Shown here piece after piece: positions 1 through 64,000 of a stretch of 64,000 nucleotides of DNA (the stretch's first letter is position 1; each line of letters opens with the position of its first letter). A program made the translations under genes and the position numbers. The DNA is from Octopus vulgaris. Its lineage: Eukaryota. The stretch is from NCBI GenBank assembly GCA_951406725.2, contig OX597821.1, positions 79,918,001 to 79,982,000 of the forward strand, in the 5' to 3' direction. A model generated the notes under the pieces. It was given only the letters and a program-made list of their open reading frames with translations. It searched no databases and had not been told where the DNA came from.

Positions 1-716
1 TTGGACGCTAAAACTGTGACGTGTTCATTAGTTTCAAAAATCATTGAGTTAAGATGACCAACAGTATTGTTACGAATGAAGAGGAAATTTGAAAATTAAA
101 TTATTTTTCCTGCAAAAAGCTTTAAATTCCAGACAAAATGCAGCGTTGCAATTTTCAAACAAGATTTTTGAGACACGTATCTTTTTTTTTTATTTGATCG
201 CCGAGTGACAGAAAGAGGTCGCTTGCTTCACCCTTTTAAAACTTTTAGGTTCATTCAATAAATAAATATCAACCCTAATTTGCAGTCTTCTTTGGAAGAA
301 TCATTAAATAAATTAGTTTTCCCTCCGATCCCAGACTTAGCTCGTGTCCCCCCACCTCAAGTACTTGCTCGTGGATATGAACAACTGCCTTACGCTTTCA
401 CTCGACTTGCAAGAAATAACAATTAAACCTTCATTTAATGACCCTGGATCATATAAGATACGCTATGAACTAGGTATATTAGGTAACATAGCTTATGATA
501 AACTATGACTGGAAAGGCGAGATGGTCTTGGTTGGAATGCCTTTAATCTGGAATGGCTTTAATCTGCTCATTACAACAATGATATCAGCAATAAAAAAAT
601 TATGTACTACGACATGTCCTATAAAATGCCTCCATATAGTAGCTCCGTGTTCTAGAGAACTAAACCACTCTTAAGAGTACATCATTTCCTTAAAGTGATT
701 ATAACTTTCATCATTT

Positions 717-1330
717 AAAGGCGGCGAGCTGGCAGAAACGTTAGCACGCCAGGCGAAATGCTTAGCGGTATTTCGTCTGCCGTTACGTTCTGAGTTCAAA
801 TTCCACCGAGGTCGACTTTGTCTTTCATCATTACGGGGTCGATTAAATAAGTACCAGTTACGCACTGGGATCGATATAATCGACTTAATCCGTTTGTCTG
901 TCCTTGTTTGCCCTCTCTGTGCTTAGCTCCTTGTGGGTAATAAAGAAATAGGTATTTCGTCTGCTGTTACGTTCTGAGTTCAAATCCCGCCGAGGTCGAC
1001 TTTGTCTTTCATCTTTTCGAGGTTGATTAAATAAGTACCAGTTACACACTGGAGTCGATGTAATCGACTTAATCTCTTCGTTGGTCCTTGTTTGTCCCTT
1101 CTATGTTTAGCCCCATGTGGGCAGTAAAGAAATAAGAAACGTTAGAACACGGGCGAAATGCTAAGCAGTATTTCGTTTGTCTTTACGTTCTGAGTTCAAA
1201 TTCGCAGAGGTCGACTTTGCCTTTCATCCTTTCAGGGTCGATAAATTAAGTACCAGTTGCGTACTGGGGTCGATCTAATCGACTGGTTCCCTCCCACAAA
1301 ATTTCGGGCCTTGTGCCTAGAGTAAAAAAG
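717..1330 (+). mobile_element. tRNA-derived SINE family A, multimeric copy
   Basis: Head ggcggcgagctggcagaaacgttagc, B-box-like gagttcaaattcc, and core gccgaggtcgactttgcctttcatcctttcggggtcgat...aagtaccag repeated three times. Many other copies lie in the window. The core resembles the Meta-SINE domain (from recall). Confidence 0.85.
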
Positions 1331-1384
1331 TACTTTCATCATTTATTCGGTAGACACGTTTCATTCTTTTATTCAATTTCACTT

Positions 1385-1560
1385 TCTTCGATCATTTAAC
1401 TGCAGTCATGCTGAGGTATCGTCTTGAAGAGTTGAGTCGAATTTATTCTTTTAAGTTTGGTTTTTATCCAATCGGTCTCTATTACAGAACCGCTAAGTTA
1501 CGGGTGCGTAAACAAACCAACACCAGTTGTTAAGTGGTGAGAGAACAAACGTAAAGATAA
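1385..1560 (-). mobile_element. SINE family B, 3' fragment
   Basis: Matches the reverse complement of the 3' half of 2171-2560 (gaaccgctaagttacgg...gtaaac). Confidence 0.7.
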
Positions 1561-1576
1561 AGAATAATACATGCAC

Positions 1577-1640
<64 letters not shown>

Positions 1641-1774
1641 GACGACAGACAAACAGGCGTGTGTGTATGTGTGTATGTGTGTGTGTGTGTGTGTACATAT
1701 AGAGAAGTAAATGTAAAGATAAGCAAGTTAAACTTGAACTTCTTTCCTTTAACACCTCAAATGTAAAGATCTCT

Positions 1775-1885
1775 TCCCTGAAGACGGAAGCTCGTCTCAT
1801 CCTACGATGAAATCAATCTACAAACATTATTTGGGACCACCAAATATATATTATTTCCATAGCCCCTCCAGAAACAGCTGTTGGA
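1775..1885 (+). ncRNA. Degenerate type I hammerhead ribozyme-like motif
   Basis: tcc-CTGAAGA-cgga...tcca-GAAA-cagctg-TT-gga: 3-bp stem I, palindromic stem III, long and imperfect stem II. Confidence 0.5.
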
Positions 1886-2109
1886 TTTGTAATACTTTGC
1901 TCCAACTCTTTTAATTCTCTAGATCATTGGTGCTCTGTGTAAGTCGAACCTTTTCGTATGTAAACATATATACATTTTTTGTATTTCATGTATTTAATAT
2001 ACTTTATATATAGATCTGTTTAATTTGCTTAGCCCTACATATACTTATATACCTGGTCAAGTCTAAATCTCTTGAGTACTACAAACCGTTTTCTATACGA
2101 AGAATACAC

Positions 2110-2170
<61 letters not shown>

Positions 2171-2171
<1 letters not shown>

Positions 2172-2560
2172 GCGTAGGAGTGGGTGTATGGTAAGTAGCT
2201 TGCTTCCAAACCACATGGTTCCGGGTTCAGTTCCACTGCGTGGCCCCTTGTGCAAGTGTCATCTACTGTAGCCTCGGGCCGACCAAAGCATTGTGAGTGG
2301 ATTGGTGGACGGAAACTGAAAGAAGCCCGTCGTATATATATGTATGTGTGTGTATATGTTTGTGCGTCTGTGTTTGTCGACCCAATATCGCTTAACAACC
2401 GATGATGGTGTGTTTACGTCCCTGTAACTTAGCGGTTCGGCAAAAGTGACCGATAGAATAAGTACTAGGCTTACAAAGAATAAGTCCTGGGGTTGATTCG
2501 CTCGACTAAAGGCTGTGCTCCAGCATGGCCGCAGTTACATGACTGAAACAAATAAAAGTA
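2171..2560 (+). mobile_element. tRNA-derived SINE family B, full length
   Basis: Head ggcgtaggagtgg...tggtaag, B-box ggttcagttcc, internal microsatellite, tail gtgctccagcatggccgcagt...gactgaaacaa. Near-identical to 59605-59988. Confidence 0.85.
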
Positions 2561-3319
2561 TATGTATGTATGTATACATATGCACACACATACACACAAA
2601 CACACACACACACACATACATGCCTTTGTGTACATGTGTGGGTGAGTATGTAATCTATTCATTTTATTTCATATCAACCAATCTAACCCATAACACTGCA
2701 CAACACATGCACGTCCAGTCAAGCGCGCACATGCACACGTGCGCACATACCACACTCACCAATACACACATACACACGTACACACATACTTGCAAAAGCT
2801 CCAAAGGTGTTTGGACGGGGTTCAATCCGGTGACTAACAAAGCCAGAACATAAGGAACAAACAGTCTGTTGTAATATCCTGTATCTTATGGCCTGTCACT
2901 TCTCTCTAACACGTAAGGGGACATCCGAGATTAGAGCAAGAGAAAGGGAGAAAGATTGCTCGGTGAGATGATGAGGTTTTTGTGGAGGGTGGGGGAACAG
3001 GGATCTGTAGAGGAGGAGGAGCAGGAGGAGATGTTTACGAAGGTATGGCCAATGTTGCGGAAAGAACATGACCTAACTTACTGTAATTACTGCTCTCTCT
3101 CTCTCACACACAGACACACACACACTCTCTCTCTTTCTCTGTCTGTCTGTCTCTCTCTTTGTATACCGCTCTCCCTAAAATATATATATATATATATATC
3201 GAACACATATATACACGCATAAATACACACACACATACACTCATATATATACAGACAGGCGCGCACGCAGCACACACAGCCACACATAGAAACACGAACA
3301 GGATTACATAGTTAGGCAC

Positions 3320-3354
<35 letters not shown>

Positions 3355-3465
3355 ATCCGTACATATATGCATACAGCACTCTACACATTCTACGACAGAC
3401 AGACAGACTGAATGTCTGACCGGCAGGCAGGCAGTCCGACAGACAGACATACAGACTGACTGATG

Positions 3466-3530
<65 letters not shown>

Positions 3531-3565
3531 GTAGATAGATAGATAGATAGATGGATAGATAGATA
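3466..3565. repeat. (GATA)n microsatellite
   Basis: Read directly from the sequence. Confidence 0.95.
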
Positions 3566-3810
3566 ATCTATATTTCTATATTATAATGGAGAAAGCTGCT
3601 TATTAATTAGGTATTTAACAGTTACTAAAATTACTAAAAGAAAGTAATTATTAAAGGTTTGACTACCTGGAAATATTTTTATAAATTCATTTTCTAACAA
3701 ATTTCCTATAGTTGCGATTTCTGAAGTTTATTCAGTTTTTGAACTCCAATTTTTCGCAAATTTAAATATTCATTGCATTCATTGCGGAGTAAATTTTAAT
3801 ATTCAACAGT

Positions 3811-3863
<53 letters not shown>

Positions 3864-4280
3864 TACAGATGCGCACAAACGTATACAACCCCACCGTCCT
3901 CATACTCACACACCAAAATATGCTCAAACTCATGCTTCTACATACACAAATAGCACACATCGCATAAGTTCTCACGTCCAGCGCGTCCTCATACATACAG
4001 TGTACGTACAATACAAGCATACATTAACATAACAAACCGTCATAGCATGCACACACGCACGCACACAGATATTCATCTGACACGCAAAGCACGTACGCAT
4101 ACATATATCAAGAACTACATCTATATACACACACGTACGCACGAGCACCTCATTCTTTACATGGTAAATATATTACCATATTTAACGAGACATAACGTTG
4201 TGTTGTGAGGCTCATGCTTTTTCTTTTAATGTTACCCACCTAAGGAGAATCATGGAAGATCCAGTTGGGGGCCTCTACAT

Positions 4281-4514
4281 CAGTAGTTCTCAACACGGGG
4301 CCATATGACCGATCGGGGTCCACAATCAGATTTCTTGGTTAAAATCTATGCCTAATAAATTGATTCTACTTCAATTATGCACCAAATATTTTAACAATTC
4401 TTTTTGTACAATTCCTCTTAATGCTTAATTCTAAAAATATAATGGGGGGATTTTTAAAACATAATCGTAGCTGCTAGAATAAGAATAGGCTGGGAGAAGT
4501 TCAGAGAACTACTA
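4281..4514. mobile_element. Degenerate hAT-type MITE
   Basis: Begins cagtagttctcaac and ends gagaactact (imperfect TIR); subterminal ggggcc/ggggtccac motifs. No clean target-site duplication. Confidence 0.45.
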
Positions 4515-5039
4515 CCTCTGTTAGTAACGAAGAGCTTCTCCCTCTGAGTGAAAAGTAGGTTGTATGATACCTGGGTACGAACGGCATCGGCTGTGACTTC
4601 TTCTTCTTCTTCTTCTTCTCCCCCTCTTCTTCTTCCTCCTCCTCCACCTCCTCCTCCTCCTCCTTCTTCTTCTCCCCCTCTTCTTCTTCTTCCTCTTCCT
4701 CCTCATCCCTCCCCCTCTTCCTCCTCCTCCTCCTTCTTCTTCTTCCAATCAGGACTCACGCCATTAGCCAAAAAGAATAATCTCTAATTCGGGCCTACTC
4801 TAAGCTTCTAAGAATGCGTGTGGCAACTTGAAGATTCACCCACCTCACGCGATAGACTGGCGGTTGCATGGGCGTGAAAGCTACGTTGTTATCCTCATTC
4901 CGTAAACGGTGGCTTTTTATCGGGTGGAGAAGTGAACCATCCTGGGGTACAGAGGATTCGCAATCTAGATTAGGATCTGAAAGTTTACCACACCATAGTG
5001 GGTTACACCATGGTTCTTCTGCTTTGTGGCACAAGTAGG

Positions 5040-5222
5040 AAGAAAGAGTGAGAGAAAGTTGTGGTGAAAGAGAACAGCAGGGTTCACCCCTCGCCGCTGG
5101 AGCCTCGTGGAGCTTAGGTGTTTTTGCTTAATAAATACTCGCAATGTCTGGTCTGGGAATAGAAACCGCATTCTTACGACTGCAAGTCCGCTGCCCTAAC
5201 CACTGGGCCATTGCGCCTCCAC
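5040..5222 (-). mobile_element. tRNA-derived SINE related to family C
   Basis: Minus strand reads ggaggcgcaatggcccagtggttagggcagcggact..., a tRNA-like head. Confidence 0.65.
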
Positions 5223-5223
5223 T

Positions 5224-5575
5224 CGGCTGTGACTGTTGAGGACATGCGAAGGCTTGAAAGAAATGAAGCCAGTATGCTCCGATGGATGGACAATGTCAGT
5301 GTGCATACGTGACAGAGTGTAAGTGATTTCTTCAAATGTAGTGTGCAAGAGAGAAGACTACGATGGTATAGCCATGTAATGCGTATGTATGAAGACAGTT
5401 GCATCAAGAAGTGCTGATCTCTGGTTGTAGGGGGAACATGTGGAAGCGATAGACCCAGGAACACGTGGGACGAAGGGGTGAGAAACGATCCACTGACGTT
5501 GGGACTCACAGAAGGGATGACTGGGGATCGGGACTCGTGGCGGTTTGCTGTGCTTGGAAAGATACATCAAGCTAG
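5224..5575 (+). pseudogene. RTE-clade LINE ORF C-terminal remnant
   Basis: Translates with frameshifts as MRRLERNEASMLRWM...QERRLRWYSHVMRM...RPRNTWDEGVRND...DRDSWR, typical of RTE C-termini. Confidence 0.75.
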
Positions 5576-6804
5576 TAAAACGTGGTTGCCCTTGCATACA
5601 GTCTGTCCCCTGCATCCTTCTCCAGCTGAGCATTCCTAACCTTGCAGGTTCATGGGTGCTGGTGCCAGATAAAAAGCACCTGTACCGGTGCCACGTAAAC
5701 GCACCCGTGTCGGTGCTGCGTAAAAGCCCTATCTTTAGAAAAGGGGTGACTGTTACATTATCCCAGTTCCTTGTTATGAATTTGAGATAAGTTGGAGGAG
5801 ACGAGGAAGTTACCCTCCAATCGAAAACTTGCCTCAAATGATCGCAATATACTGCAATCCGCTAAAAACATCCAGAAAGCAAGTGTGTTCCCTTTAAGCT
5901 GTACGCTTCTACTACATCATACATGATTTACAGTGAGAAATGGAAGAAAAAATGCCCAAAGTTTCATTATACACCCGGATTTTTTATGACTGTCGTAAAT
6001 ACGCACACACTTTGCAAACAATGCTAACATCTGAACATACGGCGTGAAAGCATGACGGATCAATTGACGGATCAAATGAAGCAGCTAAGAATGGAAATAG
6101 ATCCTTTAATATATATATCCACATAGTGTGAATCATTCGTGAGACTTTGGTTGACGCAAAGCTATGGTAGAAGATTCTTGGCATTGGTGTAACGCACTGG
6201 GTTCGAACCTTGTATCACATGACCGGAAGCAATTGTTTTAGTAACTCATTTCGTTCGTGATAGCAGACACTGCATACGCACAAATGCTTATATATGTGGG
6301 GAGGGGGGGCGAGAAAGTAGTGGAAGAGTGATGGGTAGAGAGAGAATGGGTGAGTGTAAGTTCTAGAGAAAAAAATGCAGGTGAAAATCAGTATTGTATC
6401 AGATTACTAAGTAGCATGATTGAATGTTCGTATTCGACACAGTCGAGTCAGTGTGTGCTTTGCCTTCAGCCTTAACTCTTAAATGTGTCATTACAAATAG
6501 TTGATGTCAACAGGTACCGAAGATTAAAGAAGCCAGTACACTGGTTTGACGCAGGAATTTAGCCTGACGAGCTAGGTTCGTTTCACGAGCCCACCAAATA
6601 TTAAGTTGCATGAAGCCGAATCAGACAGTCATTGAATAATACACACACGCACGCACGCGCACGCGCACACACACACACACACACACATACACACACAAAC
6701 ACACACACACACACACACTATTATGCTGTTCGTTCTTTCAAGCTTCTGCAAAAGGTGTTTTCAACACAAAATATCTGTATTAATAAAGTAAATTTAAGGT
6801 GTGG

Positions 6805-7050
6805 AGGCGCTTGGCTTAGTGGTTAGGGTGTCAGTATCACGATCGTAAGATTGTGGTTTCGATTCCTGGACTGAGCGACGCGTTGTGCTCTTGAGCAAAA
6901 CACTTCATTTCATATTGCTCCAGTCCACTCAGCTGGCAAAAATGAATAATGCTGCGATGGACTGGTGTCCCGCCCAGCTGGAGAACACATACGCCATTGA
7001 AACCGGGAAAACCGGACCCATGAACCTGGCTGGGCTTTCAAAGGACGCAT
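6805..7050 (+). mobile_element. tRNA-derived SINE family C variant
   Basis: ggcgcttggcttagtggttaggg...ttcgattcctgg...ttgagcaaaacacttcatttcatattgctccagtccactcagctggcaaaaatga; shares its 5' half with 12756-13072. Confidence 0.8.
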
Positions 7051-7782
7051 TTATTTACTTATTTTATATTCAAGGCGACGTTTCAAGATCTTTATTATTG
7101 ATTTTTGTAGGTGATGATAGTTCATACATCACCTTCTATGTCATACTGATCTTTTACCTTGTTATAGGAATTCAGAGATTTCATAATGTTGTCATATTAA
7201 ATAAAAAAAATGTTGGTGGCGTCTGATTTCCTTCCTTAGTGCTGATTCGAATATTCATAAAGATATCATACAGAATATATATGTGGAAAAGCATATTTAT
7301 TCTCGCTACGAAAATGTAACCCGCGAATATATATATATATATATATATATTTCGGTAGCTAAGATCGTACGCATATATGTTCGTGTATTTGCATGCTGGA
7401 AGCTGAATGTGTGAGTGTGTATATGTGTGAATGTGGGTCTGTTTGCACATGCACAAACACACACTCACACACGTACGTGTATACATGTATGTTTGCACAC
7501 ACAGTTGTGGTTTGGTGTCTCTGTATACCGTCCGACTATTGTAAATCATATTACAAACAAGACTTAATATAATTGACAGCGTCTGGCCAAAACCGAGTCT
7601 TTCTTATCGCTACGGCTGACCTTGATTACTGATTGGCTGTCAAGATTTCACACGCGTACCGACTTACATGCACAGACTCACCCTCACCCCCGTATATATA
7701 TATATATCACGTATGCATGTATGTGTGTGTGTGCATCTATATCTATATCTATCTACATATACATATTTATATATATTCCTTT

Positions 7783-7998
7783 ACTCTTTTACTTCTTTTA
7801 GTCATTTGACTGTGGCCATACTGGAGCACCGCCTTTATTCGAGCAAATCGACCACAGGACTTATTCTTTGTAAGCCGAGTACTTGTTCTATCGGTCTCTT
7901 TTGTCAAACTGCTAAGTTACGGAGGCGTAAACACACCAGCATCGGTTGTCAAGCGATGTTGGGTCGACAAACACAGACGCACAAACATATACACACAC

Positions 7999-8068
<70 letters not shown>

Positions 8069-8170
8069 GTATATATATATACATATATACGACGGGCTTT
8101 GGTCTATCTATAGTTTGACCAAGGTGCCATATATCTTTCGGCTTTACCACACACCTACTCCTATGCCTAT
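7783..8170 (-). mobile_element. SINE family B, internally deleted
   Basis: Reverse-complement match to 2171-2560. Confidence 0.8.
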
Positions 8171-8242
8171 TTGAAATTTTTTTTGTAGAGATTGTTATGA
8201 AAACACGGGCTGCTGCATTTGTCACAGTAAGAGTTTGATATT

Positions 8243-8392
8243 CTTTTCTACTCCAGGCACAAGGCCCGAAACTTTTGTGGGTGGGGGCCAGTCGATTAGA
8301 TCGACTCCAGTTCGCAATGGTACTTGATTTATTGACGCCGAAAAGATGAAAGTCAAAGTCGATCTCGGCGGAATTTGAACTCAGAACGTAAG
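8243..8392 (-). mobile_element. SINE family A fragment
   Basis: gatgaaagtcaaagtcgatctcggcggaatttgaactcagaacgtaa core. Confidence 0.75.
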
Positions 8393-9694
8393 AGTGAATA
8401 TTGAATGTCTGTCTATTTCGGTGGAGAACAAATATCACAAGAGACTCTCTTCAAAAAACACAAAAATTTTCAGTTTTCGAGTTTTCACACACACACACAC
8501 ACACACATCTACATATAATGCATGTAGATGTATAGGTGCGGGTATAAACGGGAGTAAAAAAAGTGACAGTGCGGTGATATGGTTGGTGCAAGTAACATCA
8601 ATAATGAAGAAGTGCTATGGAAGAGGTTGAAAAATATACTGGCCCAATTATATGAATTTACGTTAACTTTTCGAATTTTTCGGCTTCATTCTACAAGTGA
8701 ACGTAACAGTTCCTGCATCCGTCGTATCGAAAATGTGCGCTTCTTGATTGACCAAAGATCTCCAAAATCCCAATTTTTAAAGATTCATAACATTACTTTT
8801 ATTTTCTCCAACAATGGGATATGATTTTCGCAATTAGAACGAAAATTTACATCTGTGTAGACATAACTTTTCAAACCAGTCGGATCTAATGTATGTAACT
8901 GAAAATATCCATTTTTTTTTCGTTCTGCAATGAAAGCATTAATTAATGTATTCGAAAATTATATATAAAAAAAGGTACCACTTACCGTAATCTCTCTTGC
9001 AAAATTTCTTAGAATTTAACCGACGTCTGGAGTTTCTGCATTTCCGACAGTAGCTATCTATAATAATAAAGTAATGTTAGAGTTACATAGCTCTGAAGAA
9101 TATTCAGATATTCTTATCGTATAATTATGCGTTGGTAATAGTCATTATTTACAGAACGAGATTTTTTTATACTGTTATATGGTGTATCTTGTTAAATGTT
9201 GTTCAGAATCTGTTGTCATCGAAAATAGAAAATAATTCTTGAAAAAAAGAAAAAAAAGTGTATCGCTTTTAAAGAATCACAAAGTGAAGTGCAATTGTAA
9301 TGCAAGATATATTAGACATGGTACGTAAACAGCGTCACTAGGAGTGGTGCTATCTTGATAATATCGCTAAAAGTGATACATCTTATTATAATTGATATAA
9401 TCTGTTCCCGTTTTAGCTCTTTCCGTTCCAGTCTTTCAGTCACTGGATTGCGATCATTTTGTCGAACTGCTATGTGGTGGGGTATAAAAACAGGAAAACA
9501 GTTAATGTTTTACTTTGTATTTCTTCAATATTTCACGACAGTTGGAGAAATGGGAAATGGTTTAGAGCTGTTATCTTTGCTTAAATAGTGATATATGCAG
9601 ATTGGAATTAACTGTAGTTTATTCTTTTGCATCATTTCGGCCTTTTAACAAGTTTTAAACTTATTATGTGTGTGTGTAAAATAGATAGATAGAT

Positions 9695-9747
<53 letters not shown>

Positions 9748-10469
9748 ATATACACACTACCTATGTGACAAGAAAGATAAGAACGACTGTGTATGAAGTG
9801 TTGAGTAGAACACAAATAGAGAGAATTTGTAGGACTTTACAGTTGACTAGAATTGACAGTCAATAAAAGACCTTAAGTAATCATTCATGTCCTCTCAAAG
9901 GCCTTTCGCTGTTCCCTCTCTATTCCTCATTCGTCACCTGAAATCAGCTTGCAGGTGTTTCGCGTGTGCCAGGTAATAAAGGTGAGATTCGATAGTATCA
10001 ATTACAGAGAAGACATTGAGAAAATGGCAAGCAAAACTTTCATATATAAAGTGTACGCTATTTTGACTTAAAGCTCCCAGGTTTTATTATAACAACAGTT
10101 GTTATTTACCCCGAAGTTAATCCTATATAAACAGGACTATAATTAAAGATGTTCCAGAGGTTACTCTTTTCTGTTTCAAACATAGTATATGTAGGACTGC
10201 AATATCTAATGTGTAATTTTTTTTTATAACGATATGATGTATTTTGAAGGAGACTAGGTCGAGTTATTATACAGCGGGCCTCTCATTGGCTCACTACTAC
10301 TACTACAGCAACAACTATTATTATTAAAGTGATCCTGGAGTAGAAATGTATGAAGCCCATGATACCCATCATTTACTACCCGTCTGATAAATTGCTGCCC
10401 TTGTGGAAAAATTTGAAACTTCCCGACTAACATCCACTGATCCCTGTCGGACAATGGGATCGGTGGATG

Positions 10470-11350
10470 TTCCGCTTTAGAAATTTATAGAGGATTAGTG
10501 GCAGTAAAGTCCGACGACGTTCTCGGTGAGACTCTGGGCGCCGACGAGAACAAATTGGCTAGTCTATTCTGAAGGACTTTCCGGTTGGCAACTATCATGG
10601 ATAATATCCAGATGTCCTTGGCGTGGCAGTGCTACCAGGCGGCGCTACCGGTTCGTGATAAACTCTACAGGCACGGCTTGACCGAGGTGCTCGTAGAGTG
10701 ACGAAACTGATTTGCACACCCTCGTTCAGTGTCCGAGCATCGCTGCCTTGTGGGGTTATGTCGAACAGCTGCTGTCATGTGTGGGACGGATCCGTCAGTC
10801 AGCCGCGTTTGTTGTGATGATCGCCCCACCGCCCTCCTTCAATCAGGCAGGCAAAGCAGTTTTCCTTTGCCTGGTGGCTGTGGCGAAAGAACTTGTTTGG
10901 TGGACAAGGCTGAAAGGCATGAGGACAGATAAATTCCTCATTGGTAGAGCTCTCATTCTTGAAAAGGAAATTGAGAGTGGAGAGTGAAGCGATGTCCTCG
11001 AGTGAGTTTAATGAAAGTTTGGTGAAAGTTGCGAAAGTGGAAAGAGTGTAGACTTGTGAGTTGGAGAGAATGAATTGGGGAAGGCACTTGCTCTTGAGCT
11101 TTCAGGGAAATCTCGGACAGTGAGGTTCTTCGACTATCCTTAGAGGCCTTCCTCTATCAGGAGGGCCACATCTCTGTCATCCACCCCGCCATTTTCTTTT
11201 TCTCTTACCTTTGTATGCTATCGCTATGCATATATTCCTTCTTTTTCAGTGTATACTCACTTTTTTTTATCATTTGATTATATGTAAACCCCCCACACTT
11301 TGTGCCTGTCTTTGTTTTGTCCCCCTCATCTTTCGTTCGAGTGGCAAATA
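10470..11350 (+). pseudogene. Tx1/L1-like LINE 3' remnant (ORF2 C-terminal zinc-binding region plus 3' UTR)
   Basis: SLAWQCYQAALPVRDKLYRHG...ETDLHTLVQCPSIAALWGYVEQLL...LVWWTRLK resembles the zf-RVT region; ends at aataaa before microsatellites. Confidence 0.65.
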
Positions 11351-11366
11351 AATGAAATCATCATCA

Positions 11367-11460
<94 letters not shown>

Positions 11461-12620
11461 CTGGTGTAGTATTAACATTGATATTTCAAGTACTATGTTA
11501 TTATGACCACATTATACGTTGTTCTATCTTTCCTTTTATATATTTTTTAGCAAAGTAGAGTACGATACGAGGGAGTACTAAACTATTATCCTCGCGGGTC
11601 ATTTACTTGTTGACTTGTGATGTTGTATAGTCACCAGGGAGTCATAATCATACAGACCTACAATCAAAGACATTCCCAATGCGACTATCCACTCTTTCAC
11701 TCAGATAGAGACTACTCAAACCTTTAACGCCCCGCCCAAAGTCCCCTTCCATACATTTAAATCGACAATGTGTGATTTGGGGGAGATTTGGCTGCAATTT
11801 CTTAACACGGTGATGGCTCATATAAAAAAGTAGTGTTTCTTATGAGGTTTGTTGGGGACAATCCCTTTCTGAAGGCGTCTATGCGAGCCGAGAAGGGGAC
11901 ATACAAACATAGAGTATTTAGTAAAGTAGAGTTGGTTTTATACAATTTAAACATGTCTAGCATCGAGGGGATGAAAGAAGTAGATGAATGCAAATTCCAT
12001 TTTTCTTTTCATTAATGATGAATGGTTGGTGAACAAACGTTTCTAAAATTCTTTTGGCGAGCCCTGGAATTTCTCAGTTTCTGACGTAGAGATTACTGAC
12101 TAGGTAAGTTAAAAAATGACTCGTTAAAGAAAACTTAGCGAATCAATTGTTGAGTTAACCAACAAGGTAGATAAACGCGTCGCCTGGATTAGAAGACTTA
12201 TGGTGGGATTAGTTAGGACTACCTACAGGGATTAAATGGGTTAAGTGATTAGTTAAATTTCTATATATTGGTGTATGATGAACGCGTGTATTTTCTGTGA
12301 GAGTTTATTTATGTGTCTATAATTGAGCCAAGATTAACAGAATTATGGAAGATTAATTAGACTTACTTATTTAGCTTGGTGAAGTTAATTAACCAAAGTT
12401 TATGAACTTACCTGGATTAGGTGGGTTTACGTCATGGATCTCTGAAAGATACGAAAAGGGAGAGACATTTATAGTTATTTATTAACTAATATATATATAT
12501 GAAATACTTCATTAATTGATGTATCAACATTATAGTAGAAATAAAGTGCTCAAGATATATATATATAACCGTAGAAATACAAAATGAAAGCTAAGTGTGT
12601 GTATATGTGTATATATATAA

Positions 12621-12655
<35 letters not shown>

Positions 12656-12658
12656 TAT

Positions 12659-12730
<72 letters not shown>

Positions 12731-12755
12731 ATATATGTGTGTGTGTGTGTGTCAA

Positions 12756-13072
12756 GGCGCGTGGCTTAGTGGTTAAGGCATTCGGCTCACGATTGTAAGG
12801 TCGTGAGTACAATGCCCGGCGACGCGTTGTGTTCTTGAGCAAGACACTTTATTTCACATTGCTCCAGTCCACTCAGCTGGCAAAAATGAGTTGTACCTGT
12901 ATTTCAAAGGGCCAGCCTTGTCACACTCTGTGACACGTTGAATTTCCCTGAGAACTACGTGAAGGGTATACGTGTCTGTGGATTGCTCAGTCACTTACAC
13001 GTTAATTTCACGAGCAAGCTGTTCCGTTGATCGTATCAGCTGGGACCCTCGTCGCCGTAACCGACGGAGTGC
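12756..13072 (+). mobile_element. tRNA-derived SINE family C, full length
   Basis: A-box tggcttagtgg; body shared with 54411-54724 and 31623-31942; ends gtaaccgacggagtgc. Confidence 0.85.
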
Positions 13073-13073
13073 T

Positions 13074-13138
<65 letters not shown>

Positions 13139-13472
13139 ATATATAGTGAATACTTGTTACAGATGATGCGCAGAAAATTCCGGGGAGAAAGAAAGAGAAA
13201 AAGAGAGAGAAAGAAATAGAGAGAAGGAGAGAAGTAGAAGGAGAGAAATAGAGAGAACTCAAAGGAAAAGAAAAGGAGAAGAAAAGGAAAAGAAACACTG
13301 AAAGACCGCAAGGCAGCAGATTGATAAAGTTTATCTTGTTAATTCATAAAGTGGCTAAGATAATGGTTCTATGTGTATTGAGCTAAAACTCTGAAGTCAT
13401 GATTGGTGGAAAAAATGGACATAGCTTTCATGGAGTATTTAATAGAGGATATCACCTTTCTTCTTTCTTAAT

Positions 13473-13966
13473 TGCCCACAAGGGGCTAAACATAGAGGAG
13501 ACAAACAAGGACAGATAAAGGGATTAAGTCGACCTCGGTGAAATTTGAACTCAGAACGTAAAGACAGGCGAAATACCGCTAAGCATTTTGCCCGGCGTGC
13601 TTAACGTTTATTTAACAAGGGATTAAACATAGAGGGGACAAACAAGGACAGAGAAACGGATTAAGTCGACTGCAACGACTTAATTTATCGCCCACGAAAG
13701 GATGAACGGCAAAGTCGACCTCGGCAGAATTTGAACTCAGAGCATGTAGACAGGCGAATTACTTATTTCTTTACTACCCACAGAGGAGACAAACAAGGAC
13801 AGACAAACGGATTAAGTCGATTATATCGACCCCAGTGCGTAACTGGTACTTATTCAATCGACCCCGAAAGGATGAAAGGCAAAGTCGACCTCGGCGGAAT
13901 TTGAACTTAGAACGTAACGGCAGGCGAAATACCGCTAAGCATTTTACCCGGCGAGCTAACGTTTCT
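13473..13966 (-). mobile_element. SINE family A multimer
   Basis: Repeated gtcgacctcggcggaatttgaactcagaacg modules. Confidence 0.8.
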
Positions 13967-14124
13967 ACCAATAGAGGATATCACCGTTCTGAGGGAAGCG
14001 CACACACACACATTCACCCATGTACACGCACGTGCAAACACACAGGTGCAAACGTACAAACACACCATCACACACAGTGGTATAAACGCATACACATACA
14101 CATGCGCTCGCATTTATCTATTAA

Positions 14125-14790
14125 TTGGTTTCAAATTTTGACATAAGACCAGGAATTCCGGTGGAGGGGTAAGTCGATTATATTGCCCCCAGTTTTCAAA
14201 TGGTACTTATTTTATTAACTCAGAAAAGATGAAAAGGAAAATCGACCTAGGCGGAATTTGAACTCAGAACGTCAAGTAAGAAGAAATGCCACTGAGTATT
14301 TTGTTTGGCGCAATAACGATTCTGCCAGCTCGCTGCCTTATATACCGGTTTCAAATTTAAGCACAGGATCAGCTAATTCGGCGAGGTGCGGGTGGTAAGT
14401 CGATTTCATCGATCTCTCCAATCTTCAACTGGTACTTATTTTATCGATCCCGAAAGGACGAAAGGCAAGATTGACATCCACGGAATCTGAACTCAAAACG
14501 TAAAGACGGACGAAATTCCACAAAGCATTTTGTCCGGATTACTAACGATTCTGCTGACTCACCACTTTATTTTCCTTTATTTCTTTCAATCATTTGACTG
14601 CGGCCATACTGGAGCACCACCATGAAGGGTTTCAGTCGAACAAATCGGACTTGGGACTTATTTTTTAAGCCTAGTACTTTTTCTATCGGCAGCTTTTGAT
14701 AAACCGCCAGATTATGGGGGCGTAAACACACGAACACCGTCTGTCAATCGGTGACGGGGGAGGGGGCGGACAAACAAAGACACACACACT
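14125..14790 (-). mobile_element. Cluster of two family A SINEs and one family B SINE fragment
   Basis: Matches to 717-1330 and 2171-2560. Confidence 0.75.
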
Positions 14791-14832
14791 CATATATATA
14801 TATATATATAAATATATATAACACATAAACAA

Positions 14833-14915
14833 AGCCTGAAAGATTGCTTTAAAATACATGACATTTTATAAGTATGCCTGTTCAGTATCATAAAAGCATG
14901 AAATTACGAGTAGCT
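14833..14915 (+). ncRNA. Degenerate hammerhead-like motif
   Basis: agc-CTGAAAGA-t-tgcttt...aaagca-t-GAAA-ttacgag-TA-gct: one extra core base and an imperfect stem III; lies between (TA)n and (GT)n. Confidence 0.35.
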
Positions 14916-14938
14916 CTTTCGGTTGTTTATTTAATTTG

Positions 14939-14973
<35 letters not shown>

Positions 14974-15246
14974 TGTGTATTCAATACCTGATGGGTTGAG
15001 GCTCCATCATCGTAATGCGTGCTGAGAAAAGTGAGGCTGTTATGCCAGTTCAGAAACCGGTCCACGTGAGTCCAAATACTTGAATGGGTTCAGAGAGATT
15101 GTCTTAGCTAGTTTGCCTTCGGACGGTTGGTTTCTGTAATTATTATCAGTGCATTCTGGCGATTTAAATGAGAGTTTTGACTGTTATTTCCAGCAGGTAG
15201 ACATATTTCACATGTCCTTTGATTAATTTTAATATATATATATATA

Positions 15247-16425
15247 CTAGCATTAAAGACCCGTCGTGGCCGGGTCATAGTGCTAGTGCATGTATATATG
15301 TGTATATATATGTGTACATATTACATATACATCTACACATAAAATACAAAATACAAAGTTATATCTTGATATCGCTAGTGATAACAATTCGCAAAATATA
15401 TAACAGACTGGAGTTGTTAGCCCGTCTCTTGTAATTTCAATCAATTGTATCTTGTCCTCCCTCTTGTATAGAAGTGTGGCTACGATCCAGACTACCTCTA
15501 CTTCGGGGGGGGGGGGGGCATTTAAAATTTTTTCCGGGACGTCCTACGTCTCAGATATAAAGGTAAAAATAAAATATTTCCAGTTTGCAAGGTTCGAGTC
15601 GAGTCCCTTGCACGCTCCGTTGACTCGAACCTTGCTTCTATTGTGGCGAATTTACCGCCTCTGATTAGATACCTTTCATAGTTGCACCAAGACACTTTTC
15701 GAAGGTGCTTTCCTCCATGTGTTCAAATCTTTTTTTCTCTACATTGTATACTTTATAGACAATAGTCTTTTCTTTAATTTAATTTTTTATTATCCATCTG
15801 ATCTATTCCATTTCTGCACGCTAATTTTATTTTTAATTTATTCCCATTCATGTGAAACCACTGATTCAAGTTCAAATCATTGATGCAATTTTATACCAAT
15901 TGCTATTTTTACTTTTGTTATGTTACGATTATATTATACTTTAGTTTGATTTTAATTATTACTTACAACATATAATTCAATTGTTATTATTATTTTTATT
16001 GTTAAAGTGAAAGCATCTGACATAAAATAGAGAAATGTTTTTGTTTCACTTTTAACACGAAATACTGAAATAGTGGAGAAGATATGATATTGCTATGGGC
16101 TCGCTCTAGGCAAGAAGTTGAACATTTTTTTGCCCATGAAACTACATGGACCCTAAGTAAGGCATGTGTAAAATTTGAATGGAATTGGTTGTGTAGTTCT
16201 CAAGTTTTAGGGAATCGTAATGGAGAAGATATGATATTGCTATGGGCTCGCTCTAGGCAAGAAGTTAAAAATGTTTTTTGCCGATGACACTCCCCGGAAC
16301 CTAAGTAAGGCATGTGTAAAATTTGAATGAAATTGGTTGTGTAGCTCTCAAGTTTTAGGGAAAGACACAGACAGACAGACAGACAGACAGACACACACAC
16401 ATTCTCAGTTTTATATATATAAAGA
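15247..16425 (-). mobile_element. Non-autonomous Helitron-like element
   Basis: Minus strand starts TCtttatatatataaaa followed by a microsatellite, and ends with hairpin gacccggc-cacga-cgggtc about 8 nt before CTAG, flanked A|T. Contains an internal ~147-bp duplication (16075/16222). Confidence 0.7.
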
Positions 16426-16804
16426 TATATATATAGCTGAAGTTGTCTGTTTATGGCAGGTTTGGTAGCCTTCAACTAACACTATCTCCTCCGAGACCCT
16501 GCAGCGCAAGTTGACCAAAATTGAGAGTATGATAGAAGAAGGCTTGCTCTTCCTTCCATAGTAGAAAAATCGGACCATTTTAACACCAAAAATTATTTAT
16601 ATCAAAACGGTGCTTTTTTTCTATGAAAATCCCTATGTTTTACGATTTTTTAACTGCTGTGTCGCCATTTTTCGGTGTATTTCAACCAGTAAAATGTTCA
16701 CCTAAAGAGAATAACAAGCTACATAATGCAAAACTTTTACTTTTCAAAAATTCCAATTCTAAAGGGTCGAAACAAACCCGAGCAATGCCGGGCGATACTG
16801 CTAA
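16426..16804 (+). mobile_element. Non-autonomous Helitron-like element
   Basis: 3' end acccgagcaatgccgggc...tgCTAA|t (hairpin plus CTRR); 5' end lies within a TA run. Confidence 0.6.
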
Positions 16805-16810
16805 TATGTA

Positions 16811-16955
16811 TGACGGGCTTCTTTCAGTTCTCGTTAGCCAAATCCCTTCACAAGGCTTTGGTCGGCCCGAGGCTATTGTAGAAGATACTTGTCCAAGGTG
16901 CCACGCAGTGAGACTGAACCTGGAACCTTGTGGTTGGGAAGCAAGCTTCCACACC
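16811..16955 (-). mobile_element. SINE family B, 5' half
   Basis: gacgggcttctttcag...ggtcggcccgaggctattgtagaaga...tggttgggaagcaagct. Confidence 0.75.
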
Positions 16956-17246
16956 TGAATTCATAGGTAGCAACTCGTTGGTGATGATTCCTGTACGAGT
17001 GTAAAGAGCTCTAAATTTTAGCAATATCCACCCATTTTCACCGCCTACTATTCTTGGGAAGGTTGTGGCGGTAGAGTCCTCAAGCAATATATATGTCTGA
17101 TATAGTTAGAAAAGTGACAGATCGAACTTTGGGGGACCTGACACTTGCACTAGTTACGCTTATATGTAATCCAAGTGTTTCATGGTAATCCATCGTCACA
17201 CCTGTATGTATGCTTGTATGTACGTATGTACGTATCTGTGTGTGTG

Positions 17247-17278
<32 letters not shown>

Positions 17279-17876
17279 TGTATGTATGTCTATATGTATG
17301 TGTGTGTGTGTATGTATGTACGTATGTGTTATGTATGTATGTGTGTGTGTATGGTTTGTTTATCTTCATGAGAGTTACAGTGTATATTATAACCAGCCAC
17401 CTGTTCGAAAACAAAACCGTAATGAAATGATATAAAGTTATTTTCGTTATTTTTTGCACAATCATTCGCCCTTTTATATCTCTACACATTTTTATTGTCC
17501 CGGATCGCATGGTCATCTGTTGTGTGCGAATTGTAGGGCTAAGCTGCTTTTTGTTTTTTTCTGTGAGGTTTTGTTTTGAGCACACAAGCATGACTGCATA
17601 GCTAAGAGGTTCCCTTCGCTGCAACGTGCTTTGGTTTCGATCTTACTGTACAACATCTTGGGTAAAAAAAACAAAAAACTCTATGCAGTCACAATACTTA
17701 AGGGATTTTTTTTAAAGACATTAACTAATAAAAAAGATTGTTTTTGAAAAGAAATTTCAAATATCACGAACGTTTTGGAAAGAAGTTTTTGCGTTGTGTG
17801 CAAGCGCTTTCGTTGTTCATATTTTCAAGCATATATATGGACATTCATGTGTGTGTGTGTGTAAGTATATAAAACT

Positions 17877-17958
<82 letters not shown>

Positions 17959-18440
17959 TATATATATATATATGTATATGCATATAGATATATGTATATA
18001 AGTATATATAAAGTATATACATTTAAGTATACATATATATCCCTCGCGTAAGGCTTTATTTCCACACACGCCAGCTTAATTTAATTCGAACTTACTCGAA
18101 CGCCACCTGCTGTTATGTCCTGTTAATATTTTTATTGTATTTGTGTAACATTGTCCGTTTTTTTCCGTCCTTGTTTTTGTATACATTCGCTGCTTACTTT
18201 CAAGGAATCTAATGCTCTTAGCTTAGTTTTTCCTTGGGGTTGGCCAGATTGGAGCAATCTCGAGTATAATCAGCCGAAATTGCGAAGATAATCTGGTACT
18301 CGACTGAGGAAAGAAAGCTTCCTTGGTTTCTTTGTATCGTCTATCTGGATGTTTTGTTGTCTCATTTTTTTTGTATTACCTAACTTCCCGGATGTCTTGC
18401 GCTCTTGTCCCATTTTGTATTATATATATATATATACATA

Positions 18441-19704
18441 TAGGGGTTGGACAAAATAATAGAAACACCTAGCGTCATAGCATCACAAGTTTCAAATATC
18501 TATGAAACCGTCAAAATCTTGTTTATTTTTATGGTTTTTGATTTATTGTTAGTGTTGCTTAATGTTTTGCTAAAATTGCTGTTTCTTTTCAGACATCAGC
18601 AGAAAAAGGTAATTAAAATTCACTAAAATGACAGATCTATCGGACTTTCAAAGAGGTCAAATTGTTCGTACTCGTATGGTAGGCACTAGCATAACGAGAG
18701 CAGCCGAAATGTTTGGTGTGTCAAGAAGTACTGTCTCAAAAGTTATGACAGCATTTGAGGCAGAGGAAGAAACCTCCTCGTCGAAACAAAAATCCAAAAG
18801 AAAAGCAAAACTTTCAGATAGGGAGCGTCGGACTCTTATGCGAATTGTTAGAAAGGATCACAAAAGTGCGGCTCCCAAAATTACTGCAGAGCTTAATGAC
18901 CACCTCGAGAACCCAATTTCCACAAAAAAACTGTTCGACAGGAGATGCACAAAGCCGGATTCACGGGAGGGCTGCAATCAGAAAATCACTACTTTCAAAA
19001 ACAAACGTTGCACAGCGTTTAGAGTGGAGTAAAATCCTACGGAATTGGTCCCCAGATCAATGGAAGAATGTTATTTTCTCGGACGAGTCATCTTTTACCT
19101 TGTTTCCGACTACCGGCCGAGTATATGTGTGGAGATAGCCAAAAGAAGCATTTGACTCTGACTGCATTCTTCCAACAGTTAAACATGGAGGAGGATCTGT
19201 GATGATCTGGGGAGCTATGTCTTGGAAATCCGCCCGCCCATTGGTTTCCCTTCATGGCAGAATTAATAGTCAAAACTATTCAAGCATTTTATCTGATCAA
19301 ATTCATCCTATGGTTGCCGAACTGTTTCAGGGGGGAAACGCAATATTTCAGGATGATAATGCACCAATTCACACAGCTAAAATTATTACTGAATGGCACG
19401 AAAAGTAAAGTTGAACTTTTTATCTGGCCACTACAGTCCCCAGATCTTAATATTATTGAACATTTATGGTGAATTTTAGAAAAAAAAGTAAGGAGTCGAT
19501 ATCCTCCACCATCATCACTACAAGAACTGCGGATAGTTTTAGTTGAAGAATGGACAAAAATTCTTTTGGAAACAATTCAAACTTTGTACAAGTCCATACC
19601 TCGTAGAATTCAAGCTGTAGTTACTGCAAAAGGCGGTCCTACCCCATATTAAAATAAATTTGTTTGAAATTTCAAGGTGTTTCCATTATTTTGTCCAACC
19701 CCTG
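18441..19704 (+). mobile_element. Full-length Tc1-family DNA transposon (inactive)
   Basis: 30-bp TIRs (c/t)aggggttggacaaaataat(g/a)gaaacacct at 18441-18470 and 19675-19704 (28/30 match), flanked by TA, 1264 bp. Confidence 0.95.
18628..19652 (+). pseudogene. Tc1 DD34E transposase, frameshifted
   Basis: HTH region MTDLSDFQRGQIV...; catalytic motifs VIFSDES, FQDDNAPIH, SPDLNIIEHLW; ends GGPTPY*. Broken by frameshifts and stops. Confidence 0.92.
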
Positions 19705-19743
19705 TATATACATATATATGCATTTTGCATAAATGTATGCGTG

Positions 19744-19805
<62 letters not shown>

Positions 19806-19953
19806 CATATGTATATGTATATACACACTCGCACAAGCACATATATATACATGCTCGTTATATACATCAGTGTGTTTACACTTCTGGGTACATCACCGTA
19901 TGCATATGAATTGTGTGCATGTCTGTATATGTGTGTGTGAATATGTATATATA

Positions 19954-20034
<81 letters not shown>

Positions 20035-20715
20035 GTATATATACACATGTGTATTCATGTATTCGTCACGCTCTTACGTTTTCTCTCCGGTCTTGTATTA
20101 CCGCTCTTCCCGCCTCACCTTCTCCCTTACGCACCGTCGCCACCACCACCACCATTACGATGACCACCGGAACTACCATGCCGACCATATCGTCACCGCC
20201 ATCACTGCTACCACCGCCACCGCTACCACCACCACCACCGCCATTACCACTACATTCTTCAATCACAGTTTCATTAATGATATGTCACCTTGTAAAGGCC
20301 CTAGACCTCCAATGTCACAAGCAACCCCCATTTCTTCGTCTTACCCCCAACAAGATCCCGGTACTCAAGTAATAATGTGTCACCTTCACTCAAAAATTAT
20401 GACACATTCTTTAAATTTCTCTATAACCCCCCCCCCCCATCTCTTACTCTGTTTTAAACCTTAACTCTACACCCAATATGTGTGTGTGTGCGTCCGTATT
20501 ATGTCTGCATAGCATACACCGTGTGCGCGTGGGTAAATGAGTGAATAAGTGTGTATCTGTATGTGTGTGTGTTTGTGTGTGTGTGTGAGAGAGAGAGAGT
20601 GTGAGTGAGAGAGAGAGAGCGAGAGAGAGAGTAATGCTTGCACATTATGCTCTATGTGTATACTGCGTGTGTGTATAAGATCCTCATACTTAAGTGATAA
20701 TGTCACCTTCACTTT

Positions 20716-20756
<41 letters not shown>

Positions 20757-21029
20757 TGTGTGTATGTAATATCTACATAAATTGTGTATACATAATGTCT
20801 ATAAATGGGTGTGTATGATGTTTTGATGTCAGCACTGTATACCGTCTGTATGTATAAACTCTACACATTCTACTGTATGTGGGTATATATAATGTCTACG
20901 CATTATACTGCGTGTCTACAAAATATAATCTACATGTATATGTGTTTGTGCATAATGTCAACGTATAATACTCCGTGTGTATATATATATATATATGTAT
21001 TATGTTTACAGTTATGCCGTAGGCACTTT

Positions 21030-21223
21030 AAATTTCTTTTAAAACATTTTGTTACATTTAAATTTCTATTTTACAAACTGAAAAAGGAGCTTAACAAAAT
21101 TAACTAAATTAGCAGAGAATAATGGCTTCATATTTGTTTTTCTAATTAAGATCCAAACTGTTAATATATGAATGCGAAAGAGAGAGAGTTGAATAACTGT
21201 AAACCTACTTTTGGGGCCACCCT

Positions 21224-21226
<3 letters not shown>
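21030..21226. mobile_element. Possible Tc1/mariner-type element end
   Basis: Ends ...taaacctacttttggggccaccctgTA (TA-cagggtg-type TIR). The partner TIR was not found. Confidence 0.4.
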
Positions 21227-21288
<62 letters not shown>

Positions 21289-22596
21289 ATGCCTTCACCT
21301 TATTCTGCGTCCCTGTGTGTATCTTAGGTCTTCACAATATGCGATGTGTCTGTGTTTGCATTTTCTATGTAATATTTGACATAGTCGTTGTTTAATCCCA
21401 GATAAGCCCCAATCGATCAACCCTACGATCGAAGGCATTACAGATATGACCGACATGGTTTTTTTCCTATATGCAAGGAACCCAGGGCCAAATAATCCGA
21501 ACAGTAAGGCGACACCAGAAAAATTATTTTACTGTTATTTCTAGCAAGTCAGCCGCGTGGAGACTCACTCTGGGCTCATCTTTCTTTTAGTGTATGGGGA
21601 AGAGCAGTCTTTGTTGATCCTATATTTATGTATGTGTGTATGCATATAATGTGTGTTATGACTACACACTGTACTGTATATGTGTGTGTTAGCTTGAGTG
21701 TATGTAGACGCAGGCGCGCGTGTGACGGTGTCGGTTGTTTCAATCGATGAGTCGGATGTTCCAGTTAATGTAGTACAGCTTGTCAACATCTATCAAACAT
21801 TCACATCTCCACACGATCTCATTTATAACATGACCACAGAGTCTCGTTACGCATGTCCGTCTGTCTGTCTGTCTATCTGCCTGTCCGCCCGTCTGTCTGT
21901 TTATCTGTCTCTCTTGAAAGCCTCGTTCCCAAGGCCCGAGAGTAATATAATGTTAAGACTGACGCATGACGTGTGCAATTAACTTTTTACTCCATGTCAA
22001 AGTTCGTATTCAATAACGATATGTCACAATTTGACCTGACCTTAGTGTCATCATGCGCACGCACATGCTTGTAAGTATGTATGTATGGATGGATGCAGGT
22101 ATGCATATATCTATGAACTGGGGCGCTGACACTCATACAGACTTGCATAAATGCATACATGCTTGCATACATACTTCCAAGTCAAAAATGACGAAGGAGG
22201 CTTCACTTAAAAACGAAAACAAGGCAAGCAGAGGCTTAAAATCGATACAAATAGCCTTTGAATGTCTCATCATATCCCTTCGATTATATCTACATAGCAC
22301 TCAAACCCCGAAGTCCTGCCACAGATCATATCTGCATATGTGAGTCCGATAACATCATGAGAGTTGGAATAAAGCGTTTCAGAAACTATTCCCTGAGTGA
22401 TGGCCAAACATATACACCCAGAAAACTTGTACAACTCTGCTGCAACGGATTGTCAGAGGAAAGGATGTGTACATACTTGCAAAAGGTGATGCTGGGCTGA
22501 TATTCCAATGAGGTTTTAAAGTGACTGTAACGTTGACAATAACAGAAGTCCACCCTAGACTAACAACCGGGATACTAGTTCTCAATTTGAATGATA

Positions 22597-23222
<626 letters not shown>

Positions 23223-23229
23223 GATCAAG

Positions 23230-23830
23230 ATATGCTTTTGTAATACAAAGGCAAGAAATAACTACAAAGTAAGTGATGCATTGCACAAAAGGGAAAAGGA
23301 TGCAAAAATGAGGCGGGTTCTGTGGAACGAACATTGGGAATGTGATCCACATCATAAGTTGTTGCCCGAAACTGTCCTTATGGTATTGCCTAGCCATGAG
23401 TCATGACGCCATGATTAAAGCAATATGTAATGATGCATATCGAAAGAATGCTCCTGAAAGACAAATGTAATAAGCTACGATAATGTGGAGGGTATAATCA
23501 CACATAATTCGAAAGATTACTGGCTGAAGGTTGTTGTGATGACATTAGTAAAATGCAAACATAACAGAAGGGACAATAATTTGGGCCGGAGAAAAGAAAC
23601 TATATCCAACAGATGTCAGCAGAAGGTTTACGATTATTAAGAGAGCATCCATGCCGAACTAATGAGAAATCGGTTGCTACTCCGTTCAGACTATAAGTTT
23701 AGATTTGTATCAATAATTACTGGAACCTCGGTACCAAGCTTGAGAAGCTGAGATTCACAAAGCCAGAAAATATAGAGATAATCAGATTATGGACACAAGC
23801 TGTCAAAGAAGGTACTGCTTCCTTGAAAAG
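23230..23830 (+). pseudogene. R4/Dong-like (restriction-like endonuclease) non-LTR retrotransposon remnant
   Basis: Decayed QEITTK...C...NVIHIISCCPKLS...HDAMIKAI (CCHC-like), KHNRRD (HNRPD-like) and DYKFRFVSIITG. Confidence 0.55.
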
Positions 23831-24584
23831 TTTAACCAGAGTCGGCGCTCTCCACGAAGCAATCAAGGCGATCGCCTAGGACGCTAGCTAAACTCAAGAG
23901 CTCCACAAATAACTTACACATAATGTCATAATCCAATGGAAAACACTAAAGTTTATTAATTAAGAGAACAGAGGTTAATTCCGGTACAAAGAATGGTTAG
24001 TGAAGGTGTGAGGCGAGAGGGGGATGTGTGATGATTTGATCTGTCACATGATTTGGCGTGAAATATTTCAAATTTTGTCCTGTAACAGATTAACTCAATG
24101 ATATATGGCACTATAAGTACAGATTCCTTACTTGCAGGTTGAGTATAATTTTTCGGGATAGTCGGAGGGAATTGTGAAAAAAAGAAAAAAAAATTGAAAA
24201 GAAGGAAGAAGTAAGCTTTCATCACAGGATAGCGAGAAGATATTCGTTGTAGGGTTGGAAGAGGACACACTGTGGGGTCGTTAAGGGCTCTCAATGATTT
24301 TACACCGGCCCTAATTCTAATAAGAGAGACCAAAACATATACGGAGCCATCACTGTATCTAGTAAAAAGATCAGAATATTCTCCCCCTTAGCACATTACC
24401 TGTTTTCATTTATAAAGAACTCGGGTATGTCACTTTCGGGTTAGGGAAAGGGGCAGGGAAGACGAATTATCTTTCTCCTACAATTCGGGTTTTGCTAAGC
24501 ATTTTTTTAACAATAACAGGTTTTGACTGGAGTAGTCTTGAACACTACATTAAAAAGTATATTAGCATTCTAACTAATATACTA

Positions 24585-24663
<79 letters not shown>

Positions 24664-24704
24664 TAGTGTATTTGTATGGGTGTATATATATATGTATGTA
24701 TATA

Positions 24705-24736
<32 letters not shown>

Positions 24737-25257
24737 CACACACACATATATAGTGTATTTGTTTGTGTGTATATTATATATGTATGTATATATATGTGTA
24801 TGTGTGTGTATAATATATATATATACGTATGTGGCCAATAAAACGTTCGCCCAAACCTTCCTCTCCACTGAGACTATAAAATGTAGAAATAAAAGATAAA
24901 TAAATAAAAAACGAAAACAATGTGTGCCCCTGAGAAATTTTTGATTTCTGTGAAGCAATAAGGGATGTTCTTTCATCTGCGAACGAAAACCTGATTTCCA
25001 TTACCGGGTTGAAGGTTTTTTGAAAACTCACTGATGTCGCTTAAGTTCGTGGGACAGCTTATGTCTTCTTATTCTATATAAACATTAGTGATATCAAGTA
25101 AGACTGAACAGATCTGATATCGATCAATAAATTTGATGCATATGTTAATCTGAACAGATGAGAAATCACTCACAATAATTGGTAGTAGAATATGTTGTAC
25201 AGATGCGATGATATCAGCAGCTATAAACGCTAACGAAATTATCCTAAACGAATGATC

Positions 25258-25333
<76 letters not shown>

Positions 25334-25378
25334 GTTGGTCTATATGTCTGTTACACACTCTGTTTTTATGTGTATTTG

Positions 25379-25426
<48 letters not shown>

Positions 25427-25509
25427 ATTATGTATGTATATACATATATGTGTGCATATGCACTTAAATGCATATATATGTGTGTGTGTGTATCTACATG
25501 CATACACAA

Positions 25510-25541
<32 letters not shown>

Positions 25542-25925
25542 ATACATATATTCATGTGTGTATGTATACATACATATATACATATGTATGTATGTATTAT
25601 GTATGTATGTAAGTACATGTGAGTGTGTATATATGCACGCGGCCTGATATTTAAATACCCTTTCTATGACGCGCGCACACACACACATACACGCACAAAC
25701 GCAATAGCACATTTTTGCGTGTGTATATACACTTGCATGTATTTATGTATGTATATAAATATGTATGTACGCATTGTTTATGTCTAAACTTTTAGTTCAG
25801 TAGTTTATTTTAACCATCACAATTAAGTATATAATTCTCTCTTCATTTTTCTCTCTACCATTTTCTCCCTCCCACTCTGTGTGCACGTGTGCGTGTATGT
25901 GAGGTGAGTGGGGCATATATGTATG

Positions 25926-25972
<47 letters not shown>

Positions 25973-26991
25973 GTAAAGACATACATACATACATACATGG
26001 GTATATATGTATATGCTTATAAATACACACACGCACACACACGTGCATATATATATATATATCACTAAAATGACACTAAACAGATATCAAGCATCGATGA
26101 ACATGATGAAAAGGTGAATTGATGATATCAAACACATTCAAATAAACAAAAACGGACACCGCATTAAGATACACTGCACGACAACGACCAACATTCCACC
26201 ATCACCAACACCAATACCAATACCACAAACAACAAGAACAACAACAACAACAACAACGTTAACAACAACAACGTGAGAAAGCCATGAAAATATCTAGCCG
26301 AGACGAGATCAATATAAAAACTAACAGAATCGCCAAATCGATCAGCTTTAAAACCAGAAGCCTTAATTCTCATAATTATATTTCCGATAATTACATTACT
26401 TCTATAGCTACTAGTACTTCATTCTAACTTAATTTACGACTTTTCACTTGAAAAAAAAAAAGAAGTCCACAAGTATTAGTAATTTTCTTCTTCCATGAAT
26501 GACTATGCCATTGACGGTAGCAATGGCTGGAACAATGGCGTCGGTGGCGGTGAAGAGGGTGGCGGGGGTGGATTTGTTTGGCGGAGGTGGAACAAAAAGA
26601 TGGGTGGTAACTAGCGGGAGGAATCTGATCTGTTTCTTTGTGTTACGGTTTTGGGTTTTTTTTTGGAGGGGGGGGAGAGGGATGTTTTTGATGTTTTTTG
26701 TTCCACCACCACCCCATATCACCTCCTATACCTCATTTCATTTGTTTCGTGTGTTTACTGGTGTTTTAAAATGTCTTCTGGATATTTTCAACTTTGCTTT
26801 CATTTTTGTTTTCTTTTTTTTTTCTTTTAGAAATTTATTTATCACTTGATATTTTGTTAGTAGTTAGGACACTGATAGTGATAATGATGATGGTGATGTT
26901 GATGATGATGAAGATGATAAAATTGGCGGTGGTGGTCGCGATATTTCTTATACTTGACTGCACTCTAAACATTGAACTATAAACATTGAAC

Positions 26992-27060
<69 letters not shown>

Positions 27061-27061
27061 C

Positions 27062-27927
27062 CGAACTAAACTCCAGTCTGATCTATATGCTGTGAGTCAA
27101 ATGGCAGACAGAAACAAAATGCAACTGAATGAGGGAAAATTTGAGCTGATGCATTTTGGAAGAAATTCCTCATTAAAACAGCCATACTCTCTTCCTTCAG
27201 GGGAACCGCTCACAGCCTCTAACAATATCAGAGACCTGGGTGTAATTGTTGATGACGATCTCAGTTGGAGTGCACACATCAACAATAAGGTCGATATAGC
27301 TCGTAGGATGAGTTCCTGGATCTTAAGAACTTTCCGGTCCAGAGAACAAGATGTCATCATACCACTCATCTCGAGGATTGAATCACCCCAGAGGGCACTC
27401 ACTAAATGAATTGAAAGCATGGCTGCTCTCGATTATTGGGATTGCCTTAAAGCCTTGAAACTCTACTCTCTCCAGCGTCGCCGTGAGCGGTACATCATTT
27501 GTACGATGTGGAGAATATACCGCCAACTTTGCCCAAACGACCTGAACATTAGCTTCAAGGTTCATCCAAGACAGGGACCACGGGCCATGCGTCCCCTGCC
27601 TAATTCAAGTCACAGCATACATGTACACTGCAGCATAATTTCTTTTCCTCAACAGGCCCTGCTCTATTTAACATTGTCCCGAAAGAGATCAAAGAGAAAA
27701 AGGATCCCATCAACTTTAAACGGAGTCTGGATAGATTCCTTCAAAGAATACCAGATAAGCCACCCATAATTGGATACAATTCACCCAACAAAAACTCACT
27801 ACTTGAATGGACCATAAACAAAACTTGACTTATACAGGATTCAAATAATCCTATCAGGTGTTGTTATTAAGTTAAACATGGCCTGGACCAATCTCTGGTC
27901 GAAACATATCTAAGTTTATCTAAGTTT

Positions 27928-27928
<1 letters not shown>
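27062..27928 (+). pseudogene. CR1/L2-group LINE, 5'-truncated (RT C-terminus plus 3' tail), inserted in (AAT)n
   Basis: LQSDL...MQLNEGKFELMHFG...IRDLGVIVDDDLSWSAHI...LKLYSLQRRRER; tail stem-loop plus tatctaagtt repeats; AAT runs on both sides. Confidence 0.9.
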
Positions 27929-27982
<54 letters not shown>

Positions 27983-28024
27983 GTGATAATAATGATGATA
28001 ATAATAATAATAATAATAATAATG

Positions 28025-28085
<61 letters not shown>

Positions 28086-28111
28086 TAATAATAATGATAA
28101 TAATGATGATG

Positions 28112-28181
<70 letters not shown>
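27929..28181. repeat. (AAT)n microsatellite
   Basis: Read directly from the sequence. Confidence 0.97.
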
Positions 28182-28182
<1 letters not shown>

Positions 28183-28770
28183 CCTTTCTATTATAGGCAC
28201 AAGGCCTGAAATTTGGAAGAGGGAGATAGCCGATTACATCGACGCCAGTACTCAGCTGGTACTTATTTTATCAAACCCGAAAGGATGAAAGGCAAAGTCG
28301 ACCTCAGTGGAATTTGAACTCAGAACATGTAGACAGACGAAATACCTATTTCTTTATTACCCACAAGGGGGTAAACACAGAGGAGACAAACAAGGACAGA
28401 CATAGGTATTAAGACGATTACATCGACCCCAGTGCGTAACTGGTACTTAATTTATCGACCCCGAAAGGATGAAAGGCAAAGTCGACCTCGGCGGAATTTG
28501 AACTCAGAACGTAACGGCAGACGAAATACGGCTACGCATTTCGCCCGGCGTGCCAGTTACTGATTCTGCCAGCTCACGGCTTTAATAATCCATTCTAGTA
28601 AAGGCACAAGGCCTGAAATCTGTGGGGAGGGGACTAGTCGATCACATCGACCCCAGTGTTTCACTGATACTCAATTTATCGACCCTGAAAGAATGGAAGG
28701 CAAAGCCGACCTCGGCGGAATTTGAACTCCGAATGTAAAGATAGACAAAATAGCAGTATTTTCACCCGCA
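28182..28770 (-). mobile_element. SINE family A multimer/cluster
   Basis: Three copies of the gatgaaaggcaaagtcgacctcggcggaatttgaactc module. Confidence 0.85.
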
Positions 28771-28819
28771 ATATAAACAATAATAAAGTTCTATATTTAG
28801 GAGATGAGGTATTATGAAC

Positions 28820-28927
28820 ATTATTTACATTATTTACATTAGACGGATATTTGTCTTCGTCGGGCATTAAGAGCGCGGGCTACTAATCCCAAGATTCCAA
28901 GTTCGATTCCAAGCAATAATAATGATG

Positions 28928-28978
<51 letters not shown>

Positions 28979-29140
28979 GTAACAACAACAACATCGAAAA
29001 ATACCTTAGGATTGAGAACCCAGTTTTGAAATTCCGCCAAGACACCTGATGAAGACTGGAGGGTATACCAGCCGAAACGTTGTGTTAACAACAACCAAGA
29101 TGAGGACAAATATCCGTCTAATGTAAATAATGTAAATAAT
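28820..29140 (+). mobile_element. Non-autonomous Penelope-like element with tRNA-like segment, hammerhead and inverted terminal segment
   Basis: 28820-28858 is an inverted copy of 29102-29140; B-box gttcgattcc at 28901-28910; internal (AAT)n; hammerhead at 29042-29085. Confidence 0.7.
29042..29085 (+). ncRNA. Minimal type I hammerhead ribozyme
   Basis: acac-CTGATGA-a-gactgg[agggtata]ccagcc-GAAA-cg-TT-gtgt; stem I is acac/gtgt and aacgtt is self-complementary. Confidence 0.8.
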
Positions 29141-29562
29141 AAAGTTATCGTAAACCTTGGTAGAGTTGGACTATGGTCAAAGGCATTCCACATTTGACCA
29201 TTCCATCTACATTTATATCTCGGATTTTATTACCGAATGAATCCTTTACGTTTTAAGATTACGTACATTTAATTTGGGGTCAGTTCTCACTTGCTGGATT
29301 GCTTGTTGACTAATATAGCCATGATGGTGATGACGTTGATGAGGTTTGTTGGCATTGATATAATGCCATAGATATTTAGGAGTGGAATATTGTTAACTGA
29401 CCACCGAATATAACTGGTACTCAATAACCCGAAATGAAATAATGAGTAATAACAGCAGCAGCAGCAGCAGCAGTAGTAGCAGACGTACAATTAATAAATG
29501 AAGAAAGGAAATAGAAACGAGAGAACAGTAAGAAAGAAAATTAGAAAGGCAAAACGGGAAGG

Positions 29563-29660
29563 CGAAGAAGAAGAAGAAGAAGAAGAAGAAGAAGAAGAAG
29601 AAGAAGAAGAAGAAGAAGAAGAAGAAGAAGAAGAAGATGATGATGATGATGATGATGATA
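29563..29660. repeat. (GAA)n(GAT)n microsatellite
   Basis: Read directly from the sequence. Confidence 0.95.
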
Positions 29661-30402
29661 AAGAAGAAGATTATGGAAAAAGAAAAGGCTACGGAAAAAG
29701 ATTATGAACGAAAATTTTGGAAAACAAGAAAGATGCTTTCTGTTGTAGGCACATGGCCAGGAATTTTAAGAAGAGGGATTAGTTGATGCCGTCGACCCTG
29801 GTACTTGATAAATACGTTATTTTATTGATTCCAAAAGAGATGAAAAAGCAAAGTTGACTTCAGTGGAATTTGAGGACAGACGAAAAATTTTGGAAGAAAA
29901 AAAGTTGTAAAGTATTTTCTCCGAGACGTAAACGATCCTACCCAGTTTGCCACCTTTAAGAAAACAGCGATAATTCCTTCAACGTTTTGGAACAAGGCCA
30001 GCAGCTTTTGAGTCAATCGCATCGACCCCCAGCTACTTTATTTCATGGACTCTGAAAGGACGGAAGATAAAGTTGACCCCCGGGGGAATTTGAACTCAGA
30101 ACGTAAAGAGCCGGAGAACCAGTAGAAATTTCGCTATCCATATTGTCCGGAATGCTAATAGTTCTGTCAGCTCAAGAAAAAAAAAGCAACAAAAAACAAA
30201 AAAAGAAAAGCAAAAGTAGAAACGTTAAATTAAAATTTGGTACTTATTCTATCGGGTATTTTGCCGAACCGCTAAGTTATGAGGACGTAAACAAACCAAT
30301 GCTATTTGTTAAACTGTAGTGGTGGTGGCGTAAAGACAGACGAAATGCCGCTAAGCATTTTGCTTTACGTGCTAATGATTCTGCTAGCTCGCCGCCTTAA
30401 TG

Positions 30403-30461
<59 letters not shown>

Positions 30462-30462
<1 letters not shown>

Positions 30463-31009
30463 TACAGTACCAGGCAGTGGCTCTCATGGCTTCTGATCTT
30501 AACTGATTGGAAGTGTTATCATGTACATTGTTTTGTCTTGGTATAAAAGATGGGCTACAGCAAATATTCTGCTCAATACCCCAGATTTGCTTGTCAGTTG
30601 TTTGACCTTAACCAGTTGAGCATTTCCCTTAGTGGCTGACGATATGTGCATCTCTGATCACGAGCAGAAGTAGTGGGGGAGCATCATAGCCATGTGTTGA
30701 GAGGGATTCTTTGGGGTTTGAATAATTCACCTCTGGAAACATGGGTGGTTCTTTCAACATCCTTAAACAACCTTTATTCAGGGACCGCTTGAGCGGGATG
30801 GGCTACTCAACCTGAAGAAAATTCTAACTGGGCCCCACCTGCAAGGTCATGTGCTGTTTATCTTGATATGAGATCACCATGTCGCGCACATATGGTTGTG
30901 ATGCATGTGCCTGGTGTGCCCTTATCAGACGGGTAGTCATGATGGGTATATTGGGCTTCGTATATTTTACCCCAGTGTCACTTTGATGGCATGCACTGCT
31001 CTCTCACTC
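30462..31009. mobile_element. Non-coding insertion within (AAT)n, possibly the 3' UTR of a TAA-targeting retroelement
   Basis: A GC-richer block with sharp edges, flanked on both sides by AAT runs. The Dong/R4 assignment is inference only. Confidence 0.5.
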
Positions 31010-31025
31010 AATAATAATAATAATG

Positions 31026-31061
<36 letters not shown>

Positions 31062-31063
31062 GT

Positions 31064-31370
31064 CCTTTCTACTGAAGGCACAAGACCATGAAATTTTGTG
31101 GGAGAGGGGTAGTCGATTACATCAACCCAGTGTTTCACTGGTACTTGATTTATCGTTCCCGAAAGAATCTTTTCTACTCTAGGCACAAGGCCCGAAATTT
31201 TGGGGAGGCCAGTCGATTAGATCGACCCCAGTACGCAACTGGTACTTAATTTATCGACCCCGAAAGGATGAAAGGCAAAGTCGACCTCAGCACAATTTGA
31301 ACTCAGCACGTAAAGACGGACGAAATGATGTTAAGCATTTTACCCGGCGTGCTAACGATTCTGCCAGCTT
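31064..31370 (-). mobile_element. SINE family A (nested pair)
   Basis: Matches to 717-1330. Confidence 0.8.
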
Positions 31371-31622
31371 CCTAGATCTGTGATATTGATACCATTAATG
31401 TTACTTTTTGATTCTTTGTAAGTTAACTCCTATAGGAGAAACCTAAGCTGAGTGGGAATTCCAAAGAGCTGAATTCCAAAGAGTAGGAAATAAAGAGAGA
31501 CTTGGACGTAGATAATAGGTAATGAGGTGCCTGGTGGGGGTTGAATAAAACAAGGGTGATAGTAGGATGAGAAATAAGCGGGTCAAGAACTGAAAAAAGA
31601 AGAAAAAAAAAAGAAAAAACTG

Positions 31623-31942
31623 GCACTTCGTCGGTTGCAACGACGAATGTTATAGTTGATCCAATCAACGGAACAAACTGCTCGTGAAATTAACGTGCAA
31701 GTGGCTGAGTACACCACTTACAAACGTACCCTTAATGAAGTTCTCAGGGAGATTCAGTATCACACAAAATGTGACGAGGCCGGCCCTTTGAGTTACAGGT
31801 TCTACTCAGTTTTGACAGCTAAGTGGAGTGGAACAAAGCTAAATACAGCGTCTTGCTCTAGGGGACAATGCACTGACAGGAATCGAATTCACGACCTTTC
31901 GATCGTGAGGTGAATACCCCTGACCACTTTGCAACGCGTCTT
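31623..31942 (-). mobile_element. SINE family C, diverged
   Basis: Reverse-complement match to 12756-13072. Confidence 0.75.
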
Positions 31943-32197
31943 CACCGGGTCAAGAACTCTTCAATGAAGAAGGCATGTACCTGGTCAACTCTGAAGAATA
32001 GAGGCCATGATAGCAACGGCAGAAAGGGGCAGAGTGAGAGAGAGGGAGAAAGAAAGAGAGAGAGAGAAAGAGAGAGGGGCAGAGAGACTGAGAGAGGGAG
32101 GGAGATAAGGAGGGAAAGAGAAAGAGGGAGAGAGAGAGGGGGGAGAACTGAAATAACGCAATCGTGACTAAGAATGGTAATTTCTGAATGCATTTTC

Positions 32198-32256
<59 letters not shown>

Positions 32257-33806
32257 ATCCTATTATAATCATTCCTCCACCTGTGAAATAAACTAGTGAC
32301 TTGACCGAAAAAACAAAAACAGACAGAAAAAGACGCGATTGTCACGGCTGGAATATCTTTAATCATACGCCTAGTCGTTGGTGTCGATCTGCAGCTACAA
32401 CAACAGCAATATCAACAGCCACAACAACAGCAACAAGAAGAAGACACCTCGATGTCTCTCATCAGTCAACGTTATTCCTCTTGAGTTGCTGTTGTTGTTA
32501 TTGTTGTTGTTGTTGTTGCTGCTGCTGCTGCTGGTGTTATTGTTGTTTGTTGCCGCTATTGTTTTATAATTGCAACTTTTCATTCTTTCGATATTGCTCT
32601 TATTGTTTATTATATTGTTGTTGTTGGTACTAATGTTGTTGTAGTTGTTATTGTTTCTGCGGTTATAATTGTTGATTTAAATACCTTGGCTTAAAAAAGA
32701 AAAAAAAAAAGAGATGTGTGGCGCTAAGAAGAATTATTGCCACAGGGCCCTATCAGTTTCACCATTCACTGATATCACACTCCGCACCGCAACACAACAC
32801 GCCACACCGTACCCCTCATTTCTCACCCACCTCCCACTCATACACTACACAGCGTCCACCACCGCCATTACCACCTACACGCACATAATCATTATTACAA
32901 TAAGCCCCGTCTTCCACCCGCACCATCACTATTCTCCAACCGCGCATACATCACGACATACCACAGACACAATTCTAAACACCACACCACCCTCACACAT
33001 GTTTTCGTTTCGTACGCCCCCCACCGCCACCGCCGCCACTCAACCATTGTGGACACACCCACAAACCATTAGACCAGACATCTTCCTATCAGCAGAGATA
33101 TCTTTTCCCTTATCCTATCTCTGAACTGAACCCCTCGCCGTTACCTGCGGCACCACTGCCGCCCCTCGCTGCGCAGACCCAATGCACCTTCACCCCGGAC
33201 AACGTCACCAACCAGCAACCACCACCACCACCACCACCACCAGCATCAACACTAACATCACTACCAACAACCATCGTGAGTTAACAAGAGGAATCTTTAC
33301 GCGGTCGTTCGACTTGTTAGAAACAACAGCCAAATCGGTCTCAAATTACACTGCCTTAGAAAAGGTATGCGTTGTGTAACGTGATCCTGAGTTCTTTAGT
33401 GCACAAAGAAAATATAGGATGGCCATGGACGGAATGTATTTGATCATAGACATGATAGCGCTGACGTGGGGCTAAACGACAGCAACATCAACGATAACAA
33501 TGATGGAGGCAGCACACAACAGCAACAAGAACAACATCCAACACAGATGATTCTCGATACAATCAGAGCAAACATCATTATATATACTACCTCCGACACC
33601 ATCACAATTTCGCCATTACAGCTGCCACTGCGATCACCACCATTATGACGACGCCATTATAGACGGTCCTCTACAGGCCAAGCTACAGCAATATCACCTC
33701 CAGCAGCAGCAGCAGCAGCAGCAGCACTACGACAATTGCCAGCACCAGCTAGTAACACTATCATCATCATCATCGTCCACATCATCATTCATATCAGCAT
33801 CATTAC

Positions 33807-33842
<36 letters not shown>

Positions 33843-34095
33843 CATCATCATCGACATTATCATCATCATCATCGACATTATCATCATCATCATCGACATT
33901 ATCATCATCATCATTATCTCTACATCATCATCGACATTATCATCATCATCATCATCATCTACATCATCATCCTCATCCTCCACCTCATCATCATCATCAT
34001 CCACATCATTCACATCATCCACACATCATCATCATCATTCTAAGTAGCAGTACTAGTGTAAACATATTCCAGACTCCTTCTCCTCCTCCTCCCCA

Positions 34096-34137
<42 letters not shown>

Positions 34138-34139
34138 GC

Positions 34140-34171
<32 letters not shown>

Positions 34172-34932
34172 TTGCTGCTGCTGTTGCTGCTGCTGCTGCT
34201 AAGTTCTGAGTACTAAAATCTAATGTACACTTACACAAAACTACCCTCCACCACTACCGCCACCACTGCCGCTGCCGTCATCGCCACCATTACCACTCCT
34301 ACCATCCCTCATTAGAGTCCCATCACCACAAAGCGACCAAGAAGCTACTTCACCGCCTTTTTTACGTAGCCCACCCCACCCCCATACACCAACTGCATCT
34401 ACATACACATGGCCTCACAACACGCATACATGCGTGTACACACATATAGCACAGGCATACACACACACACACACACAACACACACACACGCATACACATT
34501 GTCTCTCTCTCAGAAATACACACAAACCAAAACATCACCACAACATCAACCACCACCACCACCATCACCACCACCGCTACCATCACTTCCCCAACGACGA
34601 CTACTACCTTCACCACTCCTACCACTAGCACTCAACCAACTCTATTCCCACCACCACCACCTCCCTACCCACTACCAGTGCAACGCATCAATTTTCCAGA
34701 AAGGAAACAAAATGGTGGAACACTTTCGCAGCAAACGTTTCTTCCTTTGTTTCGTTCCATCGACACCCCCCTCCCCACCTCCACACCCGTCACCAACAAA
34801 AACAACGCCGACCTCGACTACGAAGACCGCTACCGACGGCAGCGCCACCGTCACCAACGCCCCGCCCCAACAGCAACAGCAACAGCAACAACAATAACAA
34901 GAACGTCATCGCCAACAATAACAACTACATAA

Positions 34933-35173
34933 CTCTTTTACTTGTTTCAGTCATTTGAGTGTGGCCATGTTGGAGCACCGCCTTTAGTCGAGCAAATCGA
35001 CCCCAGGACTTATTCTTCGTAAACCTAGTACTTATTCTATCGGTCTGTTTTGCCGAACCGCTAAGTTACGGGGACGTAAACACACCAGTATCGGTTGTCA
35101 TGCGATGTTGGGGGACAAACACAGACACACAAACACACACACACACACATACATACATACATACATACATACA

Positions 35174-35205
<32 letters not shown>

Positions 35206-35385
35206 CATATACATATATATATATATATACGACAGGCTTCTTTCAGTTTTCGCCAACCGAATCCACTCACAAGGCTTTGGTCGGCCCGAGGCTATAGTAG
35301 AAGACACTTTCCCAAGGTGTCCCGCAGAGGGACTGAACCTGGAACCGTGTGGTTAGTAAGCAAGCTACTTACCACGCAGCCACTC
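34933..35385 (-). mobile_element. SINE family B, full length
   Basis: Reverse-complement match to 2171-2560. Confidence 0.85.
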
Positions 35386-36102
35386 ACACACATACGCACG
35401 CGGAGACAACGAATACGGTGAGGGAGAAGAAGAATTAGAAGGAGGAAACAATAACAAATCAATAGAAAAAACAAACAATAGCAAATCGTAAATACCTCTC
35501 CCTCCTTGCCCACCACAACAAAGAAAATACTCAACAGAGGATGACTAGTTATTTATATATATACACACACACACACACATACACGCATGAACGCAAAAGA
35601 ATAAAAAATATACCTAAAGGAGTGGGCAAGAAGATAGAAATACTCCAATCTGAGATGTGTTGAAACTAAAAATGATTGTATTATGGTTGAGCCATTATAG
35701 CCATAATTATACACACGCACTGATATATTTCATTTTTACACTTTTATTATTTTGATAATGATTATTATTGAGCGAGTGAGATTTTTTCTACATATTGGCC
35801 TAGCGAGTGTGCGCGCGTACATTTGTGTGTGTGTGTGTGGTGGGGGGTATATGTGTGTAGAAATAACCACGTGATTTACTGAAACACATCAACCCACTCA
35901 TACATGTATGTATGTATATATACATACATACATTCATATATTATCTATGTCTATCTATCTCTCTCTCTCTCTCTCTAGATATATATATATATATACATAT
36001 AAACATACATACACACACACACATATATGTATACACACACACACACATATATATATATATATGTATACACATACAGACACATATATGTATATACATACAT
36101 AT

Positions 36103-36148
<46 letters not shown>

Positions 36149-36855
36149 GTATATATATATTTGTGTATGTGTGTGTGTGTACATATATCTCTGTTTGTAT
36201 GGATATAAGGTTGTATATATATATATATATGTGTGTGTGTGTATATATATATATTTGTATATATATGCACATGCATACATACACACACACACATACACTA
36301 ATACACATATACACGCGGAGACGACGAATACGGTGAGGGAGAAGAAAAAGTAGGAGGAAGAAGGGGGAGAGAATAAAGATACAGAAAAAGAGAAAAAAAA
36401 ATCCAGAAAAAAGTGAATATAGGAGGAGATGGCGAAGGAGTAGAAGTTCGAGAAGCTTAATCAGGTTGTCGCATGGTACGAAGGAGAAAGAGTAGGTGAG
36501 GTTTTTTGGTGGAAGCAAAACAGATCTTTCGAGGAACACTAACTTGCACAGCTGGAATTTGTTAAATTTTATTAACGCTCCTCTCCCCCTTACTCCATTT
36601 CCCATCATTTATGCTCCCGCTGCATTTAAAATATCCGCCATTTTTGTTGCGCTGCTCGCCCTTCCTACTCAATAGTTTTTCCCACCTTTCAAATGGCCCG
36701 CAAACAGAAGAAACTCTATGTAATCTGTATACAACAGCGCCCTCTACAGATAACCTGACAGTTCTTGTTTTGTTTTTCATACAATCACAACATATTTAAT
36801 ATTATGCATGTAATATACACATGCTACCTTGTATGTGAGTGTGAATAGCTGTAAG

Positions 36856-36890
<35 letters not shown>

Positions 36891-36972
36891 CATACATACA
36901 TATTTATATATACATACATATATATATATGTATATATACATATATATATATATGTATATATACATATATATA

Positions 36973-37033
<61 letters not shown>

Positions 37034-37095
37034 GTATATATACACATATATATATATATGTATATATACACACATATATATATATATGTATATAT

Positions 37096-37150
<55 letters not shown>

Positions 37151-37429
37151 TTAATAAGGGTGAGAGAATTAGATACTAATTTAATAGTATATTTATTCCA
37201 CACCAAGTGGCCTAGTGCTACGAGAAACCTGGATTATTATAATATTTTATAACATATTATAATATTTTCACAAAATAAATATAAGAGAGTGTTCACTATA
37301 TTGATCACTCTAGCACCAGTTAATCCAAGAGGTTTCAACCACGAAAAATACATGTTTCCCATGAAAGCCGGTACGACTGTTAGCTCACACGGACAGGGCA
37401 AATAAAAAATAACAAAAATACAGATTATT

Positions 37430-37505
37430 TTGGGACAATTGTTTCGCTATTAATGAATTAAATGTAATATTACTTACAGTAATCCATTTGTAGCTCTTCA
37501 GCCAA
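37430..37505 (-). ncRNA. Type I hammerhead ribozyme, copy 1
   Basis: Reverse complement of 39210-39285. Confidence 0.88.
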
Positions 37506-37963
37506 GACTATCTGGATGAAATCCACTCAATCACACGCCAGATTTTACCATAACGATAAATACGCGTGCGGTTCAATTGATTACATCGGACGTTATAATT
37601 CAAATGCCCCAACCAACAGCGCGCCAAATTCTCACGGAAAACAAATACAGCATTTAGAAATAAATGCAGCATAATTATAATTAATTAATAAGGGTGAGAG
37701 AATTAGATACTAATTTAATAGTATATTTATTCCACACCAAGTGGCCTAGTGCTACGAGAAACCTGGATTATTATAATATTTTATAACATATTATAATATT
37801 TTCACAAAATAAATATAAGAGAGTGTTCACTATATTGATCACTCTAGCACCAGTTAATCCAAGAGGTTTCAACCACGAAAAATACATGTTTCCCATGAAA
37901 GCCGGTACGACTGTTAGCTCACACGGACAGGGCAAATAAAAAATAACAAAATTACAGATTATT

Positions 37964-38039
37964 TTGGGACAATTGTTTCGCTATTAATGAATTAAATGTA
38001 ATATTACTTACAGTAATCCATTTGTAGCTCTTCAGCCAA
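37964..38039 (-). ncRNA. Type I hammerhead ribozyme, copy 2
   Basis: Copy 1 shifted by +534. Confidence 0.88.
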
Positions 38040-38497
38040 GACTATCTGGATGAAATCCACTCAATCACACGCCAGATTTTACCATAACGATAAATACGCG
38101 TGCGGTTCAATTGATTACATCGGACGTTATAATTCAAATGCCCCAACCAACAGCGCGCCAAATTCTCACGGAAAACAAATACAGCATTTAGAAATAAATG
38201 CAGCATAATTATAATTAATTAATAAGGGTGAGAGAATTAGATACTAATTTAATAGTATATTTATTCCACACCAAGTGGCCTAGTGCTACGAGAAACCTGG
38301 ATTATTATAATATTTTATAACATATTATAATATTTTCACAAAATAAATATAAGAGAGTGTTCACTATATTGATCACTCTAGCACCAGTTAATCCAAGAGG
38401 TTTCAACCACGAAAAATACATGTTTCCCATGAAAGCCGGTACGACTGTTAGCTCACACGGACAGGGCAAATAAAAAATAACAAAAATACAGATTATT

Positions 38498-38573
38498 TTG
38501 GGACAATTGTTTCGCTATTAATGAATTAAATGTAATATTACTTACAGTAATCCATTTGTAGCTCTTCAGCCAA
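38498..38573 (-). ncRNA. Type I hammerhead ribozyme, copy 3
   Basis: Copy 1 shifted by +1068. Confidence 0.88.
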
Positions 38574-39209
38574 GACTATCTGGATGAAATCCACTCAATC
38601 ACACGCCAGATTTTACCATAACGATAAATACGCGTGCGGTTCAATTGATTACATCGGACGTTATAATTCAAATGCCCCAACCAACAGCGCGCCAAATTCT
38701 CACGGAAAACAAATACAGCATTTAGAAATAAATGCAGCATAATTATAATTAATTAATCTGTATTTTTGTTATTTTTTATTTGCCCTGTCCGTGTGAGCTA
38801 ACAGTCGTACCGGCTTTCATGGGAAACATGTATTTTTCGTGGTTGAAACCTCTTGGATTAACTGGTGCTAGAGTGATCAATATAGTGAACACTCTCTTAT
38901 ATTTATTTTGTGAAAATATTATAATATGTTATAAAATATTATAATAATCCAGGTTTCTCGTAGCACTAGGCCACTTGGTGTGGAATAAATATACTATTAA
39001 ATTAGTATCTAATTCTCTCACCCTTATTAATTAATTATAATTATGCTGCATTTATTTCTAAATGCTGTATTTGTTTTCCGTGAGAATTTGGCGCGCTGTT
39101 GGTTGGGGCATTTGAATTATAACGTCCGATGTAATCAATTGAACCGCACGCGTATTTATCGTTATGGTAAAATCTGGCGTGTGATTGAGTGGATTTCATC
39201 CAGATAGTC

Positions 39210-39285
39210 TTGGCTGAAGAGCTACAAATGGATTACTGTAAGTAATATTACATTTAATTCATTAATAGCGAAACAATTGTCCCAA
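39210..39285 (+). ncRNA. Type I hammerhead ribozyme, copy 4
   Basis: ttgg-CTGAAGA-gcta[caaatggatt...aattcattaa]tagc-GAAA-caattg-TC-ccaa: intact core, GUC triplet, predicted cleavage after 39281. Confidence 0.9.
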
Positions 39286-39743
39286 AATAATCTGTATTTT
39301 TGTTATTTTTTATTTGCCCTGTCCGTGTGAGCTAACAGTCGTACCGGCTTTCATGGGAAACATGTATTTTTCGTGGTTGAAACCTCTTGGATTAACTGGT
39401 GCTAGAGTGATCAATATAGTGAACACTCTCTTATATTTATTTTGTGAAAATATTATAATATGTTATAAAATATTATAATAATCCAGGTTTCTCGTAGCAC
39501 TAGGCCACTTGGTGTGGAATAAATATACTATTAAATTAGTATCTAATTCTCTCACCCTTATTAATTAATTATAATTATGCTGCATTTATTTCTAAATGCT
39601 GTATTTGTTTTCCGTGAGAATTTGGCGCGCTGTTGGTTGGGGCATTTGAATTATAACGTCCGATGTAATCAATTGAACCGCACGCGTATTTATCGTTATG
39701 GTAAAATCTGGCGTGTGATTGAGTGGATTTCATCCAGATAGTC

Positions 39744-39819
39744 TTGGCTGAAGAGCTACAAATGGATTACTGTAAGTAATATTACATTTAATTCATTAAT
39801 AGCGAAACAATTGTCCCAA
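39744..39819 (+). ncRNA. Type I hammerhead ribozyme, copy 5
   Basis: Identical to copy 4, shifted by +534. Confidence 0.9.
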
Positions 39820-40277
39820 AATAATCTGTATTTTTGTTATTTTTTATTTGCCCTGTCCGTGTGAGCTAACAGTCGTACCGGCTTTCATGGGAAACATGTA
39901 TTTTTCGTGGTTGAAACCTCTTGGATTAACTGGTGCTAGAGTGATCAATATAGTGAACACTCTCTTATATTTATTTTGTGAAAATATTATAATATGTTAT
40001 AAAATATTATAATAATCCAGGTTTCTCGTAGCACTAGGCCACTTGGTGTGGAATAAATATACTATTAAATTAGTATCTAATTCTCTCACCCTTATTAATT
40101 AATTATAATTATGCTGCATTTATTTCTAAATGCTGTATTTGTTTTCCGTGAGAATTTGGCGCGCTGTTGGTTGGGGCATTTGAATTATAACGTCCGATGT
40201 AATCAATTGAACCGCACGCGTATTTATCGTTATGGTAAAATCTGGCGTGTGATTGAGTGGATTTCATCCAGATAGTC

Positions 40278-40353
40278 TTGGCTGAAGAGCTACAAATGGA
40301 TTACTGTAAGTAATATTACATTTAATTCATTAATAGCGAAACAATTGTCCCAA
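40278..40353 (+). ncRNA. Type I hammerhead ribozyme, copy 6
   Basis: Identical to copy 4, shifted by +1068. Confidence 0.9.
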
Positions 40354-40505
40354 AATAATCTGTATTTTTGTTATTTTTTATTTGCCCTGTCCGTGTGAGC
40401 TAACAGTCGTACCGGCTTTCATGGGAAACATGTATTTTTCGTGGTTGAAACCTCTTGGATTAACTGGTGCTAGAGTGATCAATATAGTGAACACTCTCTT
40501 ATATT

Positions 40506-40729
<224 letters not shown>

Positions 40730-40739
40730 GTATATATAA

Positions 40740-42017
40740 GGACGATATGCAAATGTAGTGCGCAGTAACCCAACAAATGGCCAGCTTCACCCAGATGTGA
40801 GAAGGGCAGCAGCTGAACAGCAATCTTTTTTGTGCATGGCACAAAAAATTGTTCAGCAGCTGACCTGGCTACAAGCATAAAGCTGGAACTACTACCACAT
40901 AAGGCCACCACCAACAGATGCAGGATGGCCACCACAGACACCAACACACACACCACAAAAATATTTCTACTGAACGTAGGAGGGCTACTGCGCGGCAACT
41001 TTAAAAGGAAAATCTCATTCCTGAGAGACCTTGTGACATGCAATCAAGCCGTATGCATGGCACTCACAGAAACGCATCTCGGACCCGATATAGGGGATGC
41101 AGAAATACACATGCCGCAATATGCAGTCATACGCTCAGATAGAAAAGGGAGGAGCCATGGTGGAGTTGCAATGTACATCCGAGATGACTTCACGCCCCAG
41201 GTCCTGTTGTCATATTCAAACTCAGTGTGTGAAACTCAAATTGTACACATAAGACAACTGAATATCGTCATATGCACTACATATCGCCCACCAGATGCCC
41301 CAAATCACTCAGGCATGTTTGAAGACTGCCTAACAAAAATAGGAGAAGTCCTCACCAACCTTAAACAACACAGCAGTGTATTCTTCATGGGTGACTTTAA
41401 CTTCCCCAATGTGGAATGGCCTGGCGGGCAGATGCACTCAGGGATGACACACCATCAGCCGACACCATCAGCTGCTCCATCTCACAAATGCCTCTTTCAT
41501 GGAGCAAATAGTTCTGCAACCAACAAGGGCAGATAATATACTGGATCTCTGCTTCACAAACAATATGGATATTATCCATAATGTTAAAGTGATGTCGACA
41601 ATGATCTCGGATCACAACATAATAGAGCTGTCTATGTATGGACCAAAAACCCCGTAGACACACAGCCTATACGAAGCATCCACCATCTCTCCAACTTAAA
41701 ATTTCATAAAGCAAACTGGAAGTTGATTGAGAAAGAGATCCTCAAACAGGATTGGCCTGAATGTCTCACCACTCCGGACATAAACATGAAACACAAACGT
41801 TTCATGTCCATAATACAAGCCATATGTAACAAATATGTCCCAGTGTGCAGGGCCAGCACACACAAAAACAAAAGCAGGATCCCTAGAGAAAGGAAGATTC
41901 TTATGAGACGACGGACAAGGATTGCGAACCGCCTGAGCAAGCACACCAAAAGTGGTGAGAAGTCTCGGCTCGAGAGAATGCTAATGGAAATTGAAAAAAG
42001 TCTGCATCAGTCCCATG
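40740..42017 (+). pseudogene. CR1-group LINE: ORF2 AP-endonuclease domain and linker (frameshifted), probable ATG at 40925
   Basis: APE motifs LLNVGGL, ALTETHL, RSDR...GGVAMYI, YRPPD, MGDFNFP, ILDLCFTN and SDHNII; then FHKANW linker. Confidence 0.9.
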
Positions 42018-42052
42018 AAAATTTTCTAGTTACAGTCATTCATCAGGTGGTT

Positions 42053-42099
<47 letters not shown>

Positions 42100-42109
42100 A
42101 TGTATATAT

Positions 42110-42325
42110 TCCAACATCACCATCAAAATACAGGTCCAGATACTGCAACAGCTTGGGTTTCAGAGGACCACAGCTCTTTAACATCCTCCCTAAATGCCTG
42201 AGAGACTTACATGGTGTGGATGTGGGTTTTTTAAAACTAAACTGGATCTCTTCTTGTCGGGGGTCCCATATGAACCTACCTCACGACAGGAGACACAGAT
42301 GCGGGCAGCGACATCGAACTCCCTT
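42110..42325 (+). pseudogene. CR1-group LINE ORF2 extreme C-terminus
   Basis: NSLGFRGPQLFNILPKCLRDL; homologous to 27635-27810. The 3' tail resumes at 43088-43185. Confidence 0.75.
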
Positions 42326-42351
42326 GTTTATATTATTTAAAAATATAATAT

Positions 42352-42669
42352 TTATCTTGGCGAGGTTTAAACCTCGCCAAGATAACTATTTAAATCACCT
42401 GATGAATGACTGTAACTAGAAAATTTAAAGAAATTAACAGCCATGAAACGATCGTAGTGATATATTAATTATATTTTTTAAATAATTTTGTTATATTTTT
42501 AAATAATATAAATTAAATAATCTTATGTATTGGCTTAAGTTTTTCATTGTATGATTTGCCTAATAGTGGTTTTGTCTCTAATTTAATATAATATAATATT
42601 TTACTATAAAATTGGATTCAATCCTAAATCTGATTTTGCCCTGTAAGTTTGGATTTATTCCCTAATATT

Positions 42670-42672
<3 letters not shown>
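42352..42672 (+). mobile_element. Hammerhead-bearing Penelope-like fold-back element
   Basis: Perfect palindrome ttatcttggcgaggtttaaacctcgccaagataa, then a hammerhead and an AT-rich tail ending in (TA)n. An inverted partial copy lies at 42018-42059. Confidence 0.75.
42394..42461 (+). ncRNA. Type I hammerhead ribozyme
   Basis: atcac-CTGATGA-atgactgt...acagccat-GAAA-cgatcg-TA-gtgat. Confidence 0.85.
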
Positions 42673-42734
<62 letters not shown>

Positions 42735-42851
42735 CATACATATATACATACATACATATATATTTATATATACATACATATATATATATGAATATATATA
42801 TATATATATATATATACATACATATATACATACATACATATATATTTATAT

Positions 42852-43087
<236 letters not shown>

Positions 43088-43184
43088 TTAAACGACTGAA
43101 AGACTTCACCAGGTGGTGCTATTAAGTTAGACATGGCCTGGGCCAATAATGGCCGAAACCTATCAAAGTATCAAAGTATCAAAG

Positions 43185-43945
<761 letters not shown>

Positions 43946-43975
43946 GAATAAAAGAATGTATACAACATATATATT

Positions 43976-44010
<35 letters not shown>

Positions 44011-44052
44011 ATGTATATTAAATATTATATATATATATTATATATATATTAT

Positions 44053-44222
44053 ATTCTCCCCAGAATCCTTAATATTATACATACATGTATGTACACACAC
44101 ACACATATATGTATAAAGATATATATATATATATATATATATCTTTATACATATATATCTTTATACATATATGTGTGTGTGTACGTACATGTATGTATAA
44201 TATTAAGGATTCTGGGGAGAAT
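44053..44222. repeat. 170-bp palindrome centred on TA repeats
   Basis: attctccccagaatccttaatattatacatacatgta / tacatgtatgtataatattaaggattctggggagaat. Confidence 0.9.
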
Positions 44223-44408
44223 CGGGCACTCAAATGAAAGCAGCACCTAAAAGTCGGATAAATACCCCGGGTACTGACGTACATCCAGTAAAATGTTCAG
44301 TATTTAATGGCTAGGTGCTGGTCCAAAGGGCACGTTGTGTTGATCACCCGGAGTTTGGTATACTCTAGGATGTCCGATGGTTCGTGAATCCCTTTGTATT
44401 ATAAGCAT

Positions 44409-44706
44409 CATTACAGCTATTTCTGACGCATTTTTAATAGATGGCTGCGTACATTACGTCTTTGCAAAAAAACCGTATTCATCAGATAGTATATATAATT
44501 TCAAAACAATTGAAGAACACTCCGAAGCTGACCATGACTGGGCCTCAGTCATGGTCAGCCTCGGGTGGCTGATAGGCTGATAGGCGTTCATGGAGTGTTC
44601 TTTCATTGTTTTAATATTACATGTACCATCTGATGAATACGTTTTTTTTACTATGACGTAATGTATTCGTTCAATAAATAAAAACGCGTAAGAAACAACA
44701 GTCATG
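44409..44706. mobile_element. Old fold-back element with a degenerate hammerhead in each arm
   Basis: Central hairpin at 44527-44559. Plus arm: cat-CTGATGA-atacg...cgtaa-GAAA-caacag-TC-atg (44627-44706). Minus arm: tat-CTGATGA-atacg...cgtca-GAAA-tagctg-TA-atg (44409-44488). Confidence 0.6.
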
Positions 44707-45117
44707 AACTGACATTTATCCATCGATTCTTATTTATTCATTTGTACACACATACATACACATGCATACATACATACATACATACATACATACATACACA
44801 TGCATACATACATACATACATACATGCATACATACATACACATGCATACATACATACATACATACACATGCATACATACATACATACATACATACCTACA
44901 TACATACATACATACATACATACATACATACATACATACATACGTGTGTGTGTATACATATATGTATGTATATAAATATAGGGAGAGAAAGAGAGAGAAG
45001 TTATGAAATAGAGCAATAATTAACATTGAGAAGTGGATCGTTGGTGTTTAAAAGTCATTATATAAATGAATTTGGAACATTTACAGCTGGTTCTGTTTAT
45101 CAAATTGGAGATGCATC

Positions 45118-45149
<32 letters not shown>

Positions 45150-45299
45150 CATATATTTATATATATATATGTATATATATATATACATATATATATACAT
45201 ATATATATACATACATATATATATATATACATACATACACACACACGCATATATATATATATATATATACATACATATATATATATACATACACCCGCA

Positions 45300-45353
<54 letters not shown>

Positions 45354-45361
<8 letters not shown>

Positions 45362-46304
45362 ATGTTACATTACTCGGTAGTCAAGATAAAACTCTGAGTT
45401 TCAGATGCCGAAGTGGAAATCCACAACACCATCTCTTCGGTTATCTGGCTATTTGAAAACGTTATGAAAAAATACCGTTAAAAAAGAAGGGAAATTACTC
45501 TGTTATAACTCTTCTTTGCCTGCGTACTTATACATCGCTCGCATTTTTCGTCATAAAAATTATATAAAAATACATAAAAATATATAAAAATATATAAAAA
45601 TATATAAAATCTTCTTGGGACATAACACAGAAAGCATGTTCTATCCGTTTTCTTTAGGGGACCAAAAACGTAACAGAAATTTAGTCACATGTGGGCATGA
45701 TCCGAAAAGCTCTGTCCTTGTATTTAGACATGTGGTAGGGTCTAAGCTGCTTTTCCAGATAAGCCATCTCTCCATGTCGCATAGACCCTACCACATGTAT
45801 AGACCCTACCACATGCATAGACCCTACCGTATAGACCCTACCACATGTACCACAGCTTAGACCCTACCACATGTCTAAATACAAGGACAGAGCTTTTCGG
45901 ATCATGCCCACATGTGACTAAATTTCTGTTACGTTTTTGGTCCCCTAAAGAAAACGGATAGAACATGCTTTCTGTGTTATGTCCCAAGAAGATTTTATAT
46001 ATTTTTATATATTTTTATGTATTTTTATATAATTTTTATGACGAAAAATGCGAGCGATGTATAAGTACGCAGGCAAAGCAGAGTTATAACAGAGTAATTT
46101 CCCTTCTTTTTTCACGGTATTTTTTCATAACGTTTTCAAATAGCCAGATAACCGAAGAGATGGTGTTGTGGATTTCCACTTCGGCATCTGAAACTCAGAG
46201 TTTTATCTTGACTACCGAGTAATGTAACATATTGTATAGATAAATTTCCTCTATTTACACAATATTGAGGTCTCTTTCTTTCTTTTGTTATCTTACCGCT
46301 TTAT

Positions 46305-46307
<3 letters not shown>
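45354..46307. mobile_element. Fold-back element between (TA)n runs with ~390-bp near-perfect arms and a hammerhead-like motif
   Basis: Arms at 45354-45749 and 45853-46238; spacer holds ~18-bp atagaccctaccacatg repeats; the right arm extends about 70 bp further to a TA run. Confidence 0.9.
46146..46208 (+). ncRNA. Variant hammerhead (U4C core); mirror copy at 45384-45446 (-), related copy at 46439-46499 (+)
   Basis: agataa-CCGAAGA-gatg...catc-t-GAAA-ctcagag-TT-ttatct. Related copy: gataa-CTGAACA-gatg...catc-c-GAAA-ctcggag-TT-ttatc. Confidence 0.65.
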
Positions 46308-46381
<74 letters not shown>

Positions 46382-46888
46382 CATATATATATATATATAT
46401 ACACACATATCTATAAACATATACATATCCGATGGCCGGATAACTGAACAGATGGCGGCGTGGATTTCCATCCTGACATCCGAAACTCGGAGTTTTATCA
46501 TGGCTATTGAATAATTGTCACATATTATATTTACAGATATGTGTATATATATATGTATATATACATACATACATATATATATATATATGTATATATATAC
46601 ATACTATATATATACATTCACACTTACACACACACACATGTATACATACACTCACTCACACACATGCGCACACATAATACTCAGTATGGCGGATCAACTT
46701 ATTTAAAACAGCGTAAACATTTATAAAGAGTGGAATTCTCTCCAGAAGTATATTGATAGGATTGGTTTCAATGGGACTTCTAGTTTCGCCTTTAACGACT
46801 CATTTAACCAATAGGAAAAGTCACGAAATTTGGGACTTCAAATTGCAACCAAACCAATACTATGTATATGTATACAAACATACATACA

Positions 46889-46951
<63 letters not shown>

Positions 46952-47134
46952 CATATGTATGAATGAATTTATATGTGCGTGTGTTTGTGCACGCGCACGC
47001 GCATGCATGTACAAAATTAAATCGTGCAATAAACACTGAAATGTGAACAGCTGACGTCACAGATGGGACCGATTAAAATATGAGTTAAACATTTGAATAT
47101 AGTGGAAACAATGTGTTGTGTATTTATAAGACAT

Positions 47135-47335
47135 TGGTTCCAAATTCTGGAACAACGTTTGGGGAGTGGGTTAGTCGATTATATCGACTCCAGCATTCAA
47201 CTGGTACATATATCGGCTCCGAAAGGATGAAAGGCAAAGTCGGCCTCGGAGGAATTCGAACTAAAAAAGCAGACGAAATGCCGCGAAGCATCTTTTAGTG
47301 CTCGGCGTGCTAACGATTCTGCCAGCTCACCACCA
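47135..47335 (-). mobile_element. SINE family A
   Basis: Core match to family A. Confidence 0.75.
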
Positions 47336-47416
47336 TCTTGCCTATTTATAGATATTAAAATAACTGTTTGAAGCGACAAACTTTTAGATCTGAAAATGTT
47401 GTTGCCGATGTTTTTG

Positions 47417-47453
47417 ATCATCATCATCATCATCATCATCGTCATCATCGTCG

Positions 47454-47533
<80 letters not shown>

Positions 47534-47547
47534 GTCATCATCGTCGT

Positions 47548-47614
<67 letters not shown>

Positions 47615-47643
47615 GTCATCATCATCGTCATCATCATCATCAT
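47417..47643. repeat. (CAT)n microsatellite
   Basis: Read directly from the sequence. Confidence 0.97.
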
Positions 47644-48321
47644 CTCTTTCTTCTATGTTCTGGTTTTTGCAATTTGGGATTTCCTAACTGATTCTAAACG
47701 CAGAAAATTTCTATTTTTGTGTGTGTACTACTACAGAACAAAGGTATATTTACATTAATTGTTTAGATATTTTTGCCCCTTTGGGGCAAGAAGACACGTT
47801 AATAAAGCATTTTGGATCCGACATGTAACTTTCATCGTATTTTTAGCAAGATGATGATAAAACAAGTAGCGGCAGACACACTAAAAAATATCTCCACAAA
47901 CACCAAACAATGAAAAATATAAGATGAACTCGAATAGTTTGCACCGACACACAGACATTTCGAAAGGATTAAGTAATAAGGATTTGCTAAACACCCAAGG
48001 CGACTTTAATACTCCGCTTGCTAAAAGCAACAACAAAAACAAGATCATTTGTAGGGCTCATATATATACACATATATACACAAACTTCAAAACTGTGGGT
48101 ACAGTGGAACAGCAGGCATAAATACGTGAAATAACCACTAGTTGTCCCATACTTCGATATATGGCATTAATATATATATATATATATCACATAAACAGAA
48201 GTGGATAAAAATACGAGTTCAAATTCACATACGCTGATGTACATATAAGCGAATATAGAGAGTGTTGTATAAACACACACACACTCAAACGCACACGCTC
48301 GCGCGCGCACACTTTCTTTTT

Positions 48322-48502
48322 TTGGGGAGGGAACCAGTGATTAGATCGACTCCAGGACGCAACTGGTACTTAATTTATCGTCCCCGAAAGGATGAAAGGC
48401 AAAGACGCCCTCGGCGGAAATTGAACTCAGGACGTAACGGCAGACGAAATACGGTTACGCATTTCGCTACCGTGCTAACGTTTCTGTCAGCTCGCCGCCT
48501 TT
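48322..48502 (-). mobile_element. SINE family A
   Basis: Core match to family A. Confidence 0.8.
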
Positions 48503-48928
48503 ATATATTGAAGTAGGAATATCCAGAGATCGCGGAATGCTGTACGTCACGTCCCACGCAGATAATGCTTACAAGAACCAGACTGCAGTATAAACGGTGC
48601 AGTGACAGGTGGGCTCGGAGCTGGGAGAAGGGAGTGTTTTAACCCGATGCTGTATGGGCGGGAAACATGAAATATATATACTTTTTAAATAACTTTGTTT
48701 TATTCATCTTCTTTTGCTGTTATTTAATATATTTCCTTATTTTTTAAAAAAACATTTTTTTAAAGTGCTTCCTTTGTAAAAAGTCCCTGACCTATCCCCT
48801 CTTGTTTTATATAACTTGTTTGTCTTACCCTGACATGCTTTTTTTGAGCCCCTCGTCTTAACGTTCATATTTTGCATGCATGAACGATAATGTATGTAAT
48901 TGCAATTAGAGGCGAAGTAAAAGAACAG

Positions 48929-48960
<32 letters not shown>

Positions 48961-48964
48961 TATT

Positions 48965-49382
48965 TAAGGTGGCGAGCTGGCAGAATAATGAGCACGCCAC
49001 GGAAAAAAACCCCTTCCGGCATTTCGTCCGTCTTTACGGTCTGAGTTCAAATACCATCGGTGTCGACTTTCGGGTTCTGTGTTCAAATTCCATCGGGGTC
49101 CTTTCGGGCTCGATAAAATAAGTACCAGTTGTGCACTGGGGTCGATTTAATCGATTTACTCCCTGCCACAAACCTGCTGGCATTGTGCCAAATTTTGAAT
49201 CCTAAAGGCGACGAGAATCGATAGCACACCGGGAAAAATGCTTTACGGCATTTTGTCTGTCTTTTATGTTCCGAGTTTTCTGCCGAGGTCGACTTTGCCT
49301 TCTTTTCGGAGTCGATAAAATAAATACTAGTCAAGCACTGGGGTCGATGTAATCAACTAGCCTCTTTGCACCAAATTTCAGG

Positions 49383-49385
<3 letters not shown>
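48965..49385 (+). mobile_element. Two SINE family A copies
   Basis: Heads taaggtggcgagctggcag and taaaggcgacgag. Confidence 0.75.
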
Positions 49386-49412
<27 letters not shown>

Positions 49413-49418
<6 letters not shown>

Positions 49419-50011
49419 ATTGAAGAAATGGAGTTGAACGAAGATTGAACAGAAATCGTTTTATTTCATTCTACACGTGTTTCGAAAGGCACAATTTACC
49501 AAATTCCGATTGAATAATGAGACCATATTGTGTCTTTCTCTTCAGGAAGAAATAGGAAATCCGTTGGAAAAAACAAAAACAGAACAGAGGCGGAGCAAAA
49601 CAAATCGAACTAGGCTCCTAAGAACCCATGGCCAAACCATGGGCTCTTAGGAGCCTAGTTCGATTTGTTTTGCTCCGCCTCTGTTCTGTTTTTGTTTTTT
49701 CCAACGGATTTCCTATTTCTTCCTGAAGAGAAAGACACAATATGGTCTCATTATTCAATCGGAATTTGGTAAATTGTGCCTTTCGAAACACGTGTAGAAT
49801 GAAATAAAACGATTTCTGTTCAATCTTCGTTCAACTCCATTTCTTCAATTCACTAATAATATTAAAATTCAATTATCCGCACCAACGCACGGTTGCAACA
49901 CCATATGGTTGTACCTCCAACCGTGCTGTCTTCTGCTGTGATTTTTGCTACCAAGGTATCGGTTAAACTTTTGATTAATCTGCAACAAGATTATTCATCT
50001 TTCTATTTCAC

Positions 50012-50013
<2 letters not shown>
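49413..50013. mobile_element. Fold-back hammerhead element between (TA)n runs
   Basis: Arms at 49413-49631 and 49637-49855 (219 bp, one mismatch seen) with a 5-nt loop; the right arm extends about 160 bp further to a TA run. Confidence 0.92.
49720..49799 (+). ncRNA. Type I hammerhead ribozyme; mirror copy at 49469-49548 (-)
   Basis: ttc-CTGAAGA-gaaagacacaat...attgtgcctttc-GAAA-cacgtg-TA-gaa. Confidence 0.88.
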
Positions 50014-50048
<35 letters not shown>

Positions 50049-50050
<2 letters not shown>

Positions 50051-50178
50051 GACAGGCTTCTTTCAGTTTCCGTCTACCATATCTACTCACAAAGCTTTGG
50101 TAGTCCCTAGGCTATAGTAGAAGACACTTGCCCAAGGTGCCACGTACAACGATGTGGTTGGGAAGCCTGCTTCTTATC
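50049..50178 (-). mobile_element. SINE family B, 5' half
   Basis: acgacaggcttctttcagtttccgtctacc...gaagacacttgcccaaggtgccacg. Confidence 0.8.
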
Positions 50179-50927
50179 ACACACTCACGCATGCGCCAAT
50201 GATATTTGATAGAACTTGATAATTTGTAGAAAAAAAGCATACACATGATTGTATATACATATACGTAGACGTATCGTAATATAGTATGCATTTAACACAT
50301 GCTCTATGTTATACAGTAATTAAACATTATTTCAAGGAGAACGTGTGAGTGTATTAAATATAAATATAAACTGCATTATTTTAACGCTTCTTCCTGTGCA
50401 TATACATAATTAAATGCCGCTTGATTAGACCTTGCATACACCAGCAAGATTATTTTTTATTGTTTACATTTAAGAACAGCAGTTCTCACTGGGCTATGAA
50501 CGACTGAAGCGGTATCTATAAATGATGGAGCGCAACGAGGTGGAAACACGTGCCTTGCAATCTGATGACGTCATTAAGAACCTAACTCGAACCATATTTT
50601 TGCATACATAGACTGTAAAGGGAATGTCTCCGAGACAAGTAACGCAGCGAAGACGGTCGTATAACAAAGGTAAATACTTAACGTATACATGTATAGATAT
50701 ACACACACACACACGAACACACATACACGAACACACATACACACACACACACACACGAACAAACACACACACACACACGAACACACACACACACACGAAC
50801 ACACACACACACACACGAACACACACATACACACGTAATGGATCTTTATTTCACCACTGTTGATTGTGTATGTAACACGCAAAACTTAGATAATTAAGTC
50901 TGCAGTCTCACAAATTTTCTCTTGATA

Positions 50928-50983
<56 letters not shown>

Positions 50984-51236
50984 CACACACATAAATGCAT
51001 ATACATACATGAGCATATATGTGTGTGTATATATATATATACATACAAGCATATATATAAATGTATATACAAACATATGTACATATATACATACACACAC
51101 ACACAAACACATATATATATATATATATGTGTATATTTACACATATAAATGTATATATGTATTTGTACATGCATACATACATACAAACACATATATACAT
51201 ATATATATATATATATATTCATACATACATATATAC

Positions 51237-51289
<53 letters not shown>

Positions 51290-52268
51290 ATACGGTCCTT
51301 CCTCCTCTGACTGAGCTATTAAAAACAACAAAGCAAAACCCCCAGAAAATATTTAAGATATCCTTTCTTTGTTTAAGACGGTTGGATATAATTCGTAGGA
51401 GATTTGGTTGTTATTACTAACAGGTCGACCGACGACATAGGGGCCCCCCTCGTGAGACCAACCACCGTTGCGACTGTTGTGGTTACTGCTTGCAACACAT
51501 GTTAAACATGATTTAATTTAATTATGGCGTCATGCTTTTCATTTCCATCAATATATTTGTGTTGTGGAAATGGCTTCGAGAGGAAGTCTCTGGTTACTAT
51601 TTCTCTGGAGAATTGAGTCAGAACTGAATTTCAATGTGAATTTTACATACTGCAACGTACGCGCGCAGACACGCACGTACACACGCACAGACACAGACAC
51701 ACACACACATACACACACACACACACTCATACTCACACACAGATACATAGATACACACACATAGACACACACATACACACGCATACATGCATACATACAT
51801 ACCCACATACATACATATCCACATACATACTCGCATATATACATACATATATATATACACATACATACATACATACACACACAAGCAAATACATTAACAG
51901 TCTACGCCGACATATACATTCGCTCGCACACACACAGACAAACACACACGCACACACATGCATACTCACGTGCAAACACGCACACATACGCGCGCGCACA
52001 CATGCACACGCACGCACACATGCTCACGCTCGCACGCACACATGCACACGCACGCACACATGCTCACGCACGCACACATGCTCACGCACGCACTCATACA
52101 TTCACTAGTCTGTGTTCACACATGCATTCACGAGACTACGATCAAATACACATCACTGCACACAAATACATACACACACACGCTCATACATATACGCGCA
52201 CTCGTTCACACGCACATACATACATACATACATACATACATACATACATACATACATACATACATACA

Positions 52269-52330
<62 letters not shown>

Positions 52331-52494
52331 CACATAAACAGAAGTGCACAGAAGTGCACAGAAGTGGATTAAAATACGAATTCAAATTCACATACGCTGA
52401 TGTACATATAAGCGAATATAGAGAGTGTTGTATAAACACACACACACTCAAACAAACACACACACACGCACGCACGCACATACGCATATTCTTT

Positions 52495-53046
52495 TTTGGA
52501 GAGGGAGCCAGTGATTAGATCGACACCAGAACGCAACTGGTACTTAATTTATCGTCCCCGAAAGGATGAGAGGCAAAGTCGACATCGGCGGAATTTGAAC
52601 TCAGAACATAAAGACAGACTAAATACATATTTCTTTACTGCTCACAAGGGGCTACACACAGAGTGGACAAACAAGGACAGACAAACGGATTAAGTCGATT
52701 ACATCGACCCCAGTGCGTAACTGGTACTTATTTAATCGATACCGAAAGGATGAAAGGCAAAGTAGACCTCGGCGGAATTTGAACTCAGAACATAACGGCA
52801 GACGAAATACCTAGTTCTATACTACCCACAAGGGGTTAAACACAGAGTGGACAAACAAGGACAGACAAACGGATTAAGTCGATTACATCGACCCCAGTGC
52901 GTAACTGGTACTTATTTAATCAATACCGAAAGGATGAAAGGCAAAGCCGTCCTCGGCGGAATTTGAAACTCAGAAGGTAGCGGCAGACGAAATACTGCTA
53001 AGCATTTCGCCCGGCGTGCTAACGTTTCTGCCAGTTCGCCGCCTTT
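52495..53046 (-). mobile_element. SINE family A trimer
   Basis: Three ~185-bp internal modules followed by the head ...gccagttcgccgccttt. Confidence 0.85.
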
Positions 53047-53456
53047 AAATACGTATATTCTGAAAGAAAAAAAAAATGAGATTTTGTTCTTCACATTTTT
53101 AAGTTCCTTTTATATTTTTATTCTTTCATTCTTTGTATATTACAACGCATATAGAGATATGTTTTTTTTTAGAGATGTATTTTTGTCTCTCAGGCTACAC
53201 ACACACACACACACACATACACACACATCTGTGTGCATAACTATAAGTATATATGTATGTATGTGTATGTATGTATATATATATATGTATATATATATAA
53301 TATGCACACATATATGTATGTATATATATGTATATATATGCATATATAAAGACATAAATATATATATATATATTACGTATGTTTTATATATACACATATA
53401 TCAGGTATATCATATAAATTATATTATTCGTGTATATATATGTATGTGCGTGTGTA

Positions 53457-53507
<51 letters not shown>

Positions 53508-54410
53508 GTATATATATATATATACATATGTATATATATAGAGAGAGAGCAAGTGATAGTGAGAGAGACATGCATATACATAAATATATGCACACACGTA
53601 CACTCCCGCATGCATAAATATGAACAGACAGACACAAGCGCACGCACACACACACACACTCACAACCAAGCTCTCATACACATATATAGACTTTTTTTTA
53701 TACATATATATACCCTCGAGCCAACTCGTTACGCTCCAAACAGCACCACTTCACACACCTAATCCAATCACGCTATAGAACTACAGAACGTTATTTAAAA
53801 TAGAACAACGCTAACAATTCCGAAATCGAATAATTTCGGTTGGCGGGGTAGGTCAGCCATATTGAAAAACTTGACTCTCGGGAGTTAGTCGATAATGAAA
53901 ACATTCGGCGACGCTTTAGGGTCCAATGTTTTCTATACAGACGGGTTGAGTCCTATTTCATTTTTCTTTCTCGTTTGATTATAATATTTATTTATTTATT
54001 TATTTATTTATTCAGTTGTCTTGTAAACATTGATTGTTTTCACTTCACAGCTATGCGTATCTCTGTGGGCATCACTTACGCTCTGGCTTGATTTGGCTTG
54101 GCGTGTCCTATTGTATTGTATATGTGTAACTTTATCGTATAGTATATAACTATATCGAATGATATATCTATTAAATGTGTCTTCTACTGTACAGTATATG
54201 TGTATTCTCTTGTATAATATATTTGAATTCTATTGTATAGTATTTAAGTATATTGTATACTATATATGTCATAAATGTGTATTCTACTATACAGCATATA
54301 AATTTATTTTACAGCATATTCGGTATACGTGTTTTCCATTGAGTAGTATATAACTATATTGTATAATATATATTATATGTGTATTCTGTTGTGTAGTTCA
54401 CGTTGTGTGA

Positions 54411-54724
54411 AGGTGCGTGACTTAGTGGTTAGGGGATTTGGTTTACTATGGTGAGTTCGATACTCAGCGGCCCATTATGTCCTCGAGCGAAATACTTTTT
54501 TATTTCACGTGGCTCCAGTCCACCCAGCTGGTAAAAATGCAGAGCACCTGTAATTAAAAGACTGGGCAATGTCACGTTCTGTGTCATATTGAATCTCCCT
54601 GAGAACTACGTTAAGGGTACACGTGTCTGTGGAATGCTCAGCCACTTGCACATTAATTTCACGAGCAGGCTGTTCCGTTGATCGGATCAACTGGAACCCT
54701 CGTCGTCGTAACCGACGGAGTGCC
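54411..54724 (+). mobile_element. SINE family C
   Basis: Match to 12756-13072. Confidence 0.85.
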
Positions 54725-54774
54725 AATAAGGATATATTGCATAAAATCGTAGTATACTAAATAGTATACATATA

Positions 54775-55014
54775 TATTGGGTTAATTATTGCGGCATGTT
54801 TTCAACAAATTTTATTCAACAAAAATAATAACATGTAACAATCTTTGAATGATTATTCCGGAGCATATTCACCATCTACTTCAATTACTGCTTCCTATAT
54901 GCTTGGCAGACCGTCAGACCGTAATTTAAAGATGTTTTTATTAAATATTGTTATTGTTTTTGTTGAATGAAATTTGTTGAAAAAAAGCTGCAATAATTAT
55001 GCACCAACCCAATA
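54775..55014. mobile_element. Mariner-type MITE
   Basis: TA-ttgggtt(ggtgca)taattattgc...ttcaacaaattt / aaatttgttgaa...gcaataattatgcaccaacccaa-TA; about 60-bp imperfect TIRs resembling mariner termini. Confidence 0.75.
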
Positions 55015-55467
55015 CAGATATTGTTATATTTCGGGACGGTCATTTTTCTTATTTTTGCCAAATAAACACACGCACTATATATTTGTTCTTCACTTGTTTA
55101 TTACGGTTCTCTTTTTCTTTTTCATCTTAACTCATGTCCATTGTCCGGAAATCTTTCGTCACACATGTGTGACCTCTTCAGCGACACTTTTCGTTTTCGT
55201 GCGCGCTCTTGCTCCACTTACTCCGTTCTGTTCTTCTAAGATGTGTAGATACTTATCTTAGAAAATGTGTGACGAAATTTTTCTGGACAATGGACATGAG
55301 TTAAAATAAAAAAAAAAGAACAGGAATAAACGAGTGAAGAACAAATATATAGTGCGTGTGTTTATTTGGCACCCCCCCCCTACCAAAAATGACTATCCCA
55401 AAATACAACAATATCTGTTTCAACACACGATTTCTCATCAGGGATCTAGTAACACAAATTGATAAAC

Positions 55468-55468
<1 letters not shown>
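55014..55468. mobile_element. Diverged fold-back element with a hammerhead-like motif at 55143-55185 (-)
   Basis: Arms at about 55014-55167 and 55268-55418. Minus strand reads gtcg-CTGAAGA-g-gtcacacatgtgtgac-GAAA-gatt-TC-cggac. Ends in (TA)n. Confidence 0.7.
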
Positions 55469-55523
<55 letters not shown>

Positions 55524-55598
55524 AGAATAAAGCTCTTGCACGAGTAACATACACTCGGAAGGTCAGTTTCTATGGCGTATCTATAGTTCAACTGGACA

Positions 55599-55631
<33 letters not shown>

Positions 55632-55635
55632 CATA

Positions 55636-55674
<39 letters not shown>

Positions 55675-55694
55675 TCACACACACATATGTATGT

Positions 55695-55725
<31 letters not shown>

Positions 55726-56059
55726 GTAAACGTGTATTCTACAATATTGTATATAAGTATATTGTGCAGTATATATATATATATATAGCTTGTGTATATT
55801 CTATTCTACAATATATAAGTGCAATCGCTTCTGGTATTGTTTTCCGTATCGTGTGTATATGAGTAAGATCATTGCAGCGTCAAAAAAGGGATTTGTGATA
55901 TTTGTTCTGAGTCCTTATTTTCCGAGCTCATACCCAGCTAAGTTCAAATTTGCACCTTCATCCTTTCGGGCTCGATAAATTTAAGTACCAATCAAATGCT
56001 TGTGTCGATGTTACAGTCTATCCTCACAACCTCAAAATTGCTAATCTGGTCTGGTGCCT

Positions 56060-56400
56060 AAATTAGGGGCAATTACTGTTGTTAGTGTTAACTGTGGAAT
56101 TATGTCTCATGGGTTTGTGTCGCTTATGGAACGAAACCAGCTGCCAGCCGAGTTCATTCTTGATGATCGCTCTACTACCGTCTTTCATCCCAGAATGGTT
56201 GACAGTTTCTCAACGTCTAATGAACATGCCGAAACGGGTGGCATGGTAGACAATATTGGAAGGATCCTTTTGAGTGGAAGATGAAGGGAAGAGAGAGATA
56301 CAGTCTTTCCCATCAGTAAATTTGACCCTAAATTCCTCGTTATATTTACTGTTTGTAATAAGATGTCAAACATCTTCGTTGCATATCGGTATATCGCGTA
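56060..56400 (-). pseudogene. Possible decayed Penelope GIY-YIG endonuclease region
   Basis: Across frameshifts: RRCLTS...VKFTDG...SNIVYHAT.FG/CSLDV/ETVNH, resembling NxIY-x-C-x2-C-x3-YIGET. Confidence 0.35.
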
Positions 56401-56470
56401 TTTAGGATTTTTCCATTGGAGTACCTTATAATTTATTCTTCTTTTCTAAGTATGCATGTGTGTATGTATG

Positions 56471-56515
<45 letters not shown>

Positions 56516-56692
56516 GTCTATCTATCGTACCTATAATATAGTTTTCATTTTACTTATTGTATTGTGTTGTTTTTCATCATACACACGCACGCACACACAC
56601 AATCAAGCATATTTATATAAGGGGTGGTAGTACGTTTATGTATGTGTGTGCGTGCAGGTATATCTACACAAACATGTGTATATATGTGCATA

Positions 56693-56777
<85 letters not shown>

Positions 56778-56806
56778 GTATATATATATATGTATATATA
56801 TATATG

Positions 56807-56840
<34 letters not shown>

Positions 56841-56919
56841 ATATATGTATGTATGTATAAATATATATATATAAGCAACAATAAATCTCCGAAAGAGATG
56901 TAAACAGTAACCGCTCGAC

Positions 56920-57257
56920 AACGTAAAGTATACTAGCCATCTCAATATGGCTAACCACTAAGGGTGGGTGTTACTGTCGCTTTTAGCCCCAGGAGATCAT
57001 CGTCTTTATGTGCCCTTATGATATTCGCAAATTACCGGTGATTACCGTACGTTGACGAGAGGCAAGAACCTCGAAACTATAGTCCGTGCGTATCACTTAG
57101 GTTTACGAGAGGGGATGACCTCCCTTTGCGAATATCATAAGAGCACAGAAAGTGTGTCTAAAGCCAGCTGGAGACGTTGATCTCCTGGTGCTAAAAGCTT
57201 CAGTAACACCCACCCTTAGTGGTTAGCCATATTGAGATGGCTAGTATACTTTACGTT
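56920..57257. mobile_element. Fold-back element with a hammerhead in its central loop, between (TA)n runs
   Basis: Outer arms aacgtaaagtatactagccatctcaatatggctaaccactaagggtgggtgttactg and its reverse complement; inner arms gtgcccttatgatattcgcaaa / tttgcgaatatcataagagcac. Confidence 0.85.
57046..57090 (+). ncRNA. Minimal type I hammerhead (C3U variant)
   Basis: cgtacg-TTGACGA-gagg[caagaa]cctc-GAAA-ctatag-TC-cgtgcg; stem I extends through gtgat/atcac. Confidence 0.8.
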
Positions 57258-57317
57258 ATATATATATATTTATACATACATGTGTACATACATACATACA
57301 TACATACATACATACAT

Positions 57318-57352
<35 letters not shown>

Positions 57353-57593
57353 AATGAATACACATATTTACACAATTTGTAATACCTAAAATAAATTGTT
57401 TGTTTACCTGAAAATCTAAACAAAAGCCTTTCCCCTTGCGAGGAAAAAATAAAAAGCAAAAAACAAAAATAATAAAACAACACACACACATCCACATCCA
57501 CACACACACATACACACACACACACACATACACACACTATTGTAAGAAAAGCAACATCAAAAAAGACATTAAAAAAAAAAACGGGAAGCATAC

Positions 57594-57704
57594 CGAAATA
57601 GACACCCGTAAAGTACCCCCTGAACCTCCTGCCACCCGGTTTTGAAAATTGATGTAACGAAACAAGAAGCAAGTTGTTTGGCAGATTCGTTAATTTCCTC
57701 ACAC
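57594..57704 (-). CDS. Candidate 111-bp symmetric exon of an unidentified gene
   Basis: Acceptor cttttcccaaatgtctgtcAG and donor G|GTatgc; length is a multiple of 3; two open frames; complex sequence amid repeats. No protein family recognised. Confidence 0.4.
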
Positions 57705-57871
57705 CTGACAGACATTTGGGAAAAGAATCACACCATTATTGTTGTTAATGATCTTTCGGTTGCTGTTGATGTTATTCGTAATGTTTTTGTTGTTGTTGTC
57801 GTCGTCGTTCTGCTAGTGTGGTAACAGGCAGGGGGGGGGCAATGCGGTTATTGACGTTGGAGGGGTACGAG

Positions 57872-57970
57872 CAAATGAAGTCATCAGAACTAAGTGTTAT
57901 TTTGTTGCAGTTATTCATGCTGTTTTCATTGTTCTGTAGACGTAGTAGTAGTAGTAGTTGCAGCAGCAGC

Positions 57971-58009
<39 letters not shown>

Positions 58010-58970
58010 TGTTGTTGTTGTTGACATTGTGTTCTAACGGTGACGGGAGCATCAGTAGGTGGCGGTGGAAGAGAAGTGTTTGTAATGAAGTCATCTCAGC
58101 TGAGTGCCATGTAGATTTTGCTATTGTTGTTGTTGTTGTTGCAGCAGTGTGGCATCAACGGCAGCGGTTTTAGTGGTGGTGGTCGCAGTTGCAATGGTTC
58201 TGGCGGTTATAATGCTAGTGGCGCAGGTGGTAGTAGAGGTACCACGGAAGTTCTAGTAATAAAGCTGTCACAGCTAAGCATTACGTTGTTCATGTTTCAG
58301 TGTTATTTTGCTGCATCAGTTGTAGCAACAGTAGGTAGTGTCATATGTGGACGGACGGTGGTTGGTAGAGGTGGTAGAGACGGCGGTGGTGGTGATGATG
58401 GTGGTGGTGGTAGTGATGGTGGTAGTAGAATTTGTGGTAGAACAGTAGAAGTGATAAAGTCCTCGGAATTGAACATTATCTTGTGGCAGTGTGATAAAAG
58501 TGGTATGGAAAAAGTGTTGGCTTTGGTGATGATAGATTTGTAGTGTTGGTGGTAGTGTTTGAAGTGGTGTTGGCAGTGATGATGATGACAAAGAGACGGT
58601 AAACGATGAAGCCCTCTAACTACACATTAACTTGTTGTTGTTGTTGTAGCAGTGTGGGATGAGTGGTGTGGGAAACGGTACGTGATGGTAGTTGTAGCGA
58701 TGGCGGCGTTTGCGAGCGGAGGTGGAGGCGGTGGCAATGGCGATGATGGGAAAAAAGTGGCAAGCAAATGAAGTCCTCACAACTTAGCGTCAGTTTGTTA
58801 TTGTTGCTGTTGTTGTTAGTGTTGTAACGTTGTAACGGCGGTAGCAGAGGTGGGTGGGGGTGGTAGCATTATCATCAAGAGGAGGAGGAGGAGGAGGATG
58901 TGGTGGTGGTGGAAGGTAAGGGAAGAAATGCTTGTAATGAAACCATCAGAACTAAGTACTGTGTTGTTTA
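57872..58970. repeat. Seven degenerate ~33-bp motifs spaced 150-210 bp apart by GTT/GGT low-complexity DNA
   Basis: Motifs like atgaagtcatcagaactaagtgttattttgttg start at 57875, 58085, 58259, 58454, 58606, 58768 and 58937. Confidence 0.75.
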
Positions 58971-59604
58971 CATAGAAATAATGATCAGAATGCGACCGCT
59001 GTGCCGCCGCCGCCGCCGCGCCGCCGTCACAAGGCTTCCTGCGGTGCGTCTCATACTTAAATAGCCAAGCAACTGATGAAATGGACGGGTGGTATCATAC
59101 TAGTTATTGTTGTTGTTGCTGTTGTGGGTCATGATGGTGGTGGTGTTTGTGGTGGTGATTATGGTAGTCGCGATGATGGTGATGTTTATGGTGGTGGTGG
59201 TTACGGTTGAGATGGTGGTGGCGGCGGCTGTGGCTGGTAGAGGTGCTAGTGATGGTGGTAGTGGTAATGTCTGTGGTGGCGATAGCGGTGGTGGTGATGA
59301 GGGTGGTAGTGGTGGTGATGGCGGTGTCTTATTGGTTATTCCTATTGTTTGGTTGTATTGTTTATTGTTGTTGTTGATGATGATGATGTGAAAATGGTTG
59401 TGTTGCTATTCTCGGTTTAATCCCAGGCCAACTCTGATCGGGCAGATCAGTAACCAGAGGTATTCCACCCATGATCACCCCATCCTACTTCCATACATGG
59501 TGCCTCTAGAACCACACGATGCATTGCTTCATATCATCTGACCTCTGTCTTGATTCGTTTTTTTTTTTTCTGAAGGAGTGATTTCGGAGAGATTTTGACT
59601 GTAT

Positions 59605-59988
59605 GGCGCAGGAGTGGCCGTCTGGTAAGTAGCTTGCTTACCAACCACATGGTTCTGGGTTCAGTCTCACCGTGTGACACCTTGGGCAAGTGTCCTCTAC
59701 TATAGCCTCGGGCCGATCAAAGCCTTGTGAGAGCATTTAGTAGATGGAAACTGAAAGAAGCCCGTCGTATATATGTATATGTGTGTGTTTGTGTGTCCCT
59801 TCAACATCGCTTGACAACCGATGCTGATGTGTTTACGTCCCCGTAACTTAGCGGTTCGGCAAAACAGACCGATAGAATAAGTACTAGGCTTACAAAGAAT
59901 AAGTCCTGTGGTCGATTTGCTCGACTAAAGGCAGTGCTCCAGTATGGCCGCTGTCAAATGACTGAAACAAGAAAAAGAGTAAAAGAGT
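59605..59988 (+). mobile_element. SINE family B, full length
   Basis: Match to 2171-2560. Confidence 0.88.
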
Positions 59989-60758
59989 ATGTTTTAGCAG
60001 GTCAAGCATTGGCTCAACGATAATGGTGCTTATGATGATGGTGGGAGTGGTGGTAACTCCAGTGATGGGCAGTGTTCGGCGGCGGAGGATGGTAGTATAT
60101 GTGGTGGTGTTGACGATGATGGTTGTGATGATTGAGGTACTGGTAATGGTGGTGGGGATAGAGCTGGTAGTGGTGATGGCGGTGACGGCGTTATCATAAT
60201 CATGTTAAGTGATTCAACAGAATCCTCTGTTATATGTGGCTGTTTGTATTTGCACACGTGATGTCTGTATGTGTTTATGTGTCACTGAGATGTGTTTGAA
60301 TGTGTACTGCGTATATGTATATGAATGAATACGAATTTGTGTACATGTATGCGTGTGTATGTGTGTATGTATGCATGTATGTATATATGTATTTGTGTAT
60401 GCATGTAAGCATGCATGTGTGTAACACATACACACAAACACACATACGCGCACACACACAAACACACACATAACTAAAGAAAAGTACCCGAAATTAATGG
60501 TTCTCACACGCCATCGATACTCCAAGTTTCTAACACCTTATTATATCTCTTTTACTCTTTTACTTGTTTCTATCATTTGACTGCGGCCATGCTGGAGCAC
60601 TGCCTTTAGTCAAGCAAATCGACCCCAGGACTTATTCTTCGTAAACCTAGTACTTATTCTATCGGTCTCTTTTGCCGAACCGCTAATGTTACGGGGATGT
60701 AAACACACCACCATCGGTTGTCAAGCGATGTCAGAGGTACAAACACAGACACACAAAT

Positions 60759-60825
<67 letters not shown>

Positions 60826-60836
60826 TACGACAGGCT

Positions 60837-62072
60837 GGATCTTTTCAATTCTGAAGCCAGGACCACAGATCTTTCTACTTAACTAAATAATCTGAAACTT
60901 CGTATGCTGATAGAGTCTAGCAAAACAAGACACAGGTTGGAACTAGTTTATTTGAGAAAAATCTATTTTATGACTTTAATCGTAGATTAAAACTGCGAAT
61001 TTTAACCAATCAGATTGTTTGTTTTCATGTGTAAAACTTGACTGCATTCTATTAGTGTGACGTAGAAAGCGCTTTTGTGACGTACTAACTTTTCGGAAAA
61101 CTGTAAACAAACACGGCAGACGAAATACTTTTATTTTTTTACATAAGTAATGAGAGCGAAAGAGACTAAGAGGAAGCGATTTTATGACGAGGGAAGTTTG
61201 TCTTTGAAGTTACCGTCTAGGGCAGGGGTGGGCAAACTTTTTTTGAACCTTGGCGGGCCTCATTTATAAAAATCAAGTGAAAATATTGTGAATTACCGTA
61301 CAGTTACGAAGTATCTGCATAGAAGTTGAGATTCATAAAAGCTCTCGGCGGGCCGCATGAAAACCTGTGGCGGGCCGCATGCGGCCCGCGGGCCGTAGTT
61401 TGCCCACCCCTGGTCTAGGGGAAGCATTGATGTACATGTGTGTGTGTGTGTGTGTTTGATGGGGTGTGGGAGACAGTATGTTGTGTAAGTGAAGTGCTTC
61501 TGTTAGTGTGTGTGAAGAGACAGAGAGAGTAATGTGTGAAAGAGAGAGATAACTGAAATTTTTACTCGGTGTATGTGTATATGTATGTCTGCATGTATGT
61601 GTGTGTGTGTATGTATCTATGTATGTATGGCCAATTCATCGTAATTACGATTACGATGAATCGGCTATACATACATACACACACACACATACATACACAC
61701 ACACACATACTTACACATACATACACACACACATACATGCAGACATACAGAATGGAAACATTTTCAATTTAATACATGTGGCTTATTAACTAGTTTTAAA
61801 TATTGTTATTAGACTTGTTTACATTTAAGATGTTAAATACGTCACGAAATTGGTGGTCGAGTGGGAGTAAATAAAATAAAGCCGAATGACGGAATATCAT
61901 TGGTTAAAATTCTAATTATTAAACAACGTTAAACTTAGAAGTTACAATTCCGTTTTCATTCTGGTTTACAATTAAGTTTACTTTTGACACATTCTACCAG
62001 TATACGAAGTTTCAAATTGTTTGGTTCAGTAGGAAAAATTTGAAAAAACTGGCCTCAAAATAGAAAAGATCC
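60837..62072. mobile_element. Non-autonomous DNA transposon with GG-starting TIRs and 8-bp TSD (Merlin-like)
   Basis: TIRs ggatcttttcaattctgaagccag / ctggcctcaaaatagaaaagatcc, extending imperfectly for about 85 bp; TSD gacaggct at 60829-60836 and 62073-62080. Confidence 0.8.
61223..61412. mobile_element. hAT (Charlie-like) MITE
   Basis: 16-bp TIR caggggtgggcaaact / agtttgcccacccctg; perfect 8-bp TSD gtctaggg; gcgggccg subterminal repeats. Confidence 0.93.
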
Positions 62073-62569
62073 GACAGGCTTCTATTATTTTCCGTCTACC
62101 AAATTCACTCACAAGGCTTTGGTCAGCCTGAGGCTATAGTAGAAGACACGTGCCCAAGGTGCCACGCAGTGGGAATGAACCCAGAACCATGTGGTTGGTA
62201 AGCAAGCTACATACCATACAGCCACTCCTGCGCCTATCTAACGAGAAATTTCGCGTAGCGTCGGAATGTAGCATCAACTCCGAGGATAGGCCGATACAAC
62301 ATAATAGCGATGCTGCAGGCTTTATCATTAGAACGCTGAGACTTGGAACAGATATCTGAAGGGTCCATCTTACGCATTAATTACTTAAGGATTAAGGGTA
62401 AAGACCCTCTTCGGTCACAAATGAGCATGGGGTTGCAAGGTTGTTTATGGGTGATCAGCAGTCGCCCATTCATACCTGTCTTCCCTCTCCGCGCCACTGA
62501 TGTTGTCCAAGGGAAAAGCAAAGACCCATACAGCTTCGCACTAGTGATGTTGCGACTCATTTCTAAAGA

Positions 62570-62700
62570 TGAGTGAACTGGAGCAACGTGAAATAAAGTG
62601 TCTTGCTTAAGAACACAACATACAAACCAGTTCGAGAATCGAACTCACTACCCCACGATTTTAAACCCGATGCTCTAACCACTGAGCCATGCGCTTTCAC
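62570..62700 (-). mobile_element. SINE family C-like 5' part
   Basis: Minus strand reads gcgcatggctcagtggttagagcatcggg...gagttcgattctcg...aagcaagacactttatttcacgttgctccag. Confidence 0.75.
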
Positions 62701-63015
62701 ACAATCACTTAAGGACATATATTTTTATTGACACCGAATGAATAAAAAGTAAAGTCGATCCTTTATGGATTTTGAACGGAATTAGTTTACTCACGTGTAT
62801 GCTAAGTACCATTTTGATGTATATCTATAAGCTGCCGTCGCTTGGTGGTCAGTGGGCTTATTCAGACACTGACGATGTCTAATGAAGCAGAAACTATGGG
62901 AATTGTTCTCCTGTCTATGATGTTTTACTGAGGATATGGGGTACATAGTCAAAATACATCACAAACCAACAGGACTCTATATGCTATAAAAATTCAAAAA
63001 ATAAATTTCTTTATA

Positions 63016-63545
63016 GGTACTGGCATGGCTGTGCGGCTTGTGAGCTCGCTTTGCATTCCCGTGGTTTCTGACCCAGTCCCATTAAGCAGCGCCCAGAGAA
63101 AATGTATTCTACTGACCAACACCTTATGTATGAATTTGGTCGACAGAGTTTATATGGAAGCCCATCATATGTATAAATATATGTATATTTTTATTAATAT
63201 TTGGCGGAAGCAACAGAGTGACTCAAGGTCTGAGAGTTTCCTGCGTTGGCTCTTATGACTCTCGAACCTAGAGTCACTCTCTGGCTTTCGCTAAATATTA
63301 ACAATTAGTCTTATTTTTCCTGTTTGCATCACCGTACCTATAAATATATGTATAAATTTTTATGTGTGTATGTCTCTATGTCTGTGTTACTCCTTAACCG
63401 ATTCTTGACAACTAGTATTGGTTTGTTTACGTCCCTGTAAATGAATGGTTCGGCAAGAAAGACCGATAGAATAAGTGTCAAACTGAAAAAAAAAAAGAAC
63501 TGGAGTCAATTTAACCGGCTAAACCCTTCTAGGAGATGCCCCAGC
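63016..63545 (+). mobile_element. Old SINE family B copy with an internal hairpin insert
   Basis: Degenerate head; tail tgtttacgtccctgtaa...ggttcggcaagaaagaccgatagaataag. Confidence 0.6.
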
Positions 63546-64000
63546 AAGATAACAGATAAACAGGATATGTGTGTATTCACAATAACACACATACACTAAC
63601 ACACTCAGGCGCTCGCATACACAAGCATGTAGCAATATTCAAATTATGTCTTGCTAGTCGATAATATGCAAGAATTCCTCATAAAATTACTGGAATCGAT
63701 ATAATCTACACTCACCCATCTACTTTCTTCCTTTGTGAAAGAAATCATCATTGTTTTAACAGTTTATATTTTGGTGTTTATTCTGAACATTTGGGAGGCA
63801 GGAAACCGCTGACTCCAACTTATATAAAACATCCTTTAATATAAACCATTCCACTTTCGTATTCTTTGTTGTATTATTGTCTGGAATATATCAGCCTCTT
63901 CCCAGCTTAATCAAACTGTAACTTGAAAACATATCTTCATCTCAAGTGTAAGCTTGTACTTATTTTATCTTAATTTTGAAGAGTTCTTCTCGTACAGTCG

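Follow-up and report, generated by a model that had tools for sequence, protein, structure and literature searches.

The window analysed here, a 64,000-nucleotide stretch of Octopus vulgaris DNA, contains a 3,366-bp insertion (37146-40511) that lies between two (TA)n tracts and is built from a 534-bp unit carrying a predicted hammerhead ribozyme. The units form two arms that meet head to head, the outer ends of both arms adjoin (TA)n, and the junction between the arms falls close to the predicted ribozyme cleavage site. This locus raises the question of what set the ends of the insertion. A first-pass annotation had placed the start of the plus arm at about 38754, 7 nt past the equivalent of the cleavage C, in head-to-head arrays whose outer 3' ends abut (TA)n at differing phases of the unit. 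These coordinates and this layout were confirmed, with arms overlapping by TAAT and outer ends at phases 288 (37146) and 162 (40511). Phases are numbered along the 534-bp unit, phase 1 being window position 39282, which directly follows the predicted cleavage C (C39281; cut between GAAACAATTGTC and CCAA). Because of the TAAT overlap at 38754-38757, the start of the plus arm was placed at phase 7-11. The plus arm (38754-40511) was identical to the unit throughout, and the minus arm showed a single mismatch to it, at 37952. With one differing base across both arms, the insertion is regarded as very young. Contig pieces of four sequencing runs over 38505-39005 had joints of ordinary unit sequence, and none of the 30 listed among 1,885 bridged the junction, which is uninformative either way.

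Features of the retrozyme insertion and its flanks (positions in the window)
Feature	Position	Strand	Remarks
Left (TA)n target microsatellite	36858..37145	.	TACA/TATG interruptions
Left arm	37146..38757	-	1612 nt = 3 laps + 10 nt of the 534-bp unit
Left arm ends			outer 3' at phase 288 (site B, 37146); inner 5' at phase 279-282 (38757)
Hammerhead motif, minus arm	37430..37505	-	predicted cleavage C at 37434
Hammerhead motif, minus arm	37964..38039	-	predicted cleavage C at 37968
Hammerhead motif, minus arm	38498..38573	-	predicted cleavage C at 38502
Inversion junction	38754..38757	.	4-nt microhomology TAAT, common to both arms
Right arm	38754..40511	+	1758 nt = 3 laps + 156 nt
Right arm ends			inner 5' at phase 7-11; outer 3' at phase 162 (site A, 40511)
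First copy of the ~126-nt 'tail'	38910..39035	+	site A (phase 162, 38909) to site B (phase 288, 39035)
Hammerhead motif, first plus copy	39210..39285	+	predicted cut after 39281
Hammerhead motif, second plus copy	39744..39819	+	predicted cut after 39815
Hammerhead motif, third plus copy	40278..40353	+	predicted cut after 40349
Right (TA)n target microsatellite	40512..40738	.

Each full unit carries a type I hammerhead motif consisting of stem I (UUGG/CCAA), CUGAAGA, stem II (GCUA/UAGC), GAAA, a short palindromic stem III (CAAUUG) and GUC, and six intact motifs are present in the window. The ribozyme was identified by its motif and stems; a search of Rfam gave no hammerhead match at the gathering score or at E ≤ 5. 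The constrained (active) fold was calculated at −14.7 kcal/mol compared with a minimum free energy (MFE) of −16.0 kcal/mol, that is, 1.3 kcal/mol above the MFE, and the cut site was identical in 384 of 391 sampled motifs. No stop-to-stop frames of 80 aa or more were found within the arms except two that enter from the TA flanks, the GC content of the arms was 0.29-0.34 (below 50%), and a search of the window for Penelope-like element (PLE) proteins gave no match. Since the unit lacks an ORF and the window lacks a PLE protein match, the family was not filed as an autonomous PLE. With tandem units that each carry a type I hammerhead, no coding capacity, a GC content below 50% and target duplications longer than 4 bp, the 534-bp family qualifies as a new non-LTR retrozyme on those features open to testing in sequence, its self-cleavage being predicted. 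At least three further hammerhead families with different stems were seen near TA tracts (at L144 and L085, and at L124, L097, L133, L235 and L244).

In order to place the locus among its relatives, 171 other loci were taken from the 2.8-Gb genome (172 including the window). Of these, 51 were chosen by a match to the unit or the ribozyme and not by their ends (the unselected set), and 120 were chosen by one end abutting TA, on two contigs (C1 and C2). The exact site-B pattern occurred 842 times in the genome; the family therefore numbers at least 842 copies, of which the sampled loci are a minority. The 172 loci were scored as 104 two-arm, 66 one-arm and 2 complex copies, the last of which (L082 and L153) were set aside. 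L167 and L169 were removed as duplicates of L105 and L080 as a duplicate of L079; in these groups the insertions are duplicated together with their flanks, by segmental or assembly duplication. L124 was also removed, since what looked like its second arm is an internal palindrome. With sequence from neighbouring stretches, L154 and L158 were completed and L197 was recognised as a two-arm copy. The final set comprised 166 loci with 267 arms, among them 101 distinct two-arm copies, with about 60 copies showing just one arm. Seven 5' ends were set by hand, and an eighth (the plus arm of L147) was set by hand in the later tallies only.

The outer 3' ends were located at two fixed phases, A (about 162) and B (about 288, with the mode at 288). 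In the unselected loci, 81 of 86 arms ended within phases 155-166 (A) or 277-300 (B), and 80 of 86 abutted TA. One arm ended at A and the other at B in 96 of the 101 two-arm copies, where L039 was scored as A from its exact-match end at 163; no copy was A/A or B/B, and in the remaining five (L037, L077, L105, L181 and L193) one arm ended elsewhere. The same pairing was seen in 33 of 35 copies not chosen by their ends and in all three loci added later. Furthermore, five apparently one-armed copies carry a cryptic second arm of 13-18 nt, always of the complementary type, and a 12-nt AT-only B-like match next to the B arm of L116 was unclassifiable. The differing outer phases noted in the first-pass annotation are thus far beyond chance and represent two fixed sites, one per arm, a pattern that it had missed. 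Target duplications measured 14 bp (L062), 16 bp (L041) and 19 bp (L191), and that at L039 was 15 bp by eye (11 by the script); the duplication of the window's own insertion is unreadable within pure (TA)n. Since L062 and L039 lie in non-TA DNA and their ends are still at 163/290 and 289/163, sites A and B appear to be set by the RNA rather than by pairing with the target. The stretch between them, delimited by the histogram of end phases, recurs every 534 nt, and the stretch matching 38910..39035 one lap on gave a fold z of −1.98. This footprint matches the Penelope 'tail', which is bounded by two reverse transcription start sites, here about 126 nt long and in a non-LTR retrozyme. At the inner junctions (n = 100), the arms overlapped by at least 1 nt in 63 copies, were blunt in 16 and were separated by inserted bases in 21. 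In L100 (654-1247), the same small fold-back is found at both arm ends, and 156 bp of TA repeat separates the arms.

The sequences of the laps bear on the template. Variants carried by every lap of both arms accounted for 642 calls, compared with 9 arm-specific calls at 4 loci (five of them in L118). In addition, 10 variants unseen in the other sampled loci filled all 3-6 laps of both arms at 9 loci; 'unseen' here refers to the 166 loci sampled out of 842 or more copies. In the 43 loci with at least three full laps, 308 variants were fixed, 114 were confined to a single lap, 16 were present in all laps but one and 16 were intermediate. The dominance of all-lap and single-lap variants across many haplotypes indicates that most transpositions pass through a monomer bottleneck, most simply a circular RNA. 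L118 and L049 are less well explained by a monomer circle than by two templates, a multimer or later conversion. L049 (3691-6427) carries a cut-site variant with loss of GUC in the second lap of both arms that matches the junction sequence, as would be given by an in-register multimeric template or by conversion from the junction. In-register lap variants were clean in L049 only, the others being mixed or likely homopolymer artefacts. No parent-daughter pairs, in which one mutated unit is fixed in the daughter, were found, the five candidates all having unlike haplotypes. Taken with the 96 paired fixed ends, the haplotypes shared between arms and the 14-19 bp target duplications support the earlier proposal of priming from both sides of a (TA)n break on a circular or multimeric template. 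The A and B outer ends likely record the work of a Penelope-type enzyme that, at a DNA break, copied a single RNA from either side.

The arms run up to 12 laps, and either may be the longer: the A arm exceeded the B arm by more than 200 nt in 31 of 96 pairs, and the B arm exceeded the A arm by more than 330 nt in 24. In 19 of 96 pairs, the two arms stopped in the same lap at template positions within 30 nt of each other, compared with 3.7 pairs in permuted data (0 of 10,000 permutations as high). This excess came from short-armed loci (18 of 62, compared with 1 of 34 in the long set). Stops at the same position with A one lap further were found in 6 of 96 pairs, compared with 1.4 permuted (p = 0.0016), a class that was spotted in the data before being tested, whereas stops with B one lap further were not enriched (2 compared with 1.5). 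The same-lap and A-one-lap-further classes fit the two ways in which two reverse transcriptases can meet on a monomer circle; fold-back of a cDNA predicts both classes too.

The locus thus represents a non-coding retrozyme that was inserted recently and whose arms end one at A and one at B. Based on these data, we consider it probable that this arose through twin priming from A and B on one, probably circular, RNA by a Penelope-like, probably Hydra-clade, reverse transcriptase-endonuclease. In an earlier step, the ribozyme would make monomers that circularise, and the insertion ends would not be set by it. The enzyme would cut (TA)n on both strands, and one ribonucleoprotein would seat each target 3'-OH on its own start site, perhaps with one protomer of a dimer per site. 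Each of the two cDNAs would be started at a different site, A or B, of one shared and probably circular RNA, and both reverse transcriptases may travel round this template, giving multi-lap arms. The two cDNA ends would then be joined via microhomology (TAAT in the window) and filled in. The stops of reverse transcription would be mostly arbitrary, with about a quarter of the pairs at the same template position, as if the reverse transcriptases had met or the RNA had ended.

The first-pass annotation had further read the junction as a footprint linking ribozyme cleavage to insertion, and had named breakpoints strewn along the unit as an observation that would speak against this link; such a spread is essentially what was found. 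When stops were compared phase by phase with the arms at risk, the 5' ends in the 166 loci were consistent with an even spread (27 phase windows, 265 arms; chi2 = 31.5, df = 26, p = 0.21), the arms having passed the cut site 475 times as against 9 stops within 10 nt of it (5.2 expected). There was also no enrichment of 5' ends at site A (8 compared with 10.6 expected) or site B (10 compared with 10.3). The inner junction is not a general footprint of cleavage, and the nearness of the window junction to the predicted cut is most likely chance. A junction set by cleavage would have mattered, and it was not borne out. It is unlikely, in our estimate, that an A-primed reverse transcriptase left the ribozyme-made 5' end of a linear RNA and that the window junction marks cleavage. 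Such run-off could account for the weak excess of 5' ends in phases 1-20 (19 arms compared with 10.4 expected, P = 0.010) and for the 6 of 19 same-lap pairs that stop within 30 nt of the cut. Several copies end strikingly at the cut, namely L147 at phase 1, L193 at phases 1 and 4 (both arms) and L049 at phase 2, so that a small run-off class may exist; both arms of L100 end at phase 6. However, the excess was offset by a deficit in phases 21-40 (4 compared with 11.2), leaving 23 compared with 21.6 in phases 1-40, and it was absent from the unselected set (4 compared with 3.4). Closer to the cut, the counts were 3 compared with 1.6 in phases 1-3 (P = 0.21) and 9 compared with 5.2 in phases 1-10 (P = 0.085), and the number of loci with an arm ending in phases 1-10 (7 of 166) was near chance. 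A T-rich tract at phases 14-35 can move apparent ends towards 13-14, the window's own plus arm passed the cut site three times before stopping, and ribozyme cleavage was unnecessary for insertion in vitro (PMC11167929).

Other readings concern the priming and the template. If a single cDNA were primed, fold-back or a template jump would give the inverted arm, and the second fixed end would be an endonuclease cut made in resolution or the product of antisense self-priming; versions of this have been proposed for PLEs as antisense self-priming (PMC3846280) and as endonuclease resolution that makes the tail (PMC8557442). It predicts both near-symmetric stop classes (19 and 6 of 96) as well as palindromic junctions such as those of L032, L047, L166 and L186. 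On the other hand, the end positions are unrelated in about 70 of the 96 pairs, and one arm, be it A or B, may be far longer than its partner (63 compared with 6699 nt in L034); fold-back would need additional jumps to copy these. Insertions with A alone and with B alone both occur, and reverse transcription in vitro starts at two internal sites that bound the 30-40-nt tail of Anolis Poseidon PAc (PMC11167929). We assign single priming a low probability. A template without an RNA circle, either a linear multimeric transcript or an array grown after insertion by unequal exchange, is rather doubtful. The in-register variant in lap 2 of both L049 arms and the 16 intermediate-frequency variants would suit it, as would slow cleavage by a monomeric ribozyme whose active fold lies above the MFE; the predominance of all-lap and single-lap variants over intermediate ones argues against it, and the excess of A-one-lap-further but not B-one-lap-further stops fits a monomer circle. 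Near-identical inverted arrays within simple repeats are hard to assemble, and the junction might thus be an assembly or fold-back read artefact. This is highly improbable, since the arms are not mirror images (phases 279 and 7 inside, 288 and 162 outside) and about 100 independent loci spread over many contigs have the same A/B architecture, in some cases together with target duplications. Within the favoured twin priming on one RNA, a more specific proposal is made tentatively: a dimer of the Penelope-like enzyme may seat both cut strands on two non-equivalent sites of the circular retrozyme RNA, with the reverse transcriptases chasing each other round the circle and their collisions being recorded. 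If so, the recorded collisions would be those of B catching A in the same lap and of A catching B one lap on, and one mechanism would account for the tail of PLEs, for head-to-head inversion and for the arrays of tandem units in animal retrozymes.

Animal retrozymes have been defined, their circles shown and PLEs named as candidate partners (PMC7229834), and retrozymes have been tied to PLE pLTRs by sequence, with local tandem amplification favoured and the mechanism left open (bioRxiv 10.64898/2026.07.22.740005). Like the metazoan non-LTR retrozymes of both reports, the octopus family has non-coding, low-GC tandem units, a type I hammerhead in each and long target duplications when visible, and mobilisation by PLEs has been proposed. 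Its unit of 534 nt compares with RNAs of 170-400 nt (PMC7229834) and with consensus sequences of 51-972 bp (bioRxiv 10.64898/2026.07.22.740005). Insertion ends, head-to-head copies, fixed start sites and (TA)n targeting are unmapped in the accessible text of these two reports. A search that lay largely outside subscription papers turned up no report of paired ends or of head-to-head copies among retrozymes; the supplements of PMC11167929 (Fig. S2) and PMC8557442 may show end pairing.

PLEs have inverted pLTRs, 8-10-bp target duplications and palindromic junctions (PMC3846280), and their tail is often present at one end only (PMC8557442). The Penelope-like PAc protein, for which a dimer is predicted, cuts and extends both strands in vitro, and the two strands showed no difference in where it starts, a result that tells against the present model (PMC11167929). 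The retrozyme resembles the tail and inverted 5' pLTR of PLEs in its two alternative 3' ends and its inverted, 5'-truncated arm, and it shares with them a tail that is often one-ended, AT-rich targets, target duplications and a dispensable ribozyme cleavage (PMC3846280, PMC8557442, PMC11167929). Unlike PLEs, it has no ORF, runs up to 12 laps and has a tail of about 126 nt rather than 30-40 nt. In addition, its one-A-one-B pairing is near-strict (96 of 101, with no same/same copy), in contrast to PAc, for which no strand difference in start site was seen in vitro. Through the A/B rule, a feature known from PLEs is carried over to an element that is non-coding, spans several laps and has an unusually long tail. 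In L1 twin priming, both target ends prime on one RNA, the first at the poly(A) end and the second at an arbitrary internal site, and the resulting 5' inversion is joined by microhomology, its segments lacking overlap. The two sites of the retrozyme are both internal and both fixed, and the same sequence is copied over and over in the arms. The formation of PLE tails and inverted ends and the return of retrozyme circles to DNA have been stated as open questions (PMC8557442, PMC7229834, bioRxiv 10.64898/2026.07.22.740005). For these, the present family offers at least 842 insertions, a near-strict one-A-one-B rule and evidence for a single shared template, and the in vivo counts favour twin priming on one, probably circular, RNA, which we regard as quite probable. 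Being short and free of ORFs, with 126 nt between its two start sites, it is a substrate on which the choice between twin priming and fold-back or resolution can be directly tested, in the genome and in the existing in vitro assay. In addition, the link that it gives between a retrozyme and PLE machinery is an integration footprint, not a likeness of sequence.

Candidate partner enzymes were sought among the PLEs of the same genome. A young Neptune-like family (L232-L247) has a 781-aa ORF with RVT_1 plus a GIY-YIG domain at its C terminus, an upstream frame, up to 479 aa long, that overlaps it, a pLTR of about 500 bp, TA targeting and a 38-nt tail, and both of its two inverted copies pair a tailed end with a tailless end. 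A hammerhead pattern search of this family gave no match, and it was rejected as the partner on sequence, having no likeness to the unit and a tail of only 38 nt. Hydra-like PLE families are abundant (L252-L311; L210:120-572) and have a hammerhead, a tail of about 100 nt and an asparagine-rich stretch before the endonuclease. They encode reverse transcriptase and GIY-YIG pieces, with listed open frames of 766-947 aa. The hallmarks of the Hydra clade, as defined in PMC8557442, are a C-terminal GIY-YIG, an RWK-like motif, a CxCX5C linker, CxxC and CxH motifs, a hammerhead and a (TA)n target. L252-L311 are Hydra-like as judged by motifs, namely a GIY-YIG match, RWR, CQLC and CIH, with a linker (YNC-x5-C-x5-C) that is not an exact CxCX5C. 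The retrozyme shares with Hydra-clade PLEs (PMC8557442) and with L252-L311 the (TA)n targeting, stem I (UUGG/CCAA), a palindromic stem III, a long tail (about 100 nt in the PLEs), a site A ending in TTATTTTG and A/B pairing. The Hydra-like ends lie at +35-37 and +136 from the cut and were paired in all seven two-arm copies (29 distinct loci). L252-L311 differ in carrying reverse transcriptase and GIY-YIG pieces and in the position of their sites (+35 and +136, compared with +162 and +288 in the retrozyme). The two ribozymes aligned with a score of 52-61, compared with a maximum of 40-42 in 500 shuffles, a score that includes the conserved core, whereas no significant likeness was found between the tails (p = 0.30), the stem II interiors (p = 0.10) or the upstream sequences (p = 0.61). 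No ORF-linked copy of the unit was found by tblastn on the fetched loci, among 30 Hydra-like loci or by two ribozyme-variant patterns. Judged from these sequence features, a Hydra-clade PLE is a likely candidate for the partner of the retrozyme, and likely at most, because the A/B rule and the ribozyme layout are shared and the tail and stem II do not align.

Other repeats are present in the window. A broken non-LTR (LINE-type) fragment with an Exo_endo_phos domain, unrelated to the retrozyme, occupies 40817-42055 on the plus strand, immediately to the right of the right (TA)n tract. Tandem dimers and trimers with units of 148-184 bp were found at 767-1134, 16074-16362 and 52513-52995, and two of them resemble a common short interspersed repeat of the genome.

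Follow-up and report, generated by a model that had tools for sequence, protein, structure and literature searches.

A hairpin-shaped repeat with a single hammerhead motif in Octopus vulgaris: a probable Penelope-type fold-back insertion

Introduction

What kind of element places a single hammerhead motif at the tip of a long hairpin, and how did it come to lie in the genome of Octopus vulgaris? The locus in question is part of a window of 64,000 nucleotides (the whole stretch of DNA analysed here), which is microsatellite-rich animal DNA, about 20% of it masked by TRF. A preliminary description had treated the locus as an architecture of a different kind, whose nested arms would fold as a rod-like RNA of about 340 nt with an exposed ribozyme, reminiscent of viroid-like or retrozyme monomers. 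The reading favoured here, to which we give about three chances in four, is that the element is a Penelope-type fold-back insertion, a by-product of insertion by an EN+ Penelope-like element (PLE) that consists of two head-to-head pieces of one 3' end.

Architecture and Target Site

The insert occupies 56873-57257, is hairpin-shaped and measures 385 bases, which exceeds the extent first given for it; the 47-bp extension at its left end and its (TA)n target had both been overlooked (Table 1). Self-alignment showed that the nested arms, put at about 85 and 22 bp in the preliminary description, are real and measure 86 bp with four mismatches (outer) and 26 bp with two (inner). Between the two parts of the right arm lie 21 unpaired nucleotides that have no counterpart in the left arm, and alignment showed that the right arm likewise lacks the bases of the left-hand extension. 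The outer 57 bp of the outer arms are perfect, and all six arm mismatches fall in the inner half of the arms, an arrangement with a chance of about 0.01; conversion between the arms may have produced it. As for the composition of these mismatches, none of the six would form a G-U pair on the ribozyme strand and one of the six would do so on the other strand. A blastn search of the 64-kb window found no second copy of the element.

Table 1. Coordinates of the element, its target site and other features of the window
Feature	Positions	Strand	Description and basis
Left copy of likely target-site duplication	56861-56872		12 bp, (AT)6; flank comparison
Right copy of likely target-site duplication	57258-57269		(AT)6; flank comparison
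One-sided extension, PLE-type tail	56873-56919	-	Small hairpin at 56885-56899 by fold; alignment, family contigs
ATG-started open frame	56872-56940	-	23 codons, 7 in arm and 16 in tail, to element end
Left outer arm	56920-57005	-	Inverted copy of the family's 3' part; self-alignment
Left inner arm	57006-57031	-	Follows a 21-nt gap not found in other copies; alignment and public contigs
Type I hammerhead, dimer type	57034-57102	+	Extended stem I, U3 core, 4-bp stem II, palindromic mini stem III
Degenerate direct copy of core and stem II	57098-57124	+	Without GAAA; 19/25 identical to 57048-57072
Right arm	57125-57257	+	Inner part 57125-57150, unpaired 57151-57171, outer part 57172-57257; ends without tail
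Hammerhead fold-back, unrelated	37146-40521		534-bp units, three per strand, head to head, between (TA)n runs
Hammerhead fold-back, unrelated	42347-42461		44-bp palindrome, then one hammerhead motif at 42394-42461
Hammerhead fold-back, unrelated	49415-49853		98% palindrome beside (TA)n
Decayed fold-back candidates	44408-44707 and 55014-55418		Hammerhead-core-like motifs
LINE endonuclease remnant	40817-41533		Pfam
Tc1-like transposase remnant	18613-19469		Pfam

The element sits in (TA)n, with alternating AT runs of 13 nt adjoining both of its ends, and beyond these runs the flanks are reverse-complementary for 12 more bases. Such complementarity is seen at 7 of the 110 intact AT runs in the window, as opposed to only 96 of 11,990 cross pairs, and because it is commoner at intact runs, the two flanks were likely one microsatellite that was split by the insertion. 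The target duplication is likely up to 12 bp, its length being ambiguous inside the microsatellite.

The Hammerhead Motif and its Predicted Fold

A pattern search confirmed one compact type I hammerhead with all three helices at 57046-57090, enclosed by the inverted arms, with the extended stem I that had been described. Specifically, stem I (57046-51/57085-90) can be extended to about 57034/57102, the core reads TTGACGA (57052-58) with U at core position 3, and stem II (57059-72) is followed by GAAA (57073-76) and by stem III (57076-83); cleavage is predicted after C57084. Matches to the strict pattern arose by chance at 0.025 per shuffle (40 shuffles of 51,011 unmasked bases). A scan against Rfam reported no hammerhead family, either at the gathering threshold or at E values up to 10, and the Rfam matches near the element were rejected as microsatellite artefacts. 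As stated in the preliminary description, the ribozyme is not duplicated in the arms, there being one complete motif at the locus. A degenerate core does lie 50 nt downstream; its identity to the first copy was reached by none of 300 shuffles, and a variant at 57104 that is common in the family turns its core into a perfect match of the first. The small hairpin noticed earlier at 57111-57124 is indeed predicted, although it lies at 57109-57122, inside this degenerate copy.

When 56875-57300 was folded, as the preliminary description had suggested, the predicted structure had an energy of -219.2 kcal/mol (z -19.5; none of 100 shuffles equally stable). This stability is unremarkable because it is expected for any long inverted repeat, and the minus strand folds too (-216.8 kcal/mol, versus -214.6 kcal/mol for the plus strand). 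The plus strand is predicted to form a rod with the ribozyme at its tip, so that part of the earlier picture stands.

A very stable rod with a hammerhead at the tip is what would be expected of a DNA copy of a rod-like circular RNA about 340 nt long, be it viroid-like or a retrozyme monomer, in which the ribozyme is exposed. Family sequence does occur in a public run (X11) that is guessed to be RNA but may be DNA; none of the runs that contain the sequence is recorded as RNA. The details of the locus speak otherwise, and we regard this reading as extremely unlikely. A single hammerhead is unable to excise a unit-length RNA or release a monomer circle, and the locus has one complete motif and no head-to-tail unit from which a monomer could be cut. 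Nor do the arms resemble an imperfect rod kept by G-U pairs and covariation, given the lack of G-U pairs among the mismatches on the ribozyme strand and the perfect outer 57 bp. Further, no circular ("go back") joint was seen among the 15 of 21 family joints listed, and the layout appears private to the locus (see below). The link to retrozymes was nevertheless loosely right, in that animal retrozymes are reported as PLE derivatives; what lacks support is the reading as a viroid-like RNA or retrozyme monomer.

As for activity, the hammerhead monomer is predicted to misfold, its core pairing with the cleavage triplet at a probability of 0.97-0.98, whereas the cofold predicted for two copies has an 8-bp stem III and is more stable than two monomers by 3.8 kcal/mol. 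By this modelling the hammerhead would need a second copy to fold, so that cleavage by a U3 motif on its own would be weak or absent. It is also plausible that the C3U change lowers activity, as the preliminary description had proposed. The C3-G8 pair belongs to the hammerhead core, and natural variants described in PMC3088659 and PMC4209133 covary to U3-A8; unlike the variants described in the latter source, U3 here faces G8. A literature search found no report of the rate of a U3-G8 core.

Family Copies in Public Contigs

Part of the stretch occurs in 20 of the 24 public runs listed (10 studies, four organism labels), none of which contained half of its words. Four runs were examined at 80% likeness, namely X1 and X11 (organism A), X3 (organism B) and X4 (organism C), and the family was present in each, with 3902, 2615, 1241 and 138 aligned contigs in X1, X3, X4 and X11, respectively. 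The element is one copy of a high-copy repeat family found across three organism labels, contig depth not being equal to copy number. The details given here come from 40 of 60 variant rows, 15 of 21 joints, 24 of 467 loose ends and 31 of 7942 pieces. In these four runs no contig spanned a whole copy, and exact-pattern scans gave no matches in metagenome contigs, prokaryote genomes or viral contigs, where animal repeats are not expected.

The preliminary description had asked whether the arms are a fixed feature of the family. The nested layout was covered in only one of the four runs, at single-copy depth, and in other copies the arms join at other places. For example, the bin at 57012-57025 had depths of 33.5, 0, 0 and 0 over the four runs, and loose ends behind 57005 in X1 and X11 go on with the 21 bases that are missing from the left arm here. 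The nested-arm layout thus looks private to this locus. All 15 of the joints listed (of 21) lie at different positions, each in one contig per run, and three of them are common to two runs; the short side reached at least 30 letters in only one, and shorter joints are less reliable.

The contigs also bear on the tail. Positions 56886-56913 have deep family coverage, and one X11 contig (record 10) runs through the 3' half of the ribozyme, the arm and the extension, all in one direction, so the 47-bp extension is, to judge from these alignments, family sequence. A shorter variant of the extension follows 57254 in 16, 19 and 6 contigs, and X11 contigs also depart from the family sequence at 57255 and 57258, where the right arm stops.

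Regarding the two arms, the left-arm base is the one found in most of the family (53-100% of depth) at 57142, 57177, 57189 and 57200, and the right-arm bases at these sites are apparently rare or private to this right arm. Within the ribozyme, the two central bases of stem III co-vary (0.72/0.73, 0.57/0.57, 0.79/0.79 and 1.0/1.0 of depth), keeping the palindrome, and this linked change suggests selection on dimer pairing. At the same time, in X1 and X4 about 70% of the depth shows a change at C11.1 (57072), and for this reason many family copies look decayed. The 40 of 60 variant rows listed have no entry for core position 3 (57052).

Long inverted repeats, an AT target and high copy number would also fit a DNA transposon of the MITE type, bounded by long terminal inverted repeats and inserted at TA, in which the hammerhead would be carried by chance. 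This reading we consider very unlikely: the ends are unequal by 47 bp and the inner junctions vary, so that neither equal terminal repeats nor a fixed layout was found; the likely duplication is about 12 bp rather than 2; and the palindrome of the ribozyme shows compensating change.

A recurrent feature is a set of loose ends before 57034 (eight contigs in X3 and six in X4) that, compared by eye, resemble an inverted copy of about 57100-57130 (agreement 0.75 and 0.63). It suggests that in most copies the left arm contains a counterpart of the small hairpin, and that the turning point of copying often lies immediately upstream of the ribozyme. A fall in depth from 57082-95 toward 57040-53 was considered as a sign of 5' truncation and set aside, since clustered variants at 57066-72 together with contig clipping explain it equally.

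The same loose ends, which by eye look like the inverted arm with the subfamily variants of this copy, could reflect an inherited hairpin master, that is, a non-autonomous arm-ribozyme-arm unit that is transcribed over its full length and whose RNA is copied into DNA by PLE proteins, starting at the inner site, with a left arm that is inherited and not remade at each insertion. Minority variants at 57130 and 57135 are common to both arms, as such a master would predict, and it would also yield a tail on the left and none on the right. Against it, all of the joints listed (15 of 21) differ, no fixed differences between left and right arms are visible (the alleles of this copy at 57177 and 57189 reach at most 6% of depth), and a favoured stopping point beside the ribozyme explains the recurrence of the loose ends equally well. 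We therefore hold a master of this type to be unlikely; were its existence shown, it would represent a previously undescribed form of non-autonomous PLE. The more specific proposal that the subfamily spreads as a pre-formed hairpin RNA, MITE-shaped and PLE-mobilised, with the hammerhead at its tip and the extended stem I fixing the pivot, is a little more doubtful still. If true, such a subfamily would parallel the tandem retrozymes in fold-back form and would supply long double-stranded RNA from sites throughout the genome.

Comparison with Penelope-Like Elements and Retrozymes

The structure of the locus agrees best with that of PLE insertions, which, as described by Craig et al. 2021 (PMC8557442), often include an inverted truncated copy and, on one of the two ends, a tail of 30-40 bp, and favour (TA)n sites. 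In Adineta, Pen2a has inverted pLTRs, a 31-bp tail and a 9-bp duplication (Arkhipova et al. 2013, PMC3846280), and inverted pLTRs and 3' extensions are treated in PMC8969392 as routine features of curation. The element studied here is like an EN+ PLE unit in each of these respects: it has an inverted, 5'-truncated copy in head-to-head orientation (the unit order being that of X11 record 10), a tail on one end only, which at 47 bp is slightly longer than the 30-40 bp quoted, and an AT-rich (TA)n target with a likely short duplication. Its family also has variable truncations and junctions, among 15 of 21 joints listed and mostly with fewer than 30 letters on the short side, and a type I hammerhead with a short palindromic helix III near the 3' end, as judged by pattern and predicted fold. 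What had been called a "different architecture" is better taken for the usual layout of a PLE insertion, one arm of which ends before it reaches the ribozyme.

The element also differs from an EN+ PLE unit in several ways. Apart from the longer tail, it has U3 with G8 in the core and the degenerate second core downstream, no ORF is present in this copy, and no linked autonomous element was found. None of the 96 frames scanned contained a PLE domain and no RT or GIY-YIG sequence was linked; PLE membership is what we infer from structure. Short frames found no homologue in searches on 33-48 residues, which are weak, and neither did the 23-codon ATG frame, for which a negative result means little at such a length. 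That frame is possibly the start of a PLE ORF, and its course into the tail is like that of Pen2a_Av, where the repeat holds the first 12 ORF codons, or 22 with the tail (PMC3846280); the corresponding figures here are 7 and 23. In addition, a plus-strand frame at 57034-57177 was considered for a coding role and rejected: its stops persist in the family majority, a hand count found no third-position bias, and it has no homologue.

The hammerhead itself may be compared with the minimal type I hammerheads of metazoan PLEs, which Cervera and De la Pena 2014 (PMC4209133) describe as having a short palindromic helix III and being predicted to act as dimers, and which that paper reports mostly as single motifs in truncated copies. 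The present motif is like them in its short palindromic helix III and predicted dimer action, and is unlike them in its helices II (4 bp) and I (6 bp plus extension), which are nearer the canonical animal form. Likewise, the element shares with animal non-LTR retrozymes, as reported in PMC7229834, its non-coding nature, type I hammerhead, length of a few hundred bases and probable PLE origin. In those elements the units follow one another head to tail, each has its own ribozyme, and circular RNA is released (Cervera and De la Pena 2020, PMC7229834; Li et al. 2026, bioRxiv 10.64898/2026.07.22.740005), unlike in the inverted pair with a single ribozyme seen here.

A literature search found no paper on this repeat family, and four short motifs of the element were not found in the supplement of PMC8557442. 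Annotation of Octopus vulgaris in PMC13282606 reports 31 recently active PLE families, and the repeat library of that study may already hold this one.

Other Hammerhead Fold-Backs in the Window

The window contains other hammerhead fold-backs that are unrelated to this element in sequence (Table 1), and because they share its layout, a shared insertion process is indicated. The array at 37146-40521 fits the non-LTR retrozyme class better than the element at 56873-57257 does. Its units are nearly identical, with 0-1 differences between the neighbours tested, and each has a type I hammerhead with a long stem II and a palindromic stem III. The array is a candidate young tandem retrozyme or amplified pLTR, and the best candidate in the window for a circular RNA. 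Minimal hammerhead motifs are present in both arms of the palindrome at 49415-49853, at 49720-49799 (plus strand) and 49469-49548 (minus strand), and 42390-42426 recurs in inverted form within a LINE remnant, at 42019-42055. Finally, 45358-46234 has nested inverted repeats around short tandem repeats, the outer pair being 195 bp long and 99% alike and the inner one about 190 bp long; no hammerhead was found in it, and it is possibly a TIR element.

A Proposed Route of Insertion

The Penelope-type fold-back insertion can be sketched as a single event carried out by a PLE reverse transcriptase and GIY-YIG endonuclease. The enzyme would place a nick in each strand of the (TA)n run, the two lying about 12 bases from each other, and two cDNAs would be primed on family RNA. 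The left arm would be the cDNA begun at an outer site, with the tail, and the right arm the cDNA begun at an inner site, without the tail and running just past the ribozyme; a head-to-head joint near 57032 would then unite the two. The 21-nt gap and the six mismatches likely arose during copying or later, and the hammerhead would be the pseudo-LTR ribozyme of the family.

A plain cDNA fold-back cannot account for the element, because the tail is present on one arm and the ribozyme lies on the other. The position of the ribozyme on the tail-less arm thus favours two priming events over a simple fold-back, in agreement with in vitro PLE data. Specifically, Frangieh et al. 2024 (PMC11167929) report that the PLE protein of the anole nicks AT-rich DNA on both strands and extends each of them, that it starts at two internal RNA sites bounding the tail, and that the ribozyme is not needed for insertion in vitro.

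Conclusions

Hairpins of this kind resemble MITEs or viroid-like RNAs, yet they are most likely scars of PLE insertion, and their relevance is mostly to annotation. With its thousands of distinct pieces, the family would suit a survey of the points, relative to the ribozyme, at which PLE copying ends.
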